DNA from: an uncultured Acidobacteriota bacterium
GTDB lineage: Bacteria > Acidobacteriota > Vicinamibacteria > Vicinamibacterales > CAVVIG01
DNA: 64,000 nt
Assembly: GCA_963757655.1 (NCBI GenBank)
Contig: CAVWSQ010000001.1
Span: 1,970,996 to 2,034,995 of the forward strand
Direction: 5' to 3'
A model generated the notes under the pieces. The model made no database searches, was not told the origin of the DNA, and was given only the letters and a program-made list of their open reading frames with translations. The translations under genes and the position numbers were made by a program. Each line of letters opens with the position of its first letter. The first letter of the stretch is position 1. Below, piece by piece: positions 1 through 64,000 of this stretch.

Positions 1-663
1 CGCGGCGTCACGAATGCCGAGGACGCGCGGCGGCGCGCCGAGCAGCGCAACACGCTTCTGAAGGACGCGCTCGAGGTGATGCGTGGGGCCGGCGCGAGGC
101 TCGAGCCGATGGCGCTGCCCGAGTTTCCGACCAACGCGCTCGGCTTCATCCTCAGCGCGGAGGCAGCCGCGGCGTTCGACGATCTCACGCGCAGCAAGCG
201 GGTCGATCTGCTGACCCAGCAGGGAGCGGGCGCATGGCCAAACACGTTCCGCACCTCGCGCTTCATTCCCGCGGTCGAGTACATCCGCGCCCAGCGCGCG
301 CGCACGCTGCTCAACCGCCGGATGGGGGCGCTGATGTCGAACTACGACGTCGTCCTGTCGCCGACCGGCAGCGCGAGCCTGGGCATCACCAACCTGACCG
401 GGCATCCGGCGGCGTGTCTGAAAGCCGGCTTCGTGGACGGCTCGCCGATTGCGCTGATGATCACGGGACGGCTCTATGACGAAGCCACCGTCCTGCGGGT
501 CGCGCTCGCGTACGAACGCGCGACCAGGTGGCACACGATGAACCCGACGCTGGACGACAACCTGCGGCGCATGAAGACAGCCGCACCCGCAGCGCGGGAA
601 CCGCAGGCTGGCGAGGGGGACCGGCGGGATGGGCGGGACCGGCTGGATGGGTTCGACTGGTAG
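1..663 (+). CDS. amidase-signature family protein, C-terminal part (5' end lies outside the window)
   Basis: Frame 1 is open from base 1 (track ORF 76..663). C-terminal strings NLTGHPAACLKAGF...PIALMITGRLYDEATVLRVALAYE are typical of GatA-like amidases. High GC at third codon positions. Confidence 0.7.
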   Translation, partial: RGVTNAEDARRRAEQRNTLLKDALEVMRGAGARLEPMALPEFPTNALGFILSAEAAAAFDDLTRSKRVDLLTQQGAGAWPNTFRTSRFIPAVEYIRAQRARTLLNRRMGALMSNYDVVLSPTGSASLGITNLTGHPAACLKAGFVDGSPIALMITGRLYDEATVLRVALAYERATRWHTMNPTLDDNLRRMKTAAPAAREPQAGEGDRRDGRDRLDGFDW

Positions 664-752
664 ACCAGTATCAGAACCTATTTCTCAGGCCAGGGCGTCC
701 CTCACGGCCGTCCTGCCCCTCGCGCCTGTCCGGCCCCTCCCGCCCGTCGACC

Positions 753-1358
753 CTATTTCTCGATCGTCGCCTTCTTGACGTAGTCCAGCTTCGGGAACGA
801 CGCCTTGAGGTAGGCGTTGCCCTGCGACTGAATGCTGCCCTGATTCGGCTTCTCGCCAGACTCCGGATTGATCTTGTCGACCGCATCCATGCCCGAGATC
901 ACCCGGCCGAAAGGCGCGAAGCGCTGCGAATCGAGGAAGCCGTTGTCCTTGTAGTTGACGAAGATCTGGGTCGAACGCGAGTTGGGCGCCGAGGTCTGCG
1001 CGAAGGTGACGTAGCCGCGCTTGTTGCTCTCCTTGACGGGATCGTCCTTGATCGTCGCGCGCCACTTGGCCTGGACCGCCGGATCGCCGGCGATGCCGAA
1101 CTGCACCATGAAATTCGGCACGACGCGGAAGAAGCGCGCTTCGTCGAAGAAGCCGCTCTTCACGAGCGCATAGAAATGATCGGCCGCGTTGGGCGCCCAG
1201 GCGCGATGGACCTCGACCACGAACGGGCCGGCGGTCGAATCGAACTTCACCTTGAAAGTCGCGGGTGCTTTCTCGGCTTCGCCCGCTTGCCCGTGGGCGG
1301 TCATGCCGAGCGCCCCGACCGCGATCAGCGCTGCGGCTGCCCATGTCGCCATCTTCAT
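753..1358 (-). CDS. peptidyl-prolyl cis-trans isomerase, cyclophilin type, exported
   Basis: 201-aa ORF. Signal peptide MKMATWAAAALIAVGALGMTAHG. Cyclophilin strings FFRVVPNFMVQFG and YVTFAQTSAPNSRSTQIFVNY. Confidence 0.9.
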   Translation of the reverse strand: MKMATWAAAALIAVGALGMTAHGQAGEAEKAPATFKVKFDSTAGPFVVEVHRAWAPNAADHFYALVKSGFFDEARFFRVVPNFMVQFGIAGDPAVQAKWRATIKDDPVKESNKRGYVTFAQTSAPNSRSTQIFVNYKDNGFLDSQRFAPFGRVISGMDAVDKINPESGEKPNQGSIQSQGNAYLKASFPKLDYVKKATIEK

Positions 1359-1434
1359 GCTCGTCTCCTTGTTGAAATCGCAGGTTGCTTGATTCAGGTT
1401 GAGAATGCCAGGCTCGAGGTGCCGAATGCCGCCT

Positions 1435-2352
1435 CTAAGTTACATACAAAGTGCCTTCGCCTGCCAGCACGGCCTCTCCGCCGACACGGACGCTCGAGAT
1501 ATGCCCCTTGTCCAGGCCGATGGCGATATGGATATGGCTCGGCCGCCCCATCTTCAGGCCCTGCAGGCTGATCATCGATGCCGACTGGTCGGGCCGCACG
1601 ACATTGTGCCGCACCAGATAGCAGCCGAGCGGGCCGCTGGCAACGCCGGTAGCTGGATCTTCGGTGATGCCGAGCTCGGGCGCGAACATGCGGCTGTAGA
1701 CCGTGGCGCGCGGCTCGCCCGGCTCGGCGGAGAAGACGAACACGCCGTGCCCGGAGGTTTTGGTCTCGGCAAACAGCGCATCGAGCGCGCCCGCGTTCAC
1801 CACCACGTTGTCCACCGCCCGGCGAGTGGTCAGCGGCACGAAGAGAAACGGTACGCCGCACGACACGATCTGGACGGGCAGGCCGGTGCCGGCCACCGCC
1901 GTCGGCGACAGCGACAGCGCCGCCGCGGTCCGCGCCGGATCGGGAATGGTCTGGCCGAAAGCCGGCAGCGGCTGCGTCATCCAGGCGAAGGTCAGTTCGC
2001 CGCCGTCCCAGGTCAGCGCCACCGGCACCGGGCCGATGTTGCAGCCGAACACGAAAGTCTGGCGGCCGCGCTCGATGACGCCGGCCCGCACCAGCGCGAA
2101 CGTGGTCCCGATCGTCGGATGCCCGGCCATCGGCATTTCCTCGCCCGGCGTGAAGATCCGCATGCGCACGTCCGTGCCCGGCGTCTCGGGTGGCAGCAGA
2201 AATGTCGTTTCCGAGAAGTTCATCTCTTTCGCGATCGCCTGCATCGTGTCGGTGGGCAGGCCGCGGCCGTCGAGGAAGACGGCGAGCTGGTTGCCGCCGA
2301 ACAGGTGATCGGTGAAGACGTCGAAATGAAGGTAGCGGTATGATCGGGCCAT
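1435..2352 (-). CDS. PhzF family phenazine-biosynthesis-like isomerase
   Basis: Track ORF 1435..2490. Start moved to ATG at 2352 ([26 protein letters not shown]), the family-typical N-terminus. Also FSETTFLL and [11 protein letters not shown] motifs. Confidence 0.85.
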
Positions 2353-2863
2353 GTTGTTAGCGCATTTTACGACGAGCGAAGGCAAGTTCACGATCCAGCT
2401 GTTCGAGCAGGAAGCGCCGAAAACGGTCGAGAACTTCGTGGGACTGGCCGAAGGCACCAAGGAGTGGACCGATCCGCGGACCGGCCGCACGGGCAGCGGG
2501 CCGTACTACAACGGCACGATCTTCCACCGCGTGATCGACGCGTTCATGATTCAAGGAGGCGACCCGCTCGGCCAGGGCACCGGCGGTCCCGGCTACAAGT
2601 TCGCCGACGAGTTCAGCCCGAAGCGCCGGCACGCCAAGGCCGGCGTCCTCTCGATGGCCAATTCGGGTCCCAACAGCAACGGCGGACAGTTCTTCATCAC
2701 CCTGGTCGCCACGCCGTGGCTCGACGACAAGCACAGCGTGTTCGGCGAGGTCACCGACGGCATGGACGTCGTCAACAGGATCGGCAAGACGCCGACGAGC
2801 AAGCCGGGCGACCGGCCGCTCAAGCCGATTACGATCGAATCGGTGACCATAGAGCGGAAGTGA
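2351..2863 (+). CDS. peptidyl-prolyl cis-trans isomerase, cyclophilin type, cytoplasmic
   Basis: 170-aa [50 protein letters not shown] and [17 protein letters not shown] are canonical cyclophilin motifs. Confidence 0.92.
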
Positions 2864-2875
2864 GTTTCTAAGCTG

Positions 2876-3568
2876 CTACGCGCCGTGGCGTCTGAGCAGC
2901 GCCGCCGCCTCACGGTGGGCTTTTTCCGTCGCGATCGACAATGCGGTCTGGGCTTCTCCGTTGGCGGCCTGGACGTCGGCGCCCTGGGCGATCAGCTGCG
3001 TGATCGCATCCATGTTGTTGTTGGCGGCCGCGAGATGAAGGGGACGCCAGCCCTGGGCGTCGGGCGCGTTGACGTCGGCGCCGTGGCCGATCAGCAGGCC
3101 GGCGACGAACTTGTGGTTGCCGGCGAGGGCGGCGTGCAACGGCGTGTTGCCGTTGGCGTTGCGCGATCGCGCGCGCACGTCGGCGTGGTGCGCGATCAGC
3201 AGCTCGGCGATCCTGGCGTGGCCGAAGAAGGCCGCCAGGTGCAGCGGCGTCCAGCCGTCGGCGCTGTAATCGTTGACGGCGGGCGCACCGAGGGCTCCGG
3301 ACGCGCTGTCGCGCAGCAGACGCTCGACACGCTCCAGTTCGCCGGCCGCGCACGCGTCGAACAGAGACAGCGTCGCGCCGCGCGCCACCAGCAGATTCAC
3401 AATTTCCTTCTGGCGATGGTAGACCGCGGTTAGGATGGCGCTGTCACCCGAACGGCTCCGCGCGTCGATGAGCGTCGGCTCAGCCGACAGCATCGCCTTC
3501 ACGCGCTCGAACTCCCCGGCCTTGATTGCGTCAATGAAGGCGGCGCTACTGGACGACGTTTCCGGCAT
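2876..3568 (-). CDS. ankyrin repeat protein
   Basis: 230-aa ORF with about 5 ankyrin-like repeats (GWTPLHLAAFFGHARIAELLIAHHADVRA, GNTPLHAALAGNHKFVAGLLIGHGADVNA, GWRPLHLAAANNNMDAITQLIAQGADV). Confidence 0.85.
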   Translation of the reverse strand: MPETSSSSAAFIDAIKAGEFERVKAMLSAEPTLIDARSRSGDSAILTAVYHRQKEIVNLLVARGATLSLFDACAAGELERVERLLRDSASGALGAPAVNDYSADGWTPLHLAAFFGHARIAELLIAHHADVRARSRNANGNTPLHAALAGNHKFVAGLLIGHGADVNAPDAQGWRPLHLAAANNNMDAITQLIAQGADVQAANGEAQTALSIATEKAHREAAALLRRHGA

Positions 3569-5915
3569 GCCCCGAGTTTATCGCGCCACAGTTGTCCTGG
3601 CACTGGCCCTCGTCGCGTCCACCGCAGCGGCGCAGCCGCCGCTGCCCGCCATCGAACAGCCGCTGCTCGGATCGACGCTGACGGCCGAGGTCCTGCGCGA
3701 CCTGCCGACCGCCAGCAATGTGTTCGCCGTCCCCGAAACCATCCAGCTGGAAACGGTCAGCGATCTGTTCTCGGCCGGAGGCCTGAACGCGGCGGCGGCG
3801 CCGAAAGTCGGCGGCTACCTGAGCTCCTGGACCCAGACGCAGTACCGTGTCGGCGACGTGCCGATCACCGATCCGCTCGCCGGCGGGACGCCGCTGCTGC
3901 TGCCCTTTCTTCCCTTGTGGTCGAACCTCACGATTGCCACCGGCGCGATGGGGCCCGACGACAACGCCCCGGGGGTGTCGATCGCACTCGAGCCGCCACG
4001 CCCCGGCGCGACCTGGTCGCGCACGCTCGACGGTTCGCTCTCCGGCTCGCCGCTTTCGGCGGCGCCCGCCGGCAGCGTGCCGGCGGTCGATCGCGTCGAC
4101 AACTGGCTGGACGGAACCGCGATTGTCAGCGGCCCGATCACCCCGCGCCTCGGCATCGTCGCAGCGGGGGCGTGGCATCGCCTGACCCACGTGGCGGCGG
4201 CTGCCACGACCGAGCTCACCGACAGCGTCGGATCGGGCTTCGCACACCTCGTCTTCGCCGCCACGCCGCGCGACGAGATCCGCGCGCTGGGCTGGGCGCA
4301 GCAGGCGACGACGGCGGCGCGCCGCGATACCGGGCTGCACCTGCAGGCCACGTGGGAACGCAAGAACCCGGCAACCTATTCGTGGCGGCTGTTTGGCGGC
4401 TACAGCGGACGCGATCGCACCGCCACCACCGCGGCCACGATCGTGGTCGACAGCCTCGACACCGATCCGGTCTCCGATCTGGTCGACACCGGCGCTGGCG
4501 TCGCGCGGCGCTGGATGGCCGGCGCCCGCCTCGCCGCCCCCGCGGACCGCCGGCTGCCGTCAATCGGCGTCGATCTCGACTCCGCTGAAGTGCGCCTCGA
4601 CGCAACCGCGATCGCACAGGTCAACGAGCTCGTCGACGGCGGGTTGACGCGGGTGTGGACGTATCACGGCAGCAGCGCCCCCGACGTCCGCCAGCTCACG
4701 ACCGTCGCCGCGTTCGCCAACGAGCACCTGACATCCGGACGCCTGACCCTCGACGCCGGGCTCAGGCTCGACGCCGTCACCGGTGACGCCAACGGCGCGA
4801 CGCGTGGCATCGACTGGAAGACCTGGCTCCCGCGCGGCCTGCTTCGCTGGCAGATCTTCAACCAGGATGACGTCGCCGCGTACGTCGGCTACCGCAGGAC
4901 CGCCTATCAGCTGCCGCTGAACGTGCTGGCGATTGGCGATCCCGCCGCACCGTTCGCCGATGTGTCGCGCGCGGCGGCCGGCTCGTCGATCGGCCCGCTG
5001 ATCGCGCGCGTCGGGCCGGGCAGCGGCGGCGACGTCGTCTTCACGCAGATCGATCCGGCGCTGGAACGGCCAACCACCGACGAACTCGTGCTCGCGCTGC
5101 GCGCGCGGCCGCGCCAGGGTCTCGAGCTCGAGCTGGCGCGCGTGGTCAAGCGCGAGACGTCGCTGCTCGGCTACATCGACACCGGCGTCACCGCGTCGGA
5201 ATACACCGCGTTCCAGGTTCCCGATCCGAGCTTCGTGCCCGACAGCCCGGTCGGCGCAGCCCAGGTCACCGCATTGAGCCGCCCCGCGGGTGCCTACGGC
5301 CGCGATCGGTATTTGCTGACGAACCGCACCGGCGACCCGGCAACCTCGTGGGCGATCGAGGCGACGGTGCGCGCCACGACCGGGCAACTGCAGCTCCTGG
5401 TTGGTCTGGCGTTGACCGAGGCGAACGGCCCGGCGGCTGCGGTCGGCTTCCTGCCGACGGAAAACGATCAGGATGTGATCGGAAGCATGCTCGTCGATCC
5501 CAACGCGCAGACAAAGGTGCGCGGTCAGCTGTTCCAGGATCGATCGCACATCGGCAAGATCGCCGCCGCGTATCACTTTCCGGGGCGCACCACCGTCGGC
5601 GCGATCTTCCGCTATGCCGACGGTCAGCCGTTCACGCGGCTGGTGATCGCGCCGGCGCTGACGCAGGGCGCGACCGCGGTGCGTTCCTATGCCAACGGTG
5701 GATCGGCGTTCACCTTCGTCGGCACCATCGACGTCCGCGTGCAGAAGGCGTTCACGGTCGGGCGGAGCGAGGTTGCAGCGGTGGTGGACGTGTACAATCT
5801 GCCCAACATCGACAACGAAGTCATCGAGTACGTCGTGACCGGTCCCAGGTTCCGGACCCCGACCGCACTCCAGCCGCCGCGCACGGCGCTGGCCGGACTG
5901 CGTGTCACGTTCTAA
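3567..5915 (+). CDS. TonB-dependent-receptor-like outer-membrane beta-barrel protein
   Basis: Track ORF 3435..5915. Start moved to ATG 3567, where a signal peptide begins (MPRVYRATVVLALALVASTAAAQP). Plug-like N-terminal region, long beta-rich body, C-terminus LAGLRVTF ending in Phe. Confidence 0.7.
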   Translation: MPRVYRATVVLALALVASTAAAQPPLPAIEQPLLGSTLTAEVLRDLPTASNVFAVPETIQLETVSDLFSAGGLNAAAAPKVGGYLSSWTQTQYRVGDVPITDPLAGGTPLLLPFLPLWSNLTIATGAMGPDDNAPGVSIALEPPRPGATWSRTLDGSLSGSPLSAAPAGSVPAVDRVDNWLDGTAIVSGPITPRLGIVAAGAWHRLTHVAAAATTELTDSVGSGFAHLVFAATPRDEIRALGWAQQATTAARRDTGLHLQATWERKNPATYSWRLFGGYSGRDRTATTAATIVVDSLDTDPVSDLVDTGAGVARRWMAGARLAAPADRRLPSIGVDLDSAEVRLDATAIAQVNELVDGGLTRVWTYHGSSAPDVRQLTTVAAFANEHLTSGRLTLDAGLRLDAVTGDANGATRGIDWKTWLPRGLLRWQIFNQDDVAAYVGYRRTAYQLPLNVLAIGDPAAPFADVSRAAAGSSIGPLIARVGPGSGGDVVFTQIDPALERPTTDELVLALRARPRQGLELELARVVKRETSLLGYIDTGVTASEYTAFQVPDPSFVPDSPVGAAQVTALSRPAGAYGRDRYLLTNRTGDPATSWAIEATVRATTGQLQLLVGLALTEANGPAAAVGFLPTENDQDVIGSMLVDPNAQTKVRGQLFQDRSHIGKIAAAYHFPGRTTVGAIFRYADGQPFTRLVIAPALTQGATAVRSYANGGSAFTFVGTIDVRVQKAFTVGRSEVAAVVDVYNLPNIDNEVIEYVVTGPRFRTPTALQPPRTALAGLRVTF

Positions 5916-6016
5916 AAGAGTGCGTATGCGAATGACGTTCGCAGGGCGGCTCCCTGCGCCCGGTCCGAGGGAGGGCCTGGCCGAGAGACAGCTCAAGGCC
6001 GTCGACTTCAAGGAGA

Positions 6017-7231
6017 TTGCGTTCGATGAGACGGCGTAGTGCATTCACCGGCATGCTGATGCTGTGCCTGGCATCCTGCGCATCGGCGCAGGACGCGCCG
6101 GCGGAGGACACGCGGACCCAGTATCCGGCGTTCATGCGCGACTCGTACGTCTCGCTCCGCGTCGGCTACATCGGTTACCTGTTCACCGCGACCCAGCTCG
6201 AACCGGGCTTCGAGGCGGCCTCGATCGAGCGGCCGCGGCCCGCCGTGCGCCTCGACTTCTTCGGCCACCACTTCACCAGGAACCTGTCGGCGCAAGTCAC
6301 CTACATGCGACCGGCGCAGTTCGTCGAGTACAACGACATCAACGGCAAGAACGGCAACCATCCGGTGTCGAACGCCTACGCCGGCCTCACGTTCTCCTGG
6401 GCGCAGCCGCTGACGCCGGCGCTCGACTGGTATCTCGAAGGCGGCTACGGCATCACCAGCCGGTCCGGCATTGTCATCGACGGCCAGACCGCGCTGCAGC
6501 CGGCGCACTATGGCTCGGCGCTGGTCGGCGGCGGTTTGACGTATCACTGGTCGCCGACGGTCGACGTCATGCTGGGCGCGACCTATTCACCGGGCCGCCA
6601 GGGCTTCAATCAACCGTCGACCCGCATGTACACCACCGGCGTCCGCTATAACATGCGGCCGATCGAGAGATCGACAGTGATCGCGAATCGCGAGGCTGGC
6701 CATCTCTTCCCCACCAACATCGTGCGCGTTGGCTATTCGACCAACCTGCTCGGCTACGGCGTCAACGACCTGTTCTCCAAGTGGGTGGTGATCTTCTGGG
6801 GCGGCCACGTCGACACCAGGCAGGGCGGTTCGATCGAATACGAGCGCAACGTGTTTCACACCCGGAAGCTGTTCGCGTTCGACCTCGGCGCCAGCGCATC
6901 GATCTGGCAGACCGATGGCAGGGGCGACACCTTCCGGACGCTGTCCGCGTACCCGCTGGCGCGCTTCTTCCTCCTGCGCAACGACACCATGGACGCCTAC
7001 TTCAGCTACTCGATTGCCGGTCCGACCTTCATCAGCGAGTATCAGCTCGACGATCTGAACACCGGCGCGAAGTTCACGTTCCAGGACATGATGGGTGTCG
7101 GCGCATTTCTCGGCAAGTCGCGGCGGCTCAACGCCGAGGTCAGCATCAAACACTTCTCGAACGGCAATCTGGCCACGTCCAACGCCGGCATCAAGATTCC
7201 CCTCACGTTCAAGATCGGCCTGGTGTTCTGA
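6017..7231 (+). CDS. outer-membrane protein with C-terminal PagL/acyloxyacyl-hydrolase-like signature
   Basis: 404-aa ORF. Signal peptide MRSMRRRSAFTGMLMLCLASCASAQ. Beta-barrel-like sequence ending VSIKHFSNGNLATSNAGIKIPLTFKIGLVF (H-x-S-N motif as I recall for the PagL family). The CDS call is firm; the function is tentative. Confidence 0.6.
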   Translation: MRSMRRRSAFTGMLMLCLASCASAQDAPAEDTRTQYPAFMRDSYVSLRVGYIGYLFTATQLEPGFEAASIERPRPAVRLDFFGHHFTRNLSAQVTYMRPAQFVEYNDINGKNGNHPVSNAYAGLTFSWAQPLTPALDWYLEGGYGITSRSGIVIDGQTALQPAHYGSALVGGGLTYHWSPTVDVMLGATYSPGRQGFNQPSTRMYTTGVRYNMRPIERSTVIANREAGHLFPTNIVRVGYSTNLLGYGVNDLFSKWVVIFWGGHVDTRQGGSIEYERNVFHTRKLFAFDLGASASIWQTDGRGDTFRTLSAYPLARFFLLRNDTMDAYFSYSIAGPTFISEYQLDDLNTGAKFTFQDMMGVGAFLGKSRRLNAEVSIKHFSNGNLATSNAGIKIPLTFKIGLVF

Positions 7232-7280
7232 GGAGTCTCGGCGAGGTCGTGAAGCGGCCGGACTGAAGAGGATGCGGGTC

Positions 7281-7299
7281 GGGAGGCCTAGTGCCTCCC
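7281..7299 (+). terminator. GC-rich hairpin downstream of the OMP gene (possible intrinsic terminator)
   Basis: GGGAGGC-CTAGT-GCCTCCC, a perfect 7-bp stem 50 nt after the stop at 7231. The T-run (TTATTTTT) follows only about 17 nt later, so this is not a textbook terminator. Confidence 0.4.
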
Positions 7300-7417
7300 G
7301 GCGTTGGGGTGGGTTATTTTTCATCCCGCAGAACGCGGGACGAGGAAGTTACCCACGACACGAGCAAGCGCGATGCCACGCCGCCGCTATGGCACCCGAG
7401 TTGTATTGTTCAGCGGG

Positions 7418-7681
7418 ATGAAGAGAATTGCGCGAAAACAGCGCGCCGTGTGCCTGCTTCGCTGGGTATTCCAGCGGGACAATCGGCTGCTGACCTGCCA
7501 GATCGATGGGGACAGCCGTCAGTCTTCCTACACTCTGTCGCTGGTTCCACACTGGGATGTACGCCAGGCCGCTTCAGTCACCTTCGATGCCGGCATCAGC
7601 GCGTTCCGGCGGCACGCAGCCATTGCCGATCAGCTGCGTCGCGAGGGATGGACGCTGGCCGCCTACAGCGTTGCCCGCTGA
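7418..7681 (+). CDS. hypothetical small protein (87 aa)
   Basis: Part of track ORF 7304..7681. Start chosen at MKRIARKQRAV. Codon third positions are mostly G/C. No family recognised. Confidence 0.4.
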   Translation: MKRIARKQRAVCLLRWVFQRDNRLLTCQIDGDSRQSSYTLSLVPHWDVRQAASVTFDAGISAFRRHAAIADQLRREGWTLAAYSVAR

Positions 7682-7704
7682 GGCGGCCCGCCGATCGCCG
7701 CAGA

Positions 7705-8814
7705 CTACGGAGCCTTCGCCAGCGCCAGAACCGCGTAGGCCGTCGCCGCGTCACTCATGAACTTGCCGGCGTCCGAGGCCAGATCGCGCTGCTTGTTGAG
7801 CGAGGCGGCGAACCAGGCGCCGGTTGACGGATCCTGGTGCGCCACGAGCCACGCCAGACCGCGCTTGACCTGCGCCGGCGTCCGCGCATCCGACACCGAC
7901 TCCAGCACCAAGGTCACCAGTCCGGTGGCGTAGCCGTCGCTGCGCGCATCGAGCGGCGTGCCGTCGGCGCGCTTCCACGATCCCATCGACGCCGTGCTCC
8001 ACCCGCCATCGTCCTGCTGCGCGCGCAGGAGCGCATCGACGATCGCCTGCTGCTGATCGCGCGGCAGCACAGTGGTCGACAGCGTCGACGCCCACAGCAG
8101 CATGGCGCGGCTGAGGAGCGCCTGCTTCTCGTTGTTCTTCTGCAGGTAGTCGTGCAGCGCCTTGACGCGGTCGTGATTCTCGGCCGCAGCGGCGTAGCCG
8201 CCGGGTGCGGAGTGAATCGCGATGGCCGCCAGCGTGGCGCCGTGGAACGGGGAGCTGTCGCCTTCCCACGGTTCGTTGTGGAACTGGAGCCAGGTCCATG
8301 CGCCGGTCTGCTCGCCGGTCTTCATCTGCAGCGCCCACATGTTGTCGAGCGCGCGGCGCCCTTCGTCGCTGAGCGATCCGTTGCGCGCGTCGCGCCGCGA
8401 GAGGATGACCGCGTTGAGGATCGACTCGGTGCCACGCGACTCGCTCGTCTTGGGGATGCCGCGCAGCTGATCGGGATAGAACGGCTCGACCTCGCGCCAC
8501 ATCGTCACCCGCTTGGTGACGTTGGCGAGAAGCGCGGCTTCGGGAGCCGACGGCCCGGTTTCGCCGAGCGGCTGCCGGAGCGCCGGCCGCGCGAGCGCGT
8601 AAGGCAGCGCGGTATGGCACGAGACGCAGAACGTGCCGTGATCGCGCTGGGCGGTGGGCCAGCTGCTCCACCAGGCCGAGCGCTGATCGAGGTAGGCGGC
8701 GGCGGCCTTACGGTTCCATGCCGCCGGTGGATCGACTTCGGCGCGAGAGCTGGTCGAGGAAACGCCGACGACGAGACACAGGCCGGCGGCGGCGAAGATG
8801 ATGGTCGTCTTCAT
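7705..8814 (-). CDS. exported protein with a single CxxCH motif and prenyltransferase/terpene-cyclase-like repeats
   Basis: 369-aa ORF. Signal peptide MKTTIIFAAAGLCLVVGVSS. CVSCH heme-c-type motif near the N-terminus. QQDDGGWS-type motif as in alpha/alpha-toroid repeat proteins. Confidence 0.75.
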   Translation of the reverse strand: MKTTIIFAAAGLCLVVGVSSTSSRAEVDPPAAWNRKAAAAYLDQRSAWWSSWPTAQRDHGTFCVSCHTALPYALARPALRQPLGETGPSAPEAALLANVTKRVTMWREVEPFYPDQLRGIPKTSESRGTESILNAVILSRRDARNGSLSDEGRRALDNMWALQMKTGEQTGAWTWLQFHNEPWEGDSSPFHGATLAAIAIHSAPGGYAAAAENHDRVKALHDYLQKNNEKQALLSRAMLLWASTLSTTVLPRDQQQAIVDALLRAQQDDGGWSTASMGSWKRADGTPLDARSDGYATGLVTLVLESVSDARTPAQVKRGLAWLVAHQDPSTGAWFAASLNKQRDLASDAGKFMSDAATAYAVLALAKAP

Positions 8815-8902
8815 AGCCGTTCATTCTAGACGCTTCCCGGACAAATCGCCTGAGATCTTCTCCGCTTGCCCCGCCGACCTTCAGGCCGGTACCGCGCGGA
8901 GG

Positions 8903-9802
8903 TCAGGGCTGTTTGTGATCCTCGGGGCGCTTGCGCTGTTGGGGGCGGCGATGCTCTTCGCCTTTGTGTTCCTCGTGGCCGCGCTCGCCGCGCCGCTCCT
9001 GCTCGCGTTCGCGCACGGACGGCACTACGGCGCGGTGTGGCTCCGCGGGGCGTGGCCGCGCATAGCGCGGCACGTTGTAGGGGTGCACGTAGGTGAGGCG
9101 GTTCGCGCGCATCCGCGCCCACCGGGCGTCGTTGATGAAGACGGTGCGGCTGCTCCACGCGATCCGGTTGCCGCCCCAGCCCCACGGGCTGAAGTAGACG
9201 CCGATCGGCACACGGTAACCGTATCGGATGGCCACCAGCGGCCGGTAGCCGGGGCGCGGCCGCGCAAAGACGATGAGGGGATCGTAGTAGGGTACGACGA
9301 CGAAGCCTGGCGTCGCCGGCAGGATCTCGACGTATGGACCCGGGCTCACCGTGACCTGCGTATTCGAGCGAAGGTAGCCGTAGTCGCGCGCCTGCTGGCG
9401 CAGCCGCTGCGCGGCGTCGGTCACATCCTGCGGCTGATCGAGGAAAGCATTGCCCAGACTGGTGGTCCACGCCATGTCGGCGGCCATTGTGTGCAGCACC
9501 GACGGGAACGGCAGCAGCGCCTGCACGCTCGGGTCCGACGGCAGATGATCGTCGGCGATGGCGCGCGCCAGCGGCTCGCCGGTCAGGTAGTGGTGTTCGT
9601 CGGCCCAGCGCGACGCGTCCGGGATCTGTTCGGGAAAAGTCGAGGCAGCGAAAATCTGCGCGAGCAGCGAGTCCGGATACAGCGCGATGGGCGACACGAG
9701 GTGCTCGAGTTCGGCGGGCGCATACTGCCCCGGCGCCTGCGCCGACGCCGGGCCGGCGGCGAGACAGACGATCGACACGATGGCAATCAGCACAGCGCGC
9801 AT
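8903..9802 (-). CDS. DUF3300 domain-containing exported protein
   Basis: 299-aa ORF. Signal peptide MRAVLIAIVSIVCLAAGPASA. LVSPIALYPDSLLAQIFAASTFPEQI and DPSVQALLPFPSVL are the strings I recall for DUF3300. Basic, His-rich C-terminal tail. Confidence 0.8.
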   Translation of the reverse strand: MRAVLIAIVSIVCLAAGPASAQAPGQYAPAELEHLVSPIALYPDSLLAQIFAASTFPEQIPDASRWADEHHYLTGEPLARAIADDHLPSDPSVQALLPFPSVLHTMAADMAWTTSLGNAFLDQPQDVTDAAQRLRQQARDYGYLRSNTQVTVSPGPYVEILPATPGFVVVPYYDPLIVFARPRPGYRPLVAIRYGYRVPIGVYFSPWGWGGNRIAWSSRTVFINDARWARMRANRLTYVHPYNVPRYARPRPAEPHRAVVPSVREREQERRGERGHEEHKGEEHRRPQQRKRPEDHKQP

Positions 9803-9831
9803 GTTTGATACCTTCTGCTAGAGGAGCTTCC

Positions 9832-10932
9832 ATGATAAACCAACGCCCCCTCGCCGTTGCGCTGATGATGGCTGCCGCCGTGGCCGGGCCCCGGGCGCAA
9901 AGCCCGGCGCCGCACACCGCCCAGCATCACGAGTTCCGTATCGAGAACTTCCGCACCGAGAGCGGCGTCACCCTGCCACGGGCGCGGATCGTCTACGGCA
10001 CCTACGGCCGCCTCAACGCCGCCCGCGACAACGTCGTGCTGCTGCCGTCGCACTACATGGCCAACCATCACGGCTACGACTGGCTGATCGGCGCCGACCG
10101 CGCGCTCGACCCGTCGCAGCTGTTTCTGGTCGCCACCGAGCTGTTCGGCAACGGTTTTTCCTCGTCGCCGAGCAACACCCCCGAGCCGTTCCACGGCCCG
10201 CGCTTCCCGGTGATGACAATACGCGACAACGTCGAGGCGGTGCGCCGCCTGCTGGCCGACGATCTGCAGATCACGCACGTGCGGGCGATCATCGGTTTCT
10301 CGATGGGCGCCGAGCAGGCGTTCCAGTGGGCCGTGAGCCATCCGGCGTTTGCCGATCGGATCGTCGCCACCTCGGGCACGGCGAAGGCGTGGCCCCACGG
10401 CATCGTACGACTCGAGGGGCAGATCACCGCGCTCACTACCGATCCCGCGTTCAACGGCGGCGACTACACGGCGCCGCCGCGCAAGGGCATCGAGGCCTAC
10501 GGCATGGTGTGGCTCGGCTGGCTGTACTCGCAGGAGTGGTGGCGCCGCGAGATGTGGAAAACGGCGAATCCCGATCGCACCCTCGAGCAGGAGATCGAGG
10601 CGAGACGGAAGACGTTCTTCCAGAACAACGATGCCAACGACCTCATCCTCCAGGCACGGACCTGGCAGCGGCACGACGTCGGCACCACGCCGGGGTTCAA
10701 CGGCGACGTGCAGCGCGCGCTCCGTGCGATAACCGTACCGGTCCTGTATATGCCGTCTGAGACCGACCTGTATTTTCCGCTCAGCGACGCCAGGTTCGAG
10801 GCGCAGTTCATCCCACACGTTTCCTTGGTTCCGATTCCGTCGCTGTGGGGGCATCCCGCCGGCGCCGGCGGCAACCCCGCGGATCGTGCGTTTCTGAACG
10901 AGAACATCAGCCGTTTCCTCGCCGCTCAGTAG
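9832..10932 (+). CDS. alpha/beta hydrolase, homoserine O-acetyltransferase (MetX)-like family, exported
   Basis: Track ORF 9487..10932. Start moved to ATG 9832 (MINQRPLAVALMMAAAVAGPRAQ), preceded by GAGGAG at 9821-9826. FRTESGVTLPRARIVYGTYGRLN and nucleophile-elbow-like GFSMGAEQAF. Confidence 0.8.
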   Translation: MINQRPLAVALMMAAAVAGPRAQSPAPHTAQHHEFRIENFRTESGVTLPRARIVYGTYGRLNAARDNVVLLPSHYMANHHGYDWLIGADRALDPSQLFLVATELFGNGFSSSPSNTPEPFHGPRFPVMTIRDNVEAVRRLLADDLQITHVRAIIGFSMGAEQAFQWAVSHPAFADRIVATSGTAKAWPHGIVRLEGQITALTTDPAFNGGDYTAPPRKGIEAYGMVWLGWLYSQEWWRREMWKTANPDRTLEQEIEARRKTFFQNNDANDLILQARTWQRHDVGTTPGFNGDVQRALRAITVPVLYMPSETDLYFPLSDARFEAQFIPHVSLVPIPSLWGHPAGAGGNPADRAFLNENISRFLAAQ

Positions 10933-11011
10933 CGGCCCGCCTCCGTCATCTCGCTGGCTGCCAGCTGAAAGCCACGGTTGACAACCGGCCGGCAAGGACG
11001 AGAATTGGCGT

Positions 11012-12175
11012 ATGCGCAACAGAACGTTTGTCTTCATCAGCTCTGTCGCCGTCGCGACGGCCGCCCTGTGCGTGAGCGGCGGGTCGCTCGCCGCGCAGGT
11101 GCCAGCCCGGCCGGCCGCGGCAAAGCCGGTCAGCGTGCCGACAAAGGCCTCGACGATCAAGCGCACGGCCGAGGGTCACCCCGATCTGCAGGGCACCTAC
11201 GACGTCGCGACCATGACGCCGGTCGAGCGTCCTGCCGGCGTCACCAGCCTGACCATGACGAAAGAGGAGGCGGCCACGCGCGAGCAGTACGAAGCGGCCC
11301 GCCAGGTGAAGAACGATGCGCCGTTGAGCGGCGACCGCAGCGCGCCGCCGGTCGGCGGCGAGACCACCACCGGCAAGTCGTACCTCGAGTTCCTCGAGCG
11401 CCTCGGCGGAGGCGTGGTTGGCGGCTACAACAATTTCTGGCTCGCCGGTGGCACGCAGCTGATCGAAGTCGATGGCCAGAAGCGCAGCTCGCTGGTGATC
11501 GATCCGCCCGATGGCCACATCCCGCCGATGAAACCGGGGGCGCGCGCGCGCAACGCGGCGTTCGCCGCCGGCGGAGCGGTGGCGCCAGACGCCAGCGAAT
11601 CGGCGGCCTCCGGGCCTCCCGGCGCATTCGACGGTCCCGAGCTGCGCCCGCTGGCCGAGCGCTGCCTCCTCGGTTTCGGCTCGACGTCAGGTCCCCCGAC
11701 GCTGCCGAACTACTTCTACAACAACCTCAAACAGATCGTGCAGACCAAGGACAGCGTTCTTCTGCTGAACGAGATGGTGCACGACGCGCGCGTGGTGCGC
11801 ATGAACGCCGAGCACCTGCCGCCGACGATCCGGCGGTGGATGGGCGATTCAGTCGGTCATTGGGAGGGCGACACGCTGGTGGTCGACACCACCAATTTCA
11901 CGAGCAAGACCCGCTTCAACGGATCCGGCGATCAGCTGCACGTCGTGGAGCGTTTCACCCGCGTCGACCCGAAGACGATTCTCTATCGCTTCATCGTCGA
12001 CGACCCCACGACCTGGGACCGCGCGTGGACGGGCGAGTACCCATGGCGGGCGACCGACGAGAAGCTCTACGAGTACGCGTGCCACGAAGGCAATTACTCG
12101 CTCGGCGGGATGCTGCGCGGTGCGCGGCAGAAGGAAGCCGACGACGCGGCGGCGAAGAAGACCGGCAAGCAATAG
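11012..12175 (+). CDS. hypothetical exported protein
   Basis: 387-aa ORF. Signal peptide MRNRTFVFISSVAVATAALCVSGGSLAAQ. Strong GC3 coding signal. No family recognised. Confidence 0.75.
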   Translation: MRNRTFVFISSVAVATAALCVSGGSLAAQVPARPAAAKPVSVPTKASTIKRTAEGHPDLQGTYDVATMTPVERPAGVTSLTMTKEEAATREQYEAARQVKNDAPLSGDRSAPPVGGETTTGKSYLEFLERLGGGVVGGYNNFWLAGGTQLIEVDGQKRSSLVIDPPDGHIPPMKPGARARNAAFAAGGAVAPDASESAASGPPGAFDGPELRPLAERCLLGFGSTSGPPTLPNYFYNNLKQIVQTKDSVLLLNEMVHDARVVRMNAEHLPPTIRRWMGDSVGHWEGDTLVVDTTNFTSKTRFNGSGDQLHVVERFTRVDPKTILYRFIVDDPTTWDRAWTGEYPWRATDEKLYEYACHEGNYSLGGMLRGARQKEADDAAAKKTGKQ

Positions 12176-12186
12176 CGCCGCGGTAG

Positions 12187-13335
12187 CTTTCGGTAGGGTC
12201 CGCCCGCGCGCGCTGGCCCGATCTGTCGATGGAAATCCAGGCGACAGGATCGATTCCTGGTTTCGGTAGTGTCCGGCTTCAGCCGGACCGTCGGTTCGAT
12301 CGTATCTGGCAGCCGGACCGTCGGTTCGATCGTCTCTGGAAGCCGGACCTGTCGCCGTCTCCGCCAGCCTGGCGGGTCCTGTCCGCGAACAGCCCACTCG
12401 AGTGCTCGGCCACATGCTCTCGCACCTCCGCGAGTTTGCCTGCGCGCTCGAGCGGGCGCCCGTTCGCGGCCACCCGCGCGCGCTGGCCCGATCCGTCGAT
12501 GGAAATCCAGGCGAACGATTCCCGGTTTTCGGTAGTGTCCGGCTTCAGCCGGACCGTCGGTTCGATCGTATCTGGCAGCCGGACCGTCGGTTCGATCGTC
12601 TCTGGCGGCCGGACCTGTCGCCGTCTCCGCCAGCCTGGCGGGTCCTGTCCGCGAACAGCCCACTCGAGTGCTCGGCCACACGCTCTCGCACCTCCGCGAA
12701 TTTGCCTGCGCGCTCGAGCGGGCGCCCGTTCGCGGCCACCCGCACGCGCTGGCCCGATTCGTCGATGGAGATCCAGGCGATCGATTCCCAGTTTTCGGTA
12801 GTGTCCGGCTTCAGCCGGACCGTCGGTTCGATCGTCTCTGGCGGCCGGACCTGTCGCCGTCTCCGCCAGCCTGGCGGGTCCTGTCCGCGAACAGCCCACT
12901 CGAGTGCTCGGCCACACGCTCTCGCACCTCCGCGAATTTGCCTGCGCGCTCGAGCGGGCGCCCGTTCGCGGCCACCCGCTCGCGCTGGCCCGATTCGTCG
13001 ATGGAGATCCAGGCGATCGATTCCCAGTTTTCGGTAGTGTCCGGCTTCAGCCGGACCGTCGGTTCGATCGTCTCTGGCGGCCGGACCTGTCGCCGTCTCC
13101 GCCAGCCTGGCGGGTCCTGTCCGCGAACAGCCCACTCGAGTGCTCGGCCACACGCTCTCGCACCTCCGCGAATTTGCCTGCGCGCTCGAGCGGGCGCCCG
13201 TTCGCGGCCACCCGCTCGCGCTGGCCCGATTCGTCGATGGAGATCCAGGCGATCGATTCCCAGTTTCGGTAGTGTCCGGCTTCAGCCGGACCTGTCGCCT
13301 TCCCAGCCAGCCTGGCGGGTCGTGTTCGCGCGCGT
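12187..13335. repeat. tandem array of five 236-270-bp units (last one truncated), each carrying a GTAG-hairpin REP-like element and 0-2 copies of a nested 30-bp unit
   Basis: The anchor string cgctggcccg recurs at 12211, 12481, 12747, 12983 and 13219 (periods 270, 266, 236, 236). GGTAGTGTCCGGCTTCAGCCGGAC is present in each unit. The array fills the gap between convergent genes ending at 12175 and 13350. Confidence 0.92.
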
Positions 13336-13349
13336 GATGGAAGGCACTG

Positions 13350-14897
13350 CTACGAACTCAAGGAGGCGCAGACGGTATTCACCGCGCGCTCCAGCTGCGG
13401 CGTCGTGAACGGCTTCGACAGCAACGGCGCGCCGATCTCGCGGATCCGCTGCTGTGCCTCAGGGACAGTCGTGTAGCCCGACATGAAGATCACGGGCAGG
13501 CCGGCCCGCGCCTTGCGCGCCGCCTCGGCCAGATCGATGCCGTTGATCCCGGTCCTGAGCACGACGTCGGTCAACAACACCTCGGGCGCGCCAGGTCCCT
13601 GGATCAGCAGCAGCGCCTCGGTGGCCGCCTCGGCGACCAGCACGCGATGGCCGAGGCTTTCGAGCTGGCGCCGCACGATCGCACGCACGTCCGGTTCGTC
13701 CTCGACCACCAGGATGGTGCGCGGCGCCGATGACGGCGTGACCGCCACCGCATTGGTGGCAATCCTCTGGCGATCGCTGCCCGCCAGCGGCAGAAACAGG
13801 CTGACGGTCGTGCCGCGCCCCGCCTTCGAGGTGATCTTCACGGTCCCGCCCGACTGCTTCGCGAAGCCGTAGACCATGCTCAGTCCAAGGCCGGTGCCGC
13901 CGCCGCCGGACTTGGTCGTGAAAAACGGTTCGAACACCCGCGCCAGCACCTCCGGCGGCATGCCGCAGCCGTTGTCCTCGAGCGCGATCCGGACGTAGAG
14001 GCCAGGCTCGAGATCGTCTTCCGTCTTGCGCCGCGCACTGATCTTGATCGTCGAAGTGTGGATCGCGAGCGACCCGCCGTCCGGCATGGCATCGCGGGCG
14101 TTGAGCGCCACGTTGAGCAGCGCACCCTCGAGGGCGGCTGGATCCGCGTAGGCCATTCCCGCGTCGGTGCTGGTCGACGTCGTGACATGGATGGTGGCGC
14201 CGAGCGTCCGCCCCAGCAGCCGCACGATTTCGGCGACCACGACGTTGACGTCCACCGCCTGCGGGTTCAGCAGCCGACGCCGCGAGAACGCCAGCAGGTG
14301 CCCGGTGAGATCCTTGCCGTGCAGCGTCGCGCGCAGCACCGCGTCGACGATCTCGTCGGTGTAGGGATCCTTCGGAAGGTAGGACTTGAGCAGCTCGAGG
14401 TTGCCGAGAATGATCGCCAGGATGTTGTTGAAGTCGTGCGCCAGACCGCCGGTCAGCTGGCCCACGGCTTCCATCTTCTGCGATCGGAACAGCGCCTCCT
14501 GCGTCCGTTCGAGGTTCTCGTGCGCCTCGCGCAATTCGGTGATGTCGTGCGAGATGCCGAACACGCCGAGGCTCCGTCCGTCGGTGTCGCGATAGACGCC
14601 CTTGGACACCAGATACCGCTGCGGCTGGCCGTCCTGCCCGGTCGCCACCCCCTCGAACACCTGCGGCTTGCCGGTCGCGAGCACCTGACGATCGGCCTCG
14701 ATGAAGGCGCGCGCGTCGACGTCCGGGTAGAGCTCGTAGTCGTTCCTGCCGACGATGTCCGCGTGAGATTTGCCGATGAAGCGGGCGAACGCCTGGTTGA
14801 CCAGCACGTAGCGCCCCTCGAGATCCTTGATGAAGATGGCGTCGGGCGTCGCTTCGATCACCGCATGGAGGATGTCGAAGCTATTGGGGATCGCCAT
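13350..14897 (-). CDS. hybrid sensor histidine kinase/response regulator (PAS-HisKA-HATPase-REC)
   Basis: 515-aa ORF. PAS-like N-terminus, H-box GGLAHDFNNIL, N/G boxes (NARDAMPDGG, DNGCGMPPE, GTGLGLSMVYG), C-terminal receiver (ILVVEDEPDVR ... LLTDVVL ... LSKPF). Confidence 0.92.
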   Translation of the reverse strand: MAIPNSFDILHAVIEATPDAIFIKDLEGRYVLVNQAFARFIGKSHADIVGRNDYELYPDVDARAFIEADRQVLATGKPQVFEGVATGQDGQPQRYLVSKGVYRDTDGRSLGVFGISHDITELREAHENLERTQEALFRSQKMEAVGQLTGGLAHDFNNILAIILGNLELLKSYLPKDPYTDEIVDAVLRATLHGKDLTGHLLAFSRRRLLNPQAVDVNVVVAEIVRLLGRTLGATIHVTTSTSTDAGMAYADPAALEGALLNVALNARDAMPDGGSLAIHTSTIKISARRKTEDDLEPGLYVRIALEDNGCGMPPEVLARVFEPFFTTKSGGGGTGLGLSMVYGFAKQSGGTVKITSKAGRGTTVSLFLPLAGSDRQRIATNAVAVTPSSAPRTILVVEDEPDVRAIVRRQLESLGHRVLVAEAATEALLLIQGPGAPEVLLTDVVLRTGINGIDLAEAARKARAGLPVIFMSGYTTVPEAQQRIREIGAPLLSKPFTTPQLERAVNTVCASLSS

Positions 14898-15084
14898 GAC
14901 CGCATCATTGTGCCACCAAGCGCCGCGGTGTTTCAGTCGTCGCCGGAATTTCCGTGAACCGGGGCGCCCGCCGAGCGTTCGACCACGACCCGGCCGGATG
15001 GCGACACTTGCAGGATGGCGATTGTCTGATGGGTGCGTTATTCGCGTTCCGGCACGCCTGACGCCCGATCCTCGGCGCGACGTG

Positions 15085-15297
15085 ATGGTCTATCAAGTCA
15101 GGATGATCGATGCGCTCAGCGAGACGTCGATCGGCGACCGCTGGACCGTATGGCTGGGCACCGAAAGCGAAGGATCGTTCGACTGCGAGGCGGCGGCGAT
15201 CGCGGCTGCGCGTCAGCTCGCGATCGGCCATGCCCGGCCCGCCTGGCTGGTACCCGATCGCGGGATCGCCACGCCACTTGTCGAGATCGAGCCGTAG
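15085..15297 (+). CDS. hypothetical small protein (70 aa)
   Basis: Tail of track ORF 14827..15297 from ATG 15085 (MVYQVRMIDALSETSIGDRWTVWLG...). Third codon positions are almost all G/C. No family recognised. Confidence 0.4.
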   Translation: MVYQVRMIDALSETSIGDRWTVWLGTESEGSFDCEAAAIAAARQLAIGHARPAWLVPDRGIATPLVEIEP

Positions 15298-15393
15298 CGT
15301 CAGTGTCGATGTCGGTTGTTCGTCGCGCGAAGGCGGTTGCCTCGCGCAAACGATCGTCGGAACCGCAGATTACCGATGCGGCAGCACCGGACG

Positions 15394-15687
15394 TTACCGG
15401 TGAGGAAGAAGATCGTCGGGCAGCGGTGTCGAGGCGCTCGGCGGAAGCGGATCGTCGGCGAGCGACGGGGACGGCACCTGCGTCACCTGGTCCTCGACGA
15501 CCGGCGCGGCAGCCACCGGCGGACGCCGATGGCGGGCGAGCCCGCCTTTCCGTCCTGCCGCCTGGGCCTCCTCGCGGGTCCATTGGTGAGCGGCGCCTTT
15601 CTTGTGTGCGGCGCGCCCGCCCTTGCTGGCAATCTCACGCTGTCTGGTGCGGTCCATGGACGCGAAACCGCGGTCCTCGGTAGCCAT
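15394..15687 (-). CDS. KGG-repeat general stress protein
   Basis: Track ORF 15394..15987. Start moved to ATG 15687 (MATEDRGFASMDRTRQREIASKGGRAAHKKG...AAGRKGG), preceded by GGAGG with an 8-nt spacer. KGG repeats as in YciG/con-10-type stress proteins. Confidence 0.75.
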   Translation of the reverse strand: MATEDRGFASMDRTRQREIASKGGRAAHKKGAAHQWTREEAQAAGRKGGLARHRRPPVAAAPVVEDQVTQVPSPSLADDPLPPSASTPLPDDLLPHR

Positions 15688-16017
15688 GTAGGGAGCCTCC
15701 GGCCAGATCCGTGCAACGCCGGCTCCAGAAAATTGTGTCGAAACTGCACCGTAGAATCCCGCATAGCTCGACCAGCTCGAGGCCCCTGTCTGTTTTGGCG
15801 ATGTAAAAGCTCCACGGTTCACGCGGATCACGTCATCTCGACACGCGATCAACTGCCTCTCAAACGCAGGCGTGTCCTCCGATCGCGCGCCGACATCATC
15901 ACGAGCGACAAGCAAACGGCCACGAGCGCACGAACATGGCCTGCCATCGTGCGCTGGCGGCACGGCACGCGCACACTGACCGCTCATGACACGATTGAAC
16001 TGATCGAGGCACCAACC

Positions 16018-18213
16018 TTACGACAACGCGGCCTGGACATAGGCGAAGTCGATGCCGCTGCGCAGATAGTTCTCGACCCGATCCAGGACCATCGCCGCCG
16101 CCAGCCACGGCGGCCCGTCCTGTCGCACGCGATCCTCGATCAGGGTCGAGAGGAAGGCAAAGCCGTCGGCAACGGCGCGCGCACGAATCGCCTCGAGCAG
16201 GTGATTCTCGAGCGCGGCGGCGTTGCGAACGGCCGGCTGCACCGCCAGCGCCTGCAGGAAGAACGTGTTGTTGTCGCCGTAGTGCGGATCGGCGCCCACG
16301 CCTTCCTGGTCGTGGTTCTCGAGCGCGCTGCCGAGCGCATAACCGACGATGCGGCCGGAGACGCGATCGCGCAGGGCAATGGCGATGGCGCGCGGATTGG
16401 CCATCGTGGTCTCGAGTGTCTCGAGCGGAAACTGCACCAGCGGTCGACGGCCGGCGCGCAGGACGTCGGAGGGATAGGCTGCCGCAGCGCCGTAGCGCTC
16501 CTGCTCCACCGCCAGGATCTGCAGCTTGGCGGCCTCGAATTCGGCGGCGGTCAGCGTCAGCGTGTCGATGGTCTCGAGCGGAATATCCAGGACGCCGACG
16601 CGGATCTTCGGTGCGGCCAGCGGATCGGGCGCGGCGCCGCCGCCGGCGAAATCTTCGATCGCCGCACGCAGCATCGCCAGCGCATCGTCGAGGGCGGACG
16701 GCGCGGTGTCGTAGCGCGGATAGAAGCGGAGTGTCCGTTCGCCGGCGGGCAGGAGGATGAGACCGCGCCGGAAGGCGCGATCGAGCAGCGCATCGCGCAG
16801 GTCGGCGCGCACGACGTCGAACCCCAGCATGACGCCGGCGCCGCGAACGCTCCTCACGATCTCGCGATGGTCGCGCGCCAGGGCGTCGAGGCCGCGTCGG
16901 GCCAGGTCACCGGTGCGCCGGACCTGCTCGAGATCGAGGTGGTCGAGCTGAGCCAGCAGCCGCACCATGCCAACCGAATCGCCTTCCCACGTCGTGTTGA
17001 ACTTCTTCTCTTCCTGGAAAAAGGTGGCCAGCCCCTCGCTGACGAACAGGATGCCGTTCTGCGCCTTCTTGGCCCAGGTGACGACGTCGGGCGGACACGG
17101 CAGATCGAACAGCTCGTGGGCCCAGAGGCGGCCGGTCATTCCCCAGCCGGCCTGCACTTCGTCGAACACCAGCGGCACGTCGTAGATGCGCGTGAGGAGC
17201 CGCAGCTTGCGCATGAAGGCCGCGCTGGCGATGCGAACGCCACCCTCGCCCTGGATCGGTTCGACCAGGACCGCCGCGACCCGCCGGGAGCGCCGAATCA
17301 CGTCGGGCGCAAGACTGACGCGCTGCGCCGTCACGAACGCATTGACGTCCTGACCGGGGCGGGTGAGAAAATCGTCGATCGCGTCGATCTCGCGGCGATA
17401 CACATCTTTGTTCTTCCCGGCGCCCGGCAGTCGGCCCGACACCAGGAGGTCCCATAGCTGTTTCAGGCTGCGATCCTCGCGGCGCGCCGTCTCCTTGGGC
17501 GCGCGCGGATCGTCAACCGGAAACGTGATATGCGGCCAGTCGAACGTCGGAAAGCCCAGCCGCGCCTTCTTGCGGTGCGTCACCGCGAGGGCACCGAGCG
17601 TGCGGCCGTGAAACGCGCCGTCGAACGACACGATGAAGCCGCCGTCGCCGTCGGGCGAAGTCATGACGCGATTCATCAGCACAGCCTTGATGGCGTTCTC
17701 GACCGCCTCGGCGCCGGTGTTGACGACGAAATGGCGCGGCGTGCCCACTGGCGCAATGCGATTCAGCTCCGCCTTGAGCCGCAGCGACAGCACGGTCTGG
17801 TACTCGGAGTGGGCGTAGCGTTCGACCACAAAGGGCAGCGAGTCGAGCACCGCGGCGACGACGGCGGGATGGTTCTCGCCGTAGGCATGGGTGGCAATCA
17901 ATGCGCCCATGTCGAGGAACCGGTACGGCTCGCCGGTCTCGTCGCGATCGATCACGGCGAGATACGGGCCGATCGACTCGCTCGGATCGAACGCCACCGG
18001 CAGCGACAAGAACAAGCTGCTCGAGGCCGCCTCGAGCGCGCGGTGAGAGGCGGGCAGGAGCTGCGCGATCAGGGTCTCGAGGGTCTGTTCGCCATCCCGC
18101 AGCTGCGCCGGCACCCGGGCGCGGATCTCGCCGGCGCGATACCGCGCATTGAGTTGCGTCACGTGCGCGAGAAACGCCGCGGCGCGATCCAGACCGGTCG
18201 CGGTTACGTCCAC
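16018..18213 (-). CDS. class-III PLP aminotransferase (lysine-6-aminotransferase-like) fused to a C-terminal GNAT-like domain
   Basis: 731-aa ORF with a GTG start. FDGAFHGRTLGALAVTH and DEVQAGWGMTGRLWAHE match class-III aminotransferase motifs. About 230 extra C-terminal residues look acetyltransferase-like by eye. Confidence 0.85.
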   Translation of the reverse strand: MDVTATGLDRAAAFLAHVTQLNARYRAGEIRARVPAQLRDGEQTLETLIAQLLPASHRALEAASSSLFLSLPVAFDPSESIGPYLAVIDRDETGEPYRFLDMGALIATHAYGENHPAVVAAVLDSLPFVVERYAHSEYQTVLSLRLKAELNRIAPVGTPRHFVVNTGAEAVENAIKAVLMNRVMTSPDGDGGFIVSFDGAFHGRTLGALAVTHRKKARLGFPTFDWPHITFPVDDPRAPKETARREDRSLKQLWDLLVSGRLPGAGKNKDVYRREIDAIDDFLTRPGQDVNAFVTAQRVSLAPDVIRRSRRVAAVLVEPIQGEGGVRIASAAFMRKLRLLTRIYDVPLVFDEVQAGWGMTGRLWAHELFDLPCPPDVVTWAKKAQNGILFVSEGLATFFQEEKKFNTTWEGDSVGMVRLLAQLDHLDLEQVRRTGDLARRGLDALARDHREIVRSVRGAGVMLGFDVVRADLRDALLDRAFRRGLILLPAGERTLRFYPRYDTAPSALDDALAMLRAAIEDFAGGGAAPDPLAAPKIRVGVLDIPLETIDTLTLTAAEFEAAKLQILAVEQERYGAAAAYPSDVLRAGRRPLVQFPLETLETTMANPRAIAIALRDRVSGRIVGYALGSALENHDQEGVGADPHYGDNNTFFLQALAVQPAVRNAAALENHLLEAIRARAVADGFAFLSTLIEDRVRQDGPPWLAAAMVLDRVENYLRSGIDFAYVQAALS

Positions 18214-18245
18214 GTTCTCATCGTAACCGTCAGCGGCTGAGATCG

Positions 18246-18276
18246 GAAACCGCGGTCTGGCGATCTCCGCGGTTTC
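18246..18276 (-). terminator. 10-bp perfect hairpin after the LVIVD-protein gene
   Basis: GAAACCGCGG-(11 nt)-CCGCGGTTTC located 17 nt beyond the stop at 18293. The U-tract is weak on the minus strand. Confidence 0.4.
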
Positions 18277-18292
18277 TTCCGATTCTGATCTT

Positions 18293-20173
18293 CTATCGCA
18301 GCTTCGCGCTCCGGCCCTTGATCGTCGCCGCCAGCGACGTCAGGCGCATCGCGTCGTGCCCGCTCGCCGCGGCCGCGTCGCTGTCCAACTGCGCCGCCAC
18401 CGCGTCGAGCTGATCGAGCACCGCGGCGGCGCCACGCTCCTTGCCGGTCCTGAGGCCGTCGGCGCGGTCGATGGCGGCCTTCACCGCCCTGGCGCGCTCG
18501 GGCTGTATGGCCTTGCTGCGAGTGAGCTGATCCAGATACGCGCGCGCCACCGGCAGCGCCGCCGGCCAGACGATCTTCTGCTGCTCCTGCGTGTTGAGCT
18601 CGTCGTTGTGGATCATCAGCGCCGCGTCGAGCTCGTTCTGGGTGAGGTACTCACTCGGCGTCAGGCTGAAGATGTCGATGCCGCGCGCGATTTCGGAGCC
18701 GTAGATCTGGCCGTTGTACCAGTAGGCCGACCAGAAGCCGCCGAGCATGAGGTTCTTCGCGTCGATCGGCCCTCGATCGAAGAACGCGATTTCCACCGGC
18801 GTGGTCGAGTCGGTGAAGTCGAACACCGAGACGCCGCCCTGATACCAGGCCTGGACCATGATGTCGCGACCGGGCACCGGAATCAGCGAGCCGTTGTGCG
18901 CGACGCAGTTCTCCTGCTCGGTCTGTGGTGCCGGCATCTTGAAGTAGCCCTTGAACACCAGTTTCCGGTCGACGATGTCGAAGATCGCGTCGGCGCCCCA
19001 GTTGAGCAGATCGGTGGCGCGGCAGCGCGGCCGCGCGCCGCCGCCCCACTCGTCGGTGAAGATCACCTTGGTGCCGTCGTTGTTGAAGGTGGCCGAATGC
19101 CAGTAGGCGAAGTTCTTGTCCGACGCGACGTCGAGGCGTTTCGGATTCTTCGGATCGCTGATATCCAGCAGCAGGCCGTTACCGGAACAGGCGCCGGCCG
19201 CGAGGCCGACTTCCGGAAACACCGTGATGTCGTGGCACTGATTGGTCTCGCTCATCTTCTGCGTACCGGGACCGCTGTCGCCGCCTTTATTGAGCCCGGC
19301 AATCGCACCGGAGGCGGTATCGGCGAAGATGCGCGGCCGCGCGATGATCTTCGCGTTCTGCGGCGCGGCGATCGGCACCTGGATCACGTCGATGCTGAAG
19401 AGCGACGTATTGGGATCCTCGTCCGGCTTGAGACCCGAGCAGCCGGCGAGCTCGTCCCCCGACCGGACGCCGCTGGTGCCCGAGCCGTAGACGTAGAGAT
19501 TGGCCTTGTCGTTGGGGTCGGTGACGAGCGTGTGGGTATGCGATCCGCGGCAGGTCTGCACCGCGGCGACCTGTTTCGGCTTGTTCAGGTCGGTGATGTC
19601 GAAGATGCGGACGCCGCGAAAGCGCTCGGCGCTGACCGGGGTTTGAATACCCTGGGTGCCGCAATCCAGCCGTCCGCGGGTCTGCTCGACCGACATGAAC
19701 AGCAGGTTGCCGTGAATCGATACGTCGCCCTGCCCGCCGGGACACACGATCGACGCGGCCAGCTTGGGCTTGCTGGGCCGCTCGATATCGTAGGTGGTGA
19801 AGCCGTGAAAGCTGCCCATGAAAACATGGTTGCCCTGGAAGGCGAGGTCCGAATTCGCGAAGCCGAGCATGTTGGCCTGCGCGACCGCCGCCGGCGAGTT
19901 CGGATCGGGCCGCGGCTCCGGCGGCAGCTTCGGATCGCGCTCGGCCGGAATCGGCGTGCCAGCGGGATTGGCGGGATCGAAAAAGCCTTCCGGTTTCGGC
20001 AGGCTCGAGACCCGCTTCATGTTTCGCGCCGCCTCACCGGCGTCGCGCAGCCCCGCTTTGAGGCCCACCCTGGGGTCGTTCGGATCGGCCGGACGCTGCT
20101 GCGCGCCGCCTTCGAGAGCGGTGGCAATCATCACGACCGAGAGACAGAGGGCAAACGCGGCGGCGGACTTCAT
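18293..20173 (-). CDS. exported LVIVD-repeat/beta-propeller-like protein
   Basis: Track ORF 18293..20485. Start moved to ATG 20173 (MKSAAAFALCLSVVMIATALEGGAQ), which overlaps the upstream stop as ATGA. Strings VRIFDITDLNKPKQVAAVQTCRGSHTHTLV and ISDPKNPKRL are as I recall for LVIVD proteins. Confidence 0.7.
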   Translation of the reverse strand: MKSAAAFALCLSVVMIATALEGGAQQRPADPNDPRVGLKAGLRDAGEAARNMKRVSSLPKPEGFFDPANPAGTPIPAERDPKLPPEPRPDPNSPAAVAQANMLGFANSDLAFQGNHVFMGSFHGFTTYDIERPSKPKLAASIVCPGGQGDVSIHGNLLFMSVEQTRGRLDCGTQGIQTPVSAERFRGVRIFDITDLNKPKQVAAVQTCRGSHTHTLVTDPNDKANLYVYGSGTSGVRSGDELAGCSGLKPDEDPNTSLFSIDVIQVPIAAPQNAKIIARPRIFADTASGAIAGLNKGGDSGPGTQKMSETNQCHDITVFPEVGLAAGACSGNGLLLDISDPKNPKRLDVASDKNFAYWHSATFNNDGTKVIFTDEWGGGARPRCRATDLLNWGADAIFDIVDRKLVFKGYFKMPAPQTEQENCVAHNGSLIPVPGRDIMVQAWYQGGVSVFDFTDSTTPVEIAFFDRGPIDAKNLMLGGFWSAYWYNGQIYGSEIARGIDIFSLTPSEYLTQNELDAALMIHNDELNTQEQQKIVWPAALPVARAYLDQLTRSKAIQPERARAVKAAIDRADGLRTGKERGAAAVLDQLDAVAAQLDSDAAAASGHDAMRLTSLAATIKGRSAKLR

Positions 20174-20841
20174 TTCTGCAGCTCCTTGAGCAATGAACCC
20201 ATGCGGTCGATTTCCATGCGTTGATCGGCGTCCACGTCGGACGCGTACGAGAAGATCTCCGGCGTCTGGCCGGCGCCGTCGGTGGCAAACAGATCGTGCA
20301 CCATCGTGATGGCGCCGCCGTGGTGCTTGATCATGCCCTCGAGGAACAGCCGGTCGAACTCGTGGCCCTTGGCGGCGGCGAGCTGTGCCATCTCTTCTGC
20401 GGTCAGCATCCCCGGCATCAGCGCCGGGCCCATCATATGGTGGGCGCGAGGATCGGGAATCTGCTGGCCGCGGGCCAGCAGCCACTCCCGCATCATCTTC
20501 ATCTCGTCCTGCTGCGAGACGTCAATCCGCAGCGCCAGCTTGCGGAGATCGTCGGACGCCGTGCGCGATGGCACCAGCGCGACCATTTCCACCGCCTGCG
20601 CGTGGTGCCCAATCATGCCCTGCATGAACTTGATGTCGGCGCCGGTGTACTGAACCTGTGAGAGATCGCTGGCCTGCGCCGCGCCGATCACATGGCTCGG
20701 CTCGCCCGGTGCGCCGGGCTGCACGATGGGTGGCTGGGCGCTGACCGGGGCGGCGGAACGGCACGAGACGGCGGCGGCGGCGGTCACCAGGACGACGGCA
20801 ATCGGATATCGCACTCGCCATAGGATACACATCTCTGCCAC
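20170..20841 (-). CDS. DUF305 domain-containing protein
   Basis: 223-aa ORF. Duplicated FMQGMIGHHAQAVEM / FLEGMIKHHGGAITM motifs and QQDEMKMMREWL / DQRMEIDRM, characteristic of DUF305. Confidence 0.85.
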   Translation of the reverse strand: MAEMCILWRVRYPIAVVLVTAAAAVSCRSAAPVSAQPPIVQPGAPGEPSHVIGAAQASDLSQVQYTGADIKFMQGMIGHHAQAVEMVALVPSRTASDDLRKLALRIDVSQQDEMKMMREWLLARGQQIPDPRAHHMMGPALMPGMLTAEEMAQLAAAKGHEFDRLFLEGMIKHHGGAITMVHDLFATDGAGQTPEIFSYASDVDADQRMEIDRMGSLLKELQK

Positions 20842-20964
20842 AGAAAACCGTTGTGTCGTGGCGGCTCGAGGATGCGGCGCCCAGGGCCGCGCACGGTCGC
20901 GGTCAACAGTCCGTTCACGCCGAACAGTCGCCTGAAGGTGGCCACCACCGGTCAGTCAAATAGC

Positions 20965-20988
20965 GGTAGTGACCGGCTTTAGCCGGAC
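20965..20988 (+). repeat. dispersed REP-like element (GTAG + hairpin), same family as in the 12187-13335 array
   Basis: GGTAGTGACCGGCTTTAGCCGGAC versus the array consensus GGTAGTGTCCGGCTTCAGCCGGAC (22 of 24 identical). Lies in the gap between two minus-strand genes. Confidence 0.6.
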
Positions 20989-20997
20989 TTTGCTCCT

Positions 20998-21381
20998 CTA
21001 TCGCACCATCGTCTCCAGCAGGCGCTGCAGCGCCTTCTCCGGATCGTCGGTCCGTCCGGTGTGAACCGGGGACATCTGGATGATGGTGCTGCGCGGCGAC
21101 ACCAGCCAATGGAAGCGGCTGCGCTGCGGCAGGTCGCCGATCGGCCCCGCGCCGGCGCCGCCGCGGCAGACGCGCGGGATCATCTCGAGGTTGGCGCGGG
21201 TCGCTTCGACATCCACCGCTGGATCGATCGCGTGCAGCCGCGCCGCATCCAGATCGATGCGGGCCTCGAGGAAATCGACGGCAGGGCACGACAGGATGAC
21301 GCCGGCATTGATCAGTTCGCCGCGATCGACGCGCGGGACGATCCTGATGATCGCGTAGTCGTAGGTATGCTCAGCGGCCAT
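20998..21381 (-). CDS. DUF3037 domain-containing protein
   Basis: 127-aa ORF. YDYAIIRIVPRVDRGELINAGVIL and RFHWLVSPRSTIIQ match my recollection of DUF3037. Overlaps the upstream kinase-like gene by 11 nt. Confidence 0.75.
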   Translation of the reverse strand: MAAEHTYDYAIIRIVPRVDRGELINAGVILSCPAVDFLEARIDLDAARLHAIDPAVDVEATRANLEMIPRVCRGGAGAGPIGDLPQRSRFHWLVSPRSTIIQMSPVHTGRTDDPEKALQRLLETMVR

Positions 21382-22132
21382 GCGCGGCCTCTTCGACGAA
21401 CGCCCGCGGCGCGTCCAGCCGATCGATCAGATAGCGGCGGTAGGCATCGCGATGCGAGAGCGCGCCGTCGAGCCACGCATCAGGAATCAGCCCGACGATC
21501 CCGGCGATGATCTCAGCGGTCAGCCGAGCTGCCATCGCGGCGTCAACCTCGGCCAGCATGCCGGCCCGGCGCAGCAGCACGTTGTCCTTGATCAGCGGAA
21601 ACGGCGCGCGCGCCCGGTCGCGATCCTCGGCCCAGCCGTCGCTGTGGTGGAAGTACAGCGTCGCGCCGTGATCGATCAGCCAGAGCCGGCGGTGCCACAT
21701 CAGCATGTTGGTGTTGCGCACGCTCCGATCGACATTGGTCACGTAGGCGTCGAACCAGACGATGCACGAGGCCAGCTCCGAGGAGACCGGCTCGACGACC
21801 GGATCGAACATGACCGACGATGGCAGGTAATCGAGGGCGAGGTTCAAGCCGGCGCTGTCGCGGATGAGGGCGTAGATCTCCGGATCGGGCTCGGTCCTCG
21901 CCAGATCCGGATCGAGCTCGGCGAACACCAGTTCCGGCACCGCCAATCCCAGCGCCCGGGCAATTTCCCCCGACACCAGTTCGGCGATCAGCGCGCGGGC
22001 GCCCTGCCCGGCGCCGCGGAACTTCAGCACGTAGAGGCCGTCGTCGTCGGCTTCGACGATCGCCGGCAGCGAGCCGCCTTCGCGCAACGGCGTGACGTAG
22101 CGCGTGACGCGCACGGTTCTCACGGCGGCCAT
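21371..22132 (-). CDS. HipA-like kinase family protein (partner of DUF3037)
   Basis: Track ORF 21371..22156. Start preferred at ATG 22132 (MAAVRTVRVTRYVTPLREGGSLPAIVEADDDGLYVLKFRGAGQG), because the codons upstream belong to the intergenic octamer repeats. WLIDHGATLYFHH looks like a catalytic-loop region. Alternative starts at 22153 and 22156. Confidence 0.7.
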   Translation of the reverse strand: MAAVRTVRVTRYVTPLREGGSLPAIVEADDDGLYVLKFRGAGQGARALIAELVSGEIARALGLAVPELVFAELDPDLARTEPDPEIYALIRDSAGLNLALDYLPSSVMFDPVVEPVSSELASCIVWFDAYVTNVDRSVRNTNMLMWHRRLWLIDHGATLYFHHSDGWAEDRDRARAPFPLIKDNVLLRRAGMLAEVDAAMAARLTAEIIAGIVGLIPDAWLDGALSHRDAYRRYLIDRLDAPRAFVEEAAHGR

Positions 22133-22299
22133 AGGATAGCTTACGAGGATCATCAAAATTTGAGGATTTGAGGATTTGAGGATCTGGTTTGAGGATCTAT
22201 TTGAGGAGCCGACGCGGCCACGCGTCGCCGCGCGCTCCAGATCCGCGCGCTCCAGATCCTCAGATATATCCTAAAATCCTTAGATCCTCAGATCCTCAA
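22133..22299. promoter_or_regulatory. divergent promoter region filled with dyad-symmetric GAGGAT / ATCCTC octamer repeats and a GATC cluster
   Basis: TTTGAGGAT at 22159, 22167, 22175, 22188 and 22200, plus GAGGAT at 22145. ATCCT(C/A/T)A at 22256, 22268, 22276, 22284 and 22292. Central palindrome GACGCG-GCCA-CGCGTC at 22211-22226. 15-bp tandem duplication at 22230-22259. Six GATC sites. Confidence 0.6.
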
Positions 22300-23574
22300 A
22301 TGCTCAAACCTTCTCTCACCCCCCACGACTACCGTACTCTTGCGCTGGCCGCTCTGGGCGGTGCGCTCGAGTTCTACGACTTCGTCATCTACGTCTTCCT
22401 CGCGCCGGTCATCGGTCGCCTCTTCTTTCCCGCCGACACACCGGACTGGCTGCGCCTGCTGCAGACGTTCGGGATCTTCTCGGCCGGCTACCTGGCGCGG
22501 CCGCTCGGCGGCATCGTGATCGCGCATTTCGGCGATCGGCTCGGCCGCAAGCGGATGTTCGCACTGAGCATCTTTCTGATGGCGGCGCCCACTCTGGCGA
22601 TCGGCCTGCTGCCGGTCTACGCCAAGGCCGGCGTGGCCGCGCCGCTGCTTCTGCTGTTAATGCGGATTCTGCAAGGCGTGGCGATCGGCGGCGAGGTGCC
22701 GGGCGCGTGGGTGTTCGTCGCCGAGCACGTGCCCGAAGAGCGTCTCGGCTTCGGCATCGGCACGCTCACAGCGGGGCTGACCGTCGGCATCCTGTTTGGC
22801 TCGCTGCTGGCTGGAGCGATCAACACGATCTACGGGCCGGCCGACGTGGCGCGCTTCGCCTGGCGCATCCCCTTCGTTGTCGGCGGCCTGTTCGGCTTCG
22901 TCTCGGTCTACCTGCGGCGTTTTCTCGAGGAGACACCGGTCTTCCAGGAGATGAAGGCCCGCCGTTCGCTCGCCCGGGAGTTCCCGATCAAGACCGTGCT
23001 TCGTGCCCATCTCGGTGAAACGGTGCTGGCGCTCGCCCTCACCTGGGTGCTGACGGCCGCGATCGTTGTCGTGATCCTCTTTACGCCGGCCTATTTGCAA
23101 CAGATCCATCACGTGCCTGCGCCGCTCGCGCTCCGCGCCAACAGCGTGGCGACGTTCACCTTTGCGCTCGGCTGCCTGTTCTTCGGCTGGGCCAACGACC
23201 GGTTCGGCACGCGGGTGTCGATGATCGCAGGCTTCGGCGGACTTCTGGTCAGCAGCTATCAGTTCTACGCGGGTCTTCCCGGCACGCCGAACGCGCTCCT
23301 GCTGACCTACAGCATCGCCGGGTTCTTCGTCGGCGCGGCGACCATGGTCCCGATTGTCGCCGTGCGACTGTTTCCCGCGCCGGTCCGCTTCTCCGGACTC
23401 TCCTTTTCCTACAACGTGTCGTACGCCATTTTCGGCGGGCTGACACCGATCGTCCTCACGGTGTGGCTGCGCACCAACACCCTGGCTCCGGCGTACTACG
23501 TCGGCGGCCTGGCGATTCTGGGTGTGGTACTGGCGCTGCCCAAGCCGGTGTCCCGCCAATTGCGCCAGTCGTAG
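22300..23574 (+). CDS. MFS transporter (metabolite:H+ symporter, ProP-like)
   Basis: Track ORF 22189..23574. Start moved to ATG 22300 (MLKPSLTPHDYRTLALAALGGALEFYDFVIYVF), the family-typical N-terminus. 12 hydrophobic segments and a GDRLGRKRMF loop motif. Confidence 0.9.
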   Translation: MLKPSLTPHDYRTLALAALGGALEFYDFVIYVFLAPVIGRLFFPADTPDWLRLLQTFGIFSAGYLARPLGGIVIAHFGDRLGRKRMFALSIFLMAAPTLAIGLLPVYAKAGVAAPLLLLLMRILQGVAIGGEVPGAWVFVAEHVPEERLGFGIGTLTAGLTVGILFGSLLAGAINTIYGPADVARFAWRIPFVVGGLFGFVSVYLRRFLEETPVFQEMKARRSLAREFPIKTVLRAHLGETVLALALTWVLTAAIVVVILFTPAYLQQIHHVPAPLALRANSVATFTFALGCLFFGWANDRFGTRVSMIAGFGGLLVSSYQFYAGLPGTPNALLLTYSIAGFFVGAATMVPIVAVRLFPAPVRFSGLSFSYNVSYAIFGGLTPIVLTVWLRTNTLAPAYYVGGLAILGVVLALPKPVSRQLRQS

Positions 23575-23654
23575 TCCGGGCGTTCCGATCGAGCCCCGGC
23601 CGTTCATGCAGATTCCTACAAGACCGCTACGCCGTTTTCTGCGACACTCTTGCC

Positions 23655-25472
23655 GTGTTCCGAAGGATCACCGGGAGCAAGGAATGGATCTTCTTCAGCG
23701 TCCTGCCGAAGGCGGACCGGGGACTCGCCCTCGGCTGGTGGACCGCGCTGATCCTGCGCGGCGTGCTGCCCGCCTTGTTCGCGATCGCGACCGGATCGCT
23801 GGTCGGCGCCGTCCAGCACGGCGACAGCCTGACTCTGCCGCTGACGCTGGTCGGCGGGATCTTCGTACTGCTGCAGATTCTCACGCCGATTCACCTGGCC
23901 TCGAGCTCCAACCTCGGCGATCGCACAGCGGCGTGGCTGTACGACCGGCTCACCGCGGCCTGCGTCGGGCCGCCGGGAATGGGTCACCTCGAGGATCCGA
24001 AGCTGACGAGCGACCTGACCGTGGCGCGCGATTTCGATCTCGGCATGACTGGCCCGCCGCTGTCCTTCTCGATGGACTTCATCGCCAGCGGCATGGTCGA
24101 GATGATCGGCGGCCTGTCGGCAGCCGCGGTGCTGTTCGCCTACACGTGGTGGGCGCCGCTGCTGCTGGCCGGTGCGTGGCTGTCGACGCAGTGGCTGCTG
24201 CGTGAGAGCGGCGTTTGGTGGGATCGCAACACGCCGGAGGTTCGCGCCGCTCAACGCGATGCCGACTACACCTATCGCCTCGCGGTCGACCCAAGTCCGG
24301 CTAAGGAACTGCGGCTGTTTGGCCTGGTCGGCTGGACCATCGAGCGCTTCGTCGCGCGGCGCACGCGGCTGCACGCGCTGCAGTACGACGCGACGCGGCT
24401 CCGCGAGAAGCCGATGGCGTGGAGCCTGCTGGTCGTGCTCGGCGCCAATCTGCTGATCTTCTGGTCGCTAGCGGCTGCGGCGGCCAGCGGTGCTATCTCC
24501 CTCGCAGCGGTCGTGGTCTTCGCGCAGGCCGCCGTGGGCGTGTCGCTGCTGGCGTTCGGCGGGTTCAGCTGGGCGCTCGACGGAGCCGCGGCGCCGGTTG
24601 CCGCGGTGATGCGGCTGGAAAGCGCGATGGCGGGCCCGGGCGCGCTCGCTCCGGCGCCCGCGCGCTCGGAGCGAACGCAGGCGGCGGCCGGGCTGCCCGC
24701 GCGTGAGATCCGCTTCCGCGACGTCACGTTTGCCTATCCGGGCGGCGCCTCCGTGCTCGAGCATTTCGATCTCACCATCGCGGCCGGCTCATCGATCGCC
24801 ATCGTCGGGCAGAACGGCGCCGGCAAGACCACGCTCGCGAAGCTGCTGTGCCGTCTCTACGACCCGCAAGGCGGCGCGATCGAGGTGGACGGCGTCGACC
24901 TTCGATCGATCGAGGTCGCGGCATGGCGCGCACGCGTCACGGCGGTGTTTCAGGATTTCATCCGGCTCGAGCTTCCGTTGCGCGACAACGTCGCGCCCCT
25001 GGGCGCGTCCGATGATGTCGTGCGGGCCGCGCTCGAATCGGCTGGCGCCGCCGGCCTCGCGGACCTCGGTACGATCCTCGCGCGCGGCTATGCCGGCGGC
25101 ACCGATTTATCCGGCGGCCAGTGGCAGCGGGTGGCGCTCGCGCGGACGCTGGCCGCGGTGGGGCTCGGAGCCGCCGTCGTGCTGCTGGACGAACCGACCG
25201 CCCAGCTCGACGTGCGCGGCGAAGCGGAAATCTTCGAGCGCATTCTCGCCGCGACGCGCCAGTGCACGACGATCCTCATCTCGCACCGCTTTTCGACCGT
25301 GCGCCAGGCCGATCGCATCTGCGTGCTCGAGAACGGCCGCGTCGTGGAGCTCGGCACCCACGATGAGCTGATGGCGCTCGGCGGACGGTATCAGACGATG
25401 TTCGACCTGCAGGCGCAGCGGTTCAACGCGGCCGAGGACGAGGAAGGCCAGCAGTATGACGTCCTCGCCTGA
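23655..25472 (+). CDS. ABC transporter, fused permease/ATP-binding subunit (exporter type)
   Basis: Track ORF 23463..25472. The only in-frame start after the MFS stop is GTG 23655. Walker A GQNGAGKTT, signature LSGGQWQR, Walker B VVLLDEPT. Confidence 0.85.
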   Translation: MFRRITGSKEWIFFSVLPKADRGLALGWWTALILRGVLPALFAIATGSLVGAVQHGDSLTLPLTLVGGIFVLLQILTPIHLASSSNLGDRTAAWLYDRLTAACVGPPGMGHLEDPKLTSDLTVARDFDLGMTGPPLSFSMDFIASGMVEMIGGLSAAAVLFAYTWWAPLLLAGAWLSTQWLLRESGVWWDRNTPEVRAAQRDADYTYRLAVDPSPAKELRLFGLVGWTIERFVARRTRLHALQYDATRLREKPMAWSLLVVLGANLLIFWSLAAAAASGAISLAAVVVFAQAAVGVSLLAFGGFSWALDGAAAPVAAVMRLESAMAGPGALAPAPARSERTQAAAGLPAREIRFRDVTFAYPGGASVLEHFDLTIAAGSSIAIVGQNGAGKTTLAKLLCRLYDPQGGAIEVDGVDLRSIEVAAWRARVTAVFQDFIRLELPLRDNVAPLGASDDVVRAALESAGAAGLADLGTILARGYAGGTDLSGGQWQRVALARTLAAVGLGAAVVLLDEPTAQLDVRGEAEIFERILAATRQCTTILISHRFSTVRQADRICVLENGRVVELGTHDELMALGGRYQTMFDLQAQRFNAAEDEEGQQYDVLA

Positions 25473-27261
25473 GCAGCCGATCGACCCGCTGCCGCCGGCG
25501 CTGGCGTCGATGTGGCGCCTGTGCCGGCTCGGTTATCAGCACGAGCCAGGGCTCATGCTGGTCGCCTTCGTGCTGTCGCTGCTATCTGCCCTGCCCGATG
25601 CGCTGATCGCGGTGTGGCTCAAGCTGCTCGGCGATGGCGTGATGGGGCACCGGCCGCGCCTGGTGCTCGCCGCGGCCATCGGCCTGGCCGTGTCGGCGAC
25701 CGCCACCTGGTTCCTCCGCACCGTGAGCACCCGCGTGACGCGGCGATTCCGCGACAAGATCACGATCGCGCTCGAATCGCACATCGCGCGGCTGCTGGCC
25801 TCGATCGCAACCATCGCGCACCACGAGCGTCCCGACTACCTCGACCGGCTCTCGACGCTGCGCGACCAGGTCTTCGTGCTCGACCACATGTACATGTCGG
25901 TGTTCTCAACCGCGGGATGGATTCTCCGGCTCGCCGTGACCATCGCGCTGCTGGCGTCGATCCATCCGGCGCTCACGTTGCTCGCCGCGTTCGCGCTGCC
26001 GACAGTGCTCACCTCGGCCTGGCGGCCGGGCGTGGAACGCGCGGCTCAGGAAGCCGGGGCGCCGTCATCCCGCCTCGCCCGTCATCTCTTTACACTGGCA
26101 ACCACGGCGCCGGCGGGAAAGGAAGTCCGCGTGCTGGGCATCGGCCCCCGGCTGATGAAGGAGCGGCGCCAGGCGTGGGAACGGTGGTACGGCCCGATGG
26201 CCGCGGCGCGCTGGGGATCGGCGGCGTGGCACACGCTGGCGTGGGCGATCTTCGGCGGCGCGTACGTCGGCGCGGTGGTGTTCGTCGCCATGCGCGGCAG
26301 TTCGACGCCGGGCGACGTGCTGCTGGTGCTGGCGGCCGGATCGCGGCTGTCCGCATACGTAGGCGCCACCGTCGGCGAGATTGGGTTCCTGCGCGGAGTG
26401 TGGATGCACGGATCGCAGCGCCTGGCCTGGCTCGAAGACTACGCCGCATCGCTCATCGCCACGGCCGATCGCGAGGTTCCGGCGGCCGTGCGCCAAGGCA
26501 TCCGCCTCGATCATGTCTCGTTCAGCTATCCGGGCACCTCGCGCGTGGTCCTGGACGATGTCTCGCTGACCCTCCCGGCCGCCGGAGTGGTGGCCATCGT
26601 CGGGGAGAACGGCGCCGGGAAGACGACCCTCGTGAAACTGCTCGCCAAGATGTATGAGCCGACGCAGGGGGCGATCTTCGTGGACGATGTGCCGCTGGCG
26701 CGGATGTCGGCCGACGCCTGGCGGGCGCGGCTGGCCGGCGCCTTCCAGGATTTCTTCCGGTTCGAGTTCATCGCGCGCCACAGCGTCGGTCTGGGCGACG
26801 TCCCGCGCATGGACGACGAGGCGGCGGTGATCGGCGCGGTCGGCCGCGCCGGCGCCGACGACGTGGTACAGCGGATGCCGCATGCACTCGCGACGCAACT
26901 CGGCCAAACCTGGCCGGGCGGCATCGATCTGTCGTTCGGCCAATGGCAGAAGCTGGCGCTGGCACGCGGCTTCATGCGCGACCGCCCGCTGCTGCTGGTG
27001 CTCGACGAACCGACCGCGGCGCTCGACGCCGAGACCGAGCACGCGCTGTTCGAGCGCTTCGCTCAGGCGGCGCGGAGCGAGCGCAACGACGGCCGCATCA
27101 CGATTCTGGTGTCGCACCGGTTCTCGACGGTGCGGATGGCCGAACTGATCGTCGTCCTCGACGGCGCGAAGGTCGTCGAGACCGGCAGCCATGAGGAACT
27201 GATGACGAAGGGTGGGCAGTATTCGCAGCTGTACGGGATTCAAGCGGCGGCGTACCGGTAG
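25456..27261 (+). CDS. ABC transporter, fused permease/ATP-binding subunit (likely heterodimer partner)
   Basis: 601-aa ORF overlapping the previous gene by 17 nt. Walker A GENGAGKTT, signature FGQWQK, Walker B LLVLDEPT. Confidence 0.9.
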   Translation: MTSSPEQPIDPLPPALASMWRLCRLGYQHEPGLMLVAFVLSLLSALPDALIAVWLKLLGDGVMGHRPRLVLAAAIGLAVSATATWFLRTVSTRVTRRFRDKITIALESHIARLLASIATIAHHERPDYLDRLSTLRDQVFVLDHMYMSVFSTAGWILRLAVTIALLASIHPALTLLAAFALPTVLTSAWRPGVERAAQEAGAPSSRLARHLFTLATTAPAGKEVRVLGIGPRLMKERRQAWERWYGPMAAARWGSAAWHTLAWAIFGGAYVGAVVFVAMRGSSTPGDVLLVLAAGSRLSAYVGATVGEIGFLRGVWMHGSQRLAWLEDYAASLIATADREVPAAVRQGIRLDHVSFSYPGTSRVVLDDVSLTLPAAGVVAIVGENGAGKTTLVKLLAKMYEPTQGAIFVDDVPLARMSADAWRARLAGAFQDFFRFEFIARHSVGLGDVPRMDDEAAVIGAVGRAGADDVVQRMPHALATQLGQTWPGGIDLSFGQWQKLALARGFMRDRPLLLVLDEPTAALDAETEHALFERFAQAARSERNDGRITILVSHRFSTVRMAELIVVLDGAKVVETGSHEELMTKGGQYSQLYGIQAAAYR

Positions 27262-27379
27262 AGCTGGGGATTGGCGACATGGGACGCGGGACAGAGAGCC
27301 CTCGGCACCGCGCGGTCGCCTGCTTTGGGTCCGCTCACGATTCTTGCTTCAGCTGCAGCCGTCGCGGTGAACCGATCCC

Positions 27380-27634
27380 TTAGCCGATGATTTCGTTCAA
27401 TCCGTCGAGCACCCGGGCGAGTTCCTCTTCAGAGGCTCTGGCGAGCCGTTGGCCGAGGCGGTCGACAGACAACGTGCGGATCTGGCTGATCTTGATCCAC
27501 GACGCTTTGCTCAGACCGTCGGCCTGACTTTCCAGAGTGAGAGGAAATCCTGCGCGCGGTTCTTGGCTGGTCATGGCCACCGCGATCACGGTCCCAGACC
27601 GTTCGTTGAAGACATCGTGGCTCAAGACCAACAC
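27380..27634 (-). pseudogene. N-terminally truncated PemK/MazF-family toxin remnant, no antitoxin gene
   Basis: The 84-aa ORF starts (GTG) at VLVLSHDVFNERSGTVIAVAMTSQ, which aligns to about residue 30 of MazF. An in-frame TGA sits 2 codons upstream, preceded by ...CRRP (compare GHRPAVVLS in MazF). No MazE-like ORF in 27635-27764. Confidence 0.6.
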
Positions 27635-27764
27635 CGAGTGTCAACGCAACCTTGGTCTTCGGCATGCCGGTATGATGACTTATCACACCACGGCGCAACG
27701 CTCGAGAATTCTCCCGCGCGGCCAACACCAAAAGGAGGCGCGCCTTCGTGGTCGATGGTGGGCA

Positions 27765-29219
27765 TCAGAACAACGGTCGCCAGGTGTAGAACAGCGCGGC
27801 GCACAGGGCCTGCAGCATCGCGAAGCTGACGATCCAGGCGGTCCGGTGTTGCGGTGAGACTGCCGCTGCCAGCCACACGAACGCAGGGAACAGCACCGAG
27901 GAGAACCGTCCGGCCGAGAGGAATCCGCCAGTGGTGAGCGGCGGCAGGATATTGATCAGGATGAACACGGCGAACGCGATCCCGAAGCGCCGCCACACCG
28001 GCCACACCGACACGATCACGAACAGCGCGCCGAGCACATTGAGCAGGTCGTAGGGCGATTGCGCGACATACTCGTAGAGACCGGCGTGCCCAATGAACGC
28101 GTAGCGGGTGGCGACCAGGCGGGTGAGGCTCGTGTAGTGCCGTCCCCAAGCGGCGTGGCCAGCCGCCCACGCCAATGGATTTCCCGTGAGCCGCCACACG
28201 AACGCCGAGTAGAGCAGCGTTCCCACCGCGCCGGCGCCGGCCGCCGTCAGCGCCGGCATGACCGGCCGCAGCCGGCGCGACACCGCCGACCGCGTCGCCG
28301 ATCCGCCACCCGCAACCGCCGGCGGCAGCCACGGCGCGACCGCCAGCAGCGCGAGTGGCACACTGAGCAGCCCGCCATTGGGACGGGTCAGGCCGATGAC
28401 CAGGCCCCACAGGCCGGCGCGCACGAACTGGCGGCGGCGGAAATGGTGGAAGGCGCCGAGCGCGGCGAGCAGATACAGCGACTCGGTGTAGACGGCACCG
28501 AAGAACAGCGCGAACGGATAGGCCGCGATCAGCCACAGCGCCACCGGCGCGCACTCGTCGCCGATCTCGTCGCGCGCGAACGGGTAGAGGTAGGCCAGCG
28601 CGCAGACAAACGCGGTCAGCGAGACAAGCGTGCCGGCCGCGACGTAGGCGCTCTTCTCGTTGCCGAGCAGCAGCCCGAACACCCGCGTCACCATCGGATA
28701 GGCGGGAAAGAACACGATGTTCTGCTGCGCCGCGGCGCCGGCTTCGGGCACATAGCTGTACCCGGTTTCCGCGATCTGCAGATACCAGCCGGCGTCCCAG
28801 CGCAGCGGCAGGTTCATCAATTCGTTGTCGTAATCACGCCAGGGCGGCGCGCCCGGCGGATAGCCGAACATGACCACGGCGAGGAGCCCGGCGAAGAAGA
28901 TCGCCGGACGCGAGCCCGCGAAGACCGTCGCCGCCGACCGCAGCGCAGCCGACCGCCTCCACCGCCGCAGTTGATGCGCGGCGTGAAAATGGATGGGTTG
29001 ATCGCGGACGAGCAGGTGACGGACGCCGGCCACGGCGAACGCGAGCAGCCACGGACGCGAGAGCGTCGTCAGCGCGAACCGCCACTCGCCGAAACGGAGG
29101 CGGAAGCCGCCCGTTGCCGAGACCGTCAACCCGACAATCACCAGCGCGATCGCGACGAGATCGGCGGCGCGCGCCCACGCCGGCAGCACCGGCACGGCCG
29201 GTTTGACCAGCGTGATCAC
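27765..29219 (-). CDS. polytopic membrane protein, PIG-V/GT-C mannosyltransferase-like
   Basis: Track ORF 27765..29684. Start set at GTG 29219, which overlaps the HupE stop (GTGA). WDAGWYLQIAETGYSY...QNIVFFPAYP motif. About 10 hydrophobic segments. Confidence 0.7.
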   Translation of the reverse strand: MITLVKPAVPVLPAWARAADLVAIALVIVGLTVSATGGFRLRFGEWRFALTTLSRPWLLAFAVAGVRHLLVRDQPIHFHAAHQLRRWRRSAALRSAATVFAGSRPAIFFAGLLAVVMFGYPPGAPPWRDYDNELMNLPLRWDAGWYLQIAETGYSYVPEAGAAAQQNIVFFPAYPMVTRVFGLLLGNEKSAYVAAGTLVSLTAFVCALAYLYPFARDEIGDECAPVALWLIAAYPFALFFGAVYTESLYLLAALGAFHHFRRRQFVRAGLWGLVIGLTRPNGGLLSVPLALLAVAPWLPPAVAGGGSATRSAVSRRLRPVMPALTAAGAGAVGTLLYSAFVWRLTGNPLAWAAGHAAWGRHYTSLTRLVATRYAFIGHAGLYEYVAQSPYDLLNVLGALFVIVSVWPVWRRFGIAFAVFILINILPPLTTGGFLSAGRFSSVLFPAFVWLAAAVSPQHRTAWIVSFAMLQALCAALFYTWRPLF

Positions 29220-30286
29220 AGCGCGATCGCCGTGACGAGCGCGGTCAGGTAGGCCGGCCGCGGCAAGCCGAGATCGCGCAGGACACCGGCGAATCCCATA
29301 CCGTGCAGCAGCCCGAACGAGAACACCAGCGCCAGCCGCCACGGCTTCAACTCCCTGATCACGAGATTCTCGATCGCGACGTAGGCGATCGACAGCGCAA
29401 TCATCGGCTCCACCACCTTGGCCGGCAGCGACACGACCCCGTACATGGTCAGAGCCAGGGTAATCGAGTGGGCGACGGTGAACGTGCTGACCTGGGCGAC
29501 GATCGATCGCCACTTGGAGGTCAGAAGAAAAATGCCGATCACGAACAACACGTGATCGAAACCGTGCGGCAGGATGTGCGTGTAGCCGAGAACGAAGTAT
29601 TGCCAGCCGACCTCGGCCCGGGTCGGAGGCGGCAACGGCGCCGCGAGCGACACCGGCGTGCTCGGTGCGCCACCAACCACCCACTGCGTCTGCACCGGGC
29701 TGTCGCCGATCCGGACGTTCAGCGCATAGGTGCCGAGGGCGAGGCCATAGGTGAAGGCGAAGTCGGCCGCGTCAGCCGGCATCGTTCCGCGCAACCGCAC
29801 CGTCGACGGCGCTTGGGCGAAGTCGTTGAAGGCGGACGAAGGCAGATACTCGAACGTGGACGCCGCCGGCCGCCCGTCGAACGACACCGCCACCCGCTCG
29901 AGAAACACGCCAGAGAGCGCTACGATGCGGCGATCGCGCTCAGCGCGCGGCAGGTCGCGCGAGACCGGTCGCTGACCATAGGCTTCGAGCGTCGGGAGCA
30001 GTGCATCCGGATCGACGACGATGTCGATGTGGTAGGCGGCGGCGCCGAGCGTTGCCTGGACCTGGGTCTTGCCGATCTCGTGCGCGCCGGCCGCGATCGC
30101 GCACAACAGCACCATGGCCAAGACGATGATGGCGATGAAGACGCCTGGCGCGATGGCATGCGCGTCGGCCGCCCGGGTATCCGGCGGATGCTGTGGCGGC
30201 TTGCCCGCGCGTCCACGCGCGGACGCCGGCCGGGGTGGAGGACCCTCGAACAGCGCGGGGATCGAGCGGGCCCCGGAGCGGGTCAT
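29216..30286 (-). CDS. HupE/UreJ family membrane protein with N-terminal extracytoplasmic domain
   Basis: 356-aa ORF. HILPHGFDHVLFVIGIFLL, TVAHSITLAL and FGLLHGMGFAGVL are HupE/UreJ-type motifs. Start overlaps the TPR gene stop (ATGA). Confidence 0.8.
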   Translation of the reverse strand: MTRSGARSIPALFEGPPPRPASARGRAGKPPQHPPDTRAADAHAIAPGVFIAIIVLAMVLLCAIAAGAHEIGKTQVQATLGAAAYHIDIVVDPDALLPTLEAYGQRPVSRDLPRAERDRRIVALSGVFLERVAVSFDGRPAASTFEYLPSSAFNDFAQAPSTVRLRGTMPADAADFAFTYGLALGTYALNVRIGDSPVQTQWVVGGAPSTPVSLAAPLPPPTRAEVGWQYFVLGYTHILPHGFDHVLFVIGIFLLTSKWRSIVAQVSTFTVAHSITLALTMYGVVSLPAKVVEPMIALSIAYVAIENLVIRELKPWRLALVFSFGLLHGMGFAGVLRDLGLPRPAYLTALVTAIAL

Positions 30287-31512
30287 CGCGCCGCCGCTTC
30301 GCCGGCGGCGTGGCCGATCGTCCGCGCGTGGGCGCGGATGTCGGCCTCCTGCGATCCCGTGCGCAGCGCCTGCGTGATGGCGGCGCGGGCATCGCCGACA
30401 CGTCCGGCCTTGAAGTAGGCCCAGGCCAGCGCGTCTTCGGTGAAGATGTCGTGCCGTTCGGCGGACGCCTTTTCGGCGATCGCCACCGCCTCCGGAATCT
30501 TGCGATCGTGATCGGCGAGAAAGCGTGCGAGGTTCTTCGGCTCGGGCGCGTCCACGCGCCAGCCGGCCTCGGCGAGCGCGTACTGCCGATCGGCCTCGTC
30601 GCGCCGCCCCAGCCGCGTCAGCAGATCACCGGTGCGTGCGGCGAGATCCGGCGTCGGCGCGGTCCTCGCCAGCTCCTGCAGCAGCGCAAGTGCGCTGCCC
30701 GGTTCCCCTCGCGCCGCCAGCACACGCGCATATCCCCTCACCGCGAACGGATGACCGGGGAACGCATGTGACGCCGCCACGTACTCCGATTCGGCCTCGT
30801 GCAGCCTGCCGAGGCGCAGGTACAAGTCGCCGACCTGCGCGTGATGCCACGCCAGCGCCTCCGGATCGCTTGGCGGCGTGGCATCGGCAGCCAGCTTCAT
30901 CGACTCGATCGCACCGGCGAGGTTGCCCTGCAGCTCCCGCGCATACGCCACCCGGGCGTACGACGCCGAGCTCGGTCGCAGCGACATCATCGTGTCGAAG
31001 GCGGCAAACGCCTGATCGTACTCGCCGAGCTCCAGATGGCCGTCGCCGATGATGCCGTAGTTGATCGGATCGTAGGGTCGCGCGTCGCGGTTCCTGTCTC
31101 CGACCGCGACCGCTTCGCGAAAGCGATGCTGCGACAGCAACAGGCTGCCGAGCTCGCGGTTCGCATCGTAGTTGGCGGGATCGTTGAGCAGAGCCCGTTC
31201 GAGCGCCGCTTCGGCCTCGATCGCCAAACCGGTGTTCCCGGTGACGCGGGTCTGGCGGACGAGGGCGTCGGCCAGCATCACCGCCGCCCCAACGTCCTCC
31301 GGTCGCGCCAACACCGCGGCTCGCAGCTCGGCGATGCGGCGGCCGAGATCAGCGCGGCTGGTGACGGCGCCCCGCGTGCCCAACGAGGTCGGACGCATCG
31401 ACGCCGCGCGGCTGCGGCGCACGTCGCGCCAGTTGGCGACGCCGACCATCGCCGCCACCGCAGCGATGATCGCCATCGAGACGATCGTGGACGGCGTGAA
31501 GCACCTGCGCAC
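30283..31512 (-). CDS. membrane-anchored tetratricopeptide (TPR) repeat protein
   Basis: 409-aa ORF. N-terminal TM helix (IVSMAIIAAVAAMVGVA) followed by repeated TPR-like A/L/Y/G patterns. Confidence 0.85.
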   Translation of the reverse strand: MRRCFTPSTIVSMAIIAAVAAMVGVANWRDVRRSRAASMRPTSLGTRGAVTSRADLGRRIAELRAAVLARPEDVGAAVMLADALVRQTRVTGNTGLAIEAEAALERALLNDPANYDANRELGSLLLSQHRFREAVAVGDRNRDARPYDPINYGIIGDGHLELGEYDQAFAAFDTMMSLRPSSASYARVAYARELQGNLAGAIESMKLAADATPPSDPEALAWHHAQVGDLYLRLGRLHEAESEYVAASHAFPGHPFAVRGYARVLAARGEPGSALALLQELARTAPTPDLAARTGDLLTRLGRRDEADRQYALAEAGWRVDAPEPKNLARFLADHDRKIPEAVAIAEKASAERHDIFTEDALAWAYFKAGRVGDARAAITQALRTGSQEADIRAHARTIGHAAGEAAAR

Positions 31513-31581
31513 GTTTCTTCTCCACGGGTGTGACCGGTCAGGTCCGCAAGTAGAGTCCGGCTGCCTACACGAAATTAACGG

Positions 31582-32889
31582 CTAATGGCCGCGCGGTGCG
31601 TTCGGGTTGAGCTTCCACGCGTTTCCGCCCGAGTGCGGGAACGCCAGATACGGGAACGTCGCGCGGAACGCGACGTCGTTGCGGTCGACGCCGTCGCCGA
31701 GCGCCGTCCGTACACCGCCCAGCACACCGACCGCCGCCTGCAGCGTGATGTCCACGACGTCGTCGGTCAGACGGCGTCCGTTGGGAAAACCTTGGGTATC
31801 GGCTGCGAGCACGCCGAGACGGGCGGGGGACGCGGTCGGCAGAATGTCGGTGTTCAGCCGCAGCATCTCCGACGCCTTCACGCCGGCGGGCTGGTTCAGG
31901 CCGGGCACGCCGGTCAGGAAGACCTGCACCAGGTCGTTGCGCGGGGTCGCCGGCGCCTGAATGCCGTAGACGAGCTGAAGCAGCTTGGGCACTTCCGGAT
32001 CGGTGACGTAGCTGAGGAACTGACCGTCGGCCGACGGAATGCTGCCGTTCCACTTGTCCTTCTGGCCGACCGGGATGACGACCTCGTTCACCAGCGGCAT
32101 GCCGAGCCGCGACACCTGGACGAAGTTACCGCTCGACGTCTCGCTGCCGGCCGCGCGCGTCGTCGTGGCCGGGCGACTCGCCGTTGACCAGACGCCAACG
32201 ATGGGGCTGCCGGCCTTCAGTGAGTTCTTCGGCACTTGAATCGCAATGCTGTGCACGTTGAAGCCGGCGAGGCTGTCGGTGCCTGCCTCGGAGAGGTTGC
32301 CACCGTAGAGCAGGTCGAACACGCGGAGGTCGAGGAAGAACGGATCGTCGGTCTGTCCGGCAAAGACCCGGCCGACGCCGCCGTCCGCCTGGCGGAATTC
32401 GTAGATGCCGCTGCCGTTGCCGCCGTAGTTGGGCGTCGACGCGGGGCCGACGTTGTCGTACATCGTGCGCATCGGGCCGGCGGTGAAGACAGTGCGGCCG
32501 TTCTCGATCCGCGTCACGGTGTAGGTCTGATACATGTTGCGCGTCGCCGCGTCGAGCGCCGTGATCGGCCCGGTCGCGTAGAGGAACGTGTTCGGATTGG
32601 TCACCTGAGAGGTGAAGCGGAACTGGTAGGTGACGTCTTCGACGCCGTCGCCGTTGTTGTCGATCTTGATCTCGTACAGGACGTTGTCGCCGAACCGGAA
32701 AAAGTTGGGGCCGCCGGCCGGGTCCTCGAACGGGTCGAACGACGCGATCATCGTGACCGTGTCGGGCGCGTCCGGACTGACGAACGCGTACAGGTCCGTG
32801 TTATCCGCCTGCGGATCGTTGCTGATGAGCGGCGCCTCTCGATGGCTGGAAGCCCGCCCGGGCATGATGGCATAGCCCAGCAGCAGCAA
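31582..32889 (-). CDS. DUF4331 domain-containing protein
   Basis: 435-aa ORF with a TTG start (alternative ATG at 32865). SSHREAPLISNDPQADNTDLYAFVSPD and YEIKIDNNGDGVEDVTYQFRF are characteristic DUF4331 strings. Confidence 0.85.
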   Translation of the reverse strand: MLLLGYAIMPGRASSHREAPLISNDPQADNTDLYAFVSPDAPDTVTMIASFDPFEDPAGGPNFFRFGDNVLYEIKIDNNGDGVEDVTYQFRFTSQVTNPNTFLYATGPITALDAATRNMYQTYTVTRIENGRTVFTAGPMRTMYDNVGPASTPNYGGNGSGIYEFRQADGGVGRVFAGQTDDPFFLDLRVFDLLYGGNLSEAGTDSLAGFNVHSIAIQVPKNSLKAGSPIVGVWSTASRPATTTRAAGSETSSGNFVQVSRLGMPLVNEVVIPVGQKDKWNGSIPSADGQFLSYVTDPEVPKLLQLVYGIQAPATPRNDLVQVFLTGVPGLNQPAGVKASEMLRLNTDILPTASPARLGVLAADTQGFPNGRRLTDDVVDITLQAAVGVLGGVRTALGDGVDRNDVAFRATFPYLAFPHSGGNAWKLNPNAPRGH

Positions 32890-32929
32890 CTACTAACGTG
32901 ACGAAATACAACGGTCGTCGCACGAAACA

Positions 32930-32960
32930 CCTCCGTCCCATCTACGGCGCGGGACGGAGG
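32930..32960 (-). terminator. intrinsic-terminator-like hairpin after the Ig-repeat lipoprotein gene
   Basis: CCTCCGTCCC-(11 nt)-GGGACGGAGG, a perfect 10-bp stem 25 nt past the stop at 32985, followed on the minus strand by TGTTTCGT. Confidence 0.5.
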
Positions 32961-32984
32961 TTGGATGTTGGGTGGCTGCGCCGG

Positions 32985-34031
32985 TCAGAACCCGCAGACG
33001 CTTTGCGGGAACAGCCGCACGATGGAATCGGTCGCCACCGCGCTGACGTTGCCCAGGCTGTCGTGCACCTTGAGCGTCACCGTCATGGTGAACCACTGAT
33101 CGGCCGGCGCCGGCGGCAGCGGCGGGGCCGGAATCAGGCTGCAGTTGACGGCAGGCATGGACAACACGGGCCCGGTCGTGGTTTGTGAAAACGTGGTCGT
33201 CACCCCGTAGGTCCAATCCCAGGCGACGATCGGGCCGGGCGCGGTCGAGCTGCTGCCGTTGAACGTGCAGTTGATGGTATTGCCAGCGTTGATCAGCGTA
33301 CAGGTTTCGGTTTCGGTGGGCCCGGTGACGCCGAAACTCGCCGTCGCGATGGTCGGCGCGGTCACCGAGACGACTACCGATGCGGAGGTCCCACCGTACG
33401 CTGCCGTGATGGTGCTGGAAATGGTGCCGCCAACAGCTCGCGTGAACGCCGAAAACGCGGCCGTCGTCGCTCCGGCCGGCACCGTGACGGTAGCTGGCAG
33501 CGTGAGTGGATCGCCGCCAGACAGCGACACGCTGGCGCCTCCGGTGGGAGCGGGTCCCGACAACACGATGGTGCCGTTGACAGAGCTGCCGCCGACGACG
33601 GTGGGGCTGTCCACGGTGATCGACGAAAGCACGGCGCCGGCGGTGACGGTGAGGGCCGGCGACTGGCGGCTGCTGCCATTCATCGATGCGGTGATCGCAG
33701 CCGTGCCCGGCGCTACCGCCGTGATGGTGAACGTCGCGGTTGACGATCCCGCCGCGACGGTCAGCGTCGCCGGCACCGTCGCCACCGCGGCGTTGCTGCT
33801 GGCCAGAGAAATGTTCGCCCCACCGGTTGGCGCGGCCGCGCTGAGCGTGACCGTGCCTTGTCCGCTCGTGCCGGCGGCGACGCTGGTGGCGCCGAGCGTG
33901 ACGGACGACACCGCGCTCGTCGGTGTCGTCGGTGACGTCGCCGATCCGCCACACTGTATGGTGCTGAGCAAGGCGACGGTTGCGCCAAGGAGCCTGATGA
34001 AGACTGCGGCGTGTGTGGTGAGATGCCTCAT
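32985..34031 (-). CDS. lipoprotein with tandem Ig-like repeats and a Cys-containing C-terminal domain
   Basis: Track ORF 32985..34088. Start at ATG 34031 (MRHLTTHAAVFIRLLGATVALLSTIQCGG, lipobox-like). Three repeats of about 70 aa (APTGGA.ISL.S...VPAT.TV.AG..TA.F...). Confidence 0.75.
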   Translation of the reverse strand: MRHLTTHAAVFIRLLGATVALLSTIQCGGSATSPTTPTSAVSSVTLGATSVAAGTSGQGTVTLSAAAPTGGANISLASSNAAVATVPATLTVAAGSSTATFTITAVAPGTAAITASMNGSSRQSPALTVTAGAVLSSITVDSPTVVGGSSVNGTIVLSGPAPTGGASVSLSGGDPLTLPATVTVPAGATTAAFSAFTRAVGGTISSTITAAYGGTSASVVVSVTAPTIATASFGVTGPTETETCTLINAGNTINCTFNGSSSTAPGPIVAWDWTYGVTTTFSQTTTGPVLSMPAVNCSLIPAPPLPPAPADQWFTMTVTLKVHDSLGNVSAVATDSIVRLFPQSVCGF

Positions 34032-34149
34032 GCCGGCTGAGGTATCAACATCAATGCCACGCGATCCTTCCACCGAATCGCGCCGCAAAACAAACTCTAC
34101 CCTGCATCCGCGGTTGAGCTGGGATGCAATGCGAATGGTAAGCGGATGC

Positions 34150-34752
34150 CTACGGCTTCTGTCCCGGCACGGTCGTCTTCTGTCCCTGCAAGGTCATCTT
34201 CACCTGAGTCAGTTCGGCGCGCATCTCGTCCAGCAGACCGCGATCGATGCTGACCCGTTCGGCCTTGCCCTCGACGGCGTCGTCGAGCACTCTCTGGACG
34301 CGGTCGAGCAGCAGAACGGCGGTGCCGCGAGCGGAATCGGCGATCGGCGCGGACGTCGAGGCTGCCGGCGCGGGCTGAACAGCGGGGACGCTCGGTGGCA
34401 TCTGCGGAGTTGCGGGCGAGGGGACCGCAGTCGGCGATTGCGGTTGCGCAACTGCAGGCATCTGGGTCGGCGCCGTTGTCGGCATCTGCGGCGGCGCGAC
34501 CGTCGGAGTCTGCGGCGGCACGACCGTCGGAGTCGGCGGCGTGGCTGTGGTGGGTGTCTGCGGCGGCAGAGGCGCGGGCGGTTGCGGTTGTGCGACCGCA
34601 GGTGTCTGCTGTGCCACCGTCGGAATCTGCGGCGCCGGCTGAGTGACTGCGGGTGGCTGCACCGCGGCAGGTGGCTGGGTTTGCGCCAACAACGGCACCA
34701 CCGAGAATGAAAGCGCCAAAATAGCAATTAGCAACGATTTGGCGGTGAACAT
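34150..34752 (-). CDS. exported proline/glutamine-rich repeat protein with helical C-terminal domain
   Basis: Track ORF 34150..34851. Start at ATG 34752 (MFTAKSLLIAILALSFSVVPLLAQ), preceded by GGGAGGGAG. About 110 aa of PPQTPT/PQMP repeats, then a charged helical tail. Confidence 0.7.
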   Translation of the reverse strand: MFTAKSLLIAILALSFSVVPLLAQTQPPAAVQPPAVTQPAPQIPTVAQQTPAVAQPQPPAPLPPQTPTTATPPTPTVVPPQTPTVAPPQMPTTAPTQMPAVAQPQSPTAVPSPATPQMPPSVPAVQPAPAASTSAPIADSARGTAVLLLDRVQRVLDDAVEGKAERVSIDRGLLDEMRAELTQVKMTLQGQKTTVPGQKP

Positions 34753-35079
34753 GTTCTCCCTCCCTGGCAACGGCTGGGCAGCTGAATCGACCTGACCCGA
34801 CTGGGAGCAATCATGATGCCGCATCTGCAACGTCTCACAGCCTTCGCACACGTCACGTGCCGCCGCTGTTCACGGAACCGGTTGGGCGATGCACACGGTT
34901 GCTATCTCGACGGCCGCTACCCGATGCTGCTGTCCGTCGTGCAGCAACAATCAAGCGCTCAACCTTCGCATGACCGATTCGGAGATGAGCGACCTGGCGG
35001 ACCTGATCCTCGATCGCCAGGACCAGGAAGCGGAATCGTGCGAATGGATCGTTTCTGGATTCCGATAGCTCTACCGTTT

Positions 35080-35109
35080 TTGCGACCCGCCTGCTGACGC
35101 ATGTAAATT
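35080..35109 (+). promoter_or_regulatory. sigma70-like promoter candidate for the giant-gene operon
   Basis: TTGCGA (35080-35085), an 18-nt spacer, then TAAATT (35104-35109), in the lowest-GC part of the 457-bp intergenic region and about 100 nt upstream of ATG 35209. Overlaps the inverted repeat ATGTAAA (35101-35107) / TTTACAT (35144-35150). Confidence 0.3.
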
Positions 35110-35208
35110 CGCTTCGCGACCTTCATCGCGCGGACAAAAACACTTTACATCTCGCTAGCGGTGATTTAGGTTCCAGGCTCCCGCTCATCACGCCAGCGTG
35201 AGGTACCG

Positions 35209-51708: not shown

Positions 51709-53379
51709 TTACAGCGGCGCGGTTTCCGGCGCGGTTGGCCTTGCCGCCGCAGCCATCGCACGCAGGAATTGACGGAGCCGGCTCCCGGTCATCGCCTGCA
51801 GTCTGAACACGCCCGCGCGCCGGCCATCGAGCGCTTCGGCGAGGAACCTCTCGTCAGTGCGGCGATCGACAACGAACACCACGTGCTCGAGAGGGACCTG
51901 GCGCGCCAGCTCGTGCAGTTCGAAGCCACAGCCGGCGTTCTGACGCGAGAAGCCTCGCAGGTCCATCACCACCGCGTCGCTCTCGCGAACCAGGCGGGTC
52001 AACACCATCTTCCAGGTGTCGTCATAGCAGAAGAATTCGTTGACCCGGCAGCGCAGATCGCGGTCCGGCAAGATGTCGCGCTCGCTCATCCGGCGATTCA
52101 GAGCCGCCTCCCCGTCGATGAAGCGGCGCGAGAGCCGGCCCGAGACGAAGTCGAGAAACTCGTGCGGTTCGACGGTCCGGCTCACGAGGTCGATGCCGGC
52201 AATCATCTGAATGCTTCCCACCCGCCTCCAGTGCCGCCCGACGAAGTCGAACAGCCGTTCGCTGTCGTGTCCGATCGAAAACGATCGCAGGACCAGCAGC
52301 GTCGGTCTCTGGTGGAGCTCACGGCTGCCGCGCCCCAGCCACCAGAAACCGATTCGCGTGACCGTTTTGTAGGCGGCCAGCGCCGCGACGGCGGCCAGCG
52401 TCCACAACGGATGCCCGAACACGAGGTTGATCGCATGGCAGATGGTGAACAGCACCCAGATCGCATCGACGGTCACCGACTCATCACTGATTTTTTTCGC
52501 CCGATACTGTTTGCCGATCCAGAGCAGCACCACCCATCCCAGCGCGGCGAAGAGGACGAATCCCACCGCGAGCATCGCGACAAAGGCGCCAGTCGCGCCG
52601 AGGCCGATCGACGAGGTCACGTCAATGAGGGCGCGCAGGTAACGAACCTGGCCGCCGACGATCGACGTCACCACCTCGCTGCCAATCGACGCCAGCAGCA
52701 TCAAGGTGAAAATCAGCGGACCCACGGCGCGGATTCGGCGCGCGAGGAATGTGAGCAGCAGAATCGTCGGCGGCAGGTCGTACATGATCCACGCCGTCAG
52801 AATCTGCAACCACGTCAGCTCCGGACTGCTGGACTTGGCGGCACCACCGATGGTGATGAGCACGATGAAGTAGGCCGCCGTCACCACCGTCTTGGCGCGG
52901 CGTGTGGTCGCCGACACGATGCCGATCGTCAACACCACCGGCCAGCCAAAGATCCAGGCGAGGAACAGAAAACGGAGCGGCAGGATGTCCAGACGGTCTG
53001 CCGTCAGCTGTGCGGCCGCCATGAGCAGGCCGTAGACGCCGCCGGCAGCCGCGTAGACGATGGCGGCGCGGCGCGGTTCGCCGCGCAGTTGCGCCAGCAG
53101 CCGCATCGCGGATGTGGTAGCGGAATCGTCCGACAGATCCTGAAGCGTGGAGCGCGCGCCTTCGACAGGGCCCCTGTCCGCCGGATCAGCCGGCACCGGC
53201 ACACGAGCCGCCACTACTGGCGAACGGTCGTGCGCCTGGCGCATCGAGCGGCGTACCGCGCGCGCGTAAAGAGCAAGGACAGCCCATGCGATCGGGAACG
53301 TCAGCACGGCAGCCAGCAGGAGGTGGAACGAAAGGTGGCCCGTCAGCGCAGAGGTGACGGGATCAATCGACTCAGTCAT
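51709..53379 (-). CDS. polytopic membrane protein with cytoplasmic C-terminal domain, uncharacterised
   Basis: Track ORF 51709..53496. Start at ATG 53379 (MTESIDPVTSALTGHLSFHLLLAAVL), preceded by GGGAG. About 10 hydrophobic segments, then a soluble domain of about 200 aa. Confidence 0.7.
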   Translation of the reverse strand: MTESIDPVTSALTGHLSFHLLLAAVLTFPIAWAVLALYARAVRRSMRQAHDRSPVVAARVPVPADPADRGPVEGARSTLQDLSDDSATTSAMRLLAQLRGEPRRAAIVYAAAGGVYGLLMAAAQLTADRLDILPLRFLFLAWIFGWPVVLTIGIVSATTRRAKTVVTAAYFIVLITIGGAAKSSSPELTWLQILTAWIMYDLPPTILLLTFLARRIRAVGPLIFTLMLLASIGSEVVTSIVGGQVRYLRALIDVTSSIGLGATGAFVAMLAVGFVLFAALGWVVLLWIGKQYRAKKISDESVTVDAIWVLFTICHAINLVFGHPLWTLAAVAALAAYKTVTRIGFWWLGRGSRELHQRPTLLVLRSFSIGHDSERLFDFVGRHWRRVGSIQMIAGIDLVSRTVEPHEFLDFVSGRLSRRFIDGEAALNRRMSERDILPDRDLRCRVNEFFCYDDTWKMVLTRLVRESDAVVMDLRGFSRQNAGCGFELHELARQVPLEHVVFVVDRRTDERFLAEALDGRRAGVFRLQAMTGSRLRQFLRAMAAAARPTAPETAPL

Positions 53380-53404
53380 ACACGCTCCCGATACAGCCGA
53401 GGGC

Positions 53405-53428
53405 GTCCGGCTGAGGCGGGACACTAAC
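53405..53428 (-). repeat. degenerate REP-like element (opposite orientation)
   Basis: GTCCGGCTGAGGCGGGACACTAAC versus the reverse complement of the array element GTCCGGCTGAAGCCGGACACTACC (about 21 of 24 identical). Lies in a divergent intergenic region. Confidence 0.45.
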
Positions 53429-53598
53429 AGCATTCGCGGGTAGATGTCGACTACACCCGAGCTGCCGGACGGGTCGTCCACGTAGCGTTTTTTCACGATC
53501 CGAAGCGATCTGCGTCACCACCGGTCGAGCCGCAGTCGATATGAGGTGCGACTGAAGAGGCTCAAACGGCTGGCACAGGCGCTTCTCTTGGCACGCTC

Positions 53599-54969
53599 GT
53601 GGCACCAGCGGACGAGATGACGCTAGCGAGCCCACCCGTGCGCATCCTGATCGATTCCGGCAGCTATCACGCGCTGAATGTGGGGGACGTCGCCATGCTG
53701 CAGGCCGGCATCGAACGGCTGCGCCAGCTCTGGCCGGACGCATCGATCGCGGTCGTGACGAATTCGCCCGCGGCGCTCGCGACGCATTGCCCGGGCGTGC
53801 GGGCAGTGCCGCTGACCGGGCGCGTGGCATTTCGAAGCGACCGATTTTTCGGGCGCGCCAGTGGCCTGCTGCCGGGTCGGCTTGGCGCCACCCTCGACGC
53901 CATACACGACCGCCTGCGGCAGCGCTGGCCGGCGACACTCGCCGCGATTATTGCCGGCAAGCGCGCCATGGTGCTCCGACGCGACTGGCTGGCGGCACCG
54001 AGCTACATCCGCGCCCTGAAACGTGCCGATCTCGTGGTGGCGACCGGTGCCGGCGTGCTGACGGACGCCTTCCTGGAAAATGCCACCGGTGTACTCGAGA
54101 CGCTCGCCTTTGCGATTCAGCGGAACGTGCCAACCGCCGCCTTCGGGCAAGGCATCGGGCCGGTGTCCAACCCGGCACTACGACGGCGGATGTCGGACGT
54201 GTTGCCCCATCTCGCCCTCATCGCCTTGCGCGAGCGACGCGAGAGCGTCCGCCTGCTGGCCGAGATCGGCGTGCACCCGGATCGGATCGTCGTCACGGGC
54301 GACGATGCGATCGAGATGGCGAGTCGTGGTGCACGAGCGGAGCTCGGCGACGCCATCGGGGTCAATGTTCGGGTGGCCGGCTATGCCGGCGTCACCGCGG
54401 CGTCGGCCATCGACGTGGTTGGTCCCGCCGTACGCCGCGCGGCAGGACGGCTGGCCGCGCCACTCCTCGCTGTGCCGATCGCGCACCATCCGGACTGCCA
54501 CGATGGCGTCGCGATTCGGGAGTTGCTGACTGGGGCAGACAACTCGTCCGCACCCCTCGTCAGTCTCGACACGCCCGCCAGGGCGATCGCCCAGGTGGCG
54601 CGATGCCGCGTCGTCGTCACCGGCAGCTACCACGCGGCGGTGTTTGCGCTGGCTCAGGGGATTCCGGTCGTCGCACTCGCGGCGACGCGATATTACGTCG
54701 ACAAATTTTCGGGGCTGCAGGAGTTCTTTGGGGACGGCTGCCGGACGGTCGTGATCGGATCGCCCGACGCAGCCGCCGACCTCGAAGCCGCCATCGTCGA
54801 GGCCTGGGCCGGCGCCCCCGCCCGGCGCGACGCGCTGCGCTCTGCCGCCGACGAGCAGGTTCGCCGCGGCAGGGATGCCTATCAGCTGCTCGGACGCGTC
54901 ATCGACGAAGGCGCCGACACGGGTTCGTTGCCGGTCCCGCGCCCGGTCTCAGCGCACCTCGAGGCGTAG
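53599..54969 (+). CDS. polysaccharide pyruvyl transferase family protein
   Basis: 456-aa ORF with a GTG start (alternative ATG at 53617). ILIDSGSYHALNVGDVAMLQAGIERL and VVVTGSYHAAVFALAQGIPVVAL match the pyruvyl-transferase (CsaB/WcaK-like) pattern. Confidence 0.8.
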   Translation: MAPADEMTLASPPVRILIDSGSYHALNVGDVAMLQAGIERLRQLWPDASIAVVTNSPAALATHCPGVRAVPLTGRVAFRSDRFFGRASGLLPGRLGATLDAIHDRLRQRWPATLAAIIAGKRAMVLRRDWLAAPSYIRALKRADLVVATGAGVLTDAFLENATGVLETLAFAIQRNVPTAAFGQGIGPVSNPALRRRMSDVLPHLALIALRERRESVRLLAEIGVHPDRIVVTGDDAIEMASRGARAELGDAIGVNVRVAGYAGVTAASAIDVVGPAVRRAAGRLAAPLLAVPIAHHPDCHDGVAIRELLTGADNSSAPLVSLDTPARAIAQVARCRVVVTGSYHAAVFALAQGIPVVALAATRYYVDKFSGLQEFFGDGCRTVVIGSPDAAADLEAAIVEAWAGAPARRDALRSAADEQVRRGRDAYQLLGRVIDEGADTGSLPVPRPVSAHLEA

Positions 54970-54982
54970 AGCGGACAGTCGA

Positions 54983-56101
54983 CTAACGCAACGTGACCTT
55001 TTGCGCGCGCCAGTTCCACACTTCGCCGACCCACAGCGTGCTCTCCGAGCGGCAGTCGATGGCGTTGACCATGCCGAAGTCGCGCGGCATCTTGCCGGCC
55101 TTGCCGAACCGGCCCACGACCTCGCCGTTCAGGCGCACCTTGTAGATCTCGCCGTGATCCATGCTTTCGGGATCGTTCGAGTTGGAGCTGTAGAGATACT
55201 GGGTCGCTCCACCTGACACACAGAGCGCCTGCGGCGTGCCGACGTTGACGATCTGTGACTTGAACGTGCCGTCGCCGTCGAACACCTGGATGCGGTTGTT
55301 GCCGGCATCCGCGACGTAGAGATTGCCTGCCGCGTCGGCGGCGATACCACGGATCCGGTTGAACTGGCCCTGGGCCGACCCGGTCTGCCCCCATGACTTC
55401 ACGAAGTCGCCGTCCTTGGTGAACTTGGCGATTCGGTTGTTGGTCCCGAAGCCGTCGGCGACATAGATGTCGCCGGTGCGATCCCAGGTGACATCCGCGG
55501 GGTTGTTGAAGCTGTCGCCGGGGACGCCGGCGCCAGGCGCGCCGCGCCCCCCCCGCCCGCCGCCTCCACCACCGCCGGGTCCACCGCCGGCAGCAGCCGG
55601 GGGAAGGACGCCACCGCGAGCCGGCACGCCGGGACCGGGTCTGACGCCGATGTTCTCCGGCTTGCGGCCGAGCACCAGCAGATATCGTCCGTCGGCGTCG
55701 AACTTCACGATCTGATTCGATCCGGCGTCGACGATCCAGATGTTGTCCTGTGGGTCGACGCGCACCTGCTGCGCGAAGTTGATCGCATACACGCCCTGGC
55801 CGATCTCCTTCACGAACTTGCCATTCTGATCGAACTCGAACAGGCGCGAGCCGTTGTGATAGAAGGTCCGCTCGTCGCCCAGCGTGGCGACCGCGTGTCC
55901 GGTGCGCGTGTAGACGAAGACATGGCCCTTCGAGTTGGTCGCCACGCCGGCGACCTCACCCAGGTAGGTGCCTTGCGGCAGCTGCAGCGCGTCGGCGTTC
56001 GCCTCGTAGCGGATGTCCGGTGCTGATTGCGCGAAGAGCGAGACACTCGCGGCCAGCCCAGCACCGGCGACGAGGCGGCAGAAACGACCCGTGGTTGTCA
56101 T
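54983..56101 (-). CDS. exported NHL-repeat six-bladed beta-propeller protein (with Gly-rich insertion)
   Basis: 372-aa ORF. Signal peptide MTTTGRFCRLVAGAGLAASVSLFAQS. Repeated DxxGNIYVAD-type blades (GDIYVADGFG, GNLYVADAGNNRIQVF). Paralogous to the next gene. Confidence 0.85.
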   Translation of the reverse strand: MTTTGRFCRLVAGAGLAASVSLFAQSAPDIRYEANADALQLPQGTYLGEVAGVATNSKGHVFVYTRTGHAVATLGDERTFYHNGSRLFEFDQNGKFVKEIGQGVYAINFAQQVRVDPQDNIWIVDAGSNQIVKFDADGRYLLVLGRKPENIGVRPGPGVPARGGVLPPAAAGGGPGGGGGGGRGGRGAPGAGVPGDSFNNPADVTWDRTGDIYVADGFGTNNRIAKFTKDGDFVKSWGQTGSAQGQFNRIRGIAADAAGNLYVADAGNNRIQVFDGDGTFKSQIVNVGTPQALCVSGGATQYLYSSNSNDPESMDHGEIYKVRLNGEVVGRFGKAGKMPRDFGMVNAIDCRSESTLWVGEVWNWRAQKVTLR

Positions 56102-56110
56102 CCGCGCCTC

Positions 56111-57187
56111 CTACCGGACCGCCGCGGTTGCCTTCGACGAGGGATGCAGCAGGATTTTCTGCACCCGCCACTCCGTAATCTCGGCGACGTAGATCTCGTT
56201 CGGGTTGCGGCAGTCCATCTGGTGGATGCTGCTGAATTCCTTGAAGGCGTGGCCGGCCTTGCCGAAACGGCCAAGGACGGTTCCGTCCAGCTCCATCTTG
56301 TAGACCTCGCCGGTCATCGGCGCCTGATCGAAGTTGTTCCCGGTCGGGAACGAATTGGAGCTGTAGAGATACTGGTGCGGCGTATTCGAGATGCACACCG
56401 CCCAGGGCGCGCCGACCGTGTCGTAGACCGCCTTCTGGTTGAGATCGTTGTCGAGGACGACGATGCGCGAGTTGCCGCGATCGGCGACATAGACCATGCC
56501 CTTGGCGTCGACCGCGAGCGCGTGCGGGGTGCTGAACTGGAGCGTCCCGTTCCCGCGCGTGCCAACCGCCTTGACGAAGCGGCCGGTCTTGTCGTACTTC
56601 ACGATGCGCGAGTCACCGTAGCCGTCGGACACGAAAATGTTTCCGGCGGCGTCCCAGCCGACATCGGTTTCGCGGTGGAACGAGTACGGCTTGTTGGCAC
56701 CCGAGTACTGGCCGCCCCCGGGCATCAGCGACAGCTGCTCGAGCGGGTCGGGGCGCTTGCCCAGCACCATCAGGAGCTTGGCATCGGGGTTGAACTTCAT
56801 GATCACGTTCGAGCCCTCGTCAACGGCCCAGACGTTGTCGTCTTTGTCCACGCGCACCGCGTGCGCGAACGACACACCGTAGCTGCCGCTGCCGAACTCC
56901 TTGACGAAGGCACCGGTCTGATCGAACTCGAAGAGACGGGTCTCGCCGCTGCGCGTGTAGACGAACACGTGCCCCTTGGAATTGGTCGCGACGCCGACGC
57001 CCTCACCCATGTAGAGCCCGGGCAACAGCTTGAAGAAGTTGGGCACCGAATCGAAGGGAATCTCGGGGGTGGTCGCCCGCGCCGTGGCCGGCCCGGAGAC
57101 GTTCTGTGTCAGTGCCCGCCCGCCCAGGAGCAGCAGGACCGCGACGACGCTCACGCTGAAACGTCGAATCATTTTCCCCTCCTTCAA
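56111..57187 (-). CDS. exported NHL-repeat six-bladed beta-propeller protein
   Basis: 358-aa ORF. Signal peptide MIRRFSVSVVAVLLLLGGRALTQ (from MKEGKMIRR...). Blades GNIFVSDGYGDSRIVKY and GMVYVADRGNSRIVVLD. Confidence 0.85.
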   Translation of the reverse strand: MKEGKMIRRFSVSVVAVLLLLGGRALTQNVSGPATARATTPEIPFDSVPNFFKLLPGLYMGEGVGVATNSKGHVFVYTRSGETRLFEFDQTGAFVKEFGSGSYGVSFAHAVRVDKDDNVWAVDEGSNVIMKFNPDAKLLMVLGKRPDPLEQLSLMPGGGQYSGANKPYSFHRETDVGWDAAGNIFVSDGYGDSRIVKYDKTGRFVKAVGTRGNGTLQFSTPHALAVDAKGMVYVADRGNSRIVVLDNDLNQKAVYDTVGAPWAVCISNTPHQYLYSSNSFPTGNNFDQAPMTGEVYKMELDGTVLGRFGKAGHAFKEFSSIHQMDCRNPNEIYVAEITEWRVQKILLHPSSKATAAVR

Positions 57188-57563
57188 TCGTCAGGCTTCG
57201 GACAGCACAGGTGACAGGCGACAGGCAACTAGCGACCTGTGCGCGCAAAGTAAAGTCGATAACGCAGGCCCGGCAGTGCAGATCCTTGCGAGCATTCTGC
57301 CGCCAGCTGACTGTCGGACTCATCTGCCTGTGCAGGTCGGTGAAAGGAATCGAGCGATCACGCCTAGACAAATGAAGGCGTTGCCGATTCCCGCAACCCA
57401 ACCGATGAGGTTTCCATGGCAAGCGCGCGATCGAGCTTCTCCCGTGGACTCCTCATCGCCCTGGCGCCCTCGGTGTTGCTATGGGCCGCCATCTTTTCGG
57501 TGGCATGTCCGCGGGCTCACGCCGCAGCCAGCGCGCTCACCCATGGCCGGATGAGGGGCATCT

Positions 57564-58013
57564 GTGTTCCCGAGTGACCGTCGCGCCTTTTGGCTGCACG
57601 ATCGCCGGAGTGTCACACGCGGCGGGCGGCGGCCGTGGGACCGCGCCGGCCGTCATCCGATCGTGTTGATTGCCGACAGTTACGCTCCGGCGCGCACCCC
57701 GTGCGCGATCTATCTCGATCGTCACGGATTCCTGGCCATCGAAGCGGGCAGCACAGACGAAGCGCTGACCAAGCTGCAGGGAGTATCGCCGCACGCGATC
57801 GTCTCCGGCCTGGATGACGACGATGCACGACGATTTTACGAGCAGCTCTCCAGCGACAAGGCGTGGTCGAGGGTTCCGATCGTGGTGATGGCCGCCGACT
57901 GGGACGTGCCGATGCCGCAGGCCTGCGCGACTATTCTCGCCAAGCCATTCCGTCTGCATAGGCTGCTGCAGCAACTGCGCGAGGTGTTCCGGGCCTCGCG
58001 GCCCAGTACGTGA
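57564..58013 (+). CDS. receiver-like (CheY-fold) single-domain protein, possibly a pseudo-receiver
   Basis: 149-aa ORF. IVLIADSYAP...AIVSGLDDDD...PIVVMAA...LAKPF resembles the REC layout but lacks the N-terminal acidic pair. Start uncertain. Confidence 0.45.
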   Translation: MFPSDRRAFWLHDRRSVTRGGRRPWDRAGRHPIVLIADSYAPARTPCAIYLDRHGFLAIEAGSTDEALTKLQGVSPHAIVSGLDDDDARRFYEQLSSDKAWSRVPIVVMAADWDVPMPQACATILAKPFRLHRLLQQLREVFRASRPST

Positions 58014-58063
58014 TTGGTGTAGATCTCGGATTCATCGTTGCACCACTGCGCAAGGAGATGCTC

Positions 58064-58816
58064 ATGACGACTCCCGACTGGGTGGCCAGGAATCGGCGCG
58101 CCAGCTACAACGCCATGCCCGGCTTTCCCTGGAAGGCCGCGTTCAAACTTTCGCAGGAGGAGGCGCGCGACCTCGTGGTCTCCTACGTGCTGAACAACCT
58201 GCTGACGCTCGAGAAGCCGGTTACGTTCGGAGCGGACGGGGCGCCAACCTACCCGGCCATCGGCCAGCGCGCCGCCCTCAGACTCGAGAACATCGGCGGC
58301 GTCCGGTTCGTGCCCGACAGCAAGGCCGCGGCCCGCTGGACCGCGACCGGAGCGATGGACCTGCGCACCGCGGTGCTTGCCGTCCGTCTTGGCACGTTTC
58401 TGCGCTCGAGCAAGTGGGCGGTATCGACGATCTTCTGGGGCGGCATGGGCGTGGGGCGCCACGACGACGATCGCCACGGCAAGGGCTACGCGATTGATTT
58501 TCACGGCGCCATCACCAACCTCGGTAAGTTCGACGTGGCGGCTGACTGGGGAAAGCAGCCGATCACGTTGCCGAACGGTCAGACGGCCCGGGCCTGGCCG
58601 TTGACGGTGCGGCCCTATTTCCGCCTCGACGTCGACACCCCCGCCGGCGGCTTCTTCAAGACGGTCTACCACTTCCTGGCGGGAGAGGCGGCGGACAACG
58701 GCAAGGCGAACGAGAGCTCAATCGGCGATCCCAGCCGCATCCTCCACCCGGACACTCCCGATGCCGGCCTGCGACCCTCCCACCAGGACCACGTGCACTG
58801 CGAGATCGACCGCTGA
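58064..58816 (+). CDS. LAS-type (M15/VanY-like) zinc peptidase-like protein
   Basis: Track ORF 58010..58816. Start at the second ATG, 58064, which is 6 nt after AAGGAG. H-x6-D (RHGKGYAID) and H-x-H (HQDHVHCE) motifs, as in D-Ala-D-Ala carboxypeptidase/LAS hydrolases. Confidence 0.55.
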   Translation: MTTPDWVARNRRASYNAMPGFPWKAAFKLSQEEARDLVVSYVLNNLLTLEKPVTFGADGAPTYPAIGQRAALRLENIGGVRFVPDSKAAARWTATGAMDLRTAVLAVRLGTFLRSSKWAVSTIFWGGMGVGRHDDDRHGKGYAIDFHGAITNLGKFDVAADWGKQPITLPNGQTARAWPLTVRPYFRLDVDTPAGGFFKTVYHFLAGEAADNGKANESSIGDPSRILHPDTPDAGLRPSHQDHVHCEIDR

Positions 58817-58870
58817 TCGCGGGGCCTTCTTCGATGTGAGCCGGCGGTCGAGCGCCCGCCGGCTCCGATG

Positions 58871-60097
58871 CTACGGCAACCTGCCGTACTTGCGCATCGC
58901 GGCGAGCATGCGATCGACCGGCATCGCGTAGATGCGCAGGTCGTTCGCCCCTGTCATCGTTTCGGCGGCGAGCAGGGCATTGGTAATCGCGGCCTCCGTC
59001 GCCTGCGCGGTGGCCACGAACAGCGGCGTGATCCTGTCGTTGGGCAGCATCTTGACGTCGGTGACCGGCTGGTCGTTGAACCAGGCTCGCGGATTCGCCG
59101 TGGAGAAGGCGACGAAGATATCGCCGGAGCTGTTACCGCCAAACCCGCCCTGACGCCCGATGCCGAGCGAGACCCGAGTGGCGAGACGCTTCAGTTGGTG
59201 CGGCAGCAGCGGAGCATCGGTCGCAGCGACGACGATGATCGAACCCTGGTCTTGCGACTGATCCACGGCAGCGGCGCCGCTGCGATCGTCGCAATGCCGG
59301 CGTGACGAGCCCGGCGGCATCGGATCGTGGTTGGCAATGCAGCCTTGCAAGTCGGCGATCTCCTCGCCAACCGGCACGCCGGCAATCCGCAGGTCGCGGC
59401 GCGATCCGTAGTTGCACTGCACCAGCACGCCGACGGTGTAACCGCCCTGGTCGGCAGGCAGCTTACGAGACGCTGTGCCGATGCCCCCTTTGAAGCCGTG
59501 GCAGACCATGCCAGTTCCGCCACCGACCGCGCCCTCCTTCGGCACACCACCCGAGGCGCCATCGAGTGCGGCGATCACGTGCTCGGGCCTGACGTGAAAT
59601 CCGTTGATGTCGTTCAGACCGCCATCGTAGGTCTCGGCCACGACCGGCAACCACCAGGGTTGCAGCGCGTTCTTCCGGGCGACTTCCCACTGGATGATGG
59701 CATCGCGCACGACGCCGACGCTGTGTGTGTTGGTGATCGCAACCGGGCCTTCGAGCAGGCCGCTCTCCTGCACCCAGGTCGTCCCGGTCATCTCGCCGTT
59801 GCCGTTGAGGGTGAACCAGGCCGCGAATACCGGATCGGGGTTGGCCTTGCCGCGCGGATGGATCACGGTGACCCCGGTCCGGATCGGTCCTTTGCCAACC
59901 ACCAGCTTGCCTGTCCCCGAAATCAGCGTGGTATGGCCCACCTCGACGCCGGCGACGTCGGTAATCGCGTCGAGCCCGCCGGCGGTACCGCCAATCGGCA
60001 GCTGGAGATCGCGCTCTCTGGGCTTCTGTGCCTGCAGCACGACGGGGAGCGTCAGGACGGCGACGAGCGCGATGGGTGCGTGCTTGTTGAGCTTCAT
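58871..60097 (-). CDS. P1 (DmpA/S58) family aminopeptidase, exported
   Basis: Track ORF 58871..60289. Start at ATG 60097 (MKLNKHAPIALVAVLTLPVVLQAQ). GVEVGHTT, TGVTVI, NGNGEMTGT and GGTGMVCHGFKGGIGTASR motifs. Confidence 0.85.
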   Translation of the reverse strand: MKLNKHAPIALVAVLTLPVVLQAQKPRERDLQLPIGGTAGGLDAITDVAGVEVGHTTLISGTGKLVVGKGPIRTGVTVIHPRGKANPDPVFAAWFTLNGNGEMTGTTWVQESGLLEGPVAITNTHSVGVVRDAIIQWEVARKNALQPWWLPVVAETYDGGLNDINGFHVRPEHVIAALDGASGGVPKEGAVGGGTGMVCHGFKGGIGTASRKLPADQGGYTVGVLVQCNYGSRRDLRIAGVPVGEEIADLQGCIANHDPMPPGSSRRHCDDRSGAAAVDQSQDQGSIIVVAATDAPLLPHQLKRLATRVSLGIGRQGGFGGNSSGDIFVAFSTANPRAWFNDQPVTDVKMLPNDRITPLFVATAQATEAAITNALLAAETMTGANDLRIYAMPVDRMLAAMRKYGRLP

Positions 60098-60258
60098 GTT
60101 GGCGTCATCTTGCGCGGATCGCGGGCGTTCGTCAACGCGGGGCGATCCGGATGATTCTGCTGATCGTCCCGCTCGTGCCGGCCACCCCGCGCGACCAGCC
60201 CGGGACGCTTCTCTCGCGCCGCGCCTCGAGGTCTTGAGCAATAATCGGCGCACACACC

Positions 60259-61806
60259 ATGTCGAGATCAACGACCCACGGCTCATCATTCGCTGCGCCA
60301 GCGTCGCGCCGGCCGGCCAACCTCACCCGCCGCCAGTTGCTCGCGGGGGCGGGCGCCGGCGCCGCCGCCTTCCTTCTCGATCGCGACACGCTCCAGGCGC
60401 AGGCGCCGCCGGCCAGGACCGTCGTCTTCGCGCATACCACCGTCATCAACGTCGACGCGGTCCTGAACGACGTGGCGCTCGCGATCAACGGCGACAGGAT
60501 CGCGGCGATTGGCCCGACTGACGCGATGCTCCAGACGTATCCCAACGCCGACGTCTACGATGGACGAGGCAAGGCGCTGCTACCCGGGCTCATCAACTGT
60601 CATGCGCATATGGCGGCGGTGCTCGCCCGCGGGTTCAACGAAGACTTCGGGTTCCCCAATTCCGCACATCTGGCCGTTCAGCCCGCCAGTCTGCTGCGCG
60701 GCGGGGAGGAGACGCTGATGGTCACGGTCGCGGCGCTCGAGGCGATCAAGACGGGAACCACTACCATCGTGGAAAACGTGGGGAACATCAGCCGCTCGGC
60801 CGCGGCATTGGCGCAGTCGGGCCTGCGCTGCGTGTTCGCCGAGTCGGTGCGCGACAGCGAAAATGTGGCGGGGCCGATGTCGCCCGATGGCCTTTCCCGC
60901 AGTCAAACACCCAGGTTCTCAGCCAGGCTGCGTGACGAAGGCATGCAGCGCATCGCGGATCTGTTCACGACCTGGCACGGTGCCAAACAGGGACGCATCA
61001 GTGTGTTTCCGGCGGCCGCGCTCGCCGAAACCTCGTCGCCCGAGCTGCTGCAGGTGGTTCGCACCTTCGCCGAGAAACACGATCTGGGCTACACGATTCA
61101 TCTGTCCCAGAGCGTCGCTGAGGTCGATTTCATGGTACGGCACCATGGGCTGCGTCCGCCGGCGTTCCTCGACAGACACGGCTTTCTCGGTCCACGGCTG
61201 TTCGCAGCGCATTGCCGCTACGTCGACGAGGGCGATATCGCATTGCTTGGCCGCACCGGCACCATCATCTCGCACCAGGCCAACATGGCCGCGAACCGGG
61301 GAGTGATCCCGCCCATCGCCAGGCTGCGCGCGGCCGGCTGCCCGATTGCGAATGGCACCGACAACAACACCAATGACATGTTCGGCGTCATGAAGGTTGC
61401 GCTGCTGACGGAACGCATCTCGCGCAACGATCCGAACCCGGGGCTGCGGCCGCAACCGGAAGACATGCTCGAAGATGCCACTCGGGGCGGGGCACGAGCC
61501 GTGCGGCAGGGTCAGGCCCTGGGCTCGCTCGAGGTCGGGAAGAAGGCCGACCTGATCGTACTCGACACGCGGCGCGCTCACCTCGTCCCGGCCGGACGCG
61601 TGCTGTCGGCGTGGATTCACAACGGTCAACCCTCCGATATCGAGTCGAGCATGGTCGACGGTCAGTTCATCATGCGCAACCGCAAGGTCCTGACCATGGA
61701 CGAGGATCAGATCGTCGCCGAGGCCGACAGGGTCGGGCAGCGGATTTGGGGGCAGGTGCAGGCCAGTGGTCCCGTTGCCGTGCCCGGCCGGTCGCGACGC
61801 CACTGA
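60259..61806 (+). CDS. amidohydrolase family protein (chlorohydrolase/deaminase-like) with Tat signal
   Basis: 515-aa ORF. Twin-arginine signal TRRQLLAGAGAGAAAFLL. LPGLINCHAHMA metal-binding motif and a later GTDNN motif. Confidence 0.85.
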   Translation: MSRSTTHGSSFAAPASRRPANLTRRQLLAGAGAGAAAFLLDRDTLQAQAPPARTVVFAHTTVINVDAVLNDVALAINGDRIAAIGPTDAMLQTYPNADVYDGRGKALLPGLINCHAHMAAVLARGFNEDFGFPNSAHLAVQPASLLRGGEETLMVTVAALEAIKTGTTTIVENVGNISRSAAALAQSGLRCVFAESVRDSENVAGPMSPDGLSRSQTPRFSARLRDEGMQRIADLFTTWHGAKQGRISVFPAAALAETSSPELLQVVRTFAEKHDLGYTIHLSQSVAEVDFMVRHHGLRPPAFLDRHGFLGPRLFAAHCRYVDEGDIALLGRTGTIISHQANMAANRGVIPPIARLRAAGCPIANGTDNNTNDMFGVMKVALLTERISRNDPNPGLRPQPEDMLEDATRGGARAVRQGQALGSLEVGKKADLIVLDTRRAHLVPAGRVLSAWIHNGQPSDIESSMVDGQFIMRNRKVLTMDEDQIVAEADRVGQRIWGQVQASGPVAVPGRSRRH

Positions 61807-61937
61807 CAGCACCGGAAGAGGGGGGCGATTTGCCCCGGCCTCTAGTGAAGATCGCGGCGCCTGTCGATAGAGGACAAGGGGCAGCCAGGTGCTCGCGATG
61901 CCAGCCGCCACGGAAGATGTTCACGAGTGAATGACGG

Positions 61938-64000: not shown

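Follow-up and report, generated by a model that had tools for sequence, protein, structure and literature searches.

A tandem array of mosaic units, combining a GTAG-REP with the core of a MITE, in the gap separating a convergent gene pair of an Acidobacteriota soil bacterium

In a soil bacterium of the Acidobacteriota (Vicinamibacterales), two convergent genes are separated by a ~1.1-kb gap that is filled by tandem repeats, which most probably (we estimate a probability of roughly 0.78) represent non-coding, selfish or neutral DNA: a mosaic unit that would have inserted at a junction rich in stop codons and then been amplified in tandem through slippage or unequal recombination. The unit is not a single novel repeat but a mosaic of a REP hairpin (REP-A), a 30-bp sub-repeat, a long hairpin (module B), and a linker of ~45 bp in each unit. 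Coordinates given below are those of the window, i.e. the whole 64,000-nucleotide stretch of DNA that was analysed, and all parts of the array are given on the + strand.

The array occupies positions 12180-13335. Four of its units are full (270, 266, 236, and 236 bp), a further one is truncated, and a remnant lies at the edge. The upstream gene (11012..12175, + strand; 387 aa) is conserved in Acidobacteriota, with 519 relatives found (the best 82% identical) and no Pfam or NCBIfam family, and its TAG stop at 12173-12175 forms the left edge of the gap. On the other side, a hybrid sensor histidine kinase (13350..14897, - strand; PAS, HisKA, HATPase_c, and receiver domains by Pfam) has its stop codon at 13350-13352 (CTA on the + strand). 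The two ORF ends in the ORF list, 12175 on the + strand and 13350 on the - strand, are the gap bounds given in an earlier note on this DNA, and the anchor CGCTGGCCCG likewise recurs where it had been placed, at 12211, 12481, 12747, 12983, and 13219; one more, unrelated match lies in the window at 50274. Tandem Repeats Finder reported a period of 266 (2.4 copies, 94% matches) at 12203-12856 and a period of 236 (3.1 copies, 99% matches) at 12576-13297.

Unit 1 (12211..12480, 270 bp) consists of linker, REP-A, two extra 30-bp sub-repeats, and module B. Unit 2 (12481..12746, 266 bp) is laid out in the same way and is separated from unit 1 by 12 substitutions and a 4-bp indel, in line with the description of these two as more diverged. 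Unit 3 (12747..12982, 236 bp) has one extra sub-repeat and differs from unit 2 by 5 substitutions and a 30-bp indel, while unit 4 (12983..13218, 236 bp) is identical to unit 3; calling the latter two “nearly identical” caught their likeness but understated it, as there are 0 substitutions in 236. Unit 5 (13219..13335) is truncated as noted previously (about 121 bp) and contains linker, REP-A, zero extra sub-repeats, and a module-B remnant at about 13305-13335, the hairpin centre of which is deleted. On the left edge, a remnant read from the sequence (“unit 0”, 12180..12210) displays two GTAG heads (12183-12186 and 12193-12196) and GGGTCC fused straight to GCCCGCGCGCGCTGG, the latter probably being module B minus its hairpin centre. 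The period, which had been described as no multiple of 3, is so for the other units but not for the 270-bp one. The conclusion that the array is not a repeat protein stands, as there was no Pfam match on either strand, frames are broken between copies, and constraint acts at the nucleotide level; nor is the array CRISPR, since the whole 236-270-bp unit repeats with nothing unique between units.

REP-A, GTAGTGTCCGGCTTCAGCCGGAC, is composed of a GTAG tag, a 7-bp stem, and a TTCA loop, and is located at 12266..12288 and, all head-to-tail, at 12532-12554, 12798-12820, 13034-13056, and 13269-13291; all five units carry GTAG plus TGTCCGGC-TTCA-GCCGGAC(A). The 30-bp sub-repeat CAGCCGGACCGTCGGTTCGATCGTATCTGG, consisting of the 3' REP half and a spacer, was detected by Tandem Repeats Finder in 2.5 copies at 12280..12354 and recurs at 12546-12620. 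According to the unit alignment, units 1 to 5 have 2, 2, 1, 1, and 0 extra copies of it, and the 30-bp periodicity is also found in a 15-copy array at C1:1076296. A whole-genome pattern scan, which allowed up to 3 substitutions, retrieved 240 copies of REP-A in 117 clusters on all contigs, compared to 0 for the reversed control, the array itself being the cluster C1:1983261-1984286 (orientation +++++). Genome-wide, 85 neighbour pairs are head-to-tail versus 38 inverted, and head-to-tail REP-A arrays with periods of 26-108 bp are common. The genome contains four Y1 transposase genes, one of which is flanked by REP-A and one by another REP (GTAGGGGACGGCCTTCAGGCCGTCC), with no REP beside the remaining two. 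The gene flanked by REP-A is the RAYT gene at C8:179888-180466, which has REP-A arrays on both sides; its ORF reached 102.5 bits with the NCBIfam model for REP-associated tyrosine transposases, NF047646 (cut-off 80 bits). With its hairpin, its high copy number, and a REP-flanked RAYT gene, the 23-nt element is a genuine GTAG-REP of a REP/RAYT system.

These features are shared with published GTAG REP/RAYT clusters (Nunvar 2010, PMC2817692; Di Nocera 2013, PMC3733652), namely the GTAG tag beside a GC-rich 7-bp stem with a 4-nt loop, hundreds of copies together with a REP-flanked RAYT gene, the reiteration of REP plus flanking DNA in tandem, and a location within about 20 bp of convergent-gene 3' ends. 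Such clusters are extragenic (PMC2817692; PMC3733652), and the copies of REP-A may be largely so; the gene context tallied here is that of module B. In contrast to the clusters of PMC3733652, those found here are mostly head-to-tail, an arrangement which is reported to be rare in most genomes (PMC3733652), and the inclusion of a second element makes their period in the array (236-270 bp) much longer than usual. The list of phyla with GTAG repeats in the same survey does not include Acidobacteriota (PMC3733652). The array is also reminiscent of the BIMEs of E. coli, as it is mosaic, extragenic, of variable copy number, and built from tandem REPs with conserved linker motifs. However, BIMEs are regularly spaced REPs in alternating orientation, while the five REPs of the array all point one way, on the + strand, and the “linker” between them contains an unrelated transposon relic; thus, we rejected the BIME assignment and filed the array as a tandem REP cluster.

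Module B is a long imperfect hairpin of 123 nt (12362..12484), with further copies at 12628-12750, 12864-12986, and 13100-13222, all of which were identified with covariance model R1 at 126-130 bits. Two hairpins had been reported in each unit and both exist; GTCCGGC-TTCA-GCCGGAC is the REP, but CCGCCA-GCC-TGGCGG is a local alternative fold at the 5' foot of the long module-B hairpin. A BLAST search of one unit against the genome, as the earlier note had suggested, split the unit in two: the REP part had dozens of matches, while the other part, 110 bp long, had about 9 more copies whose identity was about 85%. In total, the source genome has 13 copies of module B. Of 41 relatives, 15 contain the element, and across Vicinamibacterales it was detected in 68 of 301 genomes, which represent 45 of 119 genera. 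Its stem covaries very strongly: 95.6% of stem cells are paired and 22 of 35 pairs changed on both sides, values that were reached by 0 of 500 shuffles, while slid controls gave 37-45% pairing. Of the stem cells, 91.7% are Watson-Crick, and wobble pairs are rare. Excluding one invariant T.G and one recurrent A.C pair, and in an alignment fitted to the + strand, wobbles amount to 20 G.T versus 8 A.C. In the hairpin arms, none of the three codon positions varies.

Regarding its surroundings, module B was found between convergent (16), co-directional (14), and, more seldom, divergent genes (3), often with ORF ends 0-30 nt away. Among co-directional genes it lies in opposite orientation 10 times versus 4 in the same orientation, a bias which is not significant, and no consistent orientation relative to genes was observed. 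A strict REP-A is located 8-97 nt upstream and in the same orientation in 8 of the 13 copies, and a slightly altered REP-A precedes three or four more. Tandem module-B arrays exist at 2 other loci of the source genome and in at least 5 other genomes. All-against-all BLASTP of the ORFs from 38 loci revealed no recurrent neighbour gene (toxin, transposase, or RNA-guided nuclease); the only shared “neighbours” were artefact ORFs that translate module B itself. We found no published description of this repeat family.

Module B is the TIR-less core of a 156-bp MITE that is spread through Vicinamibacterales. In other genomes, full copies are sharply delimited, as GAGTGCGTTGCAAAA...TTTTGCAACCTGCTC, with 15-bp terminal inverted repeats (the terminus pair being written as GAGTGCGTTGCAAAA / GAGCAGGTTGCAAAA), and mostly measure 144-157 bp, with a mode of 156 bp and outliers of 102 and 192 bp. 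Identical 3-bp TWA flanks are present in 28 of 36 full copies from other genomes (TAA/TAA in 14, TTA/TTA in 12), and TAA/TTA discordance was zero. The left terminus occurs about 80 times in one genome versus 3 times for the control, and genomes contain from 1 to about 80 MITE copies, none with an ORF. The family therefore displays the small size, the many copies, and the presence/absence between relatives by which MITEs are recognised. Its 15-bp terminal inverted repeats and 3-bp TWA duplication point to an IS5-family or Harbinger-type DDE transposase; since no autonomous transposase-bearing element was found, with a limited search of the seven DDE_Tnp_1 loci of the MITE-rich genome G317 yielding no matching termini, the only basis of this assignment is the TWA duplication. 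The source genome has only 3 terminus-like matches and no inverted pair among them, and inverted terminus pairs at IS-like spacing were detected neither there nor in G271. The copies within the array have no terminal inverted repeats and no recognisable target duplication, and are therefore called relics, whose presumed MITE origin is argued from core homology alone. Half of each unit is MITE core, a component that the earlier note had not recognised. Across genera, the core is better conserved than the MITE termini, and copies of module B without terminal inverted repeats persist at 6 loci in the source genome; simple decay would not predict this, and it could mean selection on the core.

Hairpin-folding MITEs at gene ends are known in bacteria, including the Correia elements of Neisseria, the Tourist-like MITEs of PIF/Harbinger, and IS5-family derivatives (IS1031 and ISL2 groups). 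The module-B family resembles them in its length of about 150 bp, its lack of an ORF, its terminal inverted repeats and short A/T-rich target duplication (here TWA), the capacity of the whole element to fold as one hairpin, and insertion beside stop codons; the Harbinger part of this comparison relies on a statement in PMC12730594. In contrast to such MITEs, no autonomous partner was found for the module-B family, conservation is higher in its inner core than at its termini, and the source genus shows only terminus-less cores linked to REP. Module B is also reminiscent of REPINs (Bertels and Rainey 2011, PMC3116915), which are long hairpins (about 100-120 nt) whose two inverted arms are conserved and whose centre is variable, show compensatory stem changes, and proliferate within genomes. 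However, the module-B family has the DDE hallmarks of terminal inverted repeats and a 3-bp target duplication, and module B is not two copies of a RAYT-flanking REP. The array itself was rejected as a REPIN, as it has no inverted REP-A and the module-B arms are unrelated to REP-A, and so was module B as a REPIN of the genome's RAYTs, as no module-B arms lie beside any of the four RAYT genes.

Although the synteny of the upstream gene and the hybrid kinase is kept in five relatives (L037, L038, L040, L042, and L047), the content of their junction varies. In L037, L040, and L047 the gap measures 0-4 bp; L038 has an array of three units, which differs in its period (190 bp) and its linker, and L042 one full MITE in opposite orientation. 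At the site orthologous to the C4:207511 copy, module B is absent in 4 congeners, where clean empty-site borders are unreadable due to a different hairpin filler in each. Furthermore, two subtypes of the REP-module B composite are common to congeners at other loci.

Based on these observations, the ancestral junction would have been two convergent stop codons 0-4 bp apart; as the genome is 66% GC, few other places probably contain TA and tolerate insertions. A MITE, or an already fused REP-plus-core composite, may have inserted there, its termini either lost or never present. Copies in the same orientation could then have acted as direct repeats in unequal recombination, or in slippage during replication, by which the linker would have been co-amplified; the latest duplication would have generated the identical units 3 and 4, and the hairpin-prone DNA presumably also underwent the centre deletions at both array edges. 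Sequence gradients thus suggest, rather than demonstrate, this mode of amplification. An “expanding REP-associated duplication” had been among the explanations first offered, and it agrees well with a GTAG-REP of 240 copies versus 0 in the control, a REP-flanked RAYT, and many head-to-tail REP arrays. As for a “recombination or assembly hotspot”, recombination fits, but a pure artefact is unlikely as units 1, 2, and 3/4 differ and L038 has an analogous array. Any effect on the flanking genes, such as blocked convergent read-through or 3'-end stabilisation, would be a by-product.

Alternatively, the RAYT might itself have made the tandem copies, by excising a REP-bounded segment as single-stranded DNA and reinserting it beside a GTAG-REP, with module B and linker as cargo. 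Two REPs in the same orientation that bound a segment resemble an IS200/IS605 element with its end hairpins in direct orientation, and the genome possesses a RAYT gene flanked by REP-A. Such a process would explain the TIR-less REP-plus-core composite at several loci, and is consistent with the REP-A upstream of 8 of 13 module-B copies in the same orientation (altered in three or four more), with the two composite subtypes at other loci in congeners, and with head-to-tail being the dominant REP-A cluster type (85 versus 38), often with very regular periods. However, RAYT activity on such units is putative, and the identity gradient with its identical units 3 and 4 fits recombination or slippage equally well. 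Moreover, linkers are locus-specific in L038 and only ~70% similar between the array and one other array in the source genome, for which local amplification is the better fit; we thus regard RAYT-made copies as unlikely. We also consider it rather unlikely that the ~120-nt core is a module under sequence and structure constraint which outlives its transposon ends, be it as a REP/RAYT-captured composite amplifying head-to-tail or as a host structured RNA at convergent gene ends. If this were true, the core of a DDE-type MITE would have passed either to the host or to a Y1 transposase system that acts on single strands.

The idea that module B is a structured RNA adopted by the host, acting as a bidirectional read-through barrier, 3'-end stabiliser, or small RNA of which the array is the multi-copy version, draws on the very strong covariation, on unpaired stretches conserved across 45 genera, and on a core kept without transposon termini in the source genus. 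Additionally, module B usually adjoins the 3' ends of genes and seldom lies at divergent promoters, and its predicted folding is more stable than that of shuffled sequences on both strands (z-scores -3.3 and -2.8). Yet, wobble pairs are rare without a clear strand preference, and a DNA hairpin or quasi-palindrome correction fits as well; the 10 versus 4 orientation bias is not significant, presence of module B varies at orthologous sites, and clear target-site duplications indicate mobility. A scan with the Rfam 15 covariance models at E up to 1 gave only a chance tRNA-Sec match (21 bits versus a gathering score of 47, E = 0.48), a sigma-70-like promoter scan of the array returned 0 sites, and the single terminator-like match lies outside the array, at the upstream gene edge, and is within chance expectation. 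The initial suggestion of a “multi-copy sRNA array”, in which every unit would contribute one terminator-like hairpin, finds no support and looks improbable, as there is no Rfam match, no promoter-like site, and no consistent module-B orientation, and we give a host-adopted RNA little credence.

It is very improbable that the array or its copy number is a product of mis-assembly. The copy number is hard to assemble, given that unit 3, unit 4, and the first part of unit 5 are (near-)identical, but units 1, 2, and 3/4 are separated by 5-14 substitutions plus indels and so represent at least three real unit types. The congener L038, which was assembled independently, carries its three units at the very same junction, module B is also arrayed in tandem at the 2 other loci and in the at least 5 other genomes, and the 8 contigs of the genome suggest that long reads were used. 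Finally, there is next to no chance that the unit is a recycled gene 3' end, i.e. a minus-strand coding fragment (VAANGRPLERAGKFAEVRERVAEHSSGLFADR...) duplicated with a downstream REP: although the minus-strand frame has high GC at third codon positions, encodes identical 54-aa ORFs at 12811-12975 and 13047-13211, and is kept over about 35 codons in several other copies, its peptide belongs to no Pfam family, six-frame translations show it shifted or stopped in other source-genome copies, module-B lengths (113 to 127 nt) include non-multiples of 3, no parent gene appeared among the 13 source-genome and more than 150 other-genome copies, and the element possesses termini and target duplications of its own. 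Since conserved stretches are invariant at every codon position and the variable stem positions change in complementary pairs, constraint acts on nucleotides and not on codons.

The array is most probably ordinary genomic junk, and nothing suggests a new kind of system. Nevertheless, the array and the hundreds of related REP/MITE copies give rise to spurious ORFs, such as those for SGFSRT and VRLKPDTT peptides and the 54-aa and roughly 200-aa ORFs in the gap, which pollute protein databases derived from Acidobacteriota metagenome assemblies. For Vicinamibacterales, a soil lineage that is abundant yet poorly studied, our analysis records a GTAG-REP/RAYT system as well as a MITE family of 156 bp that targets TWA, and it presents abutting convergent stop codons as a recurrent site of landing and turnover in high-GC genomes. 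A modest oddity is the MITE core, whose conservation exceeds that of the termini and which, in one genus, travels alongside a REP.

The gap between the two convergent genes, a 387-aa ORF ending at 12175 (+ strand) and a PAS-HisKA-HATPase-receiver kinase ending at 13350 (- strand), is filled by a five-copy tandem array, as the earlier note had claimed, and Tandem Repeats Finder, the unit alignment and the flanking ORFs agree on this. The window corresponds to C1:1970996-2034995 of a host genome that comprises 6.43 Mb in 8 contigs (65.7% GC), and the flanking gene's relatives are all Acidobacteriota, the majority labelled Vicinamibacterales. Tandem Repeats Finder resolved a period of 266 at 12203-12856 (2.4 copies), a period of 236 at 12576-13297 (3.1 copies, 99% matches) and a nested 30-bp repeat at 12280-12354 and 12546-12620, and the anchor motif by which the copies had been counted matched exactly at all five positions. 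Identity forms a gradient along the array, much as first described: 12 substitutions and a 4-bp indel separate units 1 and 2, 5 substitutions and a 30-bp indel separate units 2 and 3, and units 3 and 4 show 0 differences in 236; unit 5 is truncated, breaking off after the REP. At both edges (12180-12210 and ~13305-13335) lie remnants of the long hairpin in which its start and end are joined and the centre is missing.

The earlier note had proposed a BLAST of one unit against the whole genome; with a 236-bp unit this search did find it repeated elsewhere, but split into two independent repeat families. Unit positions 45-80 match in dozens of places, and positions 119-233 in about 9 others at ~85% identity; of these, three stand in tandem like the window's units (C6:324493, 324727 and 324975), and two more lie at C2:1020933 and 1021156. 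The window linker is ~70% similar to that of the array at C2:1020933-1021267. The 30-bp sub-repeat of units 1-4 consists of the 3' half of the REP plus spacer, and in behaviour resembles 30-bp-period arrays elsewhere in the genome.

Each unit carries one REP-A, a 23-nt GTAG-tagged hairpin (GTAGTGTCCGGCTTCAGCCGGAC) with 240 copies in 117 clusters genome-wide (at most 3 substitutions) against 0 for the reversed sequence; the short hairpin is thus a genuine REP, which bears out the REP-associated duplication suggested at the outset. Fifty clusters hold at least two copies, head-to-tail arrays are frequent (periods 26-108 bp), and adjacent copies are arranged head-to-tail in 85 pairs and inverted in 38, an excess unusual by comparison with published surveys. 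Large examples lie at C1:1076296-1076792 (15 copies, 30-bp period), C3:182109-182580 (13 copies, 34-bp period), C8:27004-27552 (7 copies, 108-bp period) and C2:868579-869058 (8 copies, spacing alternating between 48 and 93 bp), and many such arrays end, on one side, in a single inverted REP. At C6:324700-325000, upstream of module B, the REP-A loop is broken by ~35 nt (GTAGTGTCCGGCTT-[TCTTGTCACGCCAAAATCCGCCGCGGCCAAGGCGG]-AAGCCGGACC), which looks like a nested insertion. Four Y1_Tnp genes are present, of which C8:179888-180466 has REP-A on both sides and scores 102.5 bits (cut-off 80) against NCBIfam NF047646, 'REP-associated tyrosine transposase' (RAYT). A second RAYT, C2:999646-1000236 (NF047646, 103.9 bits), has another REP family (GTAGGGGACGGCCTTCAGGCCGTCC) in its flanks, together with long GGCGGGAC-type minisatellites; the genes at C5:109982 and C2:589617 lack REP flanks.

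Module B is the ~120-nt long hairpin of each full unit. Eleven copies from this genome align as a single imperfect hairpin, with compensatory changes at 8 of its 35 pairs. A covariance model built from these copies found module B 13 times in this genome, in 15 of 41 relatives and, across the order, in at least 68 of 301 genomes (45 of 119 genera), a lower bound because 11 candidates were scored per genome. In a larger alignment (46 copies, ~38 loci), 95.6% of stem cells are paired and 22 of the 35 pairs show both-sided changes (197 cells), figures somewhat inflated because the alignment was fitted to the model; none of 500 shuffles matched them, and sliding the partner by 1-3 columns lowered pairing to 37-45%. 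With an effect of this size and these slid controls, it can hardly be doubted that the hairpin is maintained. Of the stem cells, 91.7% are Watson-Crick pairs, wobble is rare and strand asymmetry is not clear; the unpaired stretches GGGTCCTGTC, ACAGCCC, GTGCTC and GCCACCCGC are near-invariant, and the apical loop is variable. Module B also forms tandem arrays in five or more other genomes, where the period ranges from 171 to 353 bp.

Module B forms the core of a MITE. In distant genomes, outer inverted repeats extend its hairpin. At least 120 public genome stretches contain an exact match to the 22-mer GGGTCCTGTCCGCGAACAGCCC, and almost all of them are from Acidobacteriota. The metagenome bin SMAG_U9489 (listed at ~10 Mb, and possibly a mixture) holds ~80 left-terminus copies versus 3 for the control, and its aligned copies have sharp boundaries. 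Termini and flanks were read from 36 complete copies in several genomes. Most of these copies measure 144-157 bp (mode 156 bp, outliers 102 and 192 bp), and their termini are GAGTGCGTTGCAAAA and TTTTGCAACCTGCTC. In 28 of the 36, the trinucleotides bordering the two ends are the same (TAA/TAA 14, TTA/TTA 12, AAA 1, TCA 1), and none of the 36 has a discordant TAA/TTA pair; these flanks are a TWA target-site duplication, and the MITE has been mobile in those genomes. Among IS5-family elements, some groups make 3-bp duplications of TNA or TWA, as do the eukaryotic PIF/Harbinger elements related to them. For Harbinger, a 3-bp target duplication of that type is stated (PMC12730594). A limited search, including this genome and a second one, G271, found no autonomous partner with matching termini. 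A TAA/TTA target places the element at stop codons in genomes of 66-70% GC: ORF ends often lie 0-30 nt away, and 33 cases with both neighbours callable comprise 16 convergent, 14 co-directional and 3 divergent contexts. In SMAG_U9489, copies (L042 4990-5480 and other loci) sit in AT-rich GGAATTT / AAGAATT minisatellite islands of an otherwise GC-rich genome, which may be a preferred target there. Derivatives that kept both feet of the long hairpin and lost its middle recur in several genomes (L038 5285-5330; window 12196-12216 and 13305-13335; an 81-bp copy with intact termini at G271:C1:1349836-1349916). A different 166-bp MITE-like palindrome at window 48817-48982, with ~22-bp perfect inverted ends (GTGTCCCGTCTCCGTGATTCGC...) and CTAG on both sides, fits a TA target of IS630 type and shares no sequence with module B.

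In the window's own genome, only three terminus-like sequences occur, with no inverted terminus pair, and no module-B copy has a target duplication; these copies are relics tied to the REP. A strict REP-A lies 8-97 nt upstream in the same orientation at 8 of 13 copies, three or four more have an upstream REP-A with a loop insertion or 1-nt deletion, and the only copy without one, at C4:207511, keeps degenerate termini. Two subtypes of the composite, which differ in their foot sequence (CCAGCCTGGCGGGG or GAGCGCCNNGGCGGGG), are found repeatedly, at several loci as well as in congeners.

Relatives keep the convergent gene pair, and what lies between is polymorphic for insertions. At three loci (L037, L040, L047) the stop codons are 0-4 bp apart (e.g. 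...CAGTAAGGTCACC...). A congener whose flanking protein is 80% identical (L038) has an 825-bp gap with three head-to-tail 190-bp units, in each of which REP-A and module B are combined with an unrelated linker; a module-B remnant lacking its centre lies there too. L042 has a 500-bp gap with one complete MITE in opposite orientation and without REP-A. Given such contrasting contents, the junction was hit at least twice independently, and its arrays either expanded separately or became strongly diverged. The site orthologous to C4:207511 lacks module B in four congeners, with a different hairpin filler in each. Five congeners (L143-L147) fill that convergent spot differently, with module B, another REP (GTAGTGCGGACCTTCAGGTCCGC) or terminator-like stems, a variety that indicates rapid turnover of 3' intergenic hairpins.

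We infer that copies lying in the same orientation at the junction provided the direct repeats on which unequal recombination or slippage acted, and that whatever lay between them was amplified too, which would account for linkers that differ from locus to locus. Units 3 and 4, being identical, would be the latest duplication, and the 30-bp sub-repeat, lost or gained step by step (2, 2, 1, 1, 0), would, like the centre-deleted remnants, reflect the usual instability of hairpin-rich tandem DNA. That the head-to-tail copies arose through the RAYT is a live, if unlikely, alternative. An sRNA or terminator array, as the earlier note had also considered, appears improbable: no promoter-like site was found in the array, the sole terminator-like match lies outside it, and orientation is not consistent. 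An assembly artefact is an unlikely source of the array itself and a possible one of its exact copy number. CRISPR was rightly set aside because there are no spacers, as was a repeat protein, the coding reading failing on absent family matches, broken frames and constraint at the nucleotide level; no known RNA matched in Rfam.

REPs between convergent genes, <20 bp from both ORF ends, have been described (Di Nocera et al., PMC3733652), and the present locus is alike in position. It differs from those clusters in that head-to-tail order, which the paper reports as rare, predominates here, in that the unit includes a second element, and in that its host belongs to the Acidobacteriota, a phylum absent from that paper's list for GTAG repeats. 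It is neither a REPIN nor, since its REPs do not alternate in orientation, a strict BIME. A MITE core better conserved than its own termini, joined to a REP in one genus, is a residual oddity, and that this amounts to more than ordinary junk, a novel case, is improbable. As a repeat structure the array is real but of an ordinary sort, namely a tandem cluster of REPs into which a MITE relic has been incorporated.
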